Virus record (IMG/VR): IMGVR_UViG_3300025401_000012
DNA length: 64,000 nt
Direction: 5' to 3' (one strand)
DNA from: a virus
Taxonomy: Duplodnaviria > Caudoviricetes
The notes under the pieces are model-generated. The model saw only the letters and a program-made list of their open reading frames with translations. It did no database searches and had not been told where the DNA came from. Shown here in pieces: positions 1 through 64,000 of the stretch (its first letter is position 1; each line of letters starts with the position of its first letter). The position numbers and the translations under genes are program-made.

Positions 1-3000
1 ATGGCACTCCAGTTAGTAGTTAAGCCTAACGTGCCCGATGCGGTCCAAGTAACACCGCCATTTGTACTAATAGCTCCTGTGTTTGAACCGTTAGCAACTG
101 CAACCCATGTACCAACTGATCCATTTGCACCGTATGCAACAGCTGACCAAGTTGAACTTGCTGGCAATGCGCCACCTGCGTTCCATCCAGAACCAGTGGT
201 GCTATACATTGTTGATGTTCCAGCATTAGCAATAGCAACAAAGTTACCGCCTGCACCTTGTCCACTGTAGGTAAAGTTATTGATGATTCCACCAACAGTA
301 TTAGTTACTGTGATTGTAATATTATTAGTCGGTGTGGTTCCGCCTAAATTTGCACCTGCAATAGTTAAAGTATTACCAATTGCGTAACCAATACCGCCGG
401 TTGCTAATGTTACTGAATATGCAATACCAGTTCTAGTGATATTAAATTGTGCACCGGTTCCTGAGCCGCCTGTAACACCAATACTTGAATATGTTCCGTT
501 AATATCTCCGTATGCGCAATCTATCCATGTTCCAGATGTCTGAGTACCCAATACACTAGTGAATCCTGGACTTGTAAATGTAACTCTTGGCTCGATAATA
601 TAATTTGTAGTAACATCCAAATTAGCCAACAATGGCCATCCTGTAACTACATGATCCCATCCTGCTGGATACCATGTAATCGATTGACTTGTTGTAGTTG
701 TTACAGCTAGTCCAGCTGTAGCATTCGAAGATGAAGCTGCACTAAACACGGAATTAGTAAACGTAGTCATACCAACTGCTGTTGTTGCAGTTGTTGTAAC
801 ACCAACAGCATAGTATAGTGTGGCTGTATTTAAATTAGTTCCTGTAGTAGCACTTAGATAAAATGGCATACCATTATACATGCCTGCTGTGCTAGAAACT
901 GTTATAGTATTTTGTGTACCCGTAATAGTAGCACTCGCTCTTGTTTGATTTGCGCTTACAATATAGTTTGCTGTAGCTGTAGGTGTTCCTGTAGCAGCTT
1001 GATTCAAACTATAAGTTCCTAATCCGCCTGGAATATAAAAACTAGTTGTACCAGATACGGCACCAACTAATGGCTGACTTAGTGTAACTGTTAATGCATT
1101 AAAATTAATAGCTGTTACAAATGTGTTAGCTGGAAGTCCAGATATTGGAGTAATAAACATTGCAGGAGCAATTGTTCCAATAGATCCAACAGTAAATGAA
1201 CTCAATGTAAGTGTACTTTGCCCACTTGTGCCTGTTATTGTACAAGTTGCTTGCGCGGTAGATCCTGTAGCATTAATTTGTCCAGTAATATAAGTGTAAT
1301 TAGTTACGCTACCACCACTTAGTAATCCACCTGTCATAAGATTACTTGCACTTACTGTTGCTGACAACAATGTGCTTGAAATATTAGTTACAGTACCTGC
1401 TGTAGGTGTTGTACCGCCTGTTACAGTATATGTAATACTAGTTTGGCTAACAATGCTTGTAACAACTACACTAGTTGGGCTACCACCATAAAGAGTACCT
1501 GTACCAGATGTTGCTGTTAAAGGCATACCAACAACGCAACTGCTAGTTGAGCTCATACCTGTAATAGTTGCTGTCCAAGGACCTGCACCAGTAATAGAAC
1601 CGATTGTACCTGTTGTACTTACTACGCTACTTGCCAAACTTGATGTGCCAATTGCACCAGTTGAAGTTGCAGAAATGTATGTACCAGCTGTAATTGTACC
1701 TGAGCTAGTTAAGAACATGCCAGGAGCAAATGCAGAACCAGTAACTGCGCTAATTGGAACAAACACAGCAGGTATATTTGTAATTCCAACAGCTATAATT
1801 ACACCAGTTGCACTAGATGTTGCTGTAGTTGTTGCTGAAATAGGCAATGTAGGAATAGTTTCTTTTGCAATTTGAGCAATTTTACTACCGTTATTATAGT
1901 TAGTGATATAACCAGTTTGTCCGCCGCCGGTACCGCCGATTAATACAATTCTTTCACCTACATATACTCCACTAATGTTTGTGTCAGTTGCAGCAATCGT
2001 AATTTGATATAATGTACCAGCTTGGCCTACGTTACTGATAATAACATAGTTTGCACCGCCAGTTAGATAACGTGTTTCAAATACCGCATTATCACGGAAT
2101 TCATTACCAACTGTTGCCACATTATAACCGCCACTACTTGCAATATTAAATGTTGCTGTATTTGCTGTCTGTCCAGCATTAGTAAATTCTAATCTCCAAA
2201 CTCTATTTACTGCATCGGTTAATACGTTTGCAATAATTGGATATGTATAACGATTGTTAACGGTTGCTGTTACAGGGGTTTCTGTTAGATCGTATCCTTC
2301 TGCAACAACTCCATAACTACCATATGAGCTGTTACCGTTAGTAGCACGAATTTTTGCACCAGCTTCTGCAAGATAACCAATTTGGTTATAGTACGAGAAC
2401 ACAGACACACACTCTGTTAACGCATTAGTTCCATATGCCCACACTCCGATACCGTCACTTAGAACTTGGGTAAAATCATTACAAACTATACTTCTATTAC
2501 CGCCATTGTGTAATGTTCCATCAATTTTTAATCCAACACACCCGGTTCCGAATGTTGTCACGTTTTGTACGTAAGGAGATTTTCTAAAAATCCAAACGCT
2601 TGTATCTTGGGGGCCAACTCCTGGATCTAAACTAGTATAAGCGCCGGCTGTTGGTCGACTTGTACCATAGTTGCTACTATAAGTTGTTCCGCTTAAACTA
2701 GCACCAGTAAATGCAATATAAGTACCAGCTATAGCATTATTATAAGTTGTAGATAACGTTAATGTTGTTGTAGTTAATACACTACCAATATAATAAGTTC
2801 CAGCTGTAAGTCCGCCACCGCCTGTTCCTGCTACAATAAATTGATTTCCGGTTGCCATACCTGTAGTACTTCCTACAGTTATAGTTCCGCCTGTATTTGT
2901 TGTACCATATGTGGCCACTGTAGTAGCAGTAATTGATCCAGTACTAATTGCTACTGGAGTACCAACACTTCCAGTCAATCCGTATAACGTCATATTTCTA

Positions 3001-6000
3001 ACACCAGAACCATTTCTGCAATAGAACATGTTTCCAGTTAAATATCCTGCTGTTAAACTTGTACTTGAAATACTCAAAGAACTAGCAGCACTTAATAATG
3101 CATCTGATCCAGTATTATAAATTGTATAAGTTCCAGCTTTACCTGCATAAAAGAAATATGCAGTAGTAGTATTTCCAGTGAAACTTGTAGTTAGTTCGTT
3201 ACTTAATGTAACAGTAGTACCATTGACAGCTGTAACAAATGTATTAGTAGGTATTCCTGAAATAGTTGCACCATTACCAGATACAAACATACCAACTACA
3301 ACAGATGCATTAGCTGAACTTAATGTAATATTGTACGATCCGCTAGTACCATTGAATGTTTGGCTTGTTGCTGATGATCCTGATGCTCCTGTTAATTGAG
3401 CTGTAATTTGTACAGGGCTTAATATAGCAGAGTTTCCAGTCAAATACATTCCTACAATGATGTTACCAGTTGCTGTAAATGTAGTACTTGTGGGATTACT
3501 ACTTGTTAATGTTATATATGTACCAGCTAGCGCATTTGTATAACTAGTTGCTAGTGTTAATGTTGTAGCCGATAATACTTGTCCAACAAAATATGTTCCT
3601 GCACTAATACCGCCACCGCCTGCGCCAGTAATAACAAATTGATGTCCAGTTAATAGCCCAGTGGTATTTGCTACTGTAAGATAACCGCCTGTTCCTGTTG
3701 ATCCATAAGTGCTAATACTAGTACTTGTAATACTAATATTAGATAAAATATTGGTCATAGCCGACACTGTTAATGTTCCAGCGGAAGTCGAACCAGTAAA
3801 TGGTGCTGTAGTTGAAAGTGGTTGAACAATTACGCCACGCAATTCGTCTCCAACTAATGCTACGTTTTCTGGAACACTAATTGGTAGTACTTCATTGTAA
3901 GTTCCGTTCTTAATAAAGATAGTACTAGTAACTCCGGCATTTGCAGAAGGAATGCTTGCTGTACTTACATTAGTTAGTGCTGTTGTTATAATACTGATTA
4001 AACTAGTAATATTTGCACTTGCTCCAGCTTCTGCAACGTAATTAGTATCAATAGTTTGATTAATTACAGAACCTGCAATAGATCCACCGCTTGAATATGT
4101 TGCTGTAGTTAAACTTGCAACAGTCACACTAGAAGTTGACAAACTAATAACTTTGAATGATCCGTTGAAACCGCTTGGAGATACTCCGCTAATTGTAATA
4201 GTTTCGCCGATTACAAATGGACTATTAGTTTGAGTTGCAAATGTAAATGTAACTAATCCGTTCAATCCAGATGCACCTGTGATAGTCAAAGATGTAACAG
4301 CTCCGCTACCTCCAGTTGTGTTTTGATAGATAGTACCAGGTGCTGTATTTGCAATAACATTAGTAGTTAACAAGTTTGATAATTTGTTTAGAGCAGCAAT
4401 ATAAAATGCTGCTTGTGAAGCTACGTTAGTTGTAATAAATGTCGACGTAGATCCTTGTTGAAAAAATGCCAATGCAGCTGCTACAGTTTGACTGTTGCCG
4501 CCTCTTACTAAATCGTAGATTACAGCGTCAACAATATATCCTGCATCTCGTTGTGTTTTATACTGATCATAACTTGATGAAGGGCTGAATGGAGATATGC
4601 TGTTTGTTTTTTCATAAATCATCCAGTTATACATTTCGGCTATAGCCCAATTTTTATTTTGAGTTAACAAATAGCTAGTGTTAGGATAGTAAGTTCCATT
4701 TAACACTTGTTGACACGCATATTTTATAGTTTTCCAAGGACGATCTAATGTTTGACCGTAATTAGGTGCAGGGCTATCTACACCATTAGTGTTACTAACA
4801 TAGTACACATCACTAATTAAACCAAAATATCCCCAAGATGGAAGACCTCCGGCGCTTACTTTTAAGACTTGCCCAACTGAACCAATTCCTAAACGGGTAG
4901 CACCTGTTGGACCATAGTATGCAATATCTCCCGAAGTAGTTAAAATACTTGTACTTGCACCCGCGGCAATTAAATTCCAATAAGTTCCTGTTAAATCATT
5001 TGGTGGACTGTTTAAAGAAGATGCAGTATGTGCTAAAATACAAACATAACTATTTGGTCCATAAACTGTAATATCACCTGCAACATATGCTGTACTAGTT
5101 ATCCAAGTAGATGAGTATCCAATGAATGAATATGTTGTAATTGCACCGCCAGTAACCGTACCAACTGTAATTGTAATATCATTAAATGGTGATATACCTC
5201 CTACAGATGTTCCTAATATTTTAATAATATCGCCTGCGGTATAGTTAGTACCGTTAGCTGTTTTGTTTAAACTGTATACAGTTCCAGTTGATGTTACTGT
5301 AAACTGTGCGCCTGCTGCTGATCCGTTTGTTACTGTAACATTAGTTGTACTAAGACCTGTATAAGTTGCACCTGGAGCATTGAATCTAACCCCAGTATTT
5401 AAACGACTCCAATATGTTGTATTAGGCGGTTGATTGCCCGAGCTTGGAGTGTGATCTAAAATACATACATATGTATATGCACCGTTACGGACAACATTAC
5501 CTACTCGATATCCAGTCTGGCCTGTTTGTAATCCTGTTGGACTAGTGGTCCAATCGCCTAACAATGTCCAACCGGTAGTGTACAAGAACCAATTATTTGC
5601 TGCCACAGTTCCAAACCCGGTAGCTGCAGACAGCGGGCCATTAGGAATAGTATAAGATACTTGTGTTGTAGTAGGAGTACCAGTTACAACCCATGTTCCG
5701 TTATAGCTAGATGGAACCACGTTAGCTACTGTAATTGTTTGGTTAGCCGTAAACGGAACTGAACCTTGTGTGGCATAAGTTAAAGTTACTGTGTTACCAA
5801 CTGTGCTTGCAGCCGTGATAGTAATTGTATTAGGTGAACTTACATCAGTAGTTGGAACTACTCCTGAATTTTGACTTGCTGCAATATAACTAAAACCGCC
5901 GTAGGTAACCAAATCGCCATTTTGGTATGTTGTGCTACTATTCCAGGTATTGAAATAAGTTAATCCTTCTACAAATTTACTCCAATTAGTTTCGACAAAT

Positions 6001-7058
6001 GTGCTATAACTAGTATGTGGAGTTGTACAAATATAAGTATCCGCACCATAAAGTACTATATCGTTAGCTTTATATCTAACACTACTTGAGCTCCATAAAC
6101 CTAAGTAGTTAAAACCTTTGTGTAAATAATCCCAATAACTTTGATTTGCTTCTAGACCGCTAGTGGCTGAGCTAGCACTAGTATGTGCGGTGTTACATAC
6201 GTATAAATATCCGCCGTATCTTACTACATCATTGACTCGATATGCAGTCGAAGTTAACCAATCTACAGTCCAAGTAAACCCATCAGCAAAAACAGTCCAC
6301 TTACTTTGATCGTTTTCTAAACCTTTAGTACCGTTTGCTGATATTGTTCCTGTTGTTCCTGTATAACTTCCACCCAAAGCATACGTTACGTAAGTAGTTG
6401 TACAAGCTAGTACAGTAAATGTTCCATTAAATTGAGTTGTTGAAAAATTACTAACTGTAAGAGTAGTTCCTGCTGAATACGGCGCAATAGATTGTGTTGA
6501 TGCAAATGTTAATGTAGCAGTCCCGCCTGTTGCTGTTGCAGACGATACAGAAAGTGTCGTAGTTGACGCACTACTTTGATGTCCTGTATTACATATATAA
6601 GTTTCGCCGCCATATTTTACTACATCGTTTGCTTTATATCTATAAAGACTTGCCCAATTACCTAACCAGTTGAAACTAGTAGCATATACGGTCCAGTTAG
6701 ATAAATTTGCTTCGAGACCGGCACTAGTATCTGGACTTTGTCCAGAATTCGCAGAATTGCTACTTGTATGTGCAGTGTTACAAATATATACAATTCCACC
6801 ATATTTTACAATATCGTTTACATTGTAGTATGTATTAATAGTCCAGTTACCAGTCCAAGTTGAACCATCTGAAACCTGATTCCACTTAGTAGGTATTGCT
6901 GATAAATCAGTAACAAAATTAGCCGATGCCGTATGAGCAATAGTGCAAACATAGGTTTTACCACTATTTCTTACTATGTCGTCTTTTACATAAGATGTTC
7001 CTGTAGTCCATGTGCCTTGCCATACGAAGCGCAATCTACCAAGTTTAAATTCTGCCAT
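1..7058 (-). CDS. Giant virion structural/fibre-like protein (>2350 aa, 3' end runs off the window start): N-terminal CBM5/12-like repeats, pectin-lyase-like beta-helix, Asp-box repeats; paralogue of 7106..14095
   Basis: Absent from the ORF track because it has no stop inside the window. ATG at 7058 reads MAEFKLGRLRFVWQGTWTTGTSYVKDDIVRN, preceded by GAGG SD and ATAAATA. Frame spot-checked at ~5410 (YWSRL), ~4085 (YSSGGS), ~2530 (CVGLKID) and the window start (GTLGLTTNWSA); all are in one frame and match the paralogue. Confidence 0.88.
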   Translation of the reverse strand, partial: MAEFKLGRLRFVWQGTWTTGTSYVKDDIVRNSGKTYVCTIAHTASANFVTDLSAIPTKWNQVSDGSTWTGNWTINTYYNVNDIVKYGGIVYICNTAHTSSNSANSGQSPDTSAGLEANLSNWTVYATSFNWLGNWASLYRYKANDVVKYGGETYICNTGHQSSASTTTLSVSSATATGGTATLTFASTQSIAPYSAGTTLTVSNFSTTQFNGTFTVLACTTTYVTYALGGSYTGTTGTISANGTKGLENDQSKWTVFADGFTWTVDWLTSTAYRVNDVVRYGGYLYVCNTAHTSASSATSGLEANQSYWDYLHKGFNYLGLWSSSSVRYKANDIVLYGADTYICTTPHTSYSTFVETNWSKFVEGLTYFNTWNSSTTYQNGDLVTYGGFSYIAASQNSGVVPTTDVSSPNTITITAASTVGNTVTLTYATQGSVPFTANQTITVANVVPSSYNGTWVVTGTPTTTQVSYTIPNGPLSAATGFGTVAANNWFLYTTGWTLLGDWTTSPTGLQTGQTGYRVGNVVRNGAYTYVCILDHTPSSGNQPPNTTYWSRLNTGVRFNAPGATYTGLSTTNVTVTNGSAAGAQFTVTSTGTVYSLNKTANGTNYTAGDIIKILGTSVGGISPFNDITITVGTVTGGAITTYSFIGYSSTWITSTAYVAGDITVYGPNSYVCILAHTASSLNSPPNDLTGTYWNLIAAGASTSILTTSGDIAYYGPTGATRLGIGSVGQVLKVSAGGLPSWGYFGLISDVYYVSNTNGVDSPAPNYGQTLDRPWKTIKYACQQVLNGTYYPNTSYLLTQNKNWAIAEMYNWMIYEKTNSISPFSPSSSYDQYKTQRDAGYIVDAVIYDLVRGGNSQTVAAALAFFQQGSTSTFITTNVASQAAFYIAALNKLSNLLTTNVIANTAPGTIYQNTTGGSGAVTSLTITGASGLNGLVTFTFATQTNSPFVIGETITISGVSPSGFNGSFKVISLSTSSVTVASLTTATYSSGGSIAGSVINQTIDTNYVAEAGASANITSLISIITTALTNVSTASIPSANAGVTSTIFIKNGTYNEVLPISVPENVALVGDELRGVIVQPLSTTAPFTGSTSAGTLTVSAMTNILSNISITSTSISTYGSTGTGGYLTVANTTGLLTGHQFVITGAGGGGISAGTYFVGQVLSATTLTLATSYTNALAGTYITLTSSNPTSTTFTATGNIIVGMYLTGNSAILSPVQITAQLTGASGSSATSQTFNGTSGSYNITLSSANASVVVGMFVSGNGATISGIPTNTFVTAVNGTTVTLSNELTTSFTGNTTTAYFFYAGKAGTYTIYNTGSDALLSAASSLSISSTSLTAGYLTGNMFYCRNGSGVRNMTLYGLTGSVGTPVAISTGSITATTVATYGTTNTGGTITVGSTTGMATGNQFIVAGTGGGGLTAGTYYIGSVLTTTTLTLSTTYNNAIAGTYIAFTGASLSGTTYSSNYGTSRPTAGAYTSLDPGVGPQDTSVWIFRKSPYVQNVTTFGTGCVGLKIDGTLHNGGNRSIVCNDFTQVLSDGIGVWAYGTNALTECVSVFSYYNQIGYLAEAGAKIRATNGNSSYGSYGVVAEGYDLTETPVTATVNNRYTYPIIANVLTDAVNRVWRLEFTNAGQTANTATFNIASSGGYNVATVGNEFRDNAVFETRYLTGGANYVIISNVGQAGTLYQITIAATDTNISGVYVGERIVLIGGTGGGQTGYITNYNNGSKIAQIAKETIPTLPISATTTATSSATGVIIAVGITNIPAVFVPISAVTGSAFAPGMFLTSSGTITAGTYISATSTGAIGTSSLASSVVSTTGTIGSITGAGPWTATITGMSSTSSCVVGMPLTATSGTGTLYGGSPTSVVVTSIVSQTSITYTVTGGTTPTAGTVTNISSTLLSATVSASNLMTGGLLSGGSVTNYTYITGQINATGSTAQATCTITGTSGQSTLTLSSFTVGSIGTIAPAMFITPISGLPANTFVTAINFNALTVTLSQPLVGAVSGTTSFYIPGGLGTYSLNQAATGTPTATANYIVSANQTRASATITGTQNTITVSSTAGMYNGMPFYLSATTGTNLNTATLYYAVGVTTTATTAVGMTTFTNSVFSAASSSNATAGLAVTTTTSQSITWYPAGWDHVVTGWPLLANLDVTTNYIIEPRVTFTSPGFTSVLGTQTSGTWIDCAYGDINGTYSSIGVTGGSGTGAQFNITRTGIAYSVTLATGGIGYAIGNTLTIAGANLGGTTPTNNITITVTNTVGGIINNFTYSGQGAGGNFVAIANAGTSTMYSTTGSGWNAGGALPASSTWSAVAYGANGSVGTWVAVANGSNTGAISTNGGVTWTASGTLGLTTNWSA

Positions 7059-7078
7059 TTTATTTCATTCCTCTGATG

Positions 7079-7085
7079 TATTTAT
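7079..7085 (-). promoter_or_regulatory. T4-type late promoter ATAAATA
   Basis: CATAAATAC upstream of ATG 7058. Confidence 0.75.
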
Positions 7086-7105
7086 GTGAAATGTAAATCA
7101 TGTTT

Positions 7106-10100
7106 TTACAATAATCCACTGTTACTGTTATTAAAGAAAATTTGAGCTATCATACTTCCATCAACGCCCTGACTTCCTGCACCTGCTTGTGGAAAATATG
7201 CTTTATTTGATATTTTCACTGCGGCGCCTGTTGTCGAAAAGATTTCATTTTGTCCGTTTGAAAGACCAACTGCAACTGTACCTGCAGTTAATAGTGATGT
7301 AAATGCATTAGAACCTCCAGCAGCAATGGCTCGTGACATATAAGATTTAATAGCTTTTTGTGTTGGAATAATAGTATCACTGTTTGCTGTAAAGTAACTA
7401 TCTGTTGAAAATTGATTAATAATTACAGCGTTAGTTCCAACACTGAATCCACCAATTGCCAAACTGGTAATACCATTTAAATTAAACAAACTTGCACTAA
7501 TTGTAACTGTACCAGTTGCTTGTTGAACTCCAAACAAATTACCTACTTTAAAATTACCGTCCTGATCAGTACTAACCACAAACACACGCCCGCCACCGTT
7601 GTATTGTATTTGCTGATTTTGTAAAGCAGTACTGATATCAACGTTTGGATAATTTGTTGTTCCAAAATTACCAGTACCAATATATAAAAAGTCATGTCCT
7701 GTCAAACGCACCTGACTGTATTTTACACGAATAGTAACAGATGTGCCATGCGCAGGTTGTAAACTATTATCAAGATTTATACTCAATTGGAATTGATATA
7801 TGTTTGTTGACAATTGTGTAATTAATACTATATTATATTGTACAGCACTTCCTGCAATAACTAAGTTAGCTCCTGGAGTTGGTGCTACAGTTATACCTGA
7901 ACAAATAAGATTTTGGGGTCCTTGTAAAATATCTGCAAACCCATTACCAGATACTGTTACAGTTGTTGTACTAGTTTGATATCCAGTACCTCTGTTTACA
8001 AAGCTAGGATTAGCTAATACACCAGTACCAGTTCTGCATAGAGTTGTTGCAAATGTACCTTGAGTGCCAGTCGCTGTACCAACTACTAGGATTAAATTAT
8101 TTCCGCCACCACCACCTAGACTTGTTCCTGGAATTGTAATAGTATCACCAACAGCATAATTTGAACCAGCTGTAGTTATACTAACAGTTGTGTTAAGACT
8201 AGTATACGTTGTACCTGATCCAGTTTTATTGATAGTGAAAACAGCACCAGAACCAACTCCGCTTGTAGTTAATTGTGTAACATTACTGTATGATCCCGCG
8301 CTTGCAATACTTGTACCACTAACTGTAAATGTTGTAGTACCTTGTGCCAATGTTCCTGATACTACATTAGGGTCGTAAATAGTTAGTGTAGGAGTTGCAA
8401 GATAGCCGCTTCCTGGCTCTTGCATTTTAATAACACCAATTCCGCCAGAACTTATAGTTGCTCGAGCAAATGCTGTTGCTCCTGTTGCTATTGACACAGC
8501 AACACCGACATTGTTACCTGCTACAGTAACCCATGTTGGTGTAATATTTCCAGTAACTGTTGGATTACCAAATACAACGGCATTGTATGCTTGAGTGCTG
8601 CCTGGTAAAGTGCGGACAGTCCAGTTTAGACCGTCTTGGCTTGTCAAACATACTGAACTACTTAATCCTGTTGCTATGAATAATCCTTGACCGTACGATA
8701 CACTAACCCAGTTACCTGCTTGTGGTAATGTGCTTGCATACCATGTAATACCATCTAAACTATATGCGGCTTTCGTTGTTGTAGCAGTTCCTACATTACC
8801 AGCATCAACTGATACAAATCTTCCATTGCCATATGCTACTGAACTCCAATAGGCACTGCTTGGCATGGTAGTACCAACCCAAGTAGCTCCGTTAGTACTG
8901 TATGCTGATATATTTGATGCTAAAATAGAACCGGTTCCTACAGAATAACCTGAAACAGCTACATATACTCCTGGTCCACTACCCCAAGCTACTCCGCTCC
9001 AAGCAGCAGGTCCCACCAAAGAGCCTGCAGGGCTCCAACTACTACCATTTGATGATGTAGCTGTTGTCAACCCATAAGTTGCTATTGCTAAAAATTGTCC
9101 TGCTATTGAATTATATGTAACTGCTGACCAGCTTGCACTTGTTGGCATAGATGAAGAACCATAAGTTCCACTTGAATAATATGCTGCAGATGTAGTTGTT
9201 CCAACAAATACAAATATATTATTACCGTATGCACATGCTGTCCATGTTCCAGCAGATAATGCTGTACTTGATGTCCAAGAAGTACCATTAGTAGATGTAG
9301 CTGTTAGTCCGGCATTATCTAATGCAAAATATAAATTATTACCGTATGCTACACTTATCCAATTATTAACTGCAATAGTCCTTGCAGTAGCTGTGAATCC
9401 TGGACTACTAAATGTTAAACGAGGTTCAATTTGATACTGTGTAGTAGTATCTAAAGTAGATACAATTGGAGTACCGGCTATAATATGATCCCATCCGTTT
9501 TGATTTGTGCTTTCTGTATAGATAGTTGCTAGTTTAGTTGATGCATTGTAGGCTTGGATATATCCATATTGACCAACACCTGTACCACTTATAATTACTA
9601 GACGCAATCCTACATAGTTAAGCGCAGTATTAGTATCACTGGTTGCAAGATAGATACTAGTAGTATTACCACCACTTGATTGATTACCTGCTGTAAGATA
9701 ACCACTTCCTCCAAGTCCAAGACTTGATCCAGTTAAGTGTGTTTCAAAAATACCATAGTCTCTAAATTCATCGGCAATTACACTTGCATATAAACCTGCG
9801 CCAGCAAATGTATAAGTTGCAGAACTATAATTTTGTCCGCAGTTACTAAATTCTAATTTTAAAATTTTATTTTGTGCTTGCCCAGCAAATGCAGAATATA
9901 CCTGAGCTTGGAAGAATCGATTATTAACAGAAGCCGAAATTGGAACTTCTGTAATATCAAATGTTTCAGCAACTACTCCGTATTTTCCATAAGAACTATT
10001 TCCGTTAGTAGCACGAATTTTCCCGCCAAGTTCTGCAAGATAACCTGCATGACAATAGTAAGAGAACACTGATACTAATTCAGTTAATGATCCTGGGCCA

Positions 10101-13100
10101 GTACACCAACAACCAATACCATCGCTTAATACTTGTGTAAAGTCGTTAGCAACAATAGATTTATTTCCGCCAGCATGTAGCGAACCGTCAATTTTTAATC
10201 CAACACATCCAGATCCAAATGTTGTTACATTTTGTATGTAAGGAGATTTTCTAAAAATCCAAGCACTAGTATCATAAGGTCCTTTACCAGGATCTAAACT
10301 AACATATGCACCAGCTGTTGGACGTTGTGTTAGATATGTATTAAGCGGGCCGAGCCCACCTGCTAGTCCATACAATGTCATATTTCTAATACCAGATCCA
10401 TTTCTGCAATAGAACATATTGGCTGTTGTATATCCGCCGACCATAGTACTAGTAGCAACAGTTTGTGAATAACTAACAGTGTATACTCCAAGTCCTCCTG
10501 GTGTTCCAGACACTTGTGCAGAAATTTGAGTTGGGTATAACACAGCTGCTGCCGATATCCACATCCCTATAGCAATGCCGCCAGTTGATACACCCAATGT
10601 CGAAACAGTATATGTACCTAAAAGTGCAAATGTTAGTTGCGTCTGGGTACATGTTAGTACGGTAAATGTTGCATTAACATTTGCAGATGTACTAGTTACT
10701 AATGGTACAAATCCTGATAATGTAATAGAAGACCCGACAACGTAAGGTGCGGACGTTTGACTAGCGTAAGTTGCTGTAGCAATACCATTATTGACAGTAA
10801 ATCCAGTAATATTAATCGATGATACACCGGATACTGTTAATTGTGATCCTGCAATAGTTCCTGTAAATGAAGTATTAATAGGGGAAGGTTGTACAATAGT
10901 ATTACGTAATTCATCTCCTACAATGGCTGTATTTTCAGGAACAGTAATTGGTAGTATTTCGTTGTATGTACCATCTTTGATAAAGATAGTGCTAGTAACT
11001 CCGGTGTTAGTTGGAGGAATAACAGCAGTACTTTGATTAGTTAATGCTGATGTTATAATTCCAATAAGCGAACTAACAAGTGTATTTGATCCGGATTCGG
11101 CGGCAATTTGTCCGCTGTATGTTTGTGTTATGGCTGAACCTGCAATAGTTCCGCCGTTGATATAAGTTGCTGTCGTAGTTGATACATAACTTACACTAGT
11201 AGAACTTACCGCTGTTACTATAAATGTTCCATTATATGATACAGGGTTAACATTAGCAACTGTGATTGTTTCTCCAGCAACAAATGGAACTCGAGATTGT
11301 TGTGCAAATGTTAATGTTATCAAACTACCAGTCGCACTGCCGCCTGTTATAGATACAACAGCCGATGATGCTCCGGTTAATGCTTGATAATTTTGCGAAG
11401 GTGCAGATTGTGCTATTGCATTTTGCATTAAAGATAATAACTGATTTATTGCTGCAATAAAATATGTTATTTCTCCAGCAACATTAGAATTATAAAAATT
11501 ATTTGTTCCTGGTTGGAAGAATGAATATGCAGACGCAACCGATTGGCTATTGCCTCCCCTAGTCATATCATATATCACACCGTCAATGATATATTCTGCA
11601 TCACGTTGTGTTTTATTAGGATCATAAACAGCACCTGGACTAAATGGAGAGTTTGAATTTGTCGACTGATAAGTCATCCAATTATACATTTCGGCAATAA
11701 TCCATTGCTTATTAATTGTTATCAATGTAGCTGCGTTTTGATAATATGCACCAGATTGCACCACTTTACAAGCATAAGCAATGGTTGCAAATGGTGCATT
11801 TAATGAAGTACCATAATTAGGTGCGTCAATTCCGTTAGTGTTACTAACATAATAGACATTATTAATATATCCAAAAGTACTCCATTGAATCTGTGTGCCT
11901 GTTGATTTTAATACTTGACCTACTGTGCCAATTGGCAGTGCAGTAGGTGCATTTGCTACATAAGTTGTAATGTCACCTTGATTAGTCATAACTTCAAGGT
12001 GATCACCTTGAATATAAACAGCCCAATAAGTATTAGATACATCTAACTGTGGATTATTAAAACTATTTGCAGTATGTCCTTGTATACATCTATAAGATGT
12101 TGCATAGTATGTTACAGTATCACCGATAACATAGACTGTACCTAATATCCATTTGTTTAACCAATAACTGCCTGATACAATCAATTGCCAATAACTTGCA
12201 GATGTATTTGGATCATTTCCAATGTTATCTGCAAGACATACATACACTTGCCCGTCTCTTCTGACTACATTGCCAACATAATATTGTGTCGTTAACGAAA
12301 AATCGCCATTAATAGTGTAACCAAACGTAACCAAAGTCCAATCAGTTGCATCGGTACTAGGAACTTGTGCTGTGTTATTTGTATTACTATAATAACTGTA
12401 TCCGCCGTATTTGACGATATCGCCTGGCGCATATCGTGTATTTACATCCCATGGATTTCTATATTCGAGACCTGGAGCATATATAGACCATTTGCTAGCA
12501 TCAAACAATATCCCAGATGTGTGATATGTTGTGCAAACATAAGCATTTGCTCCATATTTTACTACATCTTGAATTTTATATCTAAAACTACCACTCCATG
12601 ATGATTTATAATCAACACCTTGCGCTACAACTTGCCATGAATTAATATCATTTTCTAAACCTAGAGCAATAGTACTTGCACTAAGATGTGCTGCAATACA
12701 ACGGTATACAATACCACCATATCTTACAATGTCATCTAATTTATAGTGTGTACTAACTGTCCAATCGGTAGTCCATTTATCAGTATAAACAAGTGTAACC
12801 CATGAACTTTGATTTGCCTCTAGTGCCAACTGACTTGTGCCTGTAATAGTGCCGCCGTTTGCTGCGCCAGTTGTTGAATTAACATATGTGACACTTGAAG
12901 TTGTACATGCTGTAACTACATAAGAACCGTTATATCCGCTCACAGATACACCGGCAACTGTAATTGTACTACCAACTATAAATGGTGCAATAGCTTGAGA
13001 TTGAAAAGATAACGTAACTGATCCACTAAATGTCGATACCGTTGTTACATTAATATATGCAATAGCCGGAGCACTTACGTGTGCTACAGTGCATCTATAC

Positions 13101-14095
13101 TCAGTACCGCCATATTTTACAATATCGTTTAATCTATAAGTTGTGTTGTTGGTCCAATTGCCGCCAGTCCAATTATCTGTACTAGCATATACAGTCCAAT
13201 AAGGTTGATTATATTCTAGACCAACTTGGCTTGTACCAGTAATAGTTCCAATAGTCGTTAATGCTGAAACTGAAGAATTGGCAAAAGTTACAGATGATGA
13301 ACTGCAATTTAAAACAGTATATGTTCCATTATAACTATTAGGAGCCATACCAGCTATAGTAATAGTTGATCCTACAAGATAAGGTTGCAATATTTGATTA
13401 GCAAACGTCATAGTTACGTTTGTGCCATTTCCTGATACACCTGTAGGTACAATTGGGTTTGATAAATTAACGCTAGTATGCGGATAATTGCAAATATAAA
13501 TTAAACTATTATATCTAACAATCATTCCTAAACTATAGGCTGTATTTGGTTGCCAATTTCCTTGCCATGAATAACCGTCAAACCATAATTGCCAATAAGG
13601 ATTTGGTACGTTAGGTAGTACTTGTGTATTAATAGTATTTAAATCTGCATAGAATCCAGAGTAACTGACTCCGTTCCAAACTGTAGCAACAGCTGGTCCA
13701 GTTACTGATCCCGAAGCACCAGTGTATGTTCCTGCTAAATTGTAACTAACTGTGGTTGTACTAACATTATTGATAGTTGTAATTGCACATGTTGTTACTA
13801 TAAATGTTCCGTTAAATGCTGTTTGCGTAAACCCACTTACTGTAATTGTTTGCCCAACTAAAAATGGTGCTGTTGGAATTGTTTGTGTTGCTGTGAAAGT
13901 TAATACCGCAGTACCACCTGATGCAGTCGCACTAGATACTGTAAGAGTTTGTGTAGGACTAGTACTTGTATGTCCCACTAAGCACACATAACTTTTTCCA
14001 TCGTATCGAACAATATCATCTTTGGTATATGTGGTACTGCCAGCCCAAGTACCTTTCCATGTAAATCTTATTCTGTCTAATCTAAATTGAGCCAT
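7106..14095 (-). CDS. Giant virion structural/fibre-like protein (2329 aa): CBM5/12-like repeats (W-x-G-x-W...Y...D-I-V-x-Y-G-G...C...H), pectin-lyase-like beta-helix, Asp-box beta-propeller
   Basis: ORF track; about 12 WxxxxxYxxxDIVxYGG repeats; SPYIQNVTTFGSGCVGLKIDG / NDFTQVLSDGIG beta-helix motifs; S-x-N/D-G-x-x-W repeats. Confidence 0.88.
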   Translation of the reverse strand: MAQFRLDRIRFTWKGTWAGSTTYTKDDIVRYDGKSYVCLVGHTSTSPTQTLTVSSATASGGTAVLTFTATQTIPTAPFLVGQTITVSGFTQTAFNGTFIVTTCAITTINNVSTTTVSYNLAGTYTGASGSVTGPAVATVWNGVSYSGFYADLNTINTQVLPNVPNPYWQLWFDGYSWQGNWQPNTAYSLGMIVRYNSLIYICNYPHTSVNLSNPIVPTGVSGNGTNVTMTFANQILQPYLVGSTITIAGMAPNSYNGTYTVLNCSSSSVTFANSSVSALTTIGTITGTSQVGLEYNQPYWTVYASTDNWTGGNWTNNTTYRLNDIVKYGGTEYRCTVAHVSAPAIAYINVTTVSTFSGSVTLSFQSQAIAPFIVGSTITVAGVSVSGYNGSYVVTACTTSSVTYVNSTTGAANGGTITGTSQLALEANQSSWVTLVYTDKWTTDWTVSTHYKLDDIVRYGGIVYRCIAAHLSASTIALGLENDINSWQVVAQGVDYKSSWSGSFRYKIQDVVKYGANAYVCTTYHTSGILFDASKWSIYAPGLEYRNPWDVNTRYAPGDIVKYGGYSYYSNTNNTAQVPSTDATDWTLVTFGYTINGDFSLTTQYYVGNVVRRDGQVYVCLADNIGNDPNTSASYWQLIVSGSYWLNKWILGTVYVIGDTVTYYATSYRCIQGHTANSFNNPQLDVSNTYWAVYIQGDHLEVMTNQGDITTYVANAPTALPIGTVGQVLKSTGTQIQWSTFGYINNVYYVSNTNGIDAPNYGTSLNAPFATIAYACKVVQSGAYYQNAATLITINKQWIIAEMYNWMTYQSTNSNSPFSPGAVYDPNKTQRDAEYIIDGVIYDMTRGGNSQSVASAYSFFQPGTNNFYNSNVAGEITYFIAAINQLLSLMQNAIAQSAPSQNYQALTGASSAVVSITGGSATGSLITLTFAQQSRVPFVAGETITVANVNPVSYNGTFIVTAVSSTSVSYVSTTTATYINGGTIAGSAITQTYSGQIAAESGSNTLVSSLIGIITSALTNQSTAVIPPTNTGVTSTIFIKDGTYNEILPITVPENTAIVGDELRNTIVQPSPINTSFTGTIAGSQLTVSGVSSINITGFTVNNGIATATYASQTSAPYVVGSSITLSGFVPLVTSTSANVNATFTVLTCTQTQLTFALLGTYTVSTLGVSTGGIAIGMWISAAAVLYPTQISAQVSGTPGGLGVYTVSYSQTVATSTMVGGYTTANMFYCRNGSGIRNMTLYGLAGGLGPLNTYLTQRPTAGAYVSLDPGKGPYDTSAWIFRKSPYIQNVTTFGSGCVGLKIDGSLHAGGNKSIVANDFTQVLSDGIGCWCTGPGSLTELVSVFSYYCHAGYLAELGGKIRATNGNSSYGKYGVVAETFDITEVPISASVNNRFFQAQVYSAFAGQAQNKILKLEFSNCGQNYSSATYTFAGAGLYASVIADEFRDYGIFETHLTGSSLGLGGSGYLTAGNQSSGGNTTSIYLATSDTNTALNYVGLRLVIISGTGVGQYGYIQAYNASTKLATIYTESTNQNGWDHIIAGTPIVSTLDTTTQYQIEPRLTFSSPGFTATARTIAVNNWISVAYGNNLYFALDNAGLTATSTNGTSWTSSTALSAGTWTACAYGNNIFVFVGTTTSAAYYSSGTYGSSSMPTSASWSAVTYNSIAGQFLAIATYGLTTATSSNGSSWSPAGSLVGPAAWSGVAWGSGPGVYVAVSGYSVGTGSILASNISAYSTNGATWVGTTMPSSAYWSSVAYGNGRFVSVDAGNVGTATTTKAAYSLDGITWYASTLPQAGNWVSVSYGQGLFIATGLSSSVCLTSQDGLNWTVRTLPGSTQAYNAVVFGNPTVTGNITPTWVTVAGNNVGVAVSIATGATAFARATISSGGIGVIKMQEPGSGYLATPTLTIYDPNVVSGTLAQGTTTFTVSGTSIASAGSYSNVTQLTTSGVGSGAVFTINKTGSGTTYTSLNTTVSITTAGSNYAVGDTITIPGTSLGGGGGNNLILVVGTATGTQGTFATTLCRTGTGVLANPSFVNRGTGYQTSTTTVTVSGNGFADILQGPQNLICSGITVAPTPGANLVIAGSAVQYNIVLITQLSTNIYQFQLSINLDNSLQPAHGTSVTIRVKYSQVRLTGHDFLYIGTGNFGTTNYPNVDISTALQNQQIQYNGGGRVFVVSTDQDGNFKVGNLFGVQQATGTVTISASLFNLNGITSLAIGGFSVGTNAVIINQFSTDSYFTANSDTIIPTQKAIKSYMSRAIAAGGSNAFTSLLTAGTVAVGLSNGQNEIFSTTGAAVKISNKAYFPQAGAGSQGVDGSMIAQIFFNNSNSGLL

Positions 14096-14113
14096 TACTA
14101 TTAACCTTTAATT

Positions 14114-14473
14114 TTATGGGTTTGTTGAGTATGTATATGTTTGATTTACTCGTGCAACAAATTCTCCGCTAGTAGGATCTAGATAATAGTTAATACTAAT
14201 GTCGTCCCATCTAAACTGTTCGTAATTTAAATTTGCATTTATCAAATTATGATAAACATCTCTACCTTCAAAAAAATCAACACCTTCATCAAATGATAAT
14301 AAATTACCGTTTTGATCGCCAGGGTTATTTATAAACACGCTATCTGTTCCAGTTAATTGATCAACTTTTGTCAAATATAAATCACCTTGATCTGTTCTAC
14401 GAAGGGCGTAAAAAAATCTAGGTCTGCCGCCTAAAATATCAGTTGATGGTGTGTTTGATCCTACATATGACAT
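14114..14473 (-). CDS. Hypothetical virion-associated protein (119 aa)
   Basis: ORF track; tightly packed in the late operon with AAGGA-type SD; protein-like composition. Confidence 0.8.
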   Translation of the reverse strand: MSYVGSNTPSTDILGGRPRFFYALRRTDQGDLYLTKVDQLTGTDSVFINNPGDQNGNLLSFDEGVDFFEGRDVYHNLINANLNYEQFRWDDISINYYLDPTSGEFVARVNQTYTYSTNP

Positions 14474-14483
14474 AATTTTATCC

Positions 14484-15044
14484 TTAACTAATTTCTACCC
14501 AGCTCATTACCAAATCTAATGTATTAGAAATATTAGATGTTACAAATACATTATTGGCATTACCTAATACTAATTTTTCTCCGTTAGATACTACTCTTAA
14601 ACTTTGATAAGCAGGTACTGGAATATTTCTAATATAATATGCTGTTGTTCCTGCTAGAGTGTCTTGTAGTTGAATAGTTGCTAGCGTTGTCTCTGAACTT
14701 GTGTTAGTTAAACTAAGCCCAATAACTGTTGTAGTTGCCGAAGAATTAGAAGTTAATATAGTATTCACAATAGTACCGCCGGTAGCTGCACCAGTAGTTG
14801 AATTTGAATAAGTTACACTGCTAGTTGTTGCATCAGTCACAATATAACCACCATTATAATTTAATACACTAATTCCTGAAATATAAATGTAACTACCAAT
14901 TGGATACGGAATTGTTGCTTGAGTTGAAAATCTCAATGTTACTGATCCAGCAGAAGGGCTACTAGCAGTAATCGATGTTATTGATAAGGTAGTAGTAGTT
15001 CCACTTACACTAGTTACTAATCTGTTTTTAAATACTGTTGTCAT
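14484..15044 (-). CDS. Small beta-rich virion protein (186 aa) carrying one inserted ~70-aa module; paralogue of 19285..19638
   Basis: ORF track; IGLSLTN...IPVPAYQSL motifs parallel ITSIILCN...LSIPPGETV of the paralogue. Confidence 0.85.
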   Translation of the reverse strand: MTTVFKNRLVTSVSGTTTTLSITSITASSPSAGSVTLRFSTQATIPYPIGSYIYISGISVLNYNGGYIVTDATTSSVTYSNSTTGAATGGTIVNTILTSNSSATTTVIGLSLTNTSSETTLATIQLQDTLAGTTAYYIRNIPVPAYQSLRVVSNGEKLVLGNANNVFVTSNISNTLDLVMSWVEIS

Positions 15045-15047
15045 CGT

Positions 15048-16556
15048 TTATCCAAGTGTTAATACTATTGCTATACTTATATCAGTAGCTTGTGAACTAT
15101 TAATACCACCAGCATTACCTACAATACTTCCCCATGCCGCTCCATTATATACTTCAACTGCTTGCTGATCAGTATTAAATCGAACCATACCTGTTTGGCT
15201 GTATAGAGTCGGCGGTCTATCTGTGGTGCCGTTACCTACTGGAATAACAACACCATATGTTCCAGCAAATTGATAGTAGCCATTGCCAGTAGATGAAAAT
15301 TGTGTAACAGCATTAGTTGTTGTGTTTGTGATGCTATTGCTGTTAAATGATATCGGTCCTAACACAACATTACCAGTACCGTTAGGTGTTAAATTTAAAT
15401 CAGTATTAGTAGTATATGTGCTAATTGTACTTCCGCTAATGTCAATATTTGATGTTTTAAAATCTGTTGAATATAGTTTTGAGCTATCAATATAAGCGGT
15501 GTTTACTCCGCCTGCAACAAAACTAATAACATTGTTACCTGCTCCTGGACTACTTTCTGGAGTAATATAAGTATTTCCGTTAACACTTTGTACTCCACCT
15601 AAATTAGTCCAATATCCGTTAGCATAACCTTCATAACGATTTGTTGAAGTATTATAACGAACCATACCATTTGAACCAGTTGGACGTTGTATTGTAGTGC
15701 CTACTGGAACTATAAAACTTTGAGTACTGTTAATTGTAACACTACCTGTACCTTGAGGAGTTAGTACAATATTTGCGTTGGCACCAACACTACTAATTGT
15801 ATTGTTGTACACACTTAAATTTTCTATTTGGACGCTACCGGTACCATTTGCTGTAAGATTTAAATTACCATTAGTGTTAGTTGTTGTAACTGTATTTCCA
15901 CTAATCTGTACATTACCGCCATTTATAGTTGTTGAATTTACAGTTCCAACATACAAATTATTCCATTGTAAACTGTTTGAACCTAAATTATAAGTAATGT
16001 TTGCACTAGGAATAATATCACTGTTAACTTCGCCGTCAAATGTAACAGTATCTCCAGCATTTGCTCCAAGTGTGATATTGCCGTCTGCTGTAATATTTCC
16101 AGTTGCATGCAGATTACCATTAACTGTTACTTGAACGTTGCCAGCACCATTTCCTAAATTAATCCCGCCAGTGCCGTTGGCTGTAATATTGATTGAACCG
16201 TTAGTATTAGTAGCACTAATGGTATTAGTTGTAAGTTGTAAATTTCCAACTGAAACTACACCTGAAAATACTGTAGGATTAGTACCTGTTGGTAAAAAAT
16301 TAATTGTATTACTAGAACTGCTAACAGTATTACCATTAAAGGTAAATGTAGCTATATTAGCATTAGTAGTTGCTGTTAAATTGGTAGTACGAGTTGTGCC
16401 GTTGACATCTAGATCGTATTGAGGTGTTGTTGTATTAATGCCTACGCGGCTGTTAACAACATCTAAGTAAAGAAGGCTCGTCTCGAAGGCTAAATTGACC
16501 CCGTTACGAAGCAAATTATCCTTTAAGAGCGGACCTGAAATTCGACCAACAGCCAT
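15048..16556 (-). CDS. Virion fibre-like protein (502 aa) with repeated NL-x-LT-x-NGTG-x-V motifs; paralogue of 16675..18189
   Basis: ORF track; MAVGRISGPLLKDNLLRNG N-terminus shared with neighbour; GGGAG SD. Confidence 0.85.
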   Translation of the reverse strand: MAVGRISGPLLKDNLLRNGVNLAFETSLLYLDVVNSRVGINTTTPQYDLDVNGTTRTTNLTATTNANIATFTFNGNTVSSSSNTINFLPTGTNPTVFSGVVSVGNLQLTTNTISATNTNGSINITANGTGGINLGNGAGNVQVTVNGNLHATGNITADGNITLGANAGDTVTFDGEVNSDIIPSANITYNLGSNSLQWNNLYVGTVNSTTINGGNVQISGNTVTTTNTNGNLNLTANGTGSVQIENLSVYNNTISSVGANANIVLTPQGTGSVTINSTQSFIVPVGTTIQRPTGSNGMVRYNTSTNRYEGYANGYWTNLGGVQSVNGNTYITPESSPGAGNNVISFVAGGVNTAYIDSSKLYSTDFKTSNIDISGSTISTYTTNTDLNLTPNGTGNVVLGPISFNSNSITNTTTNAVTQFSSTGNGYYQFAGTYGVVIPVGNGTTDRPPTLYSQTGMVRFNTDQQAVEVYNGAAWGSIVGNAGGINSSQATDISIAIVLTLG

Positions 16557-16561
16557 TTACG

Positions 16562-16650
16562 CTCCCGTATACCCCGTGTTTCACGGTTAACCACCTTACA
16601 TTGCGGGTTTACCACAGTTTAACCATACAGAAAATTGGTCTTTTCTGTAA
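16562..16650 (-). promoter_or_regulatory. Structured 5' leader (candidate cis-regulatory RNA)
   Basis: 9-bp hairpin 16626-16649, TGTGG/CCGCA hairpin, GGTTAA/TTAACC pairing, CCGTG-AAA-CACGG hairpin before GGGAG SD. Confidence 0.55.
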
Positions 16651-16657
16651 TCAAAAG

Positions 16658-16664
16658 TATTTAT
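16658..16664 (-). promoter_or_regulatory. T4-type late promoter ATAAATA
   Basis: GATAAATAC upstream of the structured leader of 15048..16556. Confidence 0.75.
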
Positions 16665-16674
16665 CGATTTTTGA

Positions 16675-18189
16675 TTAGTACCCTAGCATAAGGGTATAAA
16701 TGACTGATAGATCTTGACCATCGGATGCTTGAATTGTACTATTTGTTGCACCTACCCATGGCATCCATCCATAGATATTAGAGTAAACCTCACCAGTAGA
16801 ATTAGTGGGATTGTATCTAATATCACCTTGAACTGGTGTTGTATTTGCCGAAGCCACAGGCATAACTAATCCGTTAGTTCCAGTAAATGTGTAATGTCCA
16901 AAACCAGAAGATATGAATTGAAATGCAGATCCTGTTGTATTGTTAACAACAGCAGAATTACTAAGTGTTAGTGAATTGTCTAAATTAATAAGACCAGTGC
17001 CGTTTGCTGTAAATGTTAAGCTACCGTTTGTGTTATTATTTTGTATAGAATTAGTAGTAATAGCAACATTGCCGCCCAGTAGTTTAACTGTGGTCAACGC
17101 ATTATTTGTAATAGTAGTAGTTACAGTACCTCCTACTCCAAATCTTAGTGTGTTATCTGCAGCGCCAGGTGTTAATTCTCCGGTAATATATGTTAGCTGA
17201 TTTTGACTATACAAGTTGTAAAAATCAACATAGCCTGTATTGCTATAGCCTTCTATATTATTAGTTAAATCGTTATATCTTATCTCCCCATTTGCAGATA
17301 ATACTCTTGTTGTATCGTCACCTATGGGCAATATTACACTAGTTGTAGAATTTACTTGTACATTACCAGTGCCATTGGGTGTAAAAATAATACTTTTTTG
17401 TGCGTTTGTAGTGGCAGCTGGCCAAATATTAGTAATATTATTATTAGCAAAATTTAAATATTCAACATTAACTGTTCCAATACCGTTAGCTGTATAATTT
17501 ACAGTCCCATTGGTAACCGTTCCTGCAATTGTATTTCCAGAAATAGTAAAGTCAGGAAGTACAAAATTACTAGTCGCATTCTTAACATAGATATTTTTCC
17601 AATTTAATAATGCACTACCTAAATTATCTGTCAATGTAGCACTGGGCAAAATGTCACTATTGACTTCAGCATCGAATGTAATAGTATCTGTGGGAGCATT
17701 ACCTAATGTTATATTCCCATCCCATGTGATGTTTCCAGTAGCATGTAAATTGCCAGATATAGTAGTATTATTGTTTAAATTAATAGCACCAGTGCCATTG
17801 GCTGTGATATAAATGCTATCGTTAGTAACTGTATCGCTAATAGTGTTTGTGTACAGATATAAATTTGCTGTACTTAAACCTGGAGTTATTATTGTAGGAT
17901 TGTTACTTTGATTAGGTTGTATTGTAATACTGCTAATCGGATTTTGTATCTGATTAGTTGACACTGATATATTCGAGCCAAGATTAGCCAGTGTGGTTAC
18001 ATTTAAATTAATAGTATTTGTTGTACTATTAACAAACAAATCATTATTTGGACTACTAGAGTTAATACCAATTCGGTTATTAACTACATCAAAATACAAT
18101 AATTGAGTTTCAAAGGCAAGATTATTACCGTTACGTAGGAGATTATCTGACAGTAACGGGCCACTTATTCTACCAAGTTCTCGCCCCAT
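16675..18189 (-). CDS. Virion fibre-like protein (504 aa), tandem paralogue of 15048..16556
   Basis: ORF track; GRISGPLLSDNLLRNG, GNLHATGNIT-x-DGNITLG, DAEVNSDI-x-P shared; GGAG SD. Confidence 0.85.
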   Translation of the reverse strand: MGRELGRISGPLLSDNLLRNGNNLAFETQLLYFDVVNNRIGINSSSPNNDLFVNSTTNTINLNVTTLANLGSNISVSTNQIQNPISSITIQPNQSNNPTIITPGLSTANLYLYTNTISDTVTNDSIYITANGTGAINLNNNTTISGNLHATGNITWDGNITLGNAPTDTITFDAEVNSDILPSATLTDNLGSALLNWKNIYVKNATSNFVLPDFTISGNTIAGTVTNGTVNYTANGIGTVNVEYLNFANNNITNIWPAATTNAQKSIIFTPNGTGNVQVNSTTSVILPIGDDTTRVLSANGEIRYNDLTNNIEGYSNTGYVDFYNLYSQNQLTYITGELTPGAADNTLRFGVGGTVTTTITNNALTTVKLLGGNVAITTNSIQNNNTNGSLTFTANGTGLINLDNSLTLSNSAVVNNTTGSAFQFISSGFGHYTFTGTNGLVMPVASANTTPVQGDIRYNPTNSTGEVYSNIYGWMPWVGATNSTIQASDGQDLSVIYTLMLGY

Positions 18190-18205
18190 ATGTGTCTCCT
18201 AATAA

Positions 18206-19285
18206 TTACTGATCAAAACCAATTAGTGCTACTACAACTTTTCCGTAAGGTACTGGAGTACTAAATTTCAAATAATAACCAGATCCTGATTGAGAACCTT
18301 CAGCGATAGTGATAGCTGTATTCACAGGTATAGAACCAGTAGGAGCATGATTCTGAGAAATACTAACCAATGCTCCAGTATTGGGATCAGTTATTGCAAC
18401 ACCAGTAAGAAGTGCTCCACTATAGATATTAGATCCGCTAACAGTTGCGCCAGTAAGAGGTACAGCTGGAAATACAGCCGGAGTGCTACCGCTTGCAGTA
18501 ACTGATCCTCCGTTTTGATAAGTTCCTGGATTAGTTGTTAATGCGTAAGTAACTGTAGTTGCTGTTGATCCAGTAACTGTAAATACTCCGTTAAACGCAC
18601 TAGGAGTTTGTCCAGACGAAGCAATACCTGCAACTGTTATTGTTGCGCCAATTGCAAATCCAGGTTGTGTAGAAACAGTATTTGATACTGTAACCGTAGC
18701 AACATTACTAGTCCAACTTGCTGAGGTCACATTTAAACTTGTATTAAAATACAATATTGATGATCCTGTGCCAGCAGCTACACTAAGAGATCCAATATAT
18801 GTTTCGCCGGCAATACTAGGATTTTGAACAACTGTGTAGTTGATATTGTTTAATTGTAAAACATTTTCAACTACTACTAAAATATTCTGGCCGCCCCAAG
18901 CTGCATTGGTACTGTATTGTCCGACTGAACTTCCTGTACCTGTTTGTACAACGCTAGGAGGTCCTGGATTCAACGGCCCAAAGTATAAATTTAATCCGTC
19001 ACCTGCTCCTAAATTTTGTTGTGTAATACCTGTAGACTCTTTATAGCGCAATGCTCTCCACGTTGGACTTGCACCTTGATATACTTCTACTTCGTTGTTT
19101 GAAGTATTATAACGCATCATTCCAACAACTGGACTACTTGGAACAGTTCCAGTTGTTCCGTTTGGTAAAATAACACTACCAGTGTTAACTGGGGCTAATA
19201 CTACATTCGTGTCTGTATAATCCACATACACACTTGTGTGATTAGCTGTTCTACGATTAATAGTTTGACGTTTTAAATATCTCAT
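18206..19285 (-). CDS. Virion structural protein (359 aa) with one inserted ~70-aa module
   Basis: ORF track; GMMRYNTSNNEVEVY motif shared with the fibre paralogues; overlaps the upstream stop (translational coupling). Confidence 0.85.
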   Translation of the reverse strand: MRYLKRQTINRRTANHTSVYVDYTDTNVVLAPVNTGSVILPNGTTGTVPSSPVVGMMRYNTSNNEVEVYQGASPTWRALRYKESTGITQQNLGAGDGLNLYFGPLNPGPPSVVQTGTGSSVGQYSTNAAWGGQNILVVVENVLQLNNINYTVVQNPSIAGETYIGSLSVAAGTGSSILYFNTSLNVTSASWTSNVATVTVSNTVSTQPGFAIGATITVAGIASSGQTPSAFNGVFTVTGSTATTVTYALTTNPGTYQNGGSVTASGSTPAVFPAVPLTGATVSGSNIYSGALLTGVAITDPNTGALVSISQNHAPTGSIPVNTAITIAEGSQSGSGYYLKFSTPVPYGKVVVALIGFDQ

Positions 19286-19638
19286 TATACTGCCAATGTG
19301 CTAATAACAATCGATACTGTTGACCCAGTACTAGCTACTGCTACCAATGTATCGTTATTACTCAATACTAATTTTTCTTGATCTAAACTTACAGTTTCGC
19401 CAGGTGGAATACTAAGTGCATTAACAATCATATTAGTTGCACTAGCAGATCCAACTGATCCTGCACTATTAGGAACAGCATACAATGTAACTGTTACTGT
19501 TGTGCTACCACTAGTATTACAAAGAATTATGCTGGTAATAGCATTACCTAATACAGGACTAGATGCTGTGCTTGTATAAACTGTATTATTTGATATTGGA
19601 CTTTGAAGTGTTTGTATTAGTGCCGCGGTTAATGCCAT
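19285..19638 (-). CDS. Small beta-rich virion protein (117 aa)
   Basis: ORF track; AGGA SD; paralogue of 14484..15044 without the insert. Confidence 0.85.
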   Translation of the reverse strand: MALTAALIQTLQSPISNNTVYTSTASSPVLGNAITSIILCNTSGSTTVTVTLYAVPNSAGSVGSASATNMIVNALSIPPGETVSLDQEKLVLSNNDTLVAVASTGSTVSIVISTLAV

Positions 19639-19647
19639 GATCTTTCC

Positions 19648-20688
19648 TTATAATAAAATACTTAGCGCAACTGCTCGACTTCTACTGACTAATTCGTCCG
19701 GTATTTGTGCGGCGCCAGCATTTGTAAAATACAATCCTGTTTTTCCTGGACCAATTGTAGATTTGCTATACAATGCGGTTGCAGAACTTGGGTAACTAGG
19801 ATTGCTTGTTTGATTGTCTAAATTTAAAACAGCATTAACTTCTACATTATTATTACTTGCTGTTAAAATTAAATTATTTGCACTTACATTAGAAATTGTG
19901 TCTTGATATAAATTTATATCATTTACAGTGACTCCTGCGGCACTGATAACAGCTTTAGTAACTTGACTAATTTGAAATACAATACTGCTGGCAAACGCTT
20001 CAATACTGCTAGTTGATGTAGAAATTGTACCAGTTGTTGGAAAATAAATTCTATCTACCGTTGCAACTCCACCTGTCGCTGCAACATATTTTGTTACAAA
20101 TCGTCTGTTAGGAATATAATTATTGTGGGTCGTTATAGTTTGGCCAGCCAATGGATCCATAGAATCTGCATAAGCTTCGCCTAATTGGCCACCAGTGGTG
20201 CCCGAATCGTTTCCAGTATTTACTAATGACAATGCATATCCTGTGTTTTGTAAATCAAACACAAAGTTAGTCGTACCTGAATTTGCTAAAGACGCTAGTT
20301 GTAATCCGCTTAACGTACCATCTGCTGTACGCATTACAAAAGTTCCAGCTACTGTACTAGAAGTTACTGGATTATAGTGATTAACTGTTTCATTAAATAA
20401 TAATTGAGCAGCACTATAATTTCCACGTTCAATTTCTATTCCCGAAACATAATTATTGGTACTACTGATACCATTACCAGTTTGTCCGTAATTAAGTTGA
20501 AGTATATTATCTTTGATTTCTGTATTAGTACTTTCTACATATGTAGTTGTACCCTTTACATCAAGATTACCGTATATAGTTACATTACCAATAGGTCCGA
20601 CACCAGCATTACTAGAATCTAGTATGATGTTTCCACCTGCGGTTACTTGTATTCTGTAGTCCCCGTTGACTTGAGTAATTCTTGACAT
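19648..20688 (-). CDS. Virion structural/fibre-like protein (346 aa)
   Basis: ORF track; GNLDVKGTTTYVESTNTEIKDNILQLN and SGIEIERG motifs typical of phage fibre-like proteins. Confidence 0.82.
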   Translation of the reverse strand: MSRITQVNGDYRIQVTAGGNIILDSSNAGVGPIGNVTIYGNLDVKGTTTYVESTNTEIKDNILQLNYGQTGNGISSTNNYVSGIEIERGNYSAAQLLFNETVNHYNPVTSSTVAGTFVMRTADGTLSGLQLASLANSGTTNFVFDLQNTGYALSLVNTGNDSGTTGGQLGEAYADSMDPLAGQTITTHNNYIPNRRFVTKYVAATGGVATVDRIYFPTTGTISTSTSSIEAFASSIVFQISQVTKAVISAAGVTVNDINLYQDTISNVSANNLILTASNNNVEVNAVLNLDNQTSNPSYPSSATALYSKSTIGPGKTGLYFTNAGAAQIPDELVSRSRAVALSILL

Positions 20689-20709
20689 TTAAAATCCTAT
20701 AAGGTTAAT

Positions 20710-20727
20710 GGAGCCCCGAAGGGCTCC
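20710..20727 (-). terminator. GC-rich hairpin with cUUCGg loop (terminator/stabiliser)
   Basis: GGAGCCC-TTCG-GGGCTCC on the minus strand just after the stop of 20738..21724; weak U-tract. Confidence 0.65.
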
Positions 20728-20737
20728 TACTTAACTA

Positions 20738-21724
20738 TTAGATGTTATCTAACTGTACTTGTGTTGCTACACCACCTGTGAAGTTCCAAACAACTTGAGT
20801 TTGTGTTGGGAATGTCCAAGGACCTGCACCAGAACGGATCAATGTTGCTTTACGATTAGTAAGTTTTTGAACCCAATATGTTCCTCCGCTAGTATCTGTA
20901 GCATTAATAGCCATTTGTCCAGCAGATGCAGGAGTTGTTGTTACTAATTTGCAGAATGTGCCAGGGTGTACATTAGAGTCTTGATTGATAACTCTAAAAC
21001 TACGTGAACCTTCTTGTTTAGCAATATCACTATATTGTCGAACTGTTGAACCAGTTGTAATAGCATAACATACAATACTTGGATAATCTGCATTTGTACT
21101 GTAACCACTTGTTACTTCAGCATCTAATGTAATTGTAGCTGCAGCAGTACCGCTTGATACTGTAATTGTTAATGGACTTTGAGCTGGAGCATAACCAGCG
21201 CCTGAATCAGTAAGTGTAACACCCAACATACCATATGTAACTGTTAATAATACTCCAGCACCTGTTGATCCTTGAGTTGTAGTTAATGTAGTAGCTTGTC
21301 CGCCAGTTGACCCGCCTGTAAATGATCCAGCACTTGCGCCTGTGCCTGTAAAATTAACTGTAGCAACATTGTTACCAGATAATGTAGCAACATAAGCTGT
21401 AGCTGTACCATAAGCAGTTGTAAATGTTAACAAGTCTCCTACGTGGTAAGTGCCAGTTTGAGTTCCGCTAACTGTAGCGGAAATTGCTTTACCTACAAAT
21501 GTACCAGTTGCAGTTGCAGCTGTAATACCTTCACTACCTGTCGGTGTTGGAAATGTTAAACCTGGAAATGCTGTTGTGTATGATCCAACATTACTAACTG
21601 TTACACCCAATTGATTAACACCTGTACCAGCTAGTTTAGCTGTTGGATCTACTGATCGACGAAATGAGCCAGTAACTCCGGCATTTCTGCCACCAAAATA
21701 TTTCTTATTTAAAGGACGTCCCAT
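20738..21724 (-). CDS. Thr/Gly-rich virion protein (328 aa; MGRPLNKKYFG N-terminus)
   Basis: ORF track; AAGGAG SD; own late promoter. Confidence 0.85.
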   Translation of the reverse strand: MGRPLNKKYFGGRNAGVTGSFRRSVDPTAKLAGTGVNQLGVTVSNVGSYTTAFPGLTFPTPTGSEGITAATATGTFVGKAISATVSGTQTGTYHVGDLLTFTTAYGTATAYVATLSGNNVATVNFTGTGASAGSFTGGSTGGQATTLTTTQGSTGAGVLLTVTYGMLGVTLTDSGAGYAPAQSPLTITVSSGTAAATITLDAEVTSGYSTNADYPSIVCYAITTGSTVRQYSDIAKQEGSRSFRVINQDSNVHPGTFCKLVTTTPASAGQMAINATDTSGGTYWVQKLTNRKATLIRSGAGPWTFPTQTQVVWNFTGGVATQVQLDNI

Positions 21725-21732
21725 TTTATTTT

Positions 21733-21808
21733 CTCCTTATGAAAACACGGCGTTCTAGGCCGTACGCGGTTGGATTTCCGCATAAAATCCACCCCATGTG
21801 GATCGTAC
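21733..21808 (-). promoter_or_regulatory. Structured 5' leader with possible pseudoknot (candidate cis-regulatory RNA)
   Basis: ATCCAC/GTGGAT, TATGCGG/CCGCGTA, GGATTT/AAATCC and ACGGC/GCCGT pairings within 60 nt. Confidence 0.6.
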
Positions 21809-21812
21809 TATG

Positions 21813-21819
21813 TATTTAT
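21813..21819 (-). promoter_or_regulatory. T4-type late promoter ATAAATA overlapping the upstream stop codon
   Basis: CATAAATAC; its TAA is the stop of 21816..22403. Confidence 0.75.
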
Positions 21820-22403
21820 GCGTAGGTAATTCTTAAGCTGGCTTGGTCAAGATAACAAATATCTCTATGCGGATATATTGGATTACTACTAAAACTTACT
21901 GCAACACCAAATGTAGGATTTGCTATATCAGCACTAGTAAGTCCTGTTGTTCCCCATAGGTCTGTAGAACTACCGTACACATTAAGATCCCCTACAGGGT
22001 GCAATGGTATAGTGAAATCTCCAGTATACATATCACTTTGTACTACGTTAACTCCGCTTGCATAATTATCGCCAATAAGTTGACCATTAAGTGTTAATTG
22101 TATTAATAAATCTTGTATTCTAGCTGAACGTTGTATATTGAGTTGAAGTTCTATGCCTGTTACAGGTTTACCTGTATTAGGAAATTTATATCCTGTACAC
22201 CACAATTGGCTTGTATTACTTAAAAACTTTTCCATCCATATTCCGCTGATTGTGTAAAGAGGTTTACTGCTAGTAGCGTACGATCCTGGAGCAATTGCTG
22301 TAGGATCAAATATCCAATCGATACTAGAATTTTGTGGAACTATAGTGTTAGGAACTGATACATTAGCAATAGTAGTTGGAAATAAAAATTGTGTAGTAGT
22401 CAT
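21816..22403 (-). CDS. Hypothetical late protein (195 aa, likely beta-sandwich; possible head decoration by position)
   Basis: ORF track frame; start moved to ATG 22403 (MTTTQF) because the track start lies upstream of the GTAAATA promoter; immediately downstream of the capsid gene. Confidence 0.75.
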   Translation of the reverse strand: MTTTQFLFPTTIANVSVPNTIVPQNSSIDWIFDPTAIAPGSYATSSKPLYTISGIWMEKFLSNTSQLWCTGYKFPNTGKPVTGIELQLNIQRSARIQDLLIQLTLNGQLIGDNYASGVNVVQSDMYTGDFTIPLHPVGDLNVYGSSTDLWGTTGLTSADIANPTFGVAVSFSSNPIYPHRDICYLDQASLRITYA

Positions 22404-22407
22404 ATTA

Positions 22408-22414
22408 TATTTAC
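22408..22414 (-). promoter_or_regulatory. Late promoter variant GTAAATA
   Basis: GTAAATATAATATG directly abutting the start codon. Confidence 0.65.
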
Positions 22415-22421
22415 CCAAACA

Positions 22422-22445
22422 AAAAGGACTCCGAAGAGTCCTTTT
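22422..22445 (-). terminator. Intrinsic terminator after the major capsid gene (bidirectional-type)
   Basis: AAAAGGACTC-TTCG-GAGTCCTTTT perfect stem with UUCG loop and U-tract on the minus strand. Confidence 0.85.
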
Positions 22446-22476
22446 GTTTTACTAATATTTCTATTAGGTTATCAAA

Positions 22477-23652
22477 TTAACTAAACTTAACGTTAGCTGA
22501 AGTGATTCCAACTAGACCTAAGTAGTCAGCTGCATTACCTAAAGAACTTGCTGTGTTTGACAACTCAACATAACCATAACGTGTCATGAATGAAACGACT
22601 GGTTCGAATGTTGATGGATCAAGAACAACACCACTGCTCATCAATGGAATGTATGGGCAATAGAAAGCAGGAGCATCAGATTCTGAAGCACCTTTGTATC
22701 CAATTAGGATACTTGCTGTATCTTGAGCGTAGCTGTTAACATAAATCTTCATAGCACCGTTCAATGTACCAACAAATTTAGTATTTGTTGGGGCTTCGAA
22801 TGTACCTTCTGTTGTACGAGCAAATGCGCTAGTAGTAGCAGATTGTAGAATTGTTAAAGCAAATGGTGATACAACAGCGTAGTTACCAGCACCACGACGT
22901 GTACGTTGAGCGATCAAGTTGCTTACGCGATTGATCTGAACTGCAAGAGCAGCATGCTCGTCACCGACGAATGTAGCTGTACCAGAAACTTGTGATTGAT
23001 CATAAGTTTGTGTAGCTGTACCAGCTAATGTTGTTAGAGATGCAATGATCTCTTGGTCAATTTCAGCTGTGATTTCTTGAGCCAATGCAGCCATAACTTC
23101 AGCTTCAACGTCAATACCTTGTTGGGCTTGTGCGTCTTGTGCTGACTCAAATGTCCAGCGAGCAGACAATTTACGAGTTTTAGCTTCAACTGTTTGTTTC
23201 AAAATTTGGATACTCATTCTGTTACCAGCTTGGCCTTCTAAAGTAGCTGTTGAAGCTGCTTTAGCTGCTGCATCACTAGTGTTACCAGAATAAGAAGCCG
23301 CAATCTTGAATGGGCTTAATGCCTCTTCACCGGCTAGCACGTTAGCACCAGCAGATGTATCAGCATAACGCACACGCAAAGTGTGAATTTGACCGACTGG
23401 ACCAGTCATAGGTTGTACACCAACTAGTTCATTAGCAATGACTGTAGGCATAACGCGGCGGATTACTGGAAGAATCACGCGATTTAATGTTGCAACGTTA
23501 CCAGCAGAAGTAGCACCAGCAGTTGGACTTTCCATCAAATACTTGCGAGTATTCTCAAGGGTTACACCCATTACTGATTTTTTAGTGCCTTGTAAGCCTT
23601 CTAATAGGGCTTCCTTAGTTTCTGCCCAACGTCCGTTTAATAGTTCTGACAT
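22477..23652 (-). CDS. gp23: Major capsid protein, T4 gp23-like (391 aa)
   Basis: LPVIRRVMPTVIANELVGVQPMTGPVGQIHTLR, KTRKLSARWTFE...QD, EITAEIDQEII, FYCPYIPL, MTRYG motifs. Confidence 0.97.
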   Translation of the reverse strand: MSELLNGRWAETKEALLEGLQGTKKSVMGVTLENTRKYLMESPTAGATSAGNVATLNRVILPVIRRVMPTVIANELVGVQPMTGPVGQIHTLRVRYADTSAGANVLAGEEALSPFKIAASYSGNTSDAAAKAASTATLEGQAGNRMSIQILKQTVEAKTRKLSARWTFESAQDAQAQQGIDVEAEVMAALAQEITAEIDQEIIASLTTLAGTATQTYDQSQVSGTATFVGDEHAALAVQINRVSNLIAQRTRRGAGNYAVVSPFALTILQSATTSAFARTTEGTFEAPTNTKFVGTLNGAMKIYVNSYAQDTASILIGYKGASESDAPAFYCPYIPLMSSGVVLDPSTFEPVVSFMTRYGYVELSNTASSLGNAADYLGLVGITSANVKFS

Positions 23653-23663
23653 TTAAATTCTCC

Positions 23664-24755
23664 TTAAATTTTTAGTCCAGCAAGTTTACGGATATCATAG
23701 ATATCAGCTGACCCGCTGCTATTTGTGGTGTTGGAAATCTTATTTCCGGTTATTTCTTTAGCCTCTACTAGTGCCTGTTTCTTCTGCGGAGCCTTACCAT
23801 TAATTACTGATGGCAAGTACTTTTCAAAACTTTCGTTTAGACGTTCTGTTTTCACAGTCTCCATTAACTCTTTCATGATTTCACGTTGCTCACTGTTAAG
23901 TGGAGCAAGTAACTCACTCATGATTTCTTTTCTTGTTTGACTCTCTTTAAGAGTACGGATTTGAGCTTCTTTACTTTCTAAAATTTGTTCTGCTTTGATA
24001 ACAGCCTGAGCTGCTTCTTGCATTGCTTGATCTTTCAAGTCTATGACTTTGAGTAATTTTGCTGTTTCCGATTTTTCATTTAGGTAAGACGCTTGGTATT
24101 CTGTAGCAAAAGCTTCGAATAATTTGCGACCAAAATCTGCACGGCGAGCTGCTTCGATATCTTCTTTCAATGCGTGAATTTCAGAATTTAAATTCTGAGT
24201 CACTACTGATTCGACCATCTGAGCTGCACGTTGTACAAACTGTTGTTTTACCTTCTTGATTTCTTCACGACCTTCGCGAACTAAGCGTACCTTAGTTTCA
24301 GCTAGATCCTTTTTATCTTGTGTAAATTCTGTGATTTCTTGAGCTAGAGCCTCAACTACAAATTGTTCTAATTTGCCAAATTTACTTGCCATTGCTACTT
24401 GATCTTCGTGTAATTCACGAACTTCTGAAGCTAGTTGACGAGTAACAAATTCCTTCATTACTCCAGCCATCTTCTTACGTTCTTGTACTAGCTTAACTTT
24501 CATTTCAGCTAATTGTTTACGATCATCTGCAAATTCGACAATCTCAGCAGCTAGTTGTTCTGAGATCATGCGATCTACAGCTTCAACCATTGTGTTCTTA
24601 TCGTGTTCGTATTTTTGTGCGAATTCTTCGCGTAGTTGTTGAGCAGCAACTTCTTTAGCTTCGTTAATCTTAGCTGCAAATGCTGACTCAATTGACTCTT
24701 TGATCTCTTCAGAAATCACATTATTTTCAAATAAACTTTTTAGTGCATCCAACAT
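23664..24755 (-). CDS. gp22: Prohead core scaffold protein, gp22-like (363 aa)
   Basis: Coiled-coil, Glu/Lys-rich; position between protease and capsid genes; GGAG SD. Confidence 0.85.
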   Translation of the reverse strand: MLDALKSLFENNVISEEIKESIESAFAAKINEAKEVAAQQLREEFAQKYEHDKNTMVEAVDRMISEQLAAEIVEFADDRKQLAEMKVKLVQERKKMAGVMKEFVTRQLASEVRELHEDQVAMASKFGKLEQFVVEALAQEITEFTQDKKDLAETKVRLVREGREEIKKVKQQFVQRAAQMVESVVTQNLNSEIHALKEDIEAARRADFGRKLFEAFATEYQASYLNEKSETAKLLKVIDLKDQAMQEAAQAVIKAEQILESKEAQIRTLKESQTRKEIMSELLAPLNSEQREIMKELMETVKTERLNESFEKYLPSVINGKAPQKKQALVEAKEITGNKISNTTNSSGSADIYDIRKLAGLKI

Positions 24756-24768
24756 GTGATTCTCCTTA

Positions 24769-25404
24769 TTATTGGAGTTTGTTTATTATTGCTAATAAAC
24801 TCTCTTTGAGATATTTCTGTGCTTTAGGATCGCCTTTCACCTCTTGCGCTATACGTAAGGCATTTAATCCGCCCTTATTATTCATAAGATGTTCATAAAT
24901 TGGTGTAGGATATGCTCCAGGAGCACTAGGTTGAGCTACCATATCTACTGTGATAATCTCAAAATCTGATACTTCACCGGATCCGTCATCTCTGACGTTT
25001 CCGGATCCGCGACTTGAAACACCTAACTTTACTCCGCTTTCTAGCATTGTACGAATTAGTTGTCCCATTGGTGTTGGAAGTATTTTCAACTTCCCGTAAC
25101 CGTTTGGACCGTCCATCCACATATTAACTATCATATGGCTGACACGGTCCAGGTTAATTTTTAGATCATCTGGATGATCCACTTCTCCGAGAACTGAATA
25201 ACCGTTTTGAATCTGATCGTTAAGGGTCTTAACAGCCTTGCCAATTTCATTAACAGGATAAACACGCTGGTTAGCGTTACGTATACCGCCTTGGATACAA
25301 ATCCCAGACATGTATAAGTTTTTTCCTTCTTTGTCATCAGATTCAACGATCATTTTTGCTTCGTTGAAACTGAGATTCTCTCGGAGGTATAACATATTTT
25401 TCAA
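24769..25404 (-). CDS. gp21: Prohead core protease, gp21-like (211 aa)
   Basis: GI-x-IQG...NANQRVYP, GEVDHP, GVSSRGSG (catalytic Ser), DMVAQPSAPGAYP. Confidence 0.95.
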   Translation of the reverse strand: MKNMLYLRENLSFNEAKMIVESDDKEGKNLYMSGICIQGGIRNANQRVYPVNEIGKAVKTLNDQIQNGYSVLGEVDHPDDLKINLDRVSHMIVNMWMDGPNGYGKLKILPTPMGQLIRTMLESGVKLGVSSRGSGNVRDDGSGEVSDFEIITVDMVAQPSAPGAYPTPIYEHLMNNKGGLNALRIAQEVKGDPKAQKYLKESLLAIINKLQ

Positions 25405-25411
25405 TTAGTTA

Positions 25412-26287
25412 TTAACGAACTTTGGTACTAATCAAAGATTTAGCGCTAACTGATTTCTCACCAGCACCTTTCTTTTCTGGACCATGTCCAGGTTCTTTCT
25501 TAGTAAAACCTTTTTTGCCAGCATTGCCACCTGGAACATTTAAGTTACCAGCAGCATCTGGATTTGGTGTTACTTTAGGACTAGCTAACCCGCCTTGTGT
25601 ACCACCGCTTGTTGTACTAAAACTTTGTGCAATGTTCTTTGCAGAACCGCCCATATCATTTTTCATATTGTCAATAGTTGACTTTGTATTAACGCCGTTA
25701 TCACCGTGTTTTGGTAGTGGTACTTTGTTAACATACTCGTTCATGTGGTGGTGAACATGGTGCATTACACCTTCTTCTTCCTCTTCCTCATGCTCGCCAG
25801 CACCCATTAAATCAGCTTCTATGTCAGCTGCATGCACGTCACCGTGATGTCCTGGGTCCATTTCTTCTTCGTGTTCTTCGCCTTGTAGCAATTGTTCAAA
25901 TTCTGCTTTTAGGTCTTCTAATGCGTCTTCTAGGTCCATAACGCGATCTTCAATATCGCCTTCACCCTCGCCGTCTTCTTCGCCTTCTTCGTCACCGAAT
26001 GCTGGCTCTTCACCATCTTCTTCACCGTCGTCTTCTGCATCATCTTCTGCATCATCTTCTGGCTCTTCTTCGCCTTCTTCATCACCTACTGATTCTTCTT
26101 CCTCTTCTTCCTCTTCATGTTTCTTGTAAGGATTTCCAGAGTCTTGATTGAAATCAGATTCTAATAATTCTTCGTAGATTTCACGGCTTTTGCCTACTAC
26201 GATATTATGGAAAATTTCTTTTGCTGTTTCTTGATCTTCATTGATCAAAGCTTCTAGCATTGCTTCAAATTGAGCGCGGTCAGTCAT
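25412..26287 (-). CDS. Highly acidic prohead-core/internal protein (291 aa; gp67/gp68 positional equivalent)
   Basis: ORF track; poly-Glu/Asp tracts; located between portal and protease as T4 gp67/gp68 are; GGAG SD. Confidence 0.75.
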   Translation of the reverse strand: MTDRAQFEAMLEALINEDQETAKEIFHNIVVGKSREIYEELLESDFNQDSGNPYKKHEEEEEEEESVGDEEGEEEPEDDAEDDAEDDGEEDGEEPAFGDEEGEEDGEGEGDIEDRVMDLEDALEDLKAEFEQLLQGEEHEEEMDPGHHGDVHAADIEADLMGAGEHEEEEEEGVMHHVHHHMNEYVNKVPLPKHGDNGVNTKSTIDNMKNDMGGSAKNIAQSFSTTSGGTQGGLASPKVTPNPDAAGNLNVPGGNAGKKGFTKKEPGHGPEKKGAGEKSVSAKSLISTKVR

Positions 26288-26323
26288 GTTTAATCTCCTG
26301 TGATATGGTTCAAGGCTGTCTAT

Positions 26324-26330
26324 TATTTAC
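26324..26330 (-). promoter_or_regulatory. Late promoter variant GTAAATA for the prohead/capsid operon
   Basis: GTAAATAATAG ~37 nt before ATG 26287. Confidence 0.6.
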
Positions 26331-26357
26331 ACTTTTATTAAAAAAGAGTATGGATAT

Positions 26358-26383
26358 AGGCAAAAAACGACCTTTTTTAGCCT
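26358..26383 (-). terminator. Weak hairpin, terminator-like
   Basis: Minus strand AGGC-T-AAAAAA-GGTCG-TTTTTT-GCCT directly after the stop at 26391. Confidence 0.4.
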
Positions 26384-26390
26384 TTTTTTG

Positions 26391-26633
26391 TTATTGTGCA
26401 GGTGCTGCCGGTGGAGCAGCGTACATCGAATGAATAAATTCTAATTCGCTTTCTTGTTCTAGTATATGTGCTTCTGTACTTTTACGTAGTTCGTTAATTT
26501 GTCTTAATGTTAATCTAGTCTTACGTGTATCGTCTCGATGTAAAACGCTCGAGTCACGGGTTGGCTCGTATCGCAAATCATTTGCTACATGCCTTGTATC
26601 TGGATCAATATAAAACAATTCTCTTAAAATCAT
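26391..26633 (-). CDS. Small head-module protein (80 aa, MILRELF...RLTLRQINELRK)
   Basis: ORF track frame; true ATG at 26633, 4 nt after ATAAATA; the track's upstream extension overlaps the portal gene. Confidence 0.8.
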   Translation of the reverse strand: MILRELFYIDPDTRHVANDLRYEPTRDSSVLHRDDTRKTRLTLRQINELRKSTEAHILEQESELEFIHSMYAAPPAAPAQ

Positions 26634-26637
26634 ATTA

Positions 26638-26644
26638 TATTTAT
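26638..26644 (-). promoter_or_regulatory. Late promoter ATAAATA overlapping the portal stop
   Basis: CATAAATATAATATG. Confidence 0.7.
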
Positions 26645-34648: not shown

Positions 34649-36416
34649 TTACTTCTAAATCGGTTGCATAACTAGTGTAACCATTTTCTTTAACCACACG
34701 TAGTACGTTGTTTACCCTGCCAATTAGTTCATCCTTGTGGCTAATTAAGAAAATATTCTTTTTTCGCTCACGTGACATCTTTTTAAGTATGCCTAACGCA
34801 CCTTCTACACCCGATGCATCTAGTCCATTGTCGATTAGTTCGTCTACAAACAACAAATTGATCTGTTGATACAAACTTTCCCATACATCTCTGAAGGCAA
34901 AACTTAAACTAATGATAAGTCTGTTGCGTTCGCCACGTGATAAATTGTCAAAATCTAAGTCTTGACCCAACTGAGTGATGATAACTGACAGATCATTTTG
35001 AAATAATACACTATGTGGCAAGCCCATCTTGTCAAGATAGTAGGTTAATCTGTTGTTTAAGTAGGCTAAATTTTGATCAATAATCTTTTTACGAATAAAA
35101 CTGTCCTTACTTGTAAGCAATTTTAATAAAAACTCTTGATGATCTTTAAGACTATTCAAAGCATTTACATTGTCCCACGATATTTCTACAAGTGCGGTAT
35201 CAGTCAATTCGTCTATTTGTTCTTGATAAGGATCTATATCGTGCGATTTTTGTACTAACTGATTTTCCAATGTCTTTAGATTGTTTTGATGTTTGAGTGC
35301 TTGTTCAACAGTATCATAGTAGGTATCTGGCCGTTTACTTAATTCACCGATATCATCTAGTTCTTTTTGTATCTTATTACGATCCCCTGATACTTTATCA
35401 TAGTAAGTAACAGCATCTGTGTGATGCGTAAGTGCTTCTGTCATCATTTCTTCATGTTTATGATCATGAAGATCCTGTTCACAAGCGTGGCATTTTTTAT
35501 CCTGCAACGTAGCAAGCTCGCTTGCGTACTTTTTTACGCTTCGCTCCGCTTGCGCTATCGCGCTATCTAATGTAGCCCGCTCCTTATTTAGGCTCTTCAG
35601 CTTTGCTGATTTGTCATCATATGCTTTAAGCTCTGCATGCTTTGCAAGTTCTGATTCAATGTCTACACTTTCAAGTTCTACAATGCTACGCCCAATTTTT
35701 TCAAGATCATTTGCATGTTGAGTATTCCACGCACTTTGTTTTGTTAGTAAATTGTCAATACTTTTTTGTATACTCTCGTTAGACCGCTTTGCAGCTTCTA
35801 TATCTGCACTTTCTTGTGTAATTTTATCTTTAGTTTGTTTAATTAACTCTTTAAGACTTTCTGCTTTTTCACTTAATAGTGTAACACCTAATAATTGTTC
35901 AATGATAACTCGCTGATCATTAGCCCGCATACTTAAAAATGGTTCAGTATAAGTGTTTAATGCTACAATATGCTTGAACATATCGTGACTCATACCTAGC
36001 AGATCGTCTAAATCTTTTTGTGTTTCGCGCTGATCACCTTGTGCGTCATCTGTTTCTTCTATATCTTGAGCTTGATCGTTGACAAAGAATTGTAATATAT
36101 TAGGTTTACGTCCGCGTTCTATCCTATAATCAACACCATCTTTTTCAAAAGCTAGTGTAACTAACATATTTTTGTTGTTAATTTTGTTAATAAGATTATC
36201 TTTTTTAATATTGGTCAAGGCATTACCAAATAATGCATAGCTTAGTGCATTAACAATAGTAGTTTTACCTGTACCATTACGACTTCCAGCATCGTCTCCG
36301 CCTTGATCTAAATTTTCACCTAGTACTAAGGTCAAGTTTTCTTGTGCAAAGTTTACTGCTTGAGTCTGATTTCCCACACTCATGAAGTTTTTAACTGTTA
36401 GTTCTTTTATTTTCAT
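34641..36416 (-). CDS. gp46: Recombination nuclease ATPase subunit, gp46/SbcC/Rad50-like (591 aa)
   Basis: KNFMSVGN, Walker A NGTGKTT, Zn-hook CHAC, signature LSRGE, Walker B LLFVDE, H-loop ISHK. Confidence 0.95.
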   Translation of the reverse strand: MKIKELTVKNFMSVGNQTQAVNFAQENLTLVLGENLDQGGDDAGSRNGTGKTTIVNALSYALFGNALTNIKKDNLINKINNKNMLVTLAFEKDGVDYRIERGRKPNILQFFVNDQAQDIEETDDAQGDQRETQKDLDDLLGMSHDMFKHIVALNTYTEPFLSMRANDQRVIIEQLLGVTLLSEKAESLKELIKQTKDKITQESADIEAAKRSNESIQKSIDNLLTKQSAWNTQHANDLEKIGRSIVELESVDIESELAKHAELKAYDDKSAKLKSLNKERATLDSAIAQAERSVKKYASELATLQDKKCHACEQDLHDHKHEEMMTEALTHHTDAVTYYDKVSGDRNKIQKELDDIGELSKRPDTYYDTVEQALKHQNNLKTLENQLVQKSHDIDPYQEQIDELTDTALVEISWDNVNALNSLKDHQEFLLKLLTSKDSFIRKKIIDQNLAYLNNRLTYYLDKMGLPHSVLFQNDLSVIITQLGQDLDFDNLSRGERNRLIISLSFAFRDVWESLYQQINLLFVDELIDNGLDASGVEGALGILKKMSRERKKNIFLISHKDELIGRVNNVLRVVKENGYTSYATDLEVNE

Positions 36417-37438
36417 AGATTGTTGTAAATTTCTAATAGGATATTCTTATCGTATGTGTCGCTTTCGATATTAATAATTTGACTTGATACAATTTGATCT
36501 ACGCTTTCAAAGGCTTGAATATCGATATTAGTGTTAATTTCGATATCTTTCTTTTCTGCAATTAAAGTTAGTTCGCGAATATCATAATCTGCCATAAATT
36601 TTTCTTTAATAAAACTGGCTTCTTCATAGCTGATATCTATATCTAGTGTAACACGTAGATGACTCTTGGGCAAGATTATTGAATCTGCTCCGTCAATTAA
36701 CCTACTAAGAGTTACTGTTCTAAATGTGGGTTGCGCCGGCCAACTGTAATATTCTGGCTGACCTCCCCATTCTAAAATCATCATTCCGCGATCATCGTCC
36801 CATGTGTCTGCATAATTGTGTGGAAATGCATTGCCAATATAAATCATATTCTTTTGCTGTTGGCGTTTATGGAAGTGCCCGCTGAATCCTAGCTCGTATG
36901 TTTTAAATGCATCTAGTTGAATTTCACCGTGATCTGGCATTTGTACCATTGCATTCATAAAAAAACTAGGAAGTTCAAAGTGACCAAATATATATTTGCC
37001 GCCTTTTTTACTAATTGATTTCCATTCTTCTCCAACTAACCACGGGCAAAGTGTAACATTTCCAATTGTAGTAGGTTCATGCACAACAGTAATACCGGGA
37101 ATGTACTTACCAAACTCTACTGAATGAATATCGCGTTTGTCTTTATAGTACAAATCATGATTGCCAGGGAAAAAGTAAAACTGATCAAATGCTTGACCTA
37201 ACTTTTCCAGTGCTCGAAGCGAATAGTCCATAGTGGTAATGTTAAGACTATTGCGATTATGATGCCAGTCACCCATGAAAATTCCTGTATCACATCCTTC
37301 TTCTTTTGCTTTAGCAATGTACCAATCTACAAAATCTTCACAATCTTGATTGTGTGTTGAACTATTACTTTTAAGACCAAAGTGAATGTCTGTAAAACAA
37401 GCTACTTTTTTAAATAAATTACTCACTTGTATCCTCAT
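36413..37438 (-). CDS. gp47: Recombination nuclease subunit, gp47/SbcD/Mre11-like (341 aa)
   Basis: TDIHFG, GDWHH, GNHD, GHFE, SGHFH metallophosphoesterase motifs; ATGA overlap with gp46. Confidence 0.95.
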   Translation of the reverse strand: MRIQVSNLFKKVACFTDIHFGLKSNSSTHNQDCEDFVDWYIAKAKEEGCDTGIFMGDWHHNRNSLNITTMDYSLRALEKLGQAFDQFYFFPGNHDLYYKDKRDIHSVEFGKYIPGITVVHEPTTIGNVTLCPWLVGEEWKSISKKGGKYIFGHFELPSFFMNAMVQMPDHGEIQLDAFKTYELGFSGHFHKRQQQKNMIYIGNAFPHNYADTWDDDRGMMILEWGGQPEYYSWPAQPTFRTVTLSRLIDGADSIILPKSHLRVTLDIDISYEEASFIKEKFMADYDIRELTLIAEKKDIEINTNIDIQAFESVDQIVSSQIINIESDTYDKNILLEIYNNL

Positions 37439-38249
37439 TATATCTTTTTATAGCGGCTGCATGTTCCCCAGCACCGGTTCTGCTGTAGCTAGGGTTCATA
37501 CCATTAATTTCTAAGATGTCATCTCGTATATTCTGATTACGTTTTTCTGTATTAATTACACGAACAAAACTGTTAGTTACGGCTGCGGTAAAATAAGCAA
37601 ACGGGTTATCTGATTTGCTTTCATCAAATTGTAATCCAATCTGTGTTAGTTGCAAAATAGCCATACCTTTCATTTCATCGTTATAGGTATACCCCCGAAC
37701 ATTACCTCGAGTAGCATATCGTTCACACAGTTTGATCATCATGCGGGCAAGTGTGTTTGTAATTTGTCCAGCATCCTTATCAAAATGACCTTTTTCAAGA
37801 TCGCCCTTCCAGTGGCTTTTACCTACACATATTAGTTCATCGTTTTCGTTAAATTTCCAATGTTGAAATGGCGGAAAATTAACCTTATCTCTGTGATCGG
37901 CTAGACTTTTAGGGTTTTTCTTACGGGTGTTGTTTAATGGGATATGATCAAACGTCATAATCCTAAAGATAACATCTGTTTTAGCTATTTTTTTATAATC
38001 AATTTCACAATCTGCAAGTTTGACCTTTTCACCTTCTTTCTTTCTGCGTTCAAAATCTTGTTGCCCTAAACGTTTAGCCTGTACACGTTTAGCTTCGGCA
38101 ATGCTTCGAACATTGATTTTATCAATACTTGGAAGAATTAAATCGTATTGATGATATTCTGGTTGGGTGAAACTGCAATATGATGTTTTTGATCTATGTA
38201 TTTCTAACAACATATCCTTGTTGTTTAGGTAATTTACTTTTGCTGTCAT
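37419..38249 (-). CDS. gp55: Late transcription sigma factor, gp55-like (276 aa)
   Basis: NYLNNKDML, YTYNDEMKGMAILQL...FDESKSDNPFAYFT...NSFVRVINTEKRNQ; adjacent to gp47/gp46 as in T4-like phages. Confidence 0.9.
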   Translation of the reverse strand: MTAKVNYLNNKDMLLEIHRSKTSYCSFTQPEYHQYDLILPSIDKINVRSIAEAKRVQAKRLGQQDFERRKKEGEKVKLADCEIDYKKIAKTDVIFRIMTFDHIPLNNTRKKNPKSLADHRDKVNFPPFQHWKFNENDELICVGKSHWKGDLEKGHFDKDAGQITNTLARMMIKLCERYATRGNVRGYTYNDEMKGMAILQLTQIGLQFDESKSDNPFAYFTAAVTNSFVRVINTEKRNQNIRDDILEINGMNPSYSRTGAGEHAAAIKRYNEDTSE

Positions 38250-38272
38250 CCTGAAGAGTCCTCTTATATCGT

Positions 38273-38301
38273 ATTATAAAGTACGCACATTAAAAAGTCA
38301 A
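38273..38301 (-). promoter_or_regulatory. Sigma70-type early promoter for the gp55-gp47-gp46 operon
   Basis: TTGACT (38301-38296), 17-nt spacer, TATAAT (38278-38273); GAGGA SD downstream. Confidence 0.85.
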
Positions 38302-38308
38302 CTAAATA
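38301..38308 (+). promoter_or_regulatory. Probable late promoter variant (ACTAAATA) for the baseplate operon
   Basis: CTAAATA 22 nt before ATG 38331, with AAGGA SD in between. Confidence 0.6.
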
Positions 38309-38330
38309 TTATACCAAAAAGGAAAATATT

Positions 38331-39332
38331 ATGGCTTTCGGCGATGGGTTAATGCAAACTGTAACTAGTTCTGAAAATTTAATCAGTGCGGCTAGTAACG
38401 GAGTTAATGTTGCTAGGAACTTGTCTAGCGCACTTAGCACAGGATACAATGGAGATCCGGGTGGAGTAATGAGCGCAATTCGCGCTGTCAATTTGCCAGA
38501 AGCAGGTGAAGCAGTTGGCGATATTGTAAGTGCTGTTGCTAGTTTCGGAGGCGATGCTAATCCTGCAGATTGGCGTGTAAGATTAAGTCTTGCTAACTGG
38601 ACTAGTTTTAAAGGAAGCCCGGTACTACAACCATTAAAAGATGCAGGTGGTCTCATATTTCCTTACACTCCTACTATTAGTTTGGCAAGTGCTGCCACTT
38701 ATAATAAAATTGATACAACGCATACCAATTATACATTCCAAGCATTTAAAAATACTGAACCAGGTGCAATAACTATTACAGCTCCTATGAATGTTGAAGA
38801 CGCTACTCAAGGATTATACTGGATTGCAGCTGTTCATTATTTACGAAGTTTAACCAAAATGTTTGCTGGAAATGATCCGAAAGCAGGCAATCCTCCACCA
38901 ATAGTGTTTTTAAATGGATATGGTAATTATGTTTTTAAAAATGTTCCAGTGGTGGTTACCGGATTTACAACAACATTAGATGCTAGTTGTGACTATATTG
39001 GAGTTAACGTTGTTGGTAGTATGTCGGGTGCAATAGAAGGTGTTGCTGATAGTGTAGGCGGACTTGCAGGTAGTCTTGGCTCTGCCATTCCTGGAATAGG
39101 AGATATTACTAATACGGTAAGTAGTGTAGCAGGCACTGTTGGATCTATTGCAGGGCTCGCAGGTTCATTAGGACTAAATGGCACCACAAGCGGCGGAGTT
39201 AGCCATGTTCCAACAAAAAGTTCTTTCACTGTAAGTTTACAACCGATCTACAGTAGAACTAGTGCTAGAAACTTTAGTTTAGATAGATTTGTTGGCGGCG
39301 GATATCTTAATAATAGTTTTGGATATATCTAA
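38331..39332 (+). CDS. Baseplate tail-tube cap/initiator-like protein (gp48/gp54-like, 333 aa)
   Basis: GLIFPYTPTI, HTNY...F, YLRSLTKMF, GNPPPIVFLNGYG...FKNVPVVVT motifs; first gene of the baseplate module. Confidence 0.7.
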   Translation: MAFGDGLMQTVTSSENLISAASNGVNVARNLSSALSTGYNGDPGGVMSAIRAVNLPEAGEAVGDIVSAVASFGGDANPADWRVRLSLANWTSFKGSPVLQPLKDAGGLIFPYTPTISLASAATYNKIDTTHTNYTFQAFKNTEPGAITITAPMNVEDATQGLYWIAAVHYLRSLTKMFAGNDPKAGNPPPIVFLNGYGNYVFKNVPVVVTGFTTTLDASCDYIGVNVVGSMSGAIEGVADSVGGLAGSLGSAIPGIGDITNTVSSVAGTVGSIAGLAGSLGLNGTTSGGVSHVPTKSSFTVSLQPIYSRTSARNFSLDRFVGGGYLNNSFGYI

Positions 39333-39333
39333 T

Positions 39334-39636
39334 ATGACAGCAAACTACTCAAATACTAGCCCTTGGTACAATACAAGTGTAAAAAATAATTATTTAGATG
39401 TCCTTACTATACGACCAGTAAGTGCAGAAGTGGATGATTATTTGTACACCATTGAACCCCAGTATGCTTACCGACCTGATTTATTATCATATGATTTATA
39501 TGGTACAGCAAGTCTTTGGTGGGTTTTTACACAGCGAAATTTAGATAGTATTCAAGATCCAATTCTCGATTTTGTACCAGGAAAACAAATTTATATTTGT
39601 AAAAATAGTAGTTTAAGAAGAACATTGGGATTATAA
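39334..39636 (+). CDS. Baseplate wedge subunit, gp53/LysM-like (100 aa)
   Basis: YTIEPQYAYRPDLLSYDLYGTASLWWVF...N...DPI; start moved to ATG 39334. Confidence 0.85.
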   Translation: MTANYSNTSPWYNTSVKNNYLDVLTIRPVSAEVDDYLYTIEPQYAYRPDLLSYDLYGTASLWWVFTQRNLDSIQDPILDFVPGKQIYICKNSSLRRTLGL

Positions 39637-39637
39637 C

Positions 39638-41911
39638 ATGAGTCTTGATAATCTTTCAGATACAATTGATTCTGCAACAACAGATTTATCTAATTCAATT
39701 AGCTCGGGTGTTAGTTCAATTGTATCTGGAGCAGCTAGTGCATTATCTGCAGTTGGTAATGCTGTTAGCGGACTTTTTAGTAGTCTCGGATCAGCATTTA
39801 AACCGATACCAAACATTCAACTACCTTTGCCAAATCCACTATTTGATTATGCAAGCTATGATTATGTATTGGGACTTGCTTGTTTAACAGACGAGCAACT
39901 GAATAATCCGGATAAAGGGTATATGTCAGGTGCTATCCCTTATCAAATTATAGCTAAAGATGCAAATGCTGATCCTAAAAATCGTGTAACTACTCCATAC
40001 GGACAATTTGATTATTTTATAGACAAATTAGAAATTGACAGCACTATCGGATTAGAAAAAGGCAACAATACTAACGTACATACGTTAAACTTTCAAGTTA
40101 CAGAACCTTACAGTATGGGTACATTCATGATGGCTTTACAACAAGCTGCTTGGAATACCAACCCCGATGACCCTCCTAATTATACACAAGCTCCTTTTTT
40201 ATTAACAATTGAATTTAGGGGTTCTAAAGAAAACGGTGTGATGGCAAATATACCAAACGCTTCACGCAGAATTCCTTTTAGATTTAGAAATGTAACCATG
40301 ACAGTAACCGAAGCAGGTGCTGTTTATAAATGTGAAGGGTTTCCTTGGAATAGTACAGCACTAAGCGGGCATACTAGTGCTATAAAAAATGATGCCAGTG
40401 TCAAAGGAATCACTGTACAAGAAGTATTACAAACTGGAGAAAAAAGTTTACAAGCCGCTTTAAATAAAAGATTACAACAACTACAAACAGATAAAATTGT
40501 TAAAAAACCAGATCAGATTGTTATATTGTTTCCAACAGATGTTAGTTCTGCAGGTGTTAATAAAACAGGCGGCGATACTGAAGACAGCACTGGAGCAACT
40601 ACACAAACTGATGCATCTAGTGTAGATGCAGTAGCAAAAAAGTTGGGATTAACACAAAGTTCAGTTCCAGGCAACGGTACATTAGTTCAAGATCCTGCTA
40701 ATGTAAACGGCATTGGCAAAGCTAAAATGGGATTTAGCGATACCAGAAAAGGCGATGCTCCTATTGGTAAAGATAATAAAACATATGATGATAAAGGTAA
40801 TAATATACGTAGCAACAATACTGTAGATCCTAAAGTAGGTGATTTAAGATTTAGTCAAGATACGGATATTACTACGGCCATTGATACAGTGTTGCTAAAC
40901 AGTGATTATGCTACTACACAATTAGATGAAACTAATATAGATGATAAAGGTCAACGTAAATGGTGGCGTATTGACACACAAGTTTATAACATTACTGATA
41001 ACGATAGTAATGCTGGTTCAACAAATGATAAACCTAAAATAATAGTTTATAGAATAGTACCCTACGGAGTACATACATCTAAAACTGTAACTCCTGGTGG
41101 AAAAGCTCCGGGACTTGAAAATCTTAAAAAAGAATGTGTTAAACAATACAACTATATCTATACAGGCAAAAACATAGATGTTATGAGTTTTAATATTGAA
41201 GTTAAAACTGGATTTGCAACATACATGGGAGCATCTGCTACCAAACGTACTATTGATAATCAAGTGCAAGAATCTGCTAGCGGTGCAGATAGTGCAGCAG
41301 ATAAAAACAATACAGCTCCAATGCCAGACGGAAAGAAGACAGAAAAGAAATTAGGAATACAGCCGGTTAAAGTAAATTATTCTGCAACTAGTACTGGCAG
41401 CGATAATCGTGGCGGTGGTGGTATTGGTAATGAAAAGACTCGTATTGCTCAACAATTCCACGATGCCATCACTAGCGCTGCAAGTATGGTACAGCTTGAC
41501 ATGAAAATTATCGGGGATCCTTATTGGATTGCACACAGCGGTATGGGAAATTATACATCTGTTCCTAGTCAATATCAAAATTTAAATAATGATGGAACTG
41601 TAAACTATCAAAACGGCGAAGTTCATGTGTCTGTAGATTTTAGAAGCCCTGTTGATATAAATCAAAGTACCGGATTATATGATTTTGGAAAGAGTGCAGG
41701 AAATAGCGTTCCTCTATTACAATGGAGCGGTATATATCAAGTAATTAAAGTTATTAGTAACTTTGACGGCGGATCTTTTACACAAAAACTATCCGGCCCA
41801 CGCATAAATGGCCAAGAAAATACAGGCGCTGGAGCTTCTTCAGACGTACTAAATGTTTCAAATGAAAAGAAAGACCCTGATCCAGTAACAGAACCCAATA
41901 GCAACGGATAA
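39638..41911 (+). CDS. Baseplate hub protein (gp27/gpD-like, 757 aa)
   Basis: Position between gp53-like and gp5-like genes; C-terminal MKIIGDPYW and GIYQVIKVISNFDGGSFTQKL motifs. Confidence 0.7.
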   Translation: MSLDNLSDTIDSATTDLSNSISSGVSSIVSGAASALSAVGNAVSGLFSSLGSAFKPIPNIQLPLPNPLFDYASYDYVLGLACLTDEQLNNPDKGYMSGAIPYQIIAKDANADPKNRVTTPYGQFDYFIDKLEIDSTIGLEKGNNTNVHTLNFQVTEPYSMGTFMMALQQAAWNTNPDDPPNYTQAPFLLTIEFRGSKENGVMANIPNASRRIPFRFRNVTMTVTEAGAVYKCEGFPWNSTALSGHTSAIKNDASVKGITVQEVLQTGEKSLQAALNKRLQQLQTDKIVKKPDQIVILFPTDVSSAGVNKTGGDTEDSTGATTQTDASSVDAVAKKLGLTQSSVPGNGTLVQDPANVNGIGKAKMGFSDTRKGDAPIGKDNKTYDDKGNNIRSNNTVDPKVGDLRFSQDTDITTAIDTVLLNSDYATTQLDETNIDDKGQRKWWRIDTQVYNITDNDSNAGSTNDKPKIIVYRIVPYGVHTSKTVTPGGKAPGLENLKKECVKQYNYIYTGKNIDVMSFNIEVKTGFATYMGASATKRTIDNQVQESASGADSAADKNNTAPMPDGKKTEKKLGIQPVKVNYSATSTGSDNRGGGGIGNEKTRIAQQFHDAITSAASMVQLDMKIIGDPYWIAHSGMGNYTSVPSQYQNLNNDGTVNYQNGEVHVSVDFRSPVDINQSTGLYDFGKSAGNSVPLLQWSGIYQVIKVISNFDGGSFTQKLSGPRINGQENTGAGASSDVLNVSNEKKDPDPVTEPNSNG

Positions 41912-41914
41912 TAA

Positions 41915-43558
41915 ATGTCAAATTTAGATAATCAAAGAGAAGACTATACAAATACACCTAAAGAACCTAAGCCAGGTCCGTTCCTGGCTAAGGTAGTTAG
42001 TAATCTCGATCCGTCTTATATGGGTATTTTAGAAGTTGAAATTTTAAGACCATCGGGTGGTGGATCGAGTGAAAGTCAACTACACCAAGTAAAATACATG
42101 AGCCCGTTTTATGGAGTTACTAATGTAAATTACAACGGTAAAAATAATGATTACGGGGATACACAAAAGTCATATGGTATGTGGATGGTGCCTCCGGATC
42201 TTGGCGTTACAGTTGTTGTAATTTTTATCGACGGCGATCCCAAACGCGGTTATTGGATAGGTTGTGTTCAAGACGATAATATGAATTTTATGGTTCCAGG
42301 TCTTGCAGCTACGCAGTCATTAGAAAATCCTTCGACTGACGATATGGCAGGGAATACCGGCCGTGCACCAGCAGCAGAATATAATAAATCTATAGAAGCA
42401 AATAATACTTCAAAAGATCCAGAAAAATTAAAAAAACCTACGCATCCTTCTGTAAATTATCTAAAACATCAAGGTTTATTATTAGACGACATTCGAGGAA
42501 TTACAACTAGTAGTGCTAGGAGAGAAAGTCCTAGTAATGTATTTGGAATAAGTACTCCAGGCCCAATTGATAAAAATCCAGGAGCCAAAAAGTCTAAAAT
42601 AGGTAAAGCAGAATGGCTTGCTGACACATTTGTCAGCAGATTAGGCGGTAGTTCTTTTGTCATGGATGACGGCGATGCCAACTGGCTACGAAAAAAATCT
42701 GCTCATACAGCACCGCCTGAGTATGCTAGTATAGATGCCGGTGACACTGACGGTAATGTAAATTTACCGGCTAATGAATTAATTAGACTTCGCACACGTA
42801 CTGGCCATCAAATTTTATTACACAACACTGAAGATTTGATTTACATTACTAATAGCCGTGGCACAGCATGGATAGAACTAACTAGTAATGGCAAAATAGA
42901 CATTTATGCAGAAGATAGTATTAGTATTCATACCGGCAATGATTTAAATTTATATGCTGACCGTGACATTAATATGGAAGCTGGTAGAAATTTTAATCTT
43001 AAAGTAGCAGAGCGCCATCAAACAGAAGTTGGAAAAGATAAAATTACTATTGTTAACGGTAAAGTTGCTATACAAGTTGACGGAACACAAGACGAAACCA
43101 TTGCAGGTGCAGTTACAGAATCATACGGAGCTACACTTGATTTAACAACAGGCGCGGCTGTAAATATTACAACAGGCGATGCGCTAAATTTAAATATTGG
43201 CGGTGCTAGTGTAGTTTCTAGTTCAGGCGACTTTACAATTAAAGCTTCTAACACAGCAATCGACGGTGGAAATATCCATTTTAATTCAGGAATAGCTGGA
43301 GATGCAGGGTCAGCTTCCCCGGCAACTCCACCAACTCCTTTAACTACATTTGATAATCCTGCAGATGATGGTAGTACTATTAACAGTATAATGTTGAGAG
43401 TTCCTACCACAGAGCCTTACCCTGGCCATGAAAATTTAGATCCATCGAGTTTTACTCACAGTAAAACAGATAGAGAAACTGGTAGTGCAATAGATCCTCC
43501 AAATGCTTGGAAAACTTATAGTCTGTCTCAGGACACGTTTTTAAAAGGAAATAATTAA
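41915..43558 (+). CDS. gp5: Central spike, gp5/VgrG-like (OB-fold plus beta-helix, 547 aa)
   Basis: GPFLAKVVSNLDP, GMWMVPPDLGVTVVVIFIDGDPKRGYWIGC, RTRTGHQILLHN, WIEL-x-x-NGKIDIYA, C-terminal beta-helix repeats. Confidence 0.82.
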   Translation: MSNLDNQREDYTNTPKEPKPGPFLAKVVSNLDPSYMGILEVEILRPSGGGSSESQLHQVKYMSPFYGVTNVNYNGKNNDYGDTQKSYGMWMVPPDLGVTVVVIFIDGDPKRGYWIGCVQDDNMNFMVPGLAATQSLENPSTDDMAGNTGRAPAAEYNKSIEANNTSKDPEKLKKPTHPSVNYLKHQGLLLDDIRGITTSSARRESPSNVFGISTPGPIDKNPGAKKSKIGKAEWLADTFVSRLGGSSFVMDDGDANWLRKKSAHTAPPEYASIDAGDTDGNVNLPANELIRLRTRTGHQILLHNTEDLIYITNSRGTAWIELTSNGKIDIYAEDSISIHTGNDLNLYADRDINMEAGRNFNLKVAERHQTEVGKDKITIVNGKVAIQVDGTQDETIAGAVTESYGATLDLTTGAAVNITTGDALNLNIGGASVVSSSGDFTIKASNTAIDGGNIHFNSGIAGDAGSASPATPPTPLTTFDNPADDGSTINSIMLRVPTTEPYPGHENLDPSSFTHSKTDRETGSAIDPPNAWKTYSLSQDTFLKGNN

Positions 43559-43560
43559 TT

Positions 43561-43995
43561 ATGGCTAATTTATATACTAAAACAGTAATACCACAGAAAC
43601 ATAATAATGCGCAGTCTAGAGTTCAGCGTTACAAAGGATTTAGTACAGTTAACCACAAAACTAAAAATTTTGCTTTGTATGATTTTGAATTAATCAAGCA
43701 AGATTTATTGAATCATTTTTACATACGTCAAGGTGAAAGATTGATGCAACCGGCATTTGGCACAATCATATGGGATCTATTGTTTGAACCGTTAACACCT
43801 GAAATACAAAATTTAATTTTGCAAAATGTAAATCAGATTTTTAACAGTGACCCGCGTATTCAAGCTGGCAATATCGTTATTACGCCATATGATACTGGAT
43901 TAGAAATTAAGTGTGATTTAAAATATCTGCTTTATAACATTCAGGAAAGCATGAAATTACAATTCGATCAAGCCAACGGTTTATTAACATACTAG
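43561..43995 (+). CDS. gp25: Baseplate wedge subunit, gp25-like (144 aa)
   Basis: LIKQDLLNHFYIRQGERLMQPAFGTIIWDLLFEP...DPRI. Confidence 0.92.
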   Translation: MANLYTKTVIPQKHNNAQSRVQRYKGFSTVNHKTKNFALYDFELIKQDLLNHFYIRQGERLMQPAFGTIIWDLLFEPLTPEIQNLILQNVNQIFNSDPRIQAGNIVITPYDTGLEIKCDLKYLLYNIQESMKLQFDQANGLLTY

Positions 43996-44027
43996 TACAT
44001 AATAAACTACCCACTTAATTTAATCTA

Positions 44028-44034
44028 ATAAATA
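44028..44034 (+). promoter_or_regulatory. Late promoter ATAAATA
   Basis: AATAAATATAC then AGGA SD before the gp6-like gene. Confidence 0.75.
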
Positions 44035-44052
44035 TACTTATTAGGACATATC

Positions 44053-47000
44053 ATGAGCTCAACGGATCGACAAAATAATTTGCTAATCGCTGAAGATTGG
44101 CATAAAATTTATCAGTCATTTAAGAACGCAAACTTTCAAAGTTACGATTTTGATAACTTGCGTCGTACAATGATTGATTATATCCGTACAAATTTTCCTG
44201 AAGATTTCAACGATTATATTGAGTCAAGCGAGTACTTGGCCCTTATCGACCTTATTGCATATATTGGTCAAAGCATAGCTTTCCGTGTTGATTTAAACGC
44301 TCGTGAAAACTTTTTAGAGCTAGCAGAACGTCGTGATAGTGTTCTACGCCTGGCACGTATGGTCAGTTATAATGCTAGCAGAACAGTTTCTGCTAGAGGG
44401 TTATTAAAATTTAATACTGTACAAACTACTGAATCTGTTTTAGACAGTAACGGCAGAAATTTAGCGAGCCAGTTTATAACTTGGAACGATCCTAGTAATG
44501 TTAACTGGTATGATCAATTTATTAAAGTGGTTAACGCTGCACTGCCCCAAACACAGCAATTTGGAAATCCTGTCGATCAAGCTACTATCTATAATATTCC
44601 TACAGCTCAGTATAGATTTAATGCCAATAATAACGATGTGCCAATTTACTTTTTTAGTAAAACTATTGCAGGTCGTAGTATGAACTTTGAAATTACAAGC
44701 ACTACTTTCAAAGGAAAAAGCTATGTTTACGAAGAGGCACCAAAAATTGCAAATCAAATAGCCTGCATTTATAGTGATGATGGATATGGTGCTAGTAGTC
44801 CAGGTACTGGTTTCTTTTTTAATTTTACCCAAGGTACACTAAATCAAGGTACATTCACTGTTTCTCAACCTACAACAAATCAAACAATAGATATTAATAC
44901 ACAAAATATTAACAATACTGATGTTTGGTTGTATGGATTAAATCAAAGTACAGGGTTAGAAAGTACATTATGGTCACAAGTACCTTCTACTACCGGCAAT
45001 AATATTATCTATAATAGTTTAAATTCTAATATTAAAGACATTTATAGTGTTATTACCCGAGCTAGTGATGCTATTACATTATCATTCAGCGACGGCACTT
45101 TTGGTAATTTGCCAATAGGCGATTTTAGAGTTTATTATAGAGTAAGTAATGGATTGAGTTATACAATCAATCCTGCAGATATTATCAACGTAGTTGTTAA
45201 TATTCCGTATATTAGTGCATCTGGTAAACAAGAAACGTTAAGTATTGGTCTTAATCTTGCAACAAGTGTAACCAATGCATCGACATCAGAATCTAATGCT
45301 AGTGTTAAAACAAATGCTCCACAAACATACTATACACAAAATCGTATGGTTACCGGAGAAGATTATAACATCAGCCCATTAAGTGCTAATTTACAAATTG
45401 CCAAAGTAAAATCTATTAATAGAACCAGTAGTGGTATAAGCCGATATTTTGATCTTATTGATCCTACTGGAAAATATAGTTCTACAACTTTATATGCAAA
45501 TGACGGATTAGTTTATCAAGACATTTATACATCATCTGTTAATTTTACATATGTGACCCAAACTGATATCGAAGGTGTCATCTATAATACATTGTATGAT
45601 ATTTTGAATAGTGCGGATTTAAAGAATTTTTATTATTCAAACTTTTTAGATTATTTAAGTGTCAGTCTTAATGTTGCATGGTATACTGTAACAACAGATA
45701 GTAATTCTGTTAGTGGATACATCGGTAGTATTTTAGATAGAACACCTTACAAGGTCGGTTCTTATACTTCTACAGATTTACAATATGTTACTCCTGGCGC
45801 ATTAATTAAATTTACAGCCCCAACAGGATATTATTTTAATCCTAATGCAACACCAACAACATTGGCTGCTATTCCTACTTCTGGAATACCATATGGTGGG
45901 ACAACTTACTTATGGGCATCTGTGGTAAGTGTAGTGAATGATGGAACTGGAAACGGTCTAGGAACAGTTACAATTAATAATGTTACTAGCGGTGCTATTG
46001 TATTAGATAAAGTTATACCTGATGTAACAATAAATGGTATAGTACATGCACCCACAGCTACGCAGATTATTCCTAAATTTGTAACAACACTAACACCATC
46101 TGTTATAACTACAATGATTGATTTGGTGTTTGCTAATGATAATTTTGGATTAAGATACGATATTGCTACACAAAGTTGGCAAATTATTTTTACAACTAAT
46201 TTAAATACAACTAATGTTTTTAATTTAGCAAATCAAGGAAGCCAGGCAAATTTACAATTAGATTCTAGTTGGTTAATTTTGTTTACCACTAATACAGAAA
46301 CATATACAATTACTTCACGCAAATTGCGATATGTATTTGAAAGTGATCAAGAAGTAACATTTTATTTTGATAGTAGTTCAAATATATATGATTCAGTATC
46401 ATCGCAGACTATTGTTGATACAATTAGTGTTTTAAGCATAAATCAACAACCTTATCCTGCGTCCACTCCGTTTACACAAGATTTAGTTTGGCAAATATCA
46501 TCAGAATATTTTGGTCAAGATGGCTATATCGATCCTAAAAAATTAGTAATTACATTCTTAGATTCAAACGGGACTGGTATTGCTGATAATCCACAATTAT
46601 TTTTAGATATTGTTAATCCTAGTAGTTCGACTTATATTGTTGAACAACTTTATAAAATATCTGAAGGACAAGAGGATTACAAATATGTTGCTAACGATCC
46701 TGTAACTGGACCTGTAATAATTGTTGCAAATCAAGCAGCAATTGGTTCATTATCAAATTATGCAAACGGATCTTATTTCTATGTTATTGATACAGATACT
46801 GTTTATCAATCAGATTTAACAATAGGACAATTACTTCCTAGTTTAAATTACAAAGTTTATATTGGTAGATCTAATTTAAAATTTCAATACAAACATAGTG
46901 CAGATTACGATTCAAGAATAGATCCAGGTACAAGTAATATTATTGACATTTATGTCTTAACAACTAGTTACGATACTGCATATCGTACTTGGGTTACATC

Positions 47001-47550
47001 TGGCGGAACAGAACCACTTCCTCCTAGTAGTACTGAATTGACCACTTTACTATCTTCTAATTTAAATTTAATAAAAACAGTTTCTGATGAAATTGTTTAT
47101 CATCCAGTTAGTTACACACTATTGTTTGGAGCACAAGCTGATCCAAATTTACAAGCTACATTCAATGTAATGATTAATCCAAATAGTGCAGTTTCAACAG
47201 CGGATGTCCAAGCACGAATACTAATAGCTATTAATACATTTTTCAATTTAGAAAATTGGAATTTTGGAGATACCTTTTATTTTACAGAATTGAGTACTTA
47301 CGTTATGAATGAATTGTCACCCGACATTATAAATTTTGCAATAGTTCCTAAACAACCAGGTTTATATTTTGGTAGTTTATTTGAAATACAATGTCCTGGA
47401 GACCGTATATTATTAAGTTGTGCTACTACAGCCGACATTGCAATTGTTAGTGGATTTACAAGTAGTAATTTAAAAACAATTACAGCTACAACCACAAGTG
47501 TTACTACTAATCAGGTAATAACAAGTTCAGTATTTGGAGGTAAAGCCTAA
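44053..47550 (+). CDS. gp6: Baseplate wedge subunit, gp6-like (1165 aa)
   Basis: DFDNLRRTMIDYIRTNFPEDFNDYIESSE...LIDLIAY...ENFLELAERRDSVLRLARMVSY; QNRMVTGEDY. Confidence 0.92.
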   Translation: MSSTDRQNNLLIAEDWHKIYQSFKNANFQSYDFDNLRRTMIDYIRTNFPEDFNDYIESSEYLALIDLIAYIGQSIAFRVDLNARENFLELAERRDSVLRLARMVSYNASRTVSARGLLKFNTVQTTESVLDSNGRNLASQFITWNDPSNVNWYDQFIKVVNAALPQTQQFGNPVDQATIYNIPTAQYRFNANNNDVPIYFFSKTIAGRSMNFEITSTTFKGKSYVYEEAPKIANQIACIYSDDGYGASSPGTGFFFNFTQGTLNQGTFTVSQPTTNQTIDINTQNINNTDVWLYGLNQSTGLESTLWSQVPSTTGNNIIYNSLNSNIKDIYSVITRASDAITLSFSDGTFGNLPIGDFRVYYRVSNGLSYTINPADIINVVVNIPYISASGKQETLSIGLNLATSVTNASTSESNASVKTNAPQTYYTQNRMVTGEDYNISPLSANLQIAKVKSINRTSSGISRYFDLIDPTGKYSSTTLYANDGLVYQDIYTSSVNFTYVTQTDIEGVIYNTLYDILNSADLKNFYYSNFLDYLSVSLNVAWYTVTTDSNSVSGYIGSILDRTPYKVGSYTSTDLQYVTPGALIKFTAPTGYYFNPNATPTTLAAIPTSGIPYGGTTYLWASVVSVVNDGTGNGLGTVTINNVTSGAIVLDKVIPDVTINGIVHAPTATQIIPKFVTTLTPSVITTMIDLVFANDNFGLRYDIATQSWQIIFTTNLNTTNVFNLANQGSQANLQLDSSWLILFTTNTETYTITSRKLRYVFESDQEVTFYFDSSSNIYDSVSSQTIVDTISVLSINQQPYPASTPFTQDLVWQISSEYFGQDGYIDPKKLVITFLDSNGTGIADNPQLFLDIVNPSSSTYIVEQLYKISEGQEDYKYVANDPVTGPVIIVANQAAIGSLSNYANGSYFYVIDTDTVYQSDLTIGQLLPSLNYKVYIGRSNLKFQYKHSADYDSRIDPGTSNIIDIYVLTTSYDTAYRTWVTSGGTEPLPPSSTELTTLLSSNLNLIKTVSDEIVYHPVSYTLLFGAQADPNLQATFNVMINPNSAVSTADVQARILIAINTFFNLENWNFGDTFYFTELSTYVMNELSPDIINFAIVPKQPGLYFGSLFEIQCPGDRILLSCATTADIAIVSGFTSSNLKTITATTTSVTTNQVITSSVFGGKA

Positions 47551-50500
47551 TGGCTAATAGTAATGATGCTAACGCTGTTAATGGAAATAAAGGTCTTAGT
47601 GCAAATCTTTTACCAAAATTTTATCAAACTTCTGCTAACAAAAAGTTTTTACAGTCGACAATTGATCAATTATTCCAATCGGGATCGTTAACAAAAATTA
47701 GCGGTCTTATTGGAAGAGAAAATGCAAAAGCATCTACAGGTGCAGATGTGTATGTTGAAGCAGCAGATCAAGTAAGACAAAATTATCAACTAGAGCCTGG
47801 AATTACAATTAAGGATGCATTGGGCAATGTAACTTTTTATAAAGACTACATTGATTATATCAATCAGATAGGAGTATTTGGAGGGAATACTGACAATCAC
47901 CCTCGGTTAAACAAAGAAGAATTTTATAGTTGGAATCCACATATAGATTGGGATAAATTTGTTAATTTTCAGAATTATTATTGGTTGCCTTACGGGCCAG
48001 ACGCAATAACTGTTTACGGTTCTCAACAGGCAATCAACAGTACATATACTGTAGAATTGCAAGCAGAAGGATCAAATAATCAATATGTGTTCACACCTAA
48101 TGGGTTCACACCTAACCCAGTTCTAAGATTATACAGAGGACAAACATACACATTTATTATTAATAGTCCAGGCAATCCTTTTAGTTTCATGACTCAAAGA
48201 TCTACAGGTTCTTTGAACAGATATAAAACTACAGGTATTGATAATTACGGAGTTACATCGGGTACAATAACATTTACAGTTCCAACAACAGCACCTAGTA
48301 TAATATATTATCAAAGCGAAACAGATTTAAATCTAGGCGGTGCAATTGAAATATTTAATATAACAACTGATACATTAATTGATGTTGAAAAAGTTATCTT
48401 AGGTAAAAAATCTGTTACTTTAGATAATGGTGTTACACTAAGCAATGGAATGAAATTACAATTTGGTGGCACTGTTATTCCTGCAGAATATGCTAAAGGA
48501 CAGTATTACGTTGAAGGTGTAGGATCTTCGATTAAATTAGTATTAACTTCTATTCTTGAAGTAGTAAGTCCTTATACTACAGAGCAATCTATCGAATTTG
48601 ATAATTTACCTTGGGATTCAGAGCCATTTGATGATGCAGTTGGTTATGCAGGATCTCTGGATTATATTACGATTAATCGAGCCAGTGCAGACCATAATCC
48701 ATGGTCTAGATATAATCGTTGGTTCCATAAAGATGTTATTAACACTAGTGCTGCATTTAATAAAAATACAGCAAATCTTGATCAAAAAACTAGAGCTAAT
48801 AGACCTATCATAGAATTTAACAGGGATATCAAATTATATAATTTTGGCAATAAAGCTATTTTTGACGTTGATTTAATTGATACTTTCACAACCGATGTGT
48901 TCTCGACAATTGAAGGTAGTATTGGATACAATATAGATGGTATAAATCTAGTACCTGGTATGCTTGTATTATTCACAGCAGATCTAGATCCTCTAGTAAA
49001 AAATAAAATTTATCGAGTAGAGTATGTCGATGTTAAACACTTAACTGGCGGAAGTAATCAACTGCATTTAGTTGAAGTAGCATCTCCTTTGTTAAATGAA
49101 GTTACATTAGTAAAACAAGGTGTAGCATATCAGAGTCAGATGTTTTGGTATGACGGTACAACATGGATACAAGGACAACAAAAAACTAAAGTTAATCAGA
49201 ATCCTTTGTTTGATGTAGTTGATAATAATGGTATAAGTTTTGGCAACAAGTCAGTTTATACCGGTAGTACTTTTGCCGGTACTAGTATTTTTTCTTATGC
49301 AATAGGTACCGGTGTAGCAGATTCTGTTTTAGGATTTCCATTATCTTATCAAAATGTAAACAATATAGGTGATATTGTCTTTAATTTTAATCTAGTAACA
49401 GACAGTTTTCAATATAAAAAATTAGATTTTGTTGAATCTTCTAATATAAATGTCGGATACTTGTCTACTTTAGATTATGCAGGAAACATTGTGTATGTAA
49501 ATGGTTGGAAAGTTAGCGAAGTTACTAATGCTCAGGCCGCAGTACGAATCTACAAAAATTCAGGTCTTACTAATAATTTTCCACTTGATATATTTGACAA
49601 TATTAAGAATTTAAACGATTTAGTTGTTAAAATTTATGTTAATGGAATTAGATTAGATCCAAGTTTATGGAAACTAGTGACCAAACCGATTTACTATCAA
49701 ATTCGATTAAAAACTCCGATTGCTAGTACAGATGTATTAACTATTAGAGCGTTTGCATCACAACCAATTAATGCAAATGGCTACTATGAAATACCTTTAA
49801 ATTTACAAAACAATCCATTAAATGACACAATGAAAGATTTCACATTAGGTGAAGTAATCGATCATGTAACTAGTATTGTTGATAATTTGACAACATTTAA
49901 AGGATCATTTCCAGGATCAAGTAATCTAAGGGATCTAGGAGAAATCGCACAGTACGGAACTAAATTTATTCAACATAGTGGTCCATTAAGTCTTGGAATT
50001 TATCATATCACATCAGAAGTTAATAATGTGATTAAGGCTGTAGAACAAGCTAAAACTGATTATAATAATTTTAAACAAAATTTTATAAATGTTGCTAATT
50101 CTCTAGGAGTTGACGGTGATACGATTACTATTGTTAACAAAGTATTAGCAAAAATTAATGAAAATAAACCAACAGTTGCACCTTATTACCTTAGTGATAT
50201 GGTACCATATGGTGCTTGTACAATAACTAATCTTACAGTTGTAGACTATAGAATTAAAAATTATCCATTAACTTCTGTGTTTACATTGGAAGCATTGAGT
50301 AATAAAGCTGTAGGAGTTTACCATAACAATGAACAATTAATTTATGGTCAAGATTATACTTTTAGCAACCAAGGATTTGTAATAATAGATCCAAGTGTTG
50401 CTTTGGCAAACGGCGATATTATCAGTACCTACGAGTATGAAAATACAGATGGGTCTTTTATTCCAGCAACTCCTACTAAGTTAGGTATGTGGCCTGCATT

Positions 50501-53500
50501 TGCACCAAAAAAATATTTAGATACTACATTAGTAAATCCAGTGAATGTAATTCAAGGACACGATGGTAGTATTATTGCTGCTTACAATGATTATCGAGAC
50601 GATTTAATTTTAGAACTTGAAAAAAGAATTTTTAATAACATAAAAGTAAAATATAATACTAACATATTTGATATAGCAAAAATAATTCCTAGTTATAATA
50701 GATCTAACGACTATTCTTTAAATGAATTTAATAAAGTTATAGCTCCTAGTTTTTATTCTTGGATTGGATTTGTTGGAAAAGATCTAACAACTCCGTTAAA
50801 TTATGATAGAACTAATAGTTTTACATACAATTATTCTTTAAATGCTGCGCCTAATAATACACCGTTGCCAGGTTATTGGAGAGGAATATATCGTTATATT
50901 TTAGATACTGATCGACCTAACTTATGTCCTTGGGAAATGTTAGGATTTAGCCAACAGCCTAGTTGGTGGACAACGGTATATGGCCCAGCACCATATACTA
51001 GTGATAATTTAATAATGTGGCAAGATATTACCGACGGTATGATCCGTGAGCCAGGCATGCCTGCAATTTATGCAGAAGAATATGCTAAACCATTTTTAAT
51101 GCAACACATCCCTGTCGATGAATCAGGAAATTTAATTAGTCCATTGAATTCTGGATTGGCTTCTGGAACAGTACAGCCTAGTATCAATAATAACTTTGTG
51201 TTTGGCGACGGTAGTCCTGTAGAAACCGCATGGGTTAGAAGTAGTTATTATTCATTTAGTGTAATTGCTGCTAGTTTAATTCTTACACCTGGACAAACTT
51301 TTGGTATCTTATTAGATAGATCAAGAATAACTCGAAACATTGCAAATCAGTTAATTTATACTGAAACCGGATTGTGTATTAGACCTAAAGATATTATTTT
51401 ACCCAGCACATTCTCTAGTACCAATCGTGTGCAGACCGCAGGCTTAGTCAATTGGATTGTTGATTTAATTTTTAATTATATCTTTAGTAATAATGTTGCT
51501 GGGTATAATTCTTATCTAAATGATTTGTCCACGATGACACCTCAATTAGCATATAGGGTTGGATCATTTACAAATCAATCGCAATTTAATTTATTATTAG
51601 AGTCAAAGACACCTGCAAGTTCTGGAAATGTTTTTGTTCCAACCGACGATTATAAAGTTTTTTTAAACAAGTCAACAACTGTAAAAAAATTAGTATATAG
51701 TGGTGTAATTATTACAAAATTATCAACTGGATTTGAAATTAAAGGTTATAGCAAAACACAACCTTATTTTAATTACTATTTTCCACAAGGTACAGGCAGT
51801 AAAATTAATGTTGGGGGAATCTCAGAAAACTACTCAACTTGGACCTCAGGACAATTATACGTGGTTGGTAGTGTAATTCAATATAACGGGGTATTCTACA
51901 GAGCTACAACAACTTCTACATCTACCGATTCATTTGATGCAAATAATTTTGCAAAGTTAAGTGGACTTCCGATGACTGGAGGAGCCACAGCATACTTAAA
52001 AAATAAATGGGATAAGTCTAAAGTATTATCAGTTCCATACGGAACATTGTTTAATACAATACAAAGTGTAGTAGATTTCTTACAAGGATACGGAGAGTAT
52101 TTAAAAGATCAAGGATTTACATTTGACAATTATAATACGTTGTATAGTTCTGTTAATAATTGGGATACTAGTGTAAACGAGTTTTTATTTTGGACTACGC
52201 AAAATTGGAGTACTGGACAAGAAAAATGGAGTGACTGGGTCGTAAATCAACCATATACATACGGTACTGTTGTAAGATATGATGGTGATTACTATAGTTC
52301 ACTTTACAATTTGCCAGCCGTTGATCATTTTGATAGTACTAAATGGCAATTGTTGCCGGGTTTAAGTAATGTTGGTGCTAGTGTTATTAGTTTAAGTCCA
52401 AGTGCAAATGGTATTAATTTTACTACCAACTTAACAGTTGTTGATGATATTACTAATAATTTTAATGCTTATGAAATTTTTAAAGTAGATGGCACTCCTA
52501 TTGATTTAAATCATCTACATAGCTATAGACAAGGCAACGAAATAACTTATATACCTACGACCCTGCAGGGAATTTATGGTGCAAGTTTTTATCTAGTTCA
52601 AAATGAACATATAATTGTAATCAATAATACTACAATTTTTAATGATATTATCTATAACCCTACTAGCGGTTATCGAAGAGAAAGATTAAAAGTAAGCGGA
52701 TATATTACTACAGGTTGGTACGGTGGCTTAGACATTCCAGGATTTATCTATGATGCTGCGGCAGTACAATCTTGGCAACCATGGCAAGATTATAATGTAG
52801 GTGACATTGTTAAATATGGCCCTTATTATCTACAAGCTGACCCTACAAGCGGAAATTTAATTGCAGGGTCTGCTGTACTCGATCATACCCAGTGGACACG
52901 ATTGTCTGCTAAACCAACTGACAAAATATTACCAAATTGGACTAATATTGCAACTCAATTTACAGATTTTTATAGCACAGAAGTAGATAGTTTTGATAAC
53001 GGCCAACAAAAAATGGCACAACACTTAATAGGGTATCAGAAACGTCAGTACCTTGAAAACATTATTCAAGATGATGTAAGTGAATTTAAATTCTATCAAG
53101 GTATGATCCGTGAGAAAGGAACACAAAACGTATTGAACAAGTTGTTTAATGTTTTAAGTTCGGATGCACAAGAAAGTTTAACATTTTACGAAGAGTGGGC
53201 AGTACGTGTTGGACGTTATGGTGCGACATCTGCATTTGACGAAATAGAAATTGTATTAAATCAGAATTCATTTAAAAATAATCCTCAAGGATTTGTATTA
53301 GTTAATAAACTAGACTCTACAATAAGTCCTTTTATTATTCAACAAACTCCTAACGACATTTATGTAGCACCATTAGGCTATGACAGTAATCCTTTCTTAC
53401 CGCTTGCGGCAACTAATCAATTTTTAAGAAGTTCTGGGTATGTTAATTCTAACGATGTAACTATAAGCATTTATTCTTTAGATGCATTGAAATCTCAACC

Positions 53501-56500
53501 AGCTATTAATTTAACCCCAGGAGTTGGTTACACAATTTTAACACTTGGAACGACTGATTTTACCCTTGCAGGCGCATTGAGCAATACGGTAGGCACTTCG
53601 TTTGTGGCAACGGCTACGGGCAATGGTACGGGCACTGTAAAAGTTGACATAACAACTTTCAAAGAAGGTTCGTATGTCTGGTGTTCTTTTGATAGCTTTA
53701 AAGGATGGGATGTTTATAGATTTACAAATTTACATGTAAGATTTAAATCAGCCTCAATATCAAACAACATATTGACAATTACTTCTTATGATCTTATAAC
53801 TTTTAAAGCTGGATCATATATTGGTATACTACAGTCTACATTATTAAATGGATTTTATCAAGTAGAAACTGTTAATTTAAATACATTCACAGTGTCTACA
53901 AGCCTGGCAAGCCTGCCGTCAGATTTTACTGAATTATTAATTTATGGACTTGTTAGTCAACGAGCTAGTTCTATTGATAATATCACAGGTATGCTGTCAT
54001 CTAATTTAAAAAATAAAGATCTTATTTGGACAGATGATGCTGGTACAGGAACTCCGGCAGCTTGGATTTATAATTCTGTCTTTACACAAAGCATAGTTAA
54101 TAACAATATTCAATCGACTAATTTACAATTTGGTAGATCGGTAGCTATTAACACACAAGGAAATATTGCAGCTGTTGGAATGACATCTGGTCAAATAAGT
54201 ACCTACGATAAAGTTGGATCTGCTGTATCTTGGATACAGCGACAATTGGTCCCAACACCATTTACTGCTCAAAGTTCAGCAAATCCTATTAGTTCTATAG
54301 CTACTACTATTGCTATTAGTCCCGACGGCACATATATGGCATCTGGATCTCCAGCAGCAACTTATGCATCGACTTTGTATGTTGGTGCGTATAACGTGGG
54401 CAATACTTATACAGTTAATCAAATAGTATCTTATATGAATAATTTCTATAAGGCTATCGTTGCTGTTCCTTCAGGAGCTATACCTAGTCTAACTTCAAGT
54501 TATTGGAACAGTATTTCTTATATTCCTATAAGTTTAGCAGGATCTAATATTGCTGTTTCTGGGTTAGTATCATTGTACAAGAAAGATTCTAATAACATAT
54601 ATCAGTTAATAGATACAATTATTAGTCCATCGGCTACATTGTCAGTGGCATCAACTGAAAATTTTGGTTCTTCTTTAGTATTTGATAGCAACAATAATCT
54701 TTATATTTCTGCTCCCGGGTATGACTCTGCAAAAGGTCGAGTATACTCGTTGAGTTATGCATCTAGCACACCAATAATTTCATATTATGATAGTGTGGGA
54801 AGTTCTGGAGCATTATTAAATTTAAATTCAACATTTGGTATTCAATCTGGAATGTCAGTATCGGGAATTGGCTTTGCAACAAATCAAACAGTAGCGGCTG
54901 TATTAACACAAATTACATTCAACTCTGTTGCTAATGTTCCAAATTATATTTTAAATTCTTTAGGTGTTGCAGTAAGTCTTTCAAATATTACAGCTGGATT
55001 GAATGTTTCTGGTTCTCAGGTATTGCCAGGAGTAACAGTATATTCAACAGGAACAAACCCGATAATTATTAATGTATTATCGGTAACACCAAGTAGTCCT
55101 AGCATTGGATTTGTTACTATAAACTTTACCCAACAATCCGCTGCTCCTTTCTTAGTTGGAGATCAGATATCGATATCTGGAGTTTCAATATCTGGGTACA
55201 ATGGATCTTATACAGTAACTGATGTTGGCAAAAATTATGTAACATACGCAAATATTACAACAGGAGTAGCCACAGCAAATACTGGTTCTGTACAATCAAC
55301 TGTAAATTATGTATTAGTTGCAGGGCCTGAAGATTCTATTTCGACAATTTCTTCAGTATCATTTATTATTAGTATAACTGGAGTATTCCCTTCAGTACCA
55401 GGTGCAGGGCTTGTTACAATAACATTTAATAAATTACCTGCGGTTCCTTTTAAAACTGGAAATCAAATTATAGTTTCAGGTGTATCAGTTGCAGGGTTTA
55501 ATGGTACATTTACCGTAGTTACATCTACAACAACATCTGTAACTTTTTATAATAATACAACAACAACATCTGCAACTGGCGGAACAATAGCAGATCCAAC
55601 ATTACAATTCAATGTTAGAACAATTTCAAGTCCGAGTATTGTATTGCTATCAGCGGCTCCTGATTCCACTCCTGCTGGCCCGATACAGTTTACAACTATT
55701 AGTTGGAGATATAGTTCTTTAATTACTTCTCCTGCATTATCTTCTAATAATGCGTTTGGTAATACAATAACAGTAAGCCGTGACGGATCTACATTTTTAG
55801 CATCTTCTAAAAATAATGTATATGTTTATAAAAACACAGGCTTGGGCTCACAATTACTATCTACTATACCAGTAACTAGTACATCTCTTACTGTTTCCGA
55901 TACTGGAACTTATTTTGCAATTGGAAGTTTTAAAACAATTACTGAAAAAACATCTCCTTCTGCAACAATTAATGTTATGTCAAATATTGGACAAGTGAAT
56001 CTTTATCAATATAATGACATTACTAATCAATATTCAGTAATACAAACAATAACAGATACCGCTTCTAGTTCTAACGGCTCTAATTTTGCAAATAAACTAG
56101 CATTTATGAATGATACTAGTACTTTGGTAATTTATAGTCAAACAGGTTCTCCAGTAACCCAAACAACAATAGATGCTGAATCTGGTTTTGAAACAACATT
56201 TGACGAAAGAGCTACAAGATTTATTTCACAAGACATCAGCGGCGGCAAAGTTGATATATACGACAACTATAATACTCAATGGGTATTGAGCGAATCACTA
56301 TTAAATTCTGAAAATGTGTGGGATGGTTACGGTATAGGATTTGCAGTTGGATCTAATAATGTTTTTGTAAGTTCTCCTTATTACGCTATCAATAATAATT
56401 TAACTGGACAAGTATATGTTTATACTAAACCACCTAAGTCATATAGTTGGACACCTTATAGAACACAAATTCCAGTAGTAGATATTAAAAAATTAAAGAA

Positions 56501-59500
56501 AGCATTTTTATATAATAAAACTACTAGTAAGTTATTGACTTATCTAGATGTTATTGATCCAATACAAGGAAAAATTGCCGGGCCAGCTGACGAAGAAATA
56601 AAATATAAATCATTTTATGATCCAGCGATATATTCTTATTCAACTAATGTTGATACCGTAAATGTTGATGATGGTGTGTGTTGGTCTACTAACCAAGTTG
56701 GTCAATTATGGTGGGATTTACGAACATCTAAATTTTATGACCCTTATTTTTCAGATGTAACTTACAGAAACAATTTATGGAATACACTTGCACCTGGCGC
56801 AAGTGTAGATATCTATGAATGGGTATCTAGTTCATTATTACCAGCAGCTTGGGATGCATTGGCTGATACAGTATCGGGAATTGCACAAGGTATCAGCGGA
56901 ACATCTCTTTACGGCAATAATGCATACAGCGTTAGAAAACGTTATGATACTAATACTAAAACATTTAAAAATACATATTATTACTGGGTTAAAAATAAAT
57001 CTATAACACCGGATATAATAGGAAGAAACATTTCAGCTCAAGCTGTTTCAAGTTTAATTTCTTCTCCAAGAAATCAAGCATATACATATCTAGCATTGAC
57101 AGGAACCAATTCTTTTAGTTTAGTAAACGCTGCACCGTATTTGTCAGATTCTAATGTAGTGTTAGTTATTGAATACTGGACTGTAGATAATATTGAACAA
57201 AATATTCACTCTCAATGGAAATTAATTAGTAACGATACTATTGTTGATATTCCTGCGGTAATAGAACAAAAATGGATTGATAGTTTATGCGGAACTGATG
57301 CATCAGGCAGATCTGTACCTGATACATCGTTAGCTCCTAAATTGCGTTATGGTATTGAAAATCGTCCACGTCAAAGTATGTTTGTTAACCGTGTAGAAGC
57401 ACTAAAAGAATTTGTAGAACAAGTTAATATTAGTTTGTTGGCAAATCAAATAGTTAACAACTATAATATTAGTTCTTTAGAATCTTACGATAAAGAACCT
57501 ACACTAATATCAGCACTATATGATATTGTGCTAGATACAGATACTGAATTACCATATGCTAATATAAATTTATTCCAAAGTCCTAGTGCAACACCTATAA
57601 TAACTAACGGAAAAGTAACAGGAATTAAAATATTATCAACAGGCAGAGGATATAGTGTAGCACCTTATATTGAAATTGTTGGCACTGGTAAAGGTGCTAT
57701 TGCAAAAGCAATTCTTAACTCTGCGGGAAGTATAGTCTCGGCACAAGTAATAAGTGCAGGAGAAGGTTATGACCCAAATACTACTACCTGCTCTATTAGA
57801 AACTATTCAGTATTAGTGCATAGTGATAGCCAAGCAAGTAATAGTTGGAGTATATATTCGTACGATCCTGTTAATATTATGTGGTCTAGGACATTAACAC
57901 AGTCTTACGATGTAAGAAATTATTGGAGTTACGCTGACTGGTATGCTAGCGGATACAATCAATTTAGTTCCCCTGATTTTTCAGTTCAAACATTTTTTGA
58001 TTTAAACTCAATAACTGTTTTAAAAGGCCAATTGGTAAAAATTCTTAAGGTAAATTCAGGTGGTTGGTTATTGATAGAAAAATATGCTGATAGTACTAGT
58101 ACAGATTGGACACAAAGTTATAATGTAGTTGGTATACAGAACGGAACTATACAATTGAGTAATAGTTTATATCGTACTGAATTTACTGCTGTAGGATACG
58201 ATGCTAGTACATTTGATAACGGATCTTTTGATGTTAAAGCTAGTACCGAATTAAGAATAATTCTTAACACATTAAAAAATAATATTTTTATTGGTCCTGA
58301 TCTTAAACAAACATATTTAGATTTATTTTTTAGTAGTATAAGATATGCGCATAGTGAACAGTTATATATTGATTGGATCTTTAAGACAAGTTTTGTTAGG
58401 GCAACACACAATGTTGGATCTTTAAGCCAACCAGTATACTATCCAGTAGATAATCTAAGTAATTTCCAAGATTATATTGCAGAAGTTAAGCCTTATAGAA
58501 CTAAAATAAGAGAGTATATTAGTCAGTATGTTAGCACAGATTTAGGCCCAACAGCAGTATCAGATTTTGATTTACCACCAGTTATACAAAATAATCGATC
58601 CACTACTATAAACACGGGTGTTACAAATGGATCTGTAACAGCAGACTTGCCAGCTATCCAATCTTATCCTTGGAAATTTTGGTTAGATAATGTTGGGTTT
58701 AGTATAACTGAATTAATAATTGTGTCTGGCGGTAATAATTATATTACGCAACCGACAGTGATTATCAGTGCGCCAACCGGCCCTAACCCTGTGCAGGCCA
58801 CAGCTGAAGCTTTTTTCACTAATGGCGTTATAAATCGTGTCATATTAACATCCCCAGGTAGTGGGTATTTGTCAGCTCCTACTATAGAAATTGTTGGTGG
58901 ATTGTCTACCACGGGTACAGCTGCATCAGTAGTTGCTATTATAGGTGAAAGTGTAGTACGATCGAGCTTAGTTGGAATTAAATTTGATAGAATTTCTCAA
59001 AAAAATTATATCGTTGATTTGTCTGTTACGGACACGTTTACTGGTTCAGGCTCTCGTTTACAATTTCCGTTGACATGGGCACCTGATATTCGAGTAGGCC
59101 AATCTACAATTTATATAAATGGAATTCCTGAATTAAGAGAAAATTATACATTAGCAATAGCTAAATCGACATTAAAAGGTTATACTCAGTATTCAGGAAC
59201 TATAACTTTTGTATCTGCTCCTCCTATCGGTGCAACTATAGTTGTTAATTATATAAAAGATATTTCAATGTTAAATGCTACAGATAGAATTGATTTTTAT
59301 TATAATCCTACTAGCGGTATGATAGGTAAAGAATTAAATCAATTAATGTCTGGTGTAGATTACGGAGGAAATATTGTTGGTAATTTAGGATTCGCACCTG
59401 GCGGTGGATGGGGTGTATTGCCTTATATGGTAGATACTTGGAGTTCTTACGATAGTACATATACAGATTACATCGTTCAAGTTGCAGCGAATACTCATAG

Positions 59501-62500
59501 TTTCACTTTACCATATACACCTGATGTTGGAACAAATATCAATGTTTATTATAAACAAGGATACTCTATAGCACATCCGTCAGACGGATTTACACTAAAA
59601 TGGAATTATGATTTATTTGTAAACAATCCAGTAGTTACTATCTCAACAGATGTAACAACAACTAGTTCTTCAACAGCAACAGCTACTTTATTGAATTATT
59701 CTACTACTGTAGAATCGACATTAACGGCAATCGGAGGAGTTGTTGGGTCGTCAACAATAATTTTTGAAAATATTTTAAATTTAGTAATTGGTCAATATGT
59801 TTCTGGTGCAGGAGTTCCTTCAAATACTACAGTAACACAAATTATAGACAATGCAGTGGTGCTATCTAATAATTTAACAGTTGATGCTACTGGAAATTAT
59901 TCTTTCTACGTATTAAGTACGGTATTAACAGTATCATCGATTACTGGAATTTCAGCGGGGATGGGCGTTATTGGTAATGGATTTTCAGTTCAGTCAGTAA
60001 CAGAAGTATTAAGTTCGACAGTAAACGGTGTAACAACTTACTATGTTTATATTAATCAACAACCCGATTTCATTCCTACACTAAACGAAACATTAACATT
60101 TGTCACTAATGTTGCTGGAACATTAACTTTAACATTATCTTCTACCGCTAATTTACAAGTTGGTGATATAATTACTAGTGCTATATCAGCTATAAGTTAC
60201 AATATAGTTGTTACAAGTATAGTAAATTCAACTCAAGTAAAATTAAGTAAAATTTTATATAAAACAATTCCTAACGGAACTACAGTTACATTTACTAGAA
60301 CGTTGCATTATACAGTTAGAATTGGCAATAACGGACAAATTACATTGTTTACTCCTATACCAGTTGGAAGTAATATTAATATTACTGGAAGTTACGATCC
60401 TGTGCGTATTGATGCAACTGATTTTGATTCAATATCTTTGACATCTCCTACAAATCCTAATGCTATTATAACAACTCCCATTATGGGAGTAACTCCTGCA
60501 CCAACAGTGACGACAACAGTAAGTGCAAGTGGTGATAGAATATATACAATTAATATTCCAAATACATTCGTTGTACAAACTAACGATACATTTATTTTAC
60601 GTCAAAGCACAAGCGATGGTTCAGAAACACCAACTGAATACGATACAAAATTAGACGGCGGAAATTTAGCTTATACCACAGCAACAGGTATTGCCGCAGA
60701 TGATATTGTGTTAGATGGTGACGGTTTTGTTACACCAACAACAAGCCCAGCATTAGAAGAAGTAGTTCCAGGACAAGTTGTTGATACATTAGCTTTAAAA
60801 GTATATGATAGACCTAATTCTGGCTCTGCTAATATTAAAGTAGACAATTATATTACAGATGGATTTACTAATTCTTTTAAATTAATAACAACACCAAGTA
60901 GTAACGGGGCAATCATTGTAAGAGTTGGATCTACTATTAAAACTATTAATGTGGATTATCAAATTGATTATAAAAACAATTTACTAACATTGGCAGCAAC
61001 TCCATTGACAAACCAAGTAGTAAGTATATTTGTTATAGGATTTTCAGGAACTAATTTATTAGATCTTGATTATTTTGTCGGTGACGGAATAACTACAGAA
61101 TTTGTTACTAAAGCACCTTGGTTAGATGCGTTTACTCCGTTAGTTTATGTCAACGGTACAGCGGTCGATCCAGTGTTTTTCAAAACAGATAATACATATT
61201 CATTAGATAATGCTATAGGTATTAAATTTCCAGCACCAGTTGCTGGCGGAGCATTAATTAACTATATCATAGTTAGTGGGTCTACACAAACATTCTCAGT
61301 AACTAATTCTGAAGTTGTAGCAACTAACGGCGGAACAACATATACACTGAATAACCCAATAGGATCATCATTGCCTAATGAAACTAACATGATTGTTAGA
61401 GTTAATCAGCAAATTTTAAAAGGTCCTGTTAATGTTTATTATACAATTAAAGATAATATTTTAGCATATATACTTGATCCTAATAGAGCACAACCTTATT
61501 CTGTTGCAGCAAACAATATAGTTGTATTAGTTGATGGAAAATTATTATCAGCTGGATCAGATTATAGTGTTGATTTGAGTGGATTAACTATAAACATTGG
61601 TAAGAATATCTATAATAAAAATATTGGAAAAACATTATTAATCAGTATCATAGCTAACGAAGGTTATTTGTATAATCCTAATACTCGACAAATAACATTT
61701 AGTCAACCATATACTAGTAATGACATTGTTGAAGTTACTAGTTCATACAGACATGACACGCTGGACATTCAACGTACTGCAATCACAGTTACATCTGCTA
61801 CAAATTTAGTGCAAGGATCTGTAGAATATTACTATTATAATTTAATCAGCGGCGGATTAATAACTTTAGATCGTTCAGTAATAAACGAAAATTATATTTG
61901 GGTTATTAAGAATACTACCTTATTAGTTCCAGGTATTGATTATATTTTATTAGACAATCATACTAGTATTCAATTAACAAATGTTCCTCAATTAAATGAT
62001 CAAATCACCTTAATGACATTTGGTAGTAATGTTCTAGGGCATGGAATTGCATATATGCAATTTAAAGACATGCTTAACAGAACTTCTTATACACGTTTAA
62101 GTTTAAATAAACAAACTAAACTAGCTACAGATTTACATTGGAATGATACAACCATAACTTTAAAAGATGGTAGCAATTTTCAATCACCAGGTAATACACC
62201 CGGTGTGATTGAAATTCGTGGAGAGCGTATTGAATATTTTGCAAAAACAGGAAATATTCTAAGTAGATTGCGCCGAGGTGTTTTAGGAACAGGTGTACAT
62301 ACTGTAAATTATGCAGGAACATTTGTTCAAGATATTAGTTCAGGTGAAACTATACCATATTCTGATACAATACAAACAACTACGGTAATATCTGACGGTA
62401 CTGATCTTGTAAATTTAAATTTCACTCCTACGATTGGAAATGCAGAAGATACTATTGGAGTTTTAAATTGGTTTAAAGACTATGGGTACGCATATCAAGG

Positions 62501-63674
62501 AATGTTTGATGTTGGGTCTACTTATGTTCTTAATGATGTAGTTGTATATAACAATTCTTATTATTACTGTATAACTCCAGTATTAAATGTATCTAACAGG
62601 GCTTTAATTACAACAACCACCGCGTCTGTTATTACTAGTCAATTAAACAACGTATTAACAGTTATATCAATAATATCAGGCAGTATTGGTATAAATCAAG
62701 TAATAAAAAATACTACTACAAAAATTGTAAATCAATTGACCGGATCATACGGTGGATTAGGAACATACACAGTTAGCACATCGGTATCTAATTTTAATTT
62801 GCCAATAAGTTCAATTACGCAAAATAGCGGATTTGTAACATTAAACTTTGTAACACAATTAACAATACCTTTTACAATAGGCACAGGAATTTATGTTACA
62901 GGAATAACACCTAACGGTTATAATGGGTATTATGTTGTTACTAATGCAACAACATCTTCTGTCACTTATGCAAATAAAACAATAGCAACAGCAACTGGTG
63001 GTAATGTATCCACAACAACATTATCAACAGTAGTAATGGGATATGATTATAGTCCTGATAATACCGCATATTGGTCTGCATATTCTACAACAATTCCAGT
63101 AGGATACGGGCAAAGTGATCAATTAGAAGTTTTTGTAGGCGGATACAACGATACAGCAATTTGGTCATCGGGAGTTAATTATGCTGCAGGCACAATTGTC
63201 AATGTTGGTAACTACACATATAAATGTATAACTACACATACAAGTGGTACAACATTTATTAAAGATTCAGATAACTGGACATTCTTTATAGGAAATATTA
63301 GATTACAAAAACGTCCTTATAGCGTATTCAATATAAACAAAGCTCCTTACAGCCCAGCCGGTGATATAAGATTTGATGCAGATTTCTCAGTTAACGGAAC
63401 TACTAATCAAATTAGATTAACTAATTTGGTAGACGTAGGCACTCAGATTACTGTAATTAAACGTACAGGAATACCTTGGGATAGTAATACAAGTATTTTA
63501 AATGATAATAGTAAAATTGGATCATTTATTAAAGCTAATACTGGTATCTGGTATTCGACTTATAAAAAAATAAGTAATACAGTAACCGCTACAAATCAAC
63601 AAGCAGTTCTAGGAACATTTGATAACGGAACAGCTAGCTTAGATAGCAACACTACAACATTCGATCAAGGATAA
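47550..63674 (+). CDS. Giant baseplate wedge/virion protein (5374 aa; gp7 positional equivalent) with CBM-like repeats, FG-GAP-like propeller repeats and inserted modules
   Basis: ORF track; TAATG coupling to gp6-like gene; FGRSVAI/FGSSLVF/FGNTITV repeats; C-terminal EIRGERIEY...LRRG motif. Confidence 0.85.
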   Translation: MANSNDANAVNGNKGLSANLLPKFYQTSANKKFLQSTIDQLFQSGSLTKISGLIGRENAKASTGADVYVEAADQVRQNYQLEPGITIKDALGNVTFYKDYIDYINQIGVFGGNTDNHPRLNKEEFYSWNPHIDWDKFVNFQNYYWLPYGPDAITVYGSQQAINSTYTVELQAEGSNNQYVFTPNGFTPNPVLRLYRGQTYTFIINSPGNPFSFMTQRSTGSLNRYKTTGIDNYGVTSGTITFTVPTTAPSIIYYQSETDLNLGGAIEIFNITTDTLIDVEKVILGKKSVTLDNGVTLSNGMKLQFGGTVIPAEYAKGQYYVEGVGSSIKLVLTSILEVVSPYTTEQSIEFDNLPWDSEPFDDAVGYAGSLDYITINRASADHNPWSRYNRWFHKDVINTSAAFNKNTANLDQKTRANRPIIEFNRDIKLYNFGNKAIFDVDLIDTFTTDVFSTIEGSIGYNIDGINLVPGMLVLFTADLDPLVKNKIYRVEYVDVKHLTGGSNQLHLVEVASPLLNEVTLVKQGVAYQSQMFWYDGTTWIQGQQKTKVNQNPLFDVVDNNGISFGNKSVYTGSTFAGTSIFSYAIGTGVADSVLGFPLSYQNVNNIGDIVFNFNLVTDSFQYKKLDFVESSNINVGYLSTLDYAGNIVYVNGWKVSEVTNAQAAVRIYKNSGLTNNFPLDIFDNIKNLNDLVVKIYVNGIRLDPSLWKLVTKPIYYQIRLKTPIASTDVLTIRAFASQPINANGYYEIPLNLQNNPLNDTMKDFTLGEVIDHVTSIVDNLTTFKGSFPGSSNLRDLGEIAQYGTKFIQHSGPLSLGIYHITSEVNNVIKAVEQAKTDYNNFKQNFINVANSLGVDGDTITIVNKVLAKINENKPTVAPYYLSDMVPYGACTITNLTVVDYRIKNYPLTSVFTLEALSNKAVGVYHNNEQLIYGQDYTFSNQGFVIIDPSVALANGDIISTYEYENTDGSFIPATPTKLGMWPAFAPKKYLDTTLVNPVNVIQGHDGSIIAAYNDYRDDLILELEKRIFNNIKVKYNTNIFDIAKIIPSYNRSNDYSLNEFNKVIAPSFYSWIGFVGKDLTTPLNYDRTNSFTYNYSLNAAPNNTPLPGYWRGIYRYILDTDRPNLCPWEMLGFSQQPSWWTTVYGPAPYTSDNLIMWQDITDGMIREPGMPAIYAEEYAKPFLMQHIPVDESGNLISPLNSGLASGTVQPSINNNFVFGDGSPVETAWVRSSYYSFSVIAASLILTPGQTFGILLDRSRITRNIANQLIYTETGLCIRPKDIILPSTFSSTNRVQTAGLVNWIVDLIFNYIFSNNVAGYNSYLNDLSTMTPQLAYRVGSFTNQSQFNLLLESKTPASSGNVFVPTDDYKVFLNKSTTVKKLVYSGVIITKLSTGFEIKGYSKTQPYFNYYFPQGTGSKINVGGISENYSTWTSGQLYVVGSVIQYNGVFYRATTTSTSTDSFDANNFAKLSGLPMTGGATAYLKNKWDKSKVLSVPYGTLFNTIQSVVDFLQGYGEYLKDQGFTFDNYNTLYSSVNNWDTSVNEFLFWTTQNWSTGQEKWSDWVVNQPYTYGTVVRYDGDYYSSLYNLPAVDHFDSTKWQLLPGLSNVGASVISLSPSANGINFTTNLTVVDDITNNFNAYEIFKVDGTPIDLNHLHSYRQGNEITYIPTTLQGIYGASFYLVQNEHIIVINNTTIFNDIIYNPTSGYRRERLKVSGYITTGWYGGLDIPGFIYDAAAVQSWQPWQDYNVGDIVKYGPYYLQADPTSGNLIAGSAVLDHTQWTRLSAKPTDKILPNWTNIATQFTDFYSTEVDSFDNGQQKMAQHLIGYQKRQYLENIIQDDVSEFKFYQGMIREKGTQNVLNKLFNVLSSDAQESLTFYEEWAVRVGRYGATSAFDEIEIVLNQNSFKNNPQGFVLVNKLDSTISPFIIQQTPNDIYVAPLGYDSNPFLPLAATNQFLRSSGYVNSNDVTISIYSLDALKSQPAINLTPGVGYTILTLGTTDFTLAGALSNTVGTSFVATATGNGTGTVKVDITTFKEGSYVWCSFDSFKGWDVYRFTNLHVRFKSASISNNILTITSYDLITFKAGSYIGILQSTLLNGFYQVETVNLNTFTVSTSLASLPSDFTELLIYGLVSQRASSIDNITGMLSSNLKNKDLIWTDDAGTGTPAAWIYNSVFTQSIVNNNIQSTNLQFGRSVAINTQGNIAAVGMTSGQISTYDKVGSAVSWIQRQLVPTPFTAQSSANPISSIATTIAISPDGTYMASGSPAATYASTLYVGAYNVGNTYTVNQIVSYMNNFYKAIVAVPSGAIPSLTSSYWNSISYIPISLAGSNIAVSGLVSLYKKDSNNIYQLIDTIISPSATLSVASTENFGSSLVFDSNNNLYISAPGYDSAKGRVYSLSYASSTPIISYYDSVGSSGALLNLNSTFGIQSGMSVSGIGFATNQTVAAVLTQITFNSVANVPNYILNSLGVAVSLSNITAGLNVSGSQVLPGVTVYSTGTNPIIINVLSVTPSSPSIGFVTINFTQQSAAPFLVGDQISISGVSISGYNGSYTVTDVGKNYVTYANITTGVATANTGSVQSTVNYVLVAGPEDSISTISSVSFIISITGVFPSVPGAGLVTITFNKLPAVPFKTGNQIIVSGVSVAGFNGTFTVVTSTTTSVTFYNNTTTTSATGGTIADPTLQFNVRTISSPSIVLLSAAPDSTPAGPIQFTTISWRYSSLITSPALSSNNAFGNTITVSRDGSTFLASSKNNVYVYKNTGLGSQLLSTIPVTSTSLTVSDTGTYFAIGSFKTITEKTSPSATINVMSNIGQVNLYQYNDITNQYSVIQTITDTASSSNGSNFANKLAFMNDTSTLVIYSQTGSPVTQTTIDAESGFETTFDERATRFISQDISGGKVDIYDNYNTQWVLSESLLNSENVWDGYGIGFAVGSNNVFVSSPYYAINNNLTGQVYVYTKPPKSYSWTPYRTQIPVVDIKKLKKAFLYNKTTSKLLTYLDVIDPIQGKIAGPADEEIKYKSFYDPAIYSYSTNVDTVNVDDGVCWSTNQVGQLWWDLRTSKFYDPYFSDVTYRNNLWNTLAPGASVDIYEWVSSSLLPAAWDALADTVSGIAQGISGTSLYGNNAYSVRKRYDTNTKTFKNTYYYWVKNKSITPDIIGRNISAQAVSSLISSPRNQAYTYLALTGTNSFSLVNAAPYLSDSNVVLVIEYWTVDNIEQNIHSQWKLISNDTIVDIPAVIEQKWIDSLCGTDASGRSVPDTSLAPKLRYGIENRPRQSMFVNRVEALKEFVEQVNISLLANQIVNNYNISSLESYDKEPTLISALYDIVLDTDTELPYANINLFQSPSATPIITNGKVTGIKILSTGRGYSVAPYIEIVGTGKGAIAKAILNSAGSIVSAQVISAGEGYDPNTTTCSIRNYSVLVHSDSQASNSWSIYSYDPVNIMWSRTLTQSYDVRNYWSYADWYASGYNQFSSPDFSVQTFFDLNSITVLKGQLVKILKVNSGGWLLIEKYADSTSTDWTQSYNVVGIQNGTIQLSNSLYRTEFTAVGYDASTFDNGSFDVKASTELRIILNTLKNNIFIGPDLKQTYLDLFFSSIRYAHSEQLYIDWIFKTSFVRATHNVGSLSQPVYYPVDNLSNFQDYIAEVKPYRTKIREYISQYVSTDLGPTAVSDFDLPPVIQNNRSTTINTGVTNGSVTADLPAIQSYPWKFWLDNVGFSITELIIVSGGNNYITQPTVIISAPTGPNPVQATAEAFFTNGVINRVILTSPGSGYLSAPTIEIVGGLSTTGTAASVVAIIGESVVRSSLVGIKFDRISQKNYIVDLSVTDTFTGSGSRLQFPLTWAPDIRVGQSTIYINGIPELRENYTLAIAKSTLKGYTQYSGTITFVSAPPIGATIVVNYIKDISMLNATDRIDFYYNPTSGMIGKELNQLMSGVDYGGNIVGNLGFAPGGGWGVLPYMVDTWSSYDSTYTDYIVQVAANTHSFTLPYTPDVGTNINVYYKQGYSIAHPSDGFTLKWNYDLFVNNPVVTISTDVTTTSSSTATATLLNYSTTVESTLTAIGGVVGSSTIIFENILNLVIGQYVSGAGVPSNTTVTQIIDNAVVLSNNLTVDATGNYSFYVLSTVLTVSSITGISAGMGVIGNGFSVQSVTEVLSSTVNGVTTYYVYINQQPDFIPTLNETLTFVTNVAGTLTLTLSSTANLQVGDIITSAISAISYNIVVTSIVNSTQVKLSKILYKTIPNGTTVTFTRTLHYTVRIGNNGQITLFTPIPVGSNINITGSYDPVRIDATDFDSISLTSPTNPNAIITTPIMGVTPAPTVTTTVSASGDRIYTINIPNTFVVQTNDTFILRQSTSDGSETPTEYDTKLDGGNLAYTTATGIAADDIVLDGDGFVTPTTSPALEEVVPGQVVDTLALKVYDRPNSGSANIKVDNYITDGFTNSFKLITTPSSNGAIIVRVGSTIKTINVDYQIDYKNNLLTLAATPLTNQVVSIFVIGFSGTNLLDLDYFVGDGITTEFVTKAPWLDAFTPLVYVNGTAVDPVFFKTDNTYSLDNAIGIKFPAPVAGGALINYIIVSGSTQTFSVTNSEVVATNGGTTYTLNNPIGSSLPNETNMIVRVNQQILKGPVNVYYTIKDNILAYILDPNRAQPYSVAANNIVVLVDGKLLSAGSDYSVDLSGLTINIGKNIYNKNIGKTLLISIIANEGYLYNPNTRQITFSQPYTSNDIVEVTSSYRHDTLDIQRTAITVTSATNLVQGSVEYYYYNLISGGLITLDRSVINENYIWVIKNTTLLVPGIDYILLDNHTSIQLTNVPQLNDQITLMTFGSNVLGHGIAYMQFKDMLNRTSYTRLSLNKQTKLATDLHWNDTTITLKDGSNFQSPGNTPGVIEIRGERIEYFAKTGNILSRLRRGVLGTGVHTVNYAGTFVQDISSGETIPYSDTIQTTTVISDGTDLVNLNFTPTIGNAEDTIGVLNWFKDYGYAYQGMFDVGSTYVLNDVVVYNNSYYYCITPVLNVSNRALITTTTASVITSQLNNVLTVISIISGSIGINQVIKNTTTKIVNQLTGSYGGLGTYTVSTSVSNFNLPISSITQNSGFVTLNFVTQLTIPFTIGTGIYVTGITPNGYNGYYVVTNATTSSVTYANKTIATATGGNVSTTTLSTVVMGYDYSPDNTAYWSAYSTTIPVGYGQSDQLEVFVGGYNDTAIWSSGVNYAAGTIVNVGNYTYKCITTHTSGTTFIKDSDNWTFFIGNIRLQKRPYSVFNINKAPYSPAGDIRFDADFSVNGTTNQIRLTNLVDVGTQITVIKRTGIPWDSNTSILNDNSKIGSFIKANTGIWYSTYKKISNTVTATNQQAVLGTFDNGTASLDSNTTTFDQG

Positions 63675-63678
63675 TGAA

Positions 63679-64000
63679 ATGACGCAACAGATAATTAATA
63701 CAGGAAATGTAGCCAACGATGGTACAGGTGATACTTTACGAACCGCTGGTATAAAAATTAATCAAAATTTTTCTGAACTGTATTCAGATTTATTCATCCT
63801 TCCTAATCAAGCAAATAATGCTGGTAAAGTATTATCTACTAATGGGCTTGTAGTATCTTGGCAACCGATAGCAGCAACTAACGGGGTTTTGACCACTGGG
63901 AACTACACTGATCCAAGTTGGATTACTAGTTTGTCCTATAGCAAACTATTAAACGCACCTGCATTATCTATTGTAGCAACAAGCGGAAGTTATTTAGATT
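63679..64000 (+). CDS. gp9/gp10-like baseplate/fibre connector protein, N-terminal part (runs off window end)
   Basis: MTQQIINTGNVANDGTGDTLRTAGIKINQNFSELY is the classic gp9/gp10 N-terminal motif. Confidence 0.85.
   Translation, partial: MTQQIINTGNVANDGTGDTLRTAGIKINQNFSELYSDLFILPNQANNAGKVLSTNGLVVSWQPIAATNGVLTTGNYTDPSWITSLSYSKLLNAPALSIVATSGSYLD

Follow-up and report, generated by a model that had tools for sequence, protein, structure and literature searches.

A copy of the freshwater-2 RNA motif, with a putative pseudoknot at the start codon, heads a late-type gene in a giant T4-like phage

The leader of a 328-aa gene beginning MGRPLNKKYFG, on the minus strand of the window (the whole 64,000-nt stretch of phage DNA analysed here), is almost certainly a canonical copy of the freshwater-2 RNA motif (Rfam RF02980), judging from its sequence. 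Comparison with related leaders moderately supports a pseudoknot in which the loop of the second hairpin pairs at the start codon, distinct from the pseudoknot of the original prediction for this leader. The finding is a rediscovery of a catalogued motif, and the conformational switch proposed in that prediction is peculiar to this copy. An Rfam scan of the whole window gave two matches, one of them RF02980 (E = 1.5e-09), which was matched over model positions 1-84 of 84 with a cmscan score of 74.5 bits (gathering score 49.9). The features of the leader, with its three hairpins (P1, P2 and P3) and Shine–Dalgarno (SD) sequence, are as follows.

21722-21803, minus strand: full-length match to Rfam RF02980, freshwater-2, covering three hairpins, SD and start codon
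21787-21803, minus strand: P1 hairpin, AUCCAC-AUGGG-GUGGAU, read from the sequence
21763-21784, minus strand: P2 hairpin, UAUGCGG-AAAUCCAA-CCGCGUA, with conserved stem sequence
21770-21774, minus strand: 3′ part of the P2 loop, UCCAA, 5′ strand of the putative pseudoknot
21748-21762, minus strand: P3 hairpin, CGGC-CUAGAAC-GCCG, whose invariant loop is written in upper case in the Rfam consensus
21733-21738, minus strand: SD, AAGGAG, conserved in the Rfam consensus and in the loci of relatives
21722-21724, minus strand: ATG of the 328-aa ORF (MGRPLNKKYFG start), from the ORF reading
21719-21724, minus strand: start codon and codon 2 (AUGGGA), 3′ strand of the putative pseudoknot

The RF02980 model shares the three hairpins and also includes the UUAUGCgG...CcGCGUA stem, the CUAGAAC loop, AAGGAGAAAA and the AUG, hence the motif had already been described, and the suggestion of an undescribed cis-regulatory RNA gives way to a full-model match above the gathering score. 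The leader has the family's hairpins with the UAUGCNG/CNGCGUA stem and CUAGAAC loop, backed by covariation, and sits in a cis-regulatory position directly upstream of an ORF with the SD and AUG inside the model; its anatomy shows no difference from freshwater-2. The motif is catalogued in Rfam without an assigned function and presumably originates from the 224-motif screen of Weinberg et al. 2017. Freshwater-2 is absent from the main text of the 224-motif paper (PMC5737381), and a literature search on freshwater-2 and RF02980 found no relevant paper.

The predicted hairpins, the AAGGAG SD and the MGRPLNKKYFG gene were all confirmed in their places on the minus strand, with 8 nt separating the SD from the ATG of the 328-aa ORF, and the core leader pattern had no match in 100 shuffles of the window. 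P3 had been drawn as ACGGC...GCCGT; the flanking A and U could indeed lengthen it, but that A belongs to P2. GC content is raised in the stretch (42%, against 36% in the window), although the description "strikingly GC-rich" was an overstatement; 17% of 95-nt windows equal or exceed 42%. The P1-P3 core reaches 52% GC, and the gap is the most GC-rich intergenic one in the window.

IMG/VR was scanned with three DNA patterns, each of which matched at least 120 contigs. Among the matches listed, contigs with the leader ranged from 4 to 383 kb, and sets of 108, 109, 170 or 172 leaders were used depending on the test, together with a MAFFT alignment of 144 leaders (A2) and an alignment of 78 leaders from the window's own clade (A3), both likewise drawn from the matches listed. 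All three hairpins were 100% paired in A3 (n = 78), with four, one and two covarying pairs in P1, P2 and P3 respectively, the four in P1 being pairs (of six) that had changed on both sides. Across A2 (n = 144), P2 was 98.5% paired with one covarying pair (GC 71, AU 55, UA 18), and P3 was 95.9% paired with all four of its pairs covarying. P1 was missing in a share of other clades among the matches listed, and in these matches the distance from an upstream promoter-like box to P2 fell into two classes, with P1 and without it. Covariation in P1-P3 and the fixed position upstream of an ORF uphold the original view of a conserved, structured, cis-acting leader.

As originally proposed, an H-type pseudoknot very probably involves the P2 loop, but the partner of the loop appears to be the start codon and codon 2 rather than the 3′ arm of P1. 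Among the matches listed, the loop carried CCC[AG] in 75 and GCC[AG] in none of the 106 leaders with a GGN second codon (Gly2), and GCC[AG] in 32 and CCC[AG] in none of the 66 with GCN (Ala2); the second search pattern required ATGGC and left the loop unconstrained. Gly2 loops paired with their own start region at -5.1 kcal/mol and with that of the other class at -1.9 kcal/mol, the corresponding values for Ala2 loops being -4.8 and -2.9 kcal/mol. The loop-start helix (A2 columns 19-22 with 80-83) was 82.1% paired, a level that none of 500 shuffles reached (76.6 +/- 0.8), and showed 26 both-side changes against 10.9 +/- 2.3 in shuffles; controls with a slid register in A2 were at most 53.7% paired. 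At the informative pair, A2 columns 19-83, CG was seen in 79 leaders, GC in 26, UG in 2 and other combinations in 35. Within A3 the loop:codon-2 pairs were UA 67 / AU 6 and CG 67 / GC 6, such that UCC:GGA becomes AGC:GCU in the window's clade, with two pairs changing together. Covariation thus links the 3′ part of the P2 loop to ORF positions +2 to +6, the loop strand abuts the 3′ strand of P2 in the classical geometry of an H-type pseudoknot, and a pseudoknot of this kind at the start codon probably exists.

A tree of the downstream protein, built without its N-terminus, implies at least 16 changes of codon 2. Among eight well-supported independent pairs, the loop changed to match codon 2 in about five and changed the opposite way in none, a borderline sign test (p ~0.03-0.06). 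The helix rests on few informative positions because the AUG and the G at +4 never change: one pair is able to covary family-wide and two in the window's clade, and no leader with a non-G at +4 was found in IMG/VR in that sequence context. It is only 3-5 bp long, around half of the Ala2 leaders are without a neat GCC[AG], and in the window copy one register (i) includes a U.G wobble while another (ii) has just three Watson–Crick pairs (-3.1 kcal/mol). A separate candidate, in which the start-like P1 loop (AUGGG) kisses the P2 loop or acts as a decoy, was rejected, as P1 loops are unchanged in Ala2 members with a changed P2 loop and those of other clades are unrelated. Two further candidate roles were considered, dimerisation through the CTAG palindrome of the P3 loop and mimicry of a tRNA end by the NCCA-like P2 loop.

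The leader lies in the head region of its genome. On the same strand is a T4-type head module with a portal (Pfam Portal_T4, 3.4e-106), a prohead protease and a major capsid protein (PHROGs), in which the gene at the scaffold position belongs to an uncharacterised PHROG family. The capsid gene shares ~70% DNA identity with capsid genes of jumbo phages such as 121Q, the ORFs of the window include ones of 2329, 2352 and 5374 aa, and the source is an uncultured freshwater giant T4-like (jumbo) phage. The gp23-like major capsid gene is followed by a terminator, a 200-aa ORF, the leader and the 328-aa gene, and among the matches listed each of the 224 loci with a detectable capsid homologue had it upstream and on the same strand (median distance 386 nt). 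The features surrounding the leader are as follows.

22421-22441, minus strand: intrinsic terminator, GGACUC-UUCG-GAGUCC-UUUUU, directly after the major capsid gene
21813-21819, minus strand: ATAAATA box (CATAAATAC), resembling a T4-type late promoter and overlapping the TAA stop of the upstream ORF
20738-21724, minus strand: 328-aa gene with the MGRPLNKKYFG start, encoding a conserved protein predicted to be all-beta
20710-20727, minus strand: GC-rich hairpin, GGAGCCC-UUCG-GGGCUCC, immediately behind the stop codon of the 328-aa gene, with no clear U tract

The late promoter of T4 is TATAAATA, which is read by gp55/gp33 and needs no -35 element. The window box, CATAAATA at 21813-21820, which holds the stop codon of the upstream 200-aa ORF, matches it in seven of eight bases, differing at the first, and the consensus of the box in the family is GATAAATAC (169 of 172 leaders among the matches listed). 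Of 109 unique leaders among the matches listed, 108 had TAAATA no more than 60 nt upstream. In the window, ATAAATA is present in nine copies in 64 kb, six of which are just upstream of gene starts, with intergenic DNA making up 3.6%; this enrichment immediately before structural genes, in a phage whose portal, protease and capsid genes are T4-like, is a further likeness, and the box looks like a T4-type late promoter. The other five genes headed by ATAAATA have leaders of 25-30 nt, apart from one of ~108 nt, compared with 95 nt here. P1, or P2 where P1 is missing, starts a few nucleotides past the predicted transcription start. At the other end, the stable UUCG hairpin behind the stop codon (20710-20727) is likely the 3′ end or a stabiliser of the message, with a putative terminator role, hence the message is probably monocistronic and the leader probably forms the ~90-95-nt 5′ end of a late single-gene message.

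Three further sites in the window were recorded. Another long gap (118 nt, 16557-16674, minus strand) lies behind a GATAAATAC box upstream of a 502-aa gene, and has hairpin potential but no Rfam match at the gathering score. In the 200-aa ORF, the first ATG comes only 4 nt after a TAAATA box (22408-22413, minus strand), and the TTG start listed for this ORF (22418) lies upstream of that box. A full-length match to Rfam RF01718, the Polynucleobacter-1 RNA, is found at 33795-33927 (minus strand), scoring 99.1 bits, where the gathering score is 37.

The 328-aa protein had no Pfam or PHROG match, and none of its 529 homologues was informatively named. Its AlphaFold2 model (pLDDT 79.7) is all-beta; Foldseek against the PDB returned nothing at E <= 0.001, VIA-align returned nothing with Z >= 5 (the best being a T4 sheath domain, Z 4.9 over 77 residues), and the protein Atlas gave weak leads only, for example Phage-Gp8 on 22% of one cluster. 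The product is probably part of the virion. The leader-linked, virion-type protein has an invariant basic N-terminus, MGRP-L/I-N/K-K, and the ORFs headed by the leader always begin M-G/A-R-P/S/A... among the matches listed, a start which is conserved at the protein level, as the Arg codon varies (CGU, CGC, AGA). Of the complete leader-linked proteins among the matches listed, 145 of 147 still group as one family when the first 20 residues are removed, which rules out the leader and N-terminus being a mobile cassette placed on unrelated proteins.

Single contigs showed other arrangements. Two leaders of the window's clade (near L129:4979-5084 and L148:3158-3264) head an unrelated protein of ~160 aa (MAHTRK.../MANTRK...), with a AAAUCCAA loop unmatched to codon 2 (GCA), and look like a leader captured by another gene. 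One contig (L062) carries two freshwater-2 leaders ~1.2 kb apart (450-549 and 1632-1733), each of which heads a paralogous MGRPL... gene.

We consider it fairly likely that freshwater-2 is the leader of a late virion-type gene in which a start-codon pseudoknot serves as a translational operator. The P2 loop would pair with the start codon and codon 2, here as U-C-C:G-G-A plus an A:U pair with the AUG, and the resulting H-type pseudoknot, stacked on P2, would hide the AUG and so lower or gate the initiation of translation, leaving the strong SD exposed. Invariant nucleotides in the P2 stem and in the P3 loop (CUAGAAC) may offer a surface on which a trans-acting factor docks, in the simplest case a phage protein, and this factor would stabilise or open the pseudoknot. 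The gene's own product could be this factor, autogenous control being the most economical guess, and P1 at the 5′ end probably also shields the message from decay. The specific proposal that freshwater-2 is an autogenous operator, in which excess virion protein binds P2/P3, locks the pseudoknot and so matches synthesis to capsid production, is tentative, and we think it rather unlikely in this exact form.

The original prediction placed control elsewhere, with GGAUUU alternating between P1 and the AAAUCC of the P2 loop to give two mutually exclusive, possibly ligand-selected conformers, and as an explanation for this leader we regard it as very unlikely. The complementarity itself is real in the window copy (duplex energy -6.5 kcal/mol), where nested folding favours an alternative fold over the canonical hairpins (-27.3 vs -21.3 kcal/mol), with the proposed helix lengthened to ~10 bp and the 5′ arm of P1 paired with AUGGGACGU. 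The computed probability of P2 is accordingly 0.02-0.18 in this copy, whereas it averages 0.96 over 170 leaders and exceeds 0.88 in 65 of the 78 clade members. The window copy is a thermodynamic outlier because its P1 variant (AUCCAC/GUGGAU, loop AUGGGG) is complementary to the P2 loop as well as to the start region, and the lean toward the alternative fold is confined to the AUCCAC/GUGGAU sub-lineage (13 of 78 in the clade). Among the 78 clade leaders (A3), the helix at the GGAUUU/AAAUCC position was neither conserved (75.8% paired, against 75.4% in shuffles) nor supported by any covariation, and its two G-C pairs were broken in 35 and 57 sequences. The P1 3′ arm bound its own P2 loop no better than those of other leaders (-1.51 kcal/mol, cross pairs -1.60 +/- 0.11, 108 leaders), P1 arms vary within the clade (AUCCAC, ACUUAC, AUUCAC, ACUCAC...) while the P2 loop stays AAAUCCAA, and many clades among the matches listed have no P1 at all. 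Mutually exclusive conformers therefore hold in silico for this copy, and partly for its sub-lineage, but not across the family, and we take the switch to be peculiar to this lineage rather than the mechanism of the family.

Two other explanations leave the P1 arm aside. In a purely structural leader, the hairpins would protect the late message from 5′-end-dependent decay or mark a processing site, and the complementarity of loop and start would have no regulatory role. The position of P1 (or P2) within a few nucleotides of the predicted transcription start and the stable UUCG hairpin that also ends the message fit this, 5′-terminal hairpins being established stabilisers of bacterial mRNAs; stability alone, however, leaves unexplained the invariant CUAGAAC loop and conserved P2 stem, the confinement of the leader to a single gene family in each genome and the way in which loop and codon 2 match reciprocally, and we hold this explanation to be improbable. 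Less probable by far, and the least so of those considered, is a riboswitch, in which the three-hairpin fold would bind a small molecule and control translation through the pseudoknot. Its conserved unpaired nucleotides and a pseudoknot at the initiation region recall the small pseudoknot riboswitches SAM-II and preQ1-II, but the controlled gene is of virion type in a head/tail module rather than metabolic or transport-related, the hairpins are separate with P1 dispensable and no multi-helix junction or pocket, and only RF02980 matched the leader, with no Rfam riboswitch family at E up to 1. No pointer to a small-molecule ligand was found in the sequence, the gene context or the Rfam comparison.

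A translational operator at the start codon would give freshwater-2, previously a metagenome-derived motif without organism, gene function or mechanism, a concrete and testable mode of action, in that its P2 loop tracks codon 2. Our analysis adds to this orphan motif a phage late promoter, a capsid-gene neighbourhood and a single downstream protein family, along with the pairing of the P2 loop and start codon, which may already stand in the curated Rfam annotation. In phages there is little documentation of translational control that is specific to individual late structural genes. If the autogenous reading were true, freshwater-2 would do for a phage structural protein what feedback does for ribosomal proteins, in an arrangement widespread among uncultured giant phages of aquatic habitats.

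Among known systems, the leader of T4 gene 32 had been offered as a precedent. Its pseudoknot lies far upstream of the start and nucleates the cooperative binding of gp32 on an unstructured AU-rich tract. Freshwater-2 shares with it a pseudoknotted leader, a T4-type phage gene and possible autogenous control, but the analogy fails on anatomy, since the sole pseudoknot backed by covariation contains the AUG itself, and the message is predicted to be late. Nor does the product, with no Pfam or PHROG family, an all-beta predicted fold and no clear PDB match, present itself as a gp32-like ssDNA-binding protein. The E. coli rpsO/S15 and alpha operon/S4 systems are translational operators of ribosomal-protein mRNAs in which a pseudoknot is set by a protein. 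They have no sequence or family relation to freshwater-2, the helix of which is much shorter and for which control by a protein is a proposal; what they have, as proposed for freshwater-2, is a hairpin loop that pairs with sequence at the initiation codon, forming a pseudoknot over the ribosome landing site.
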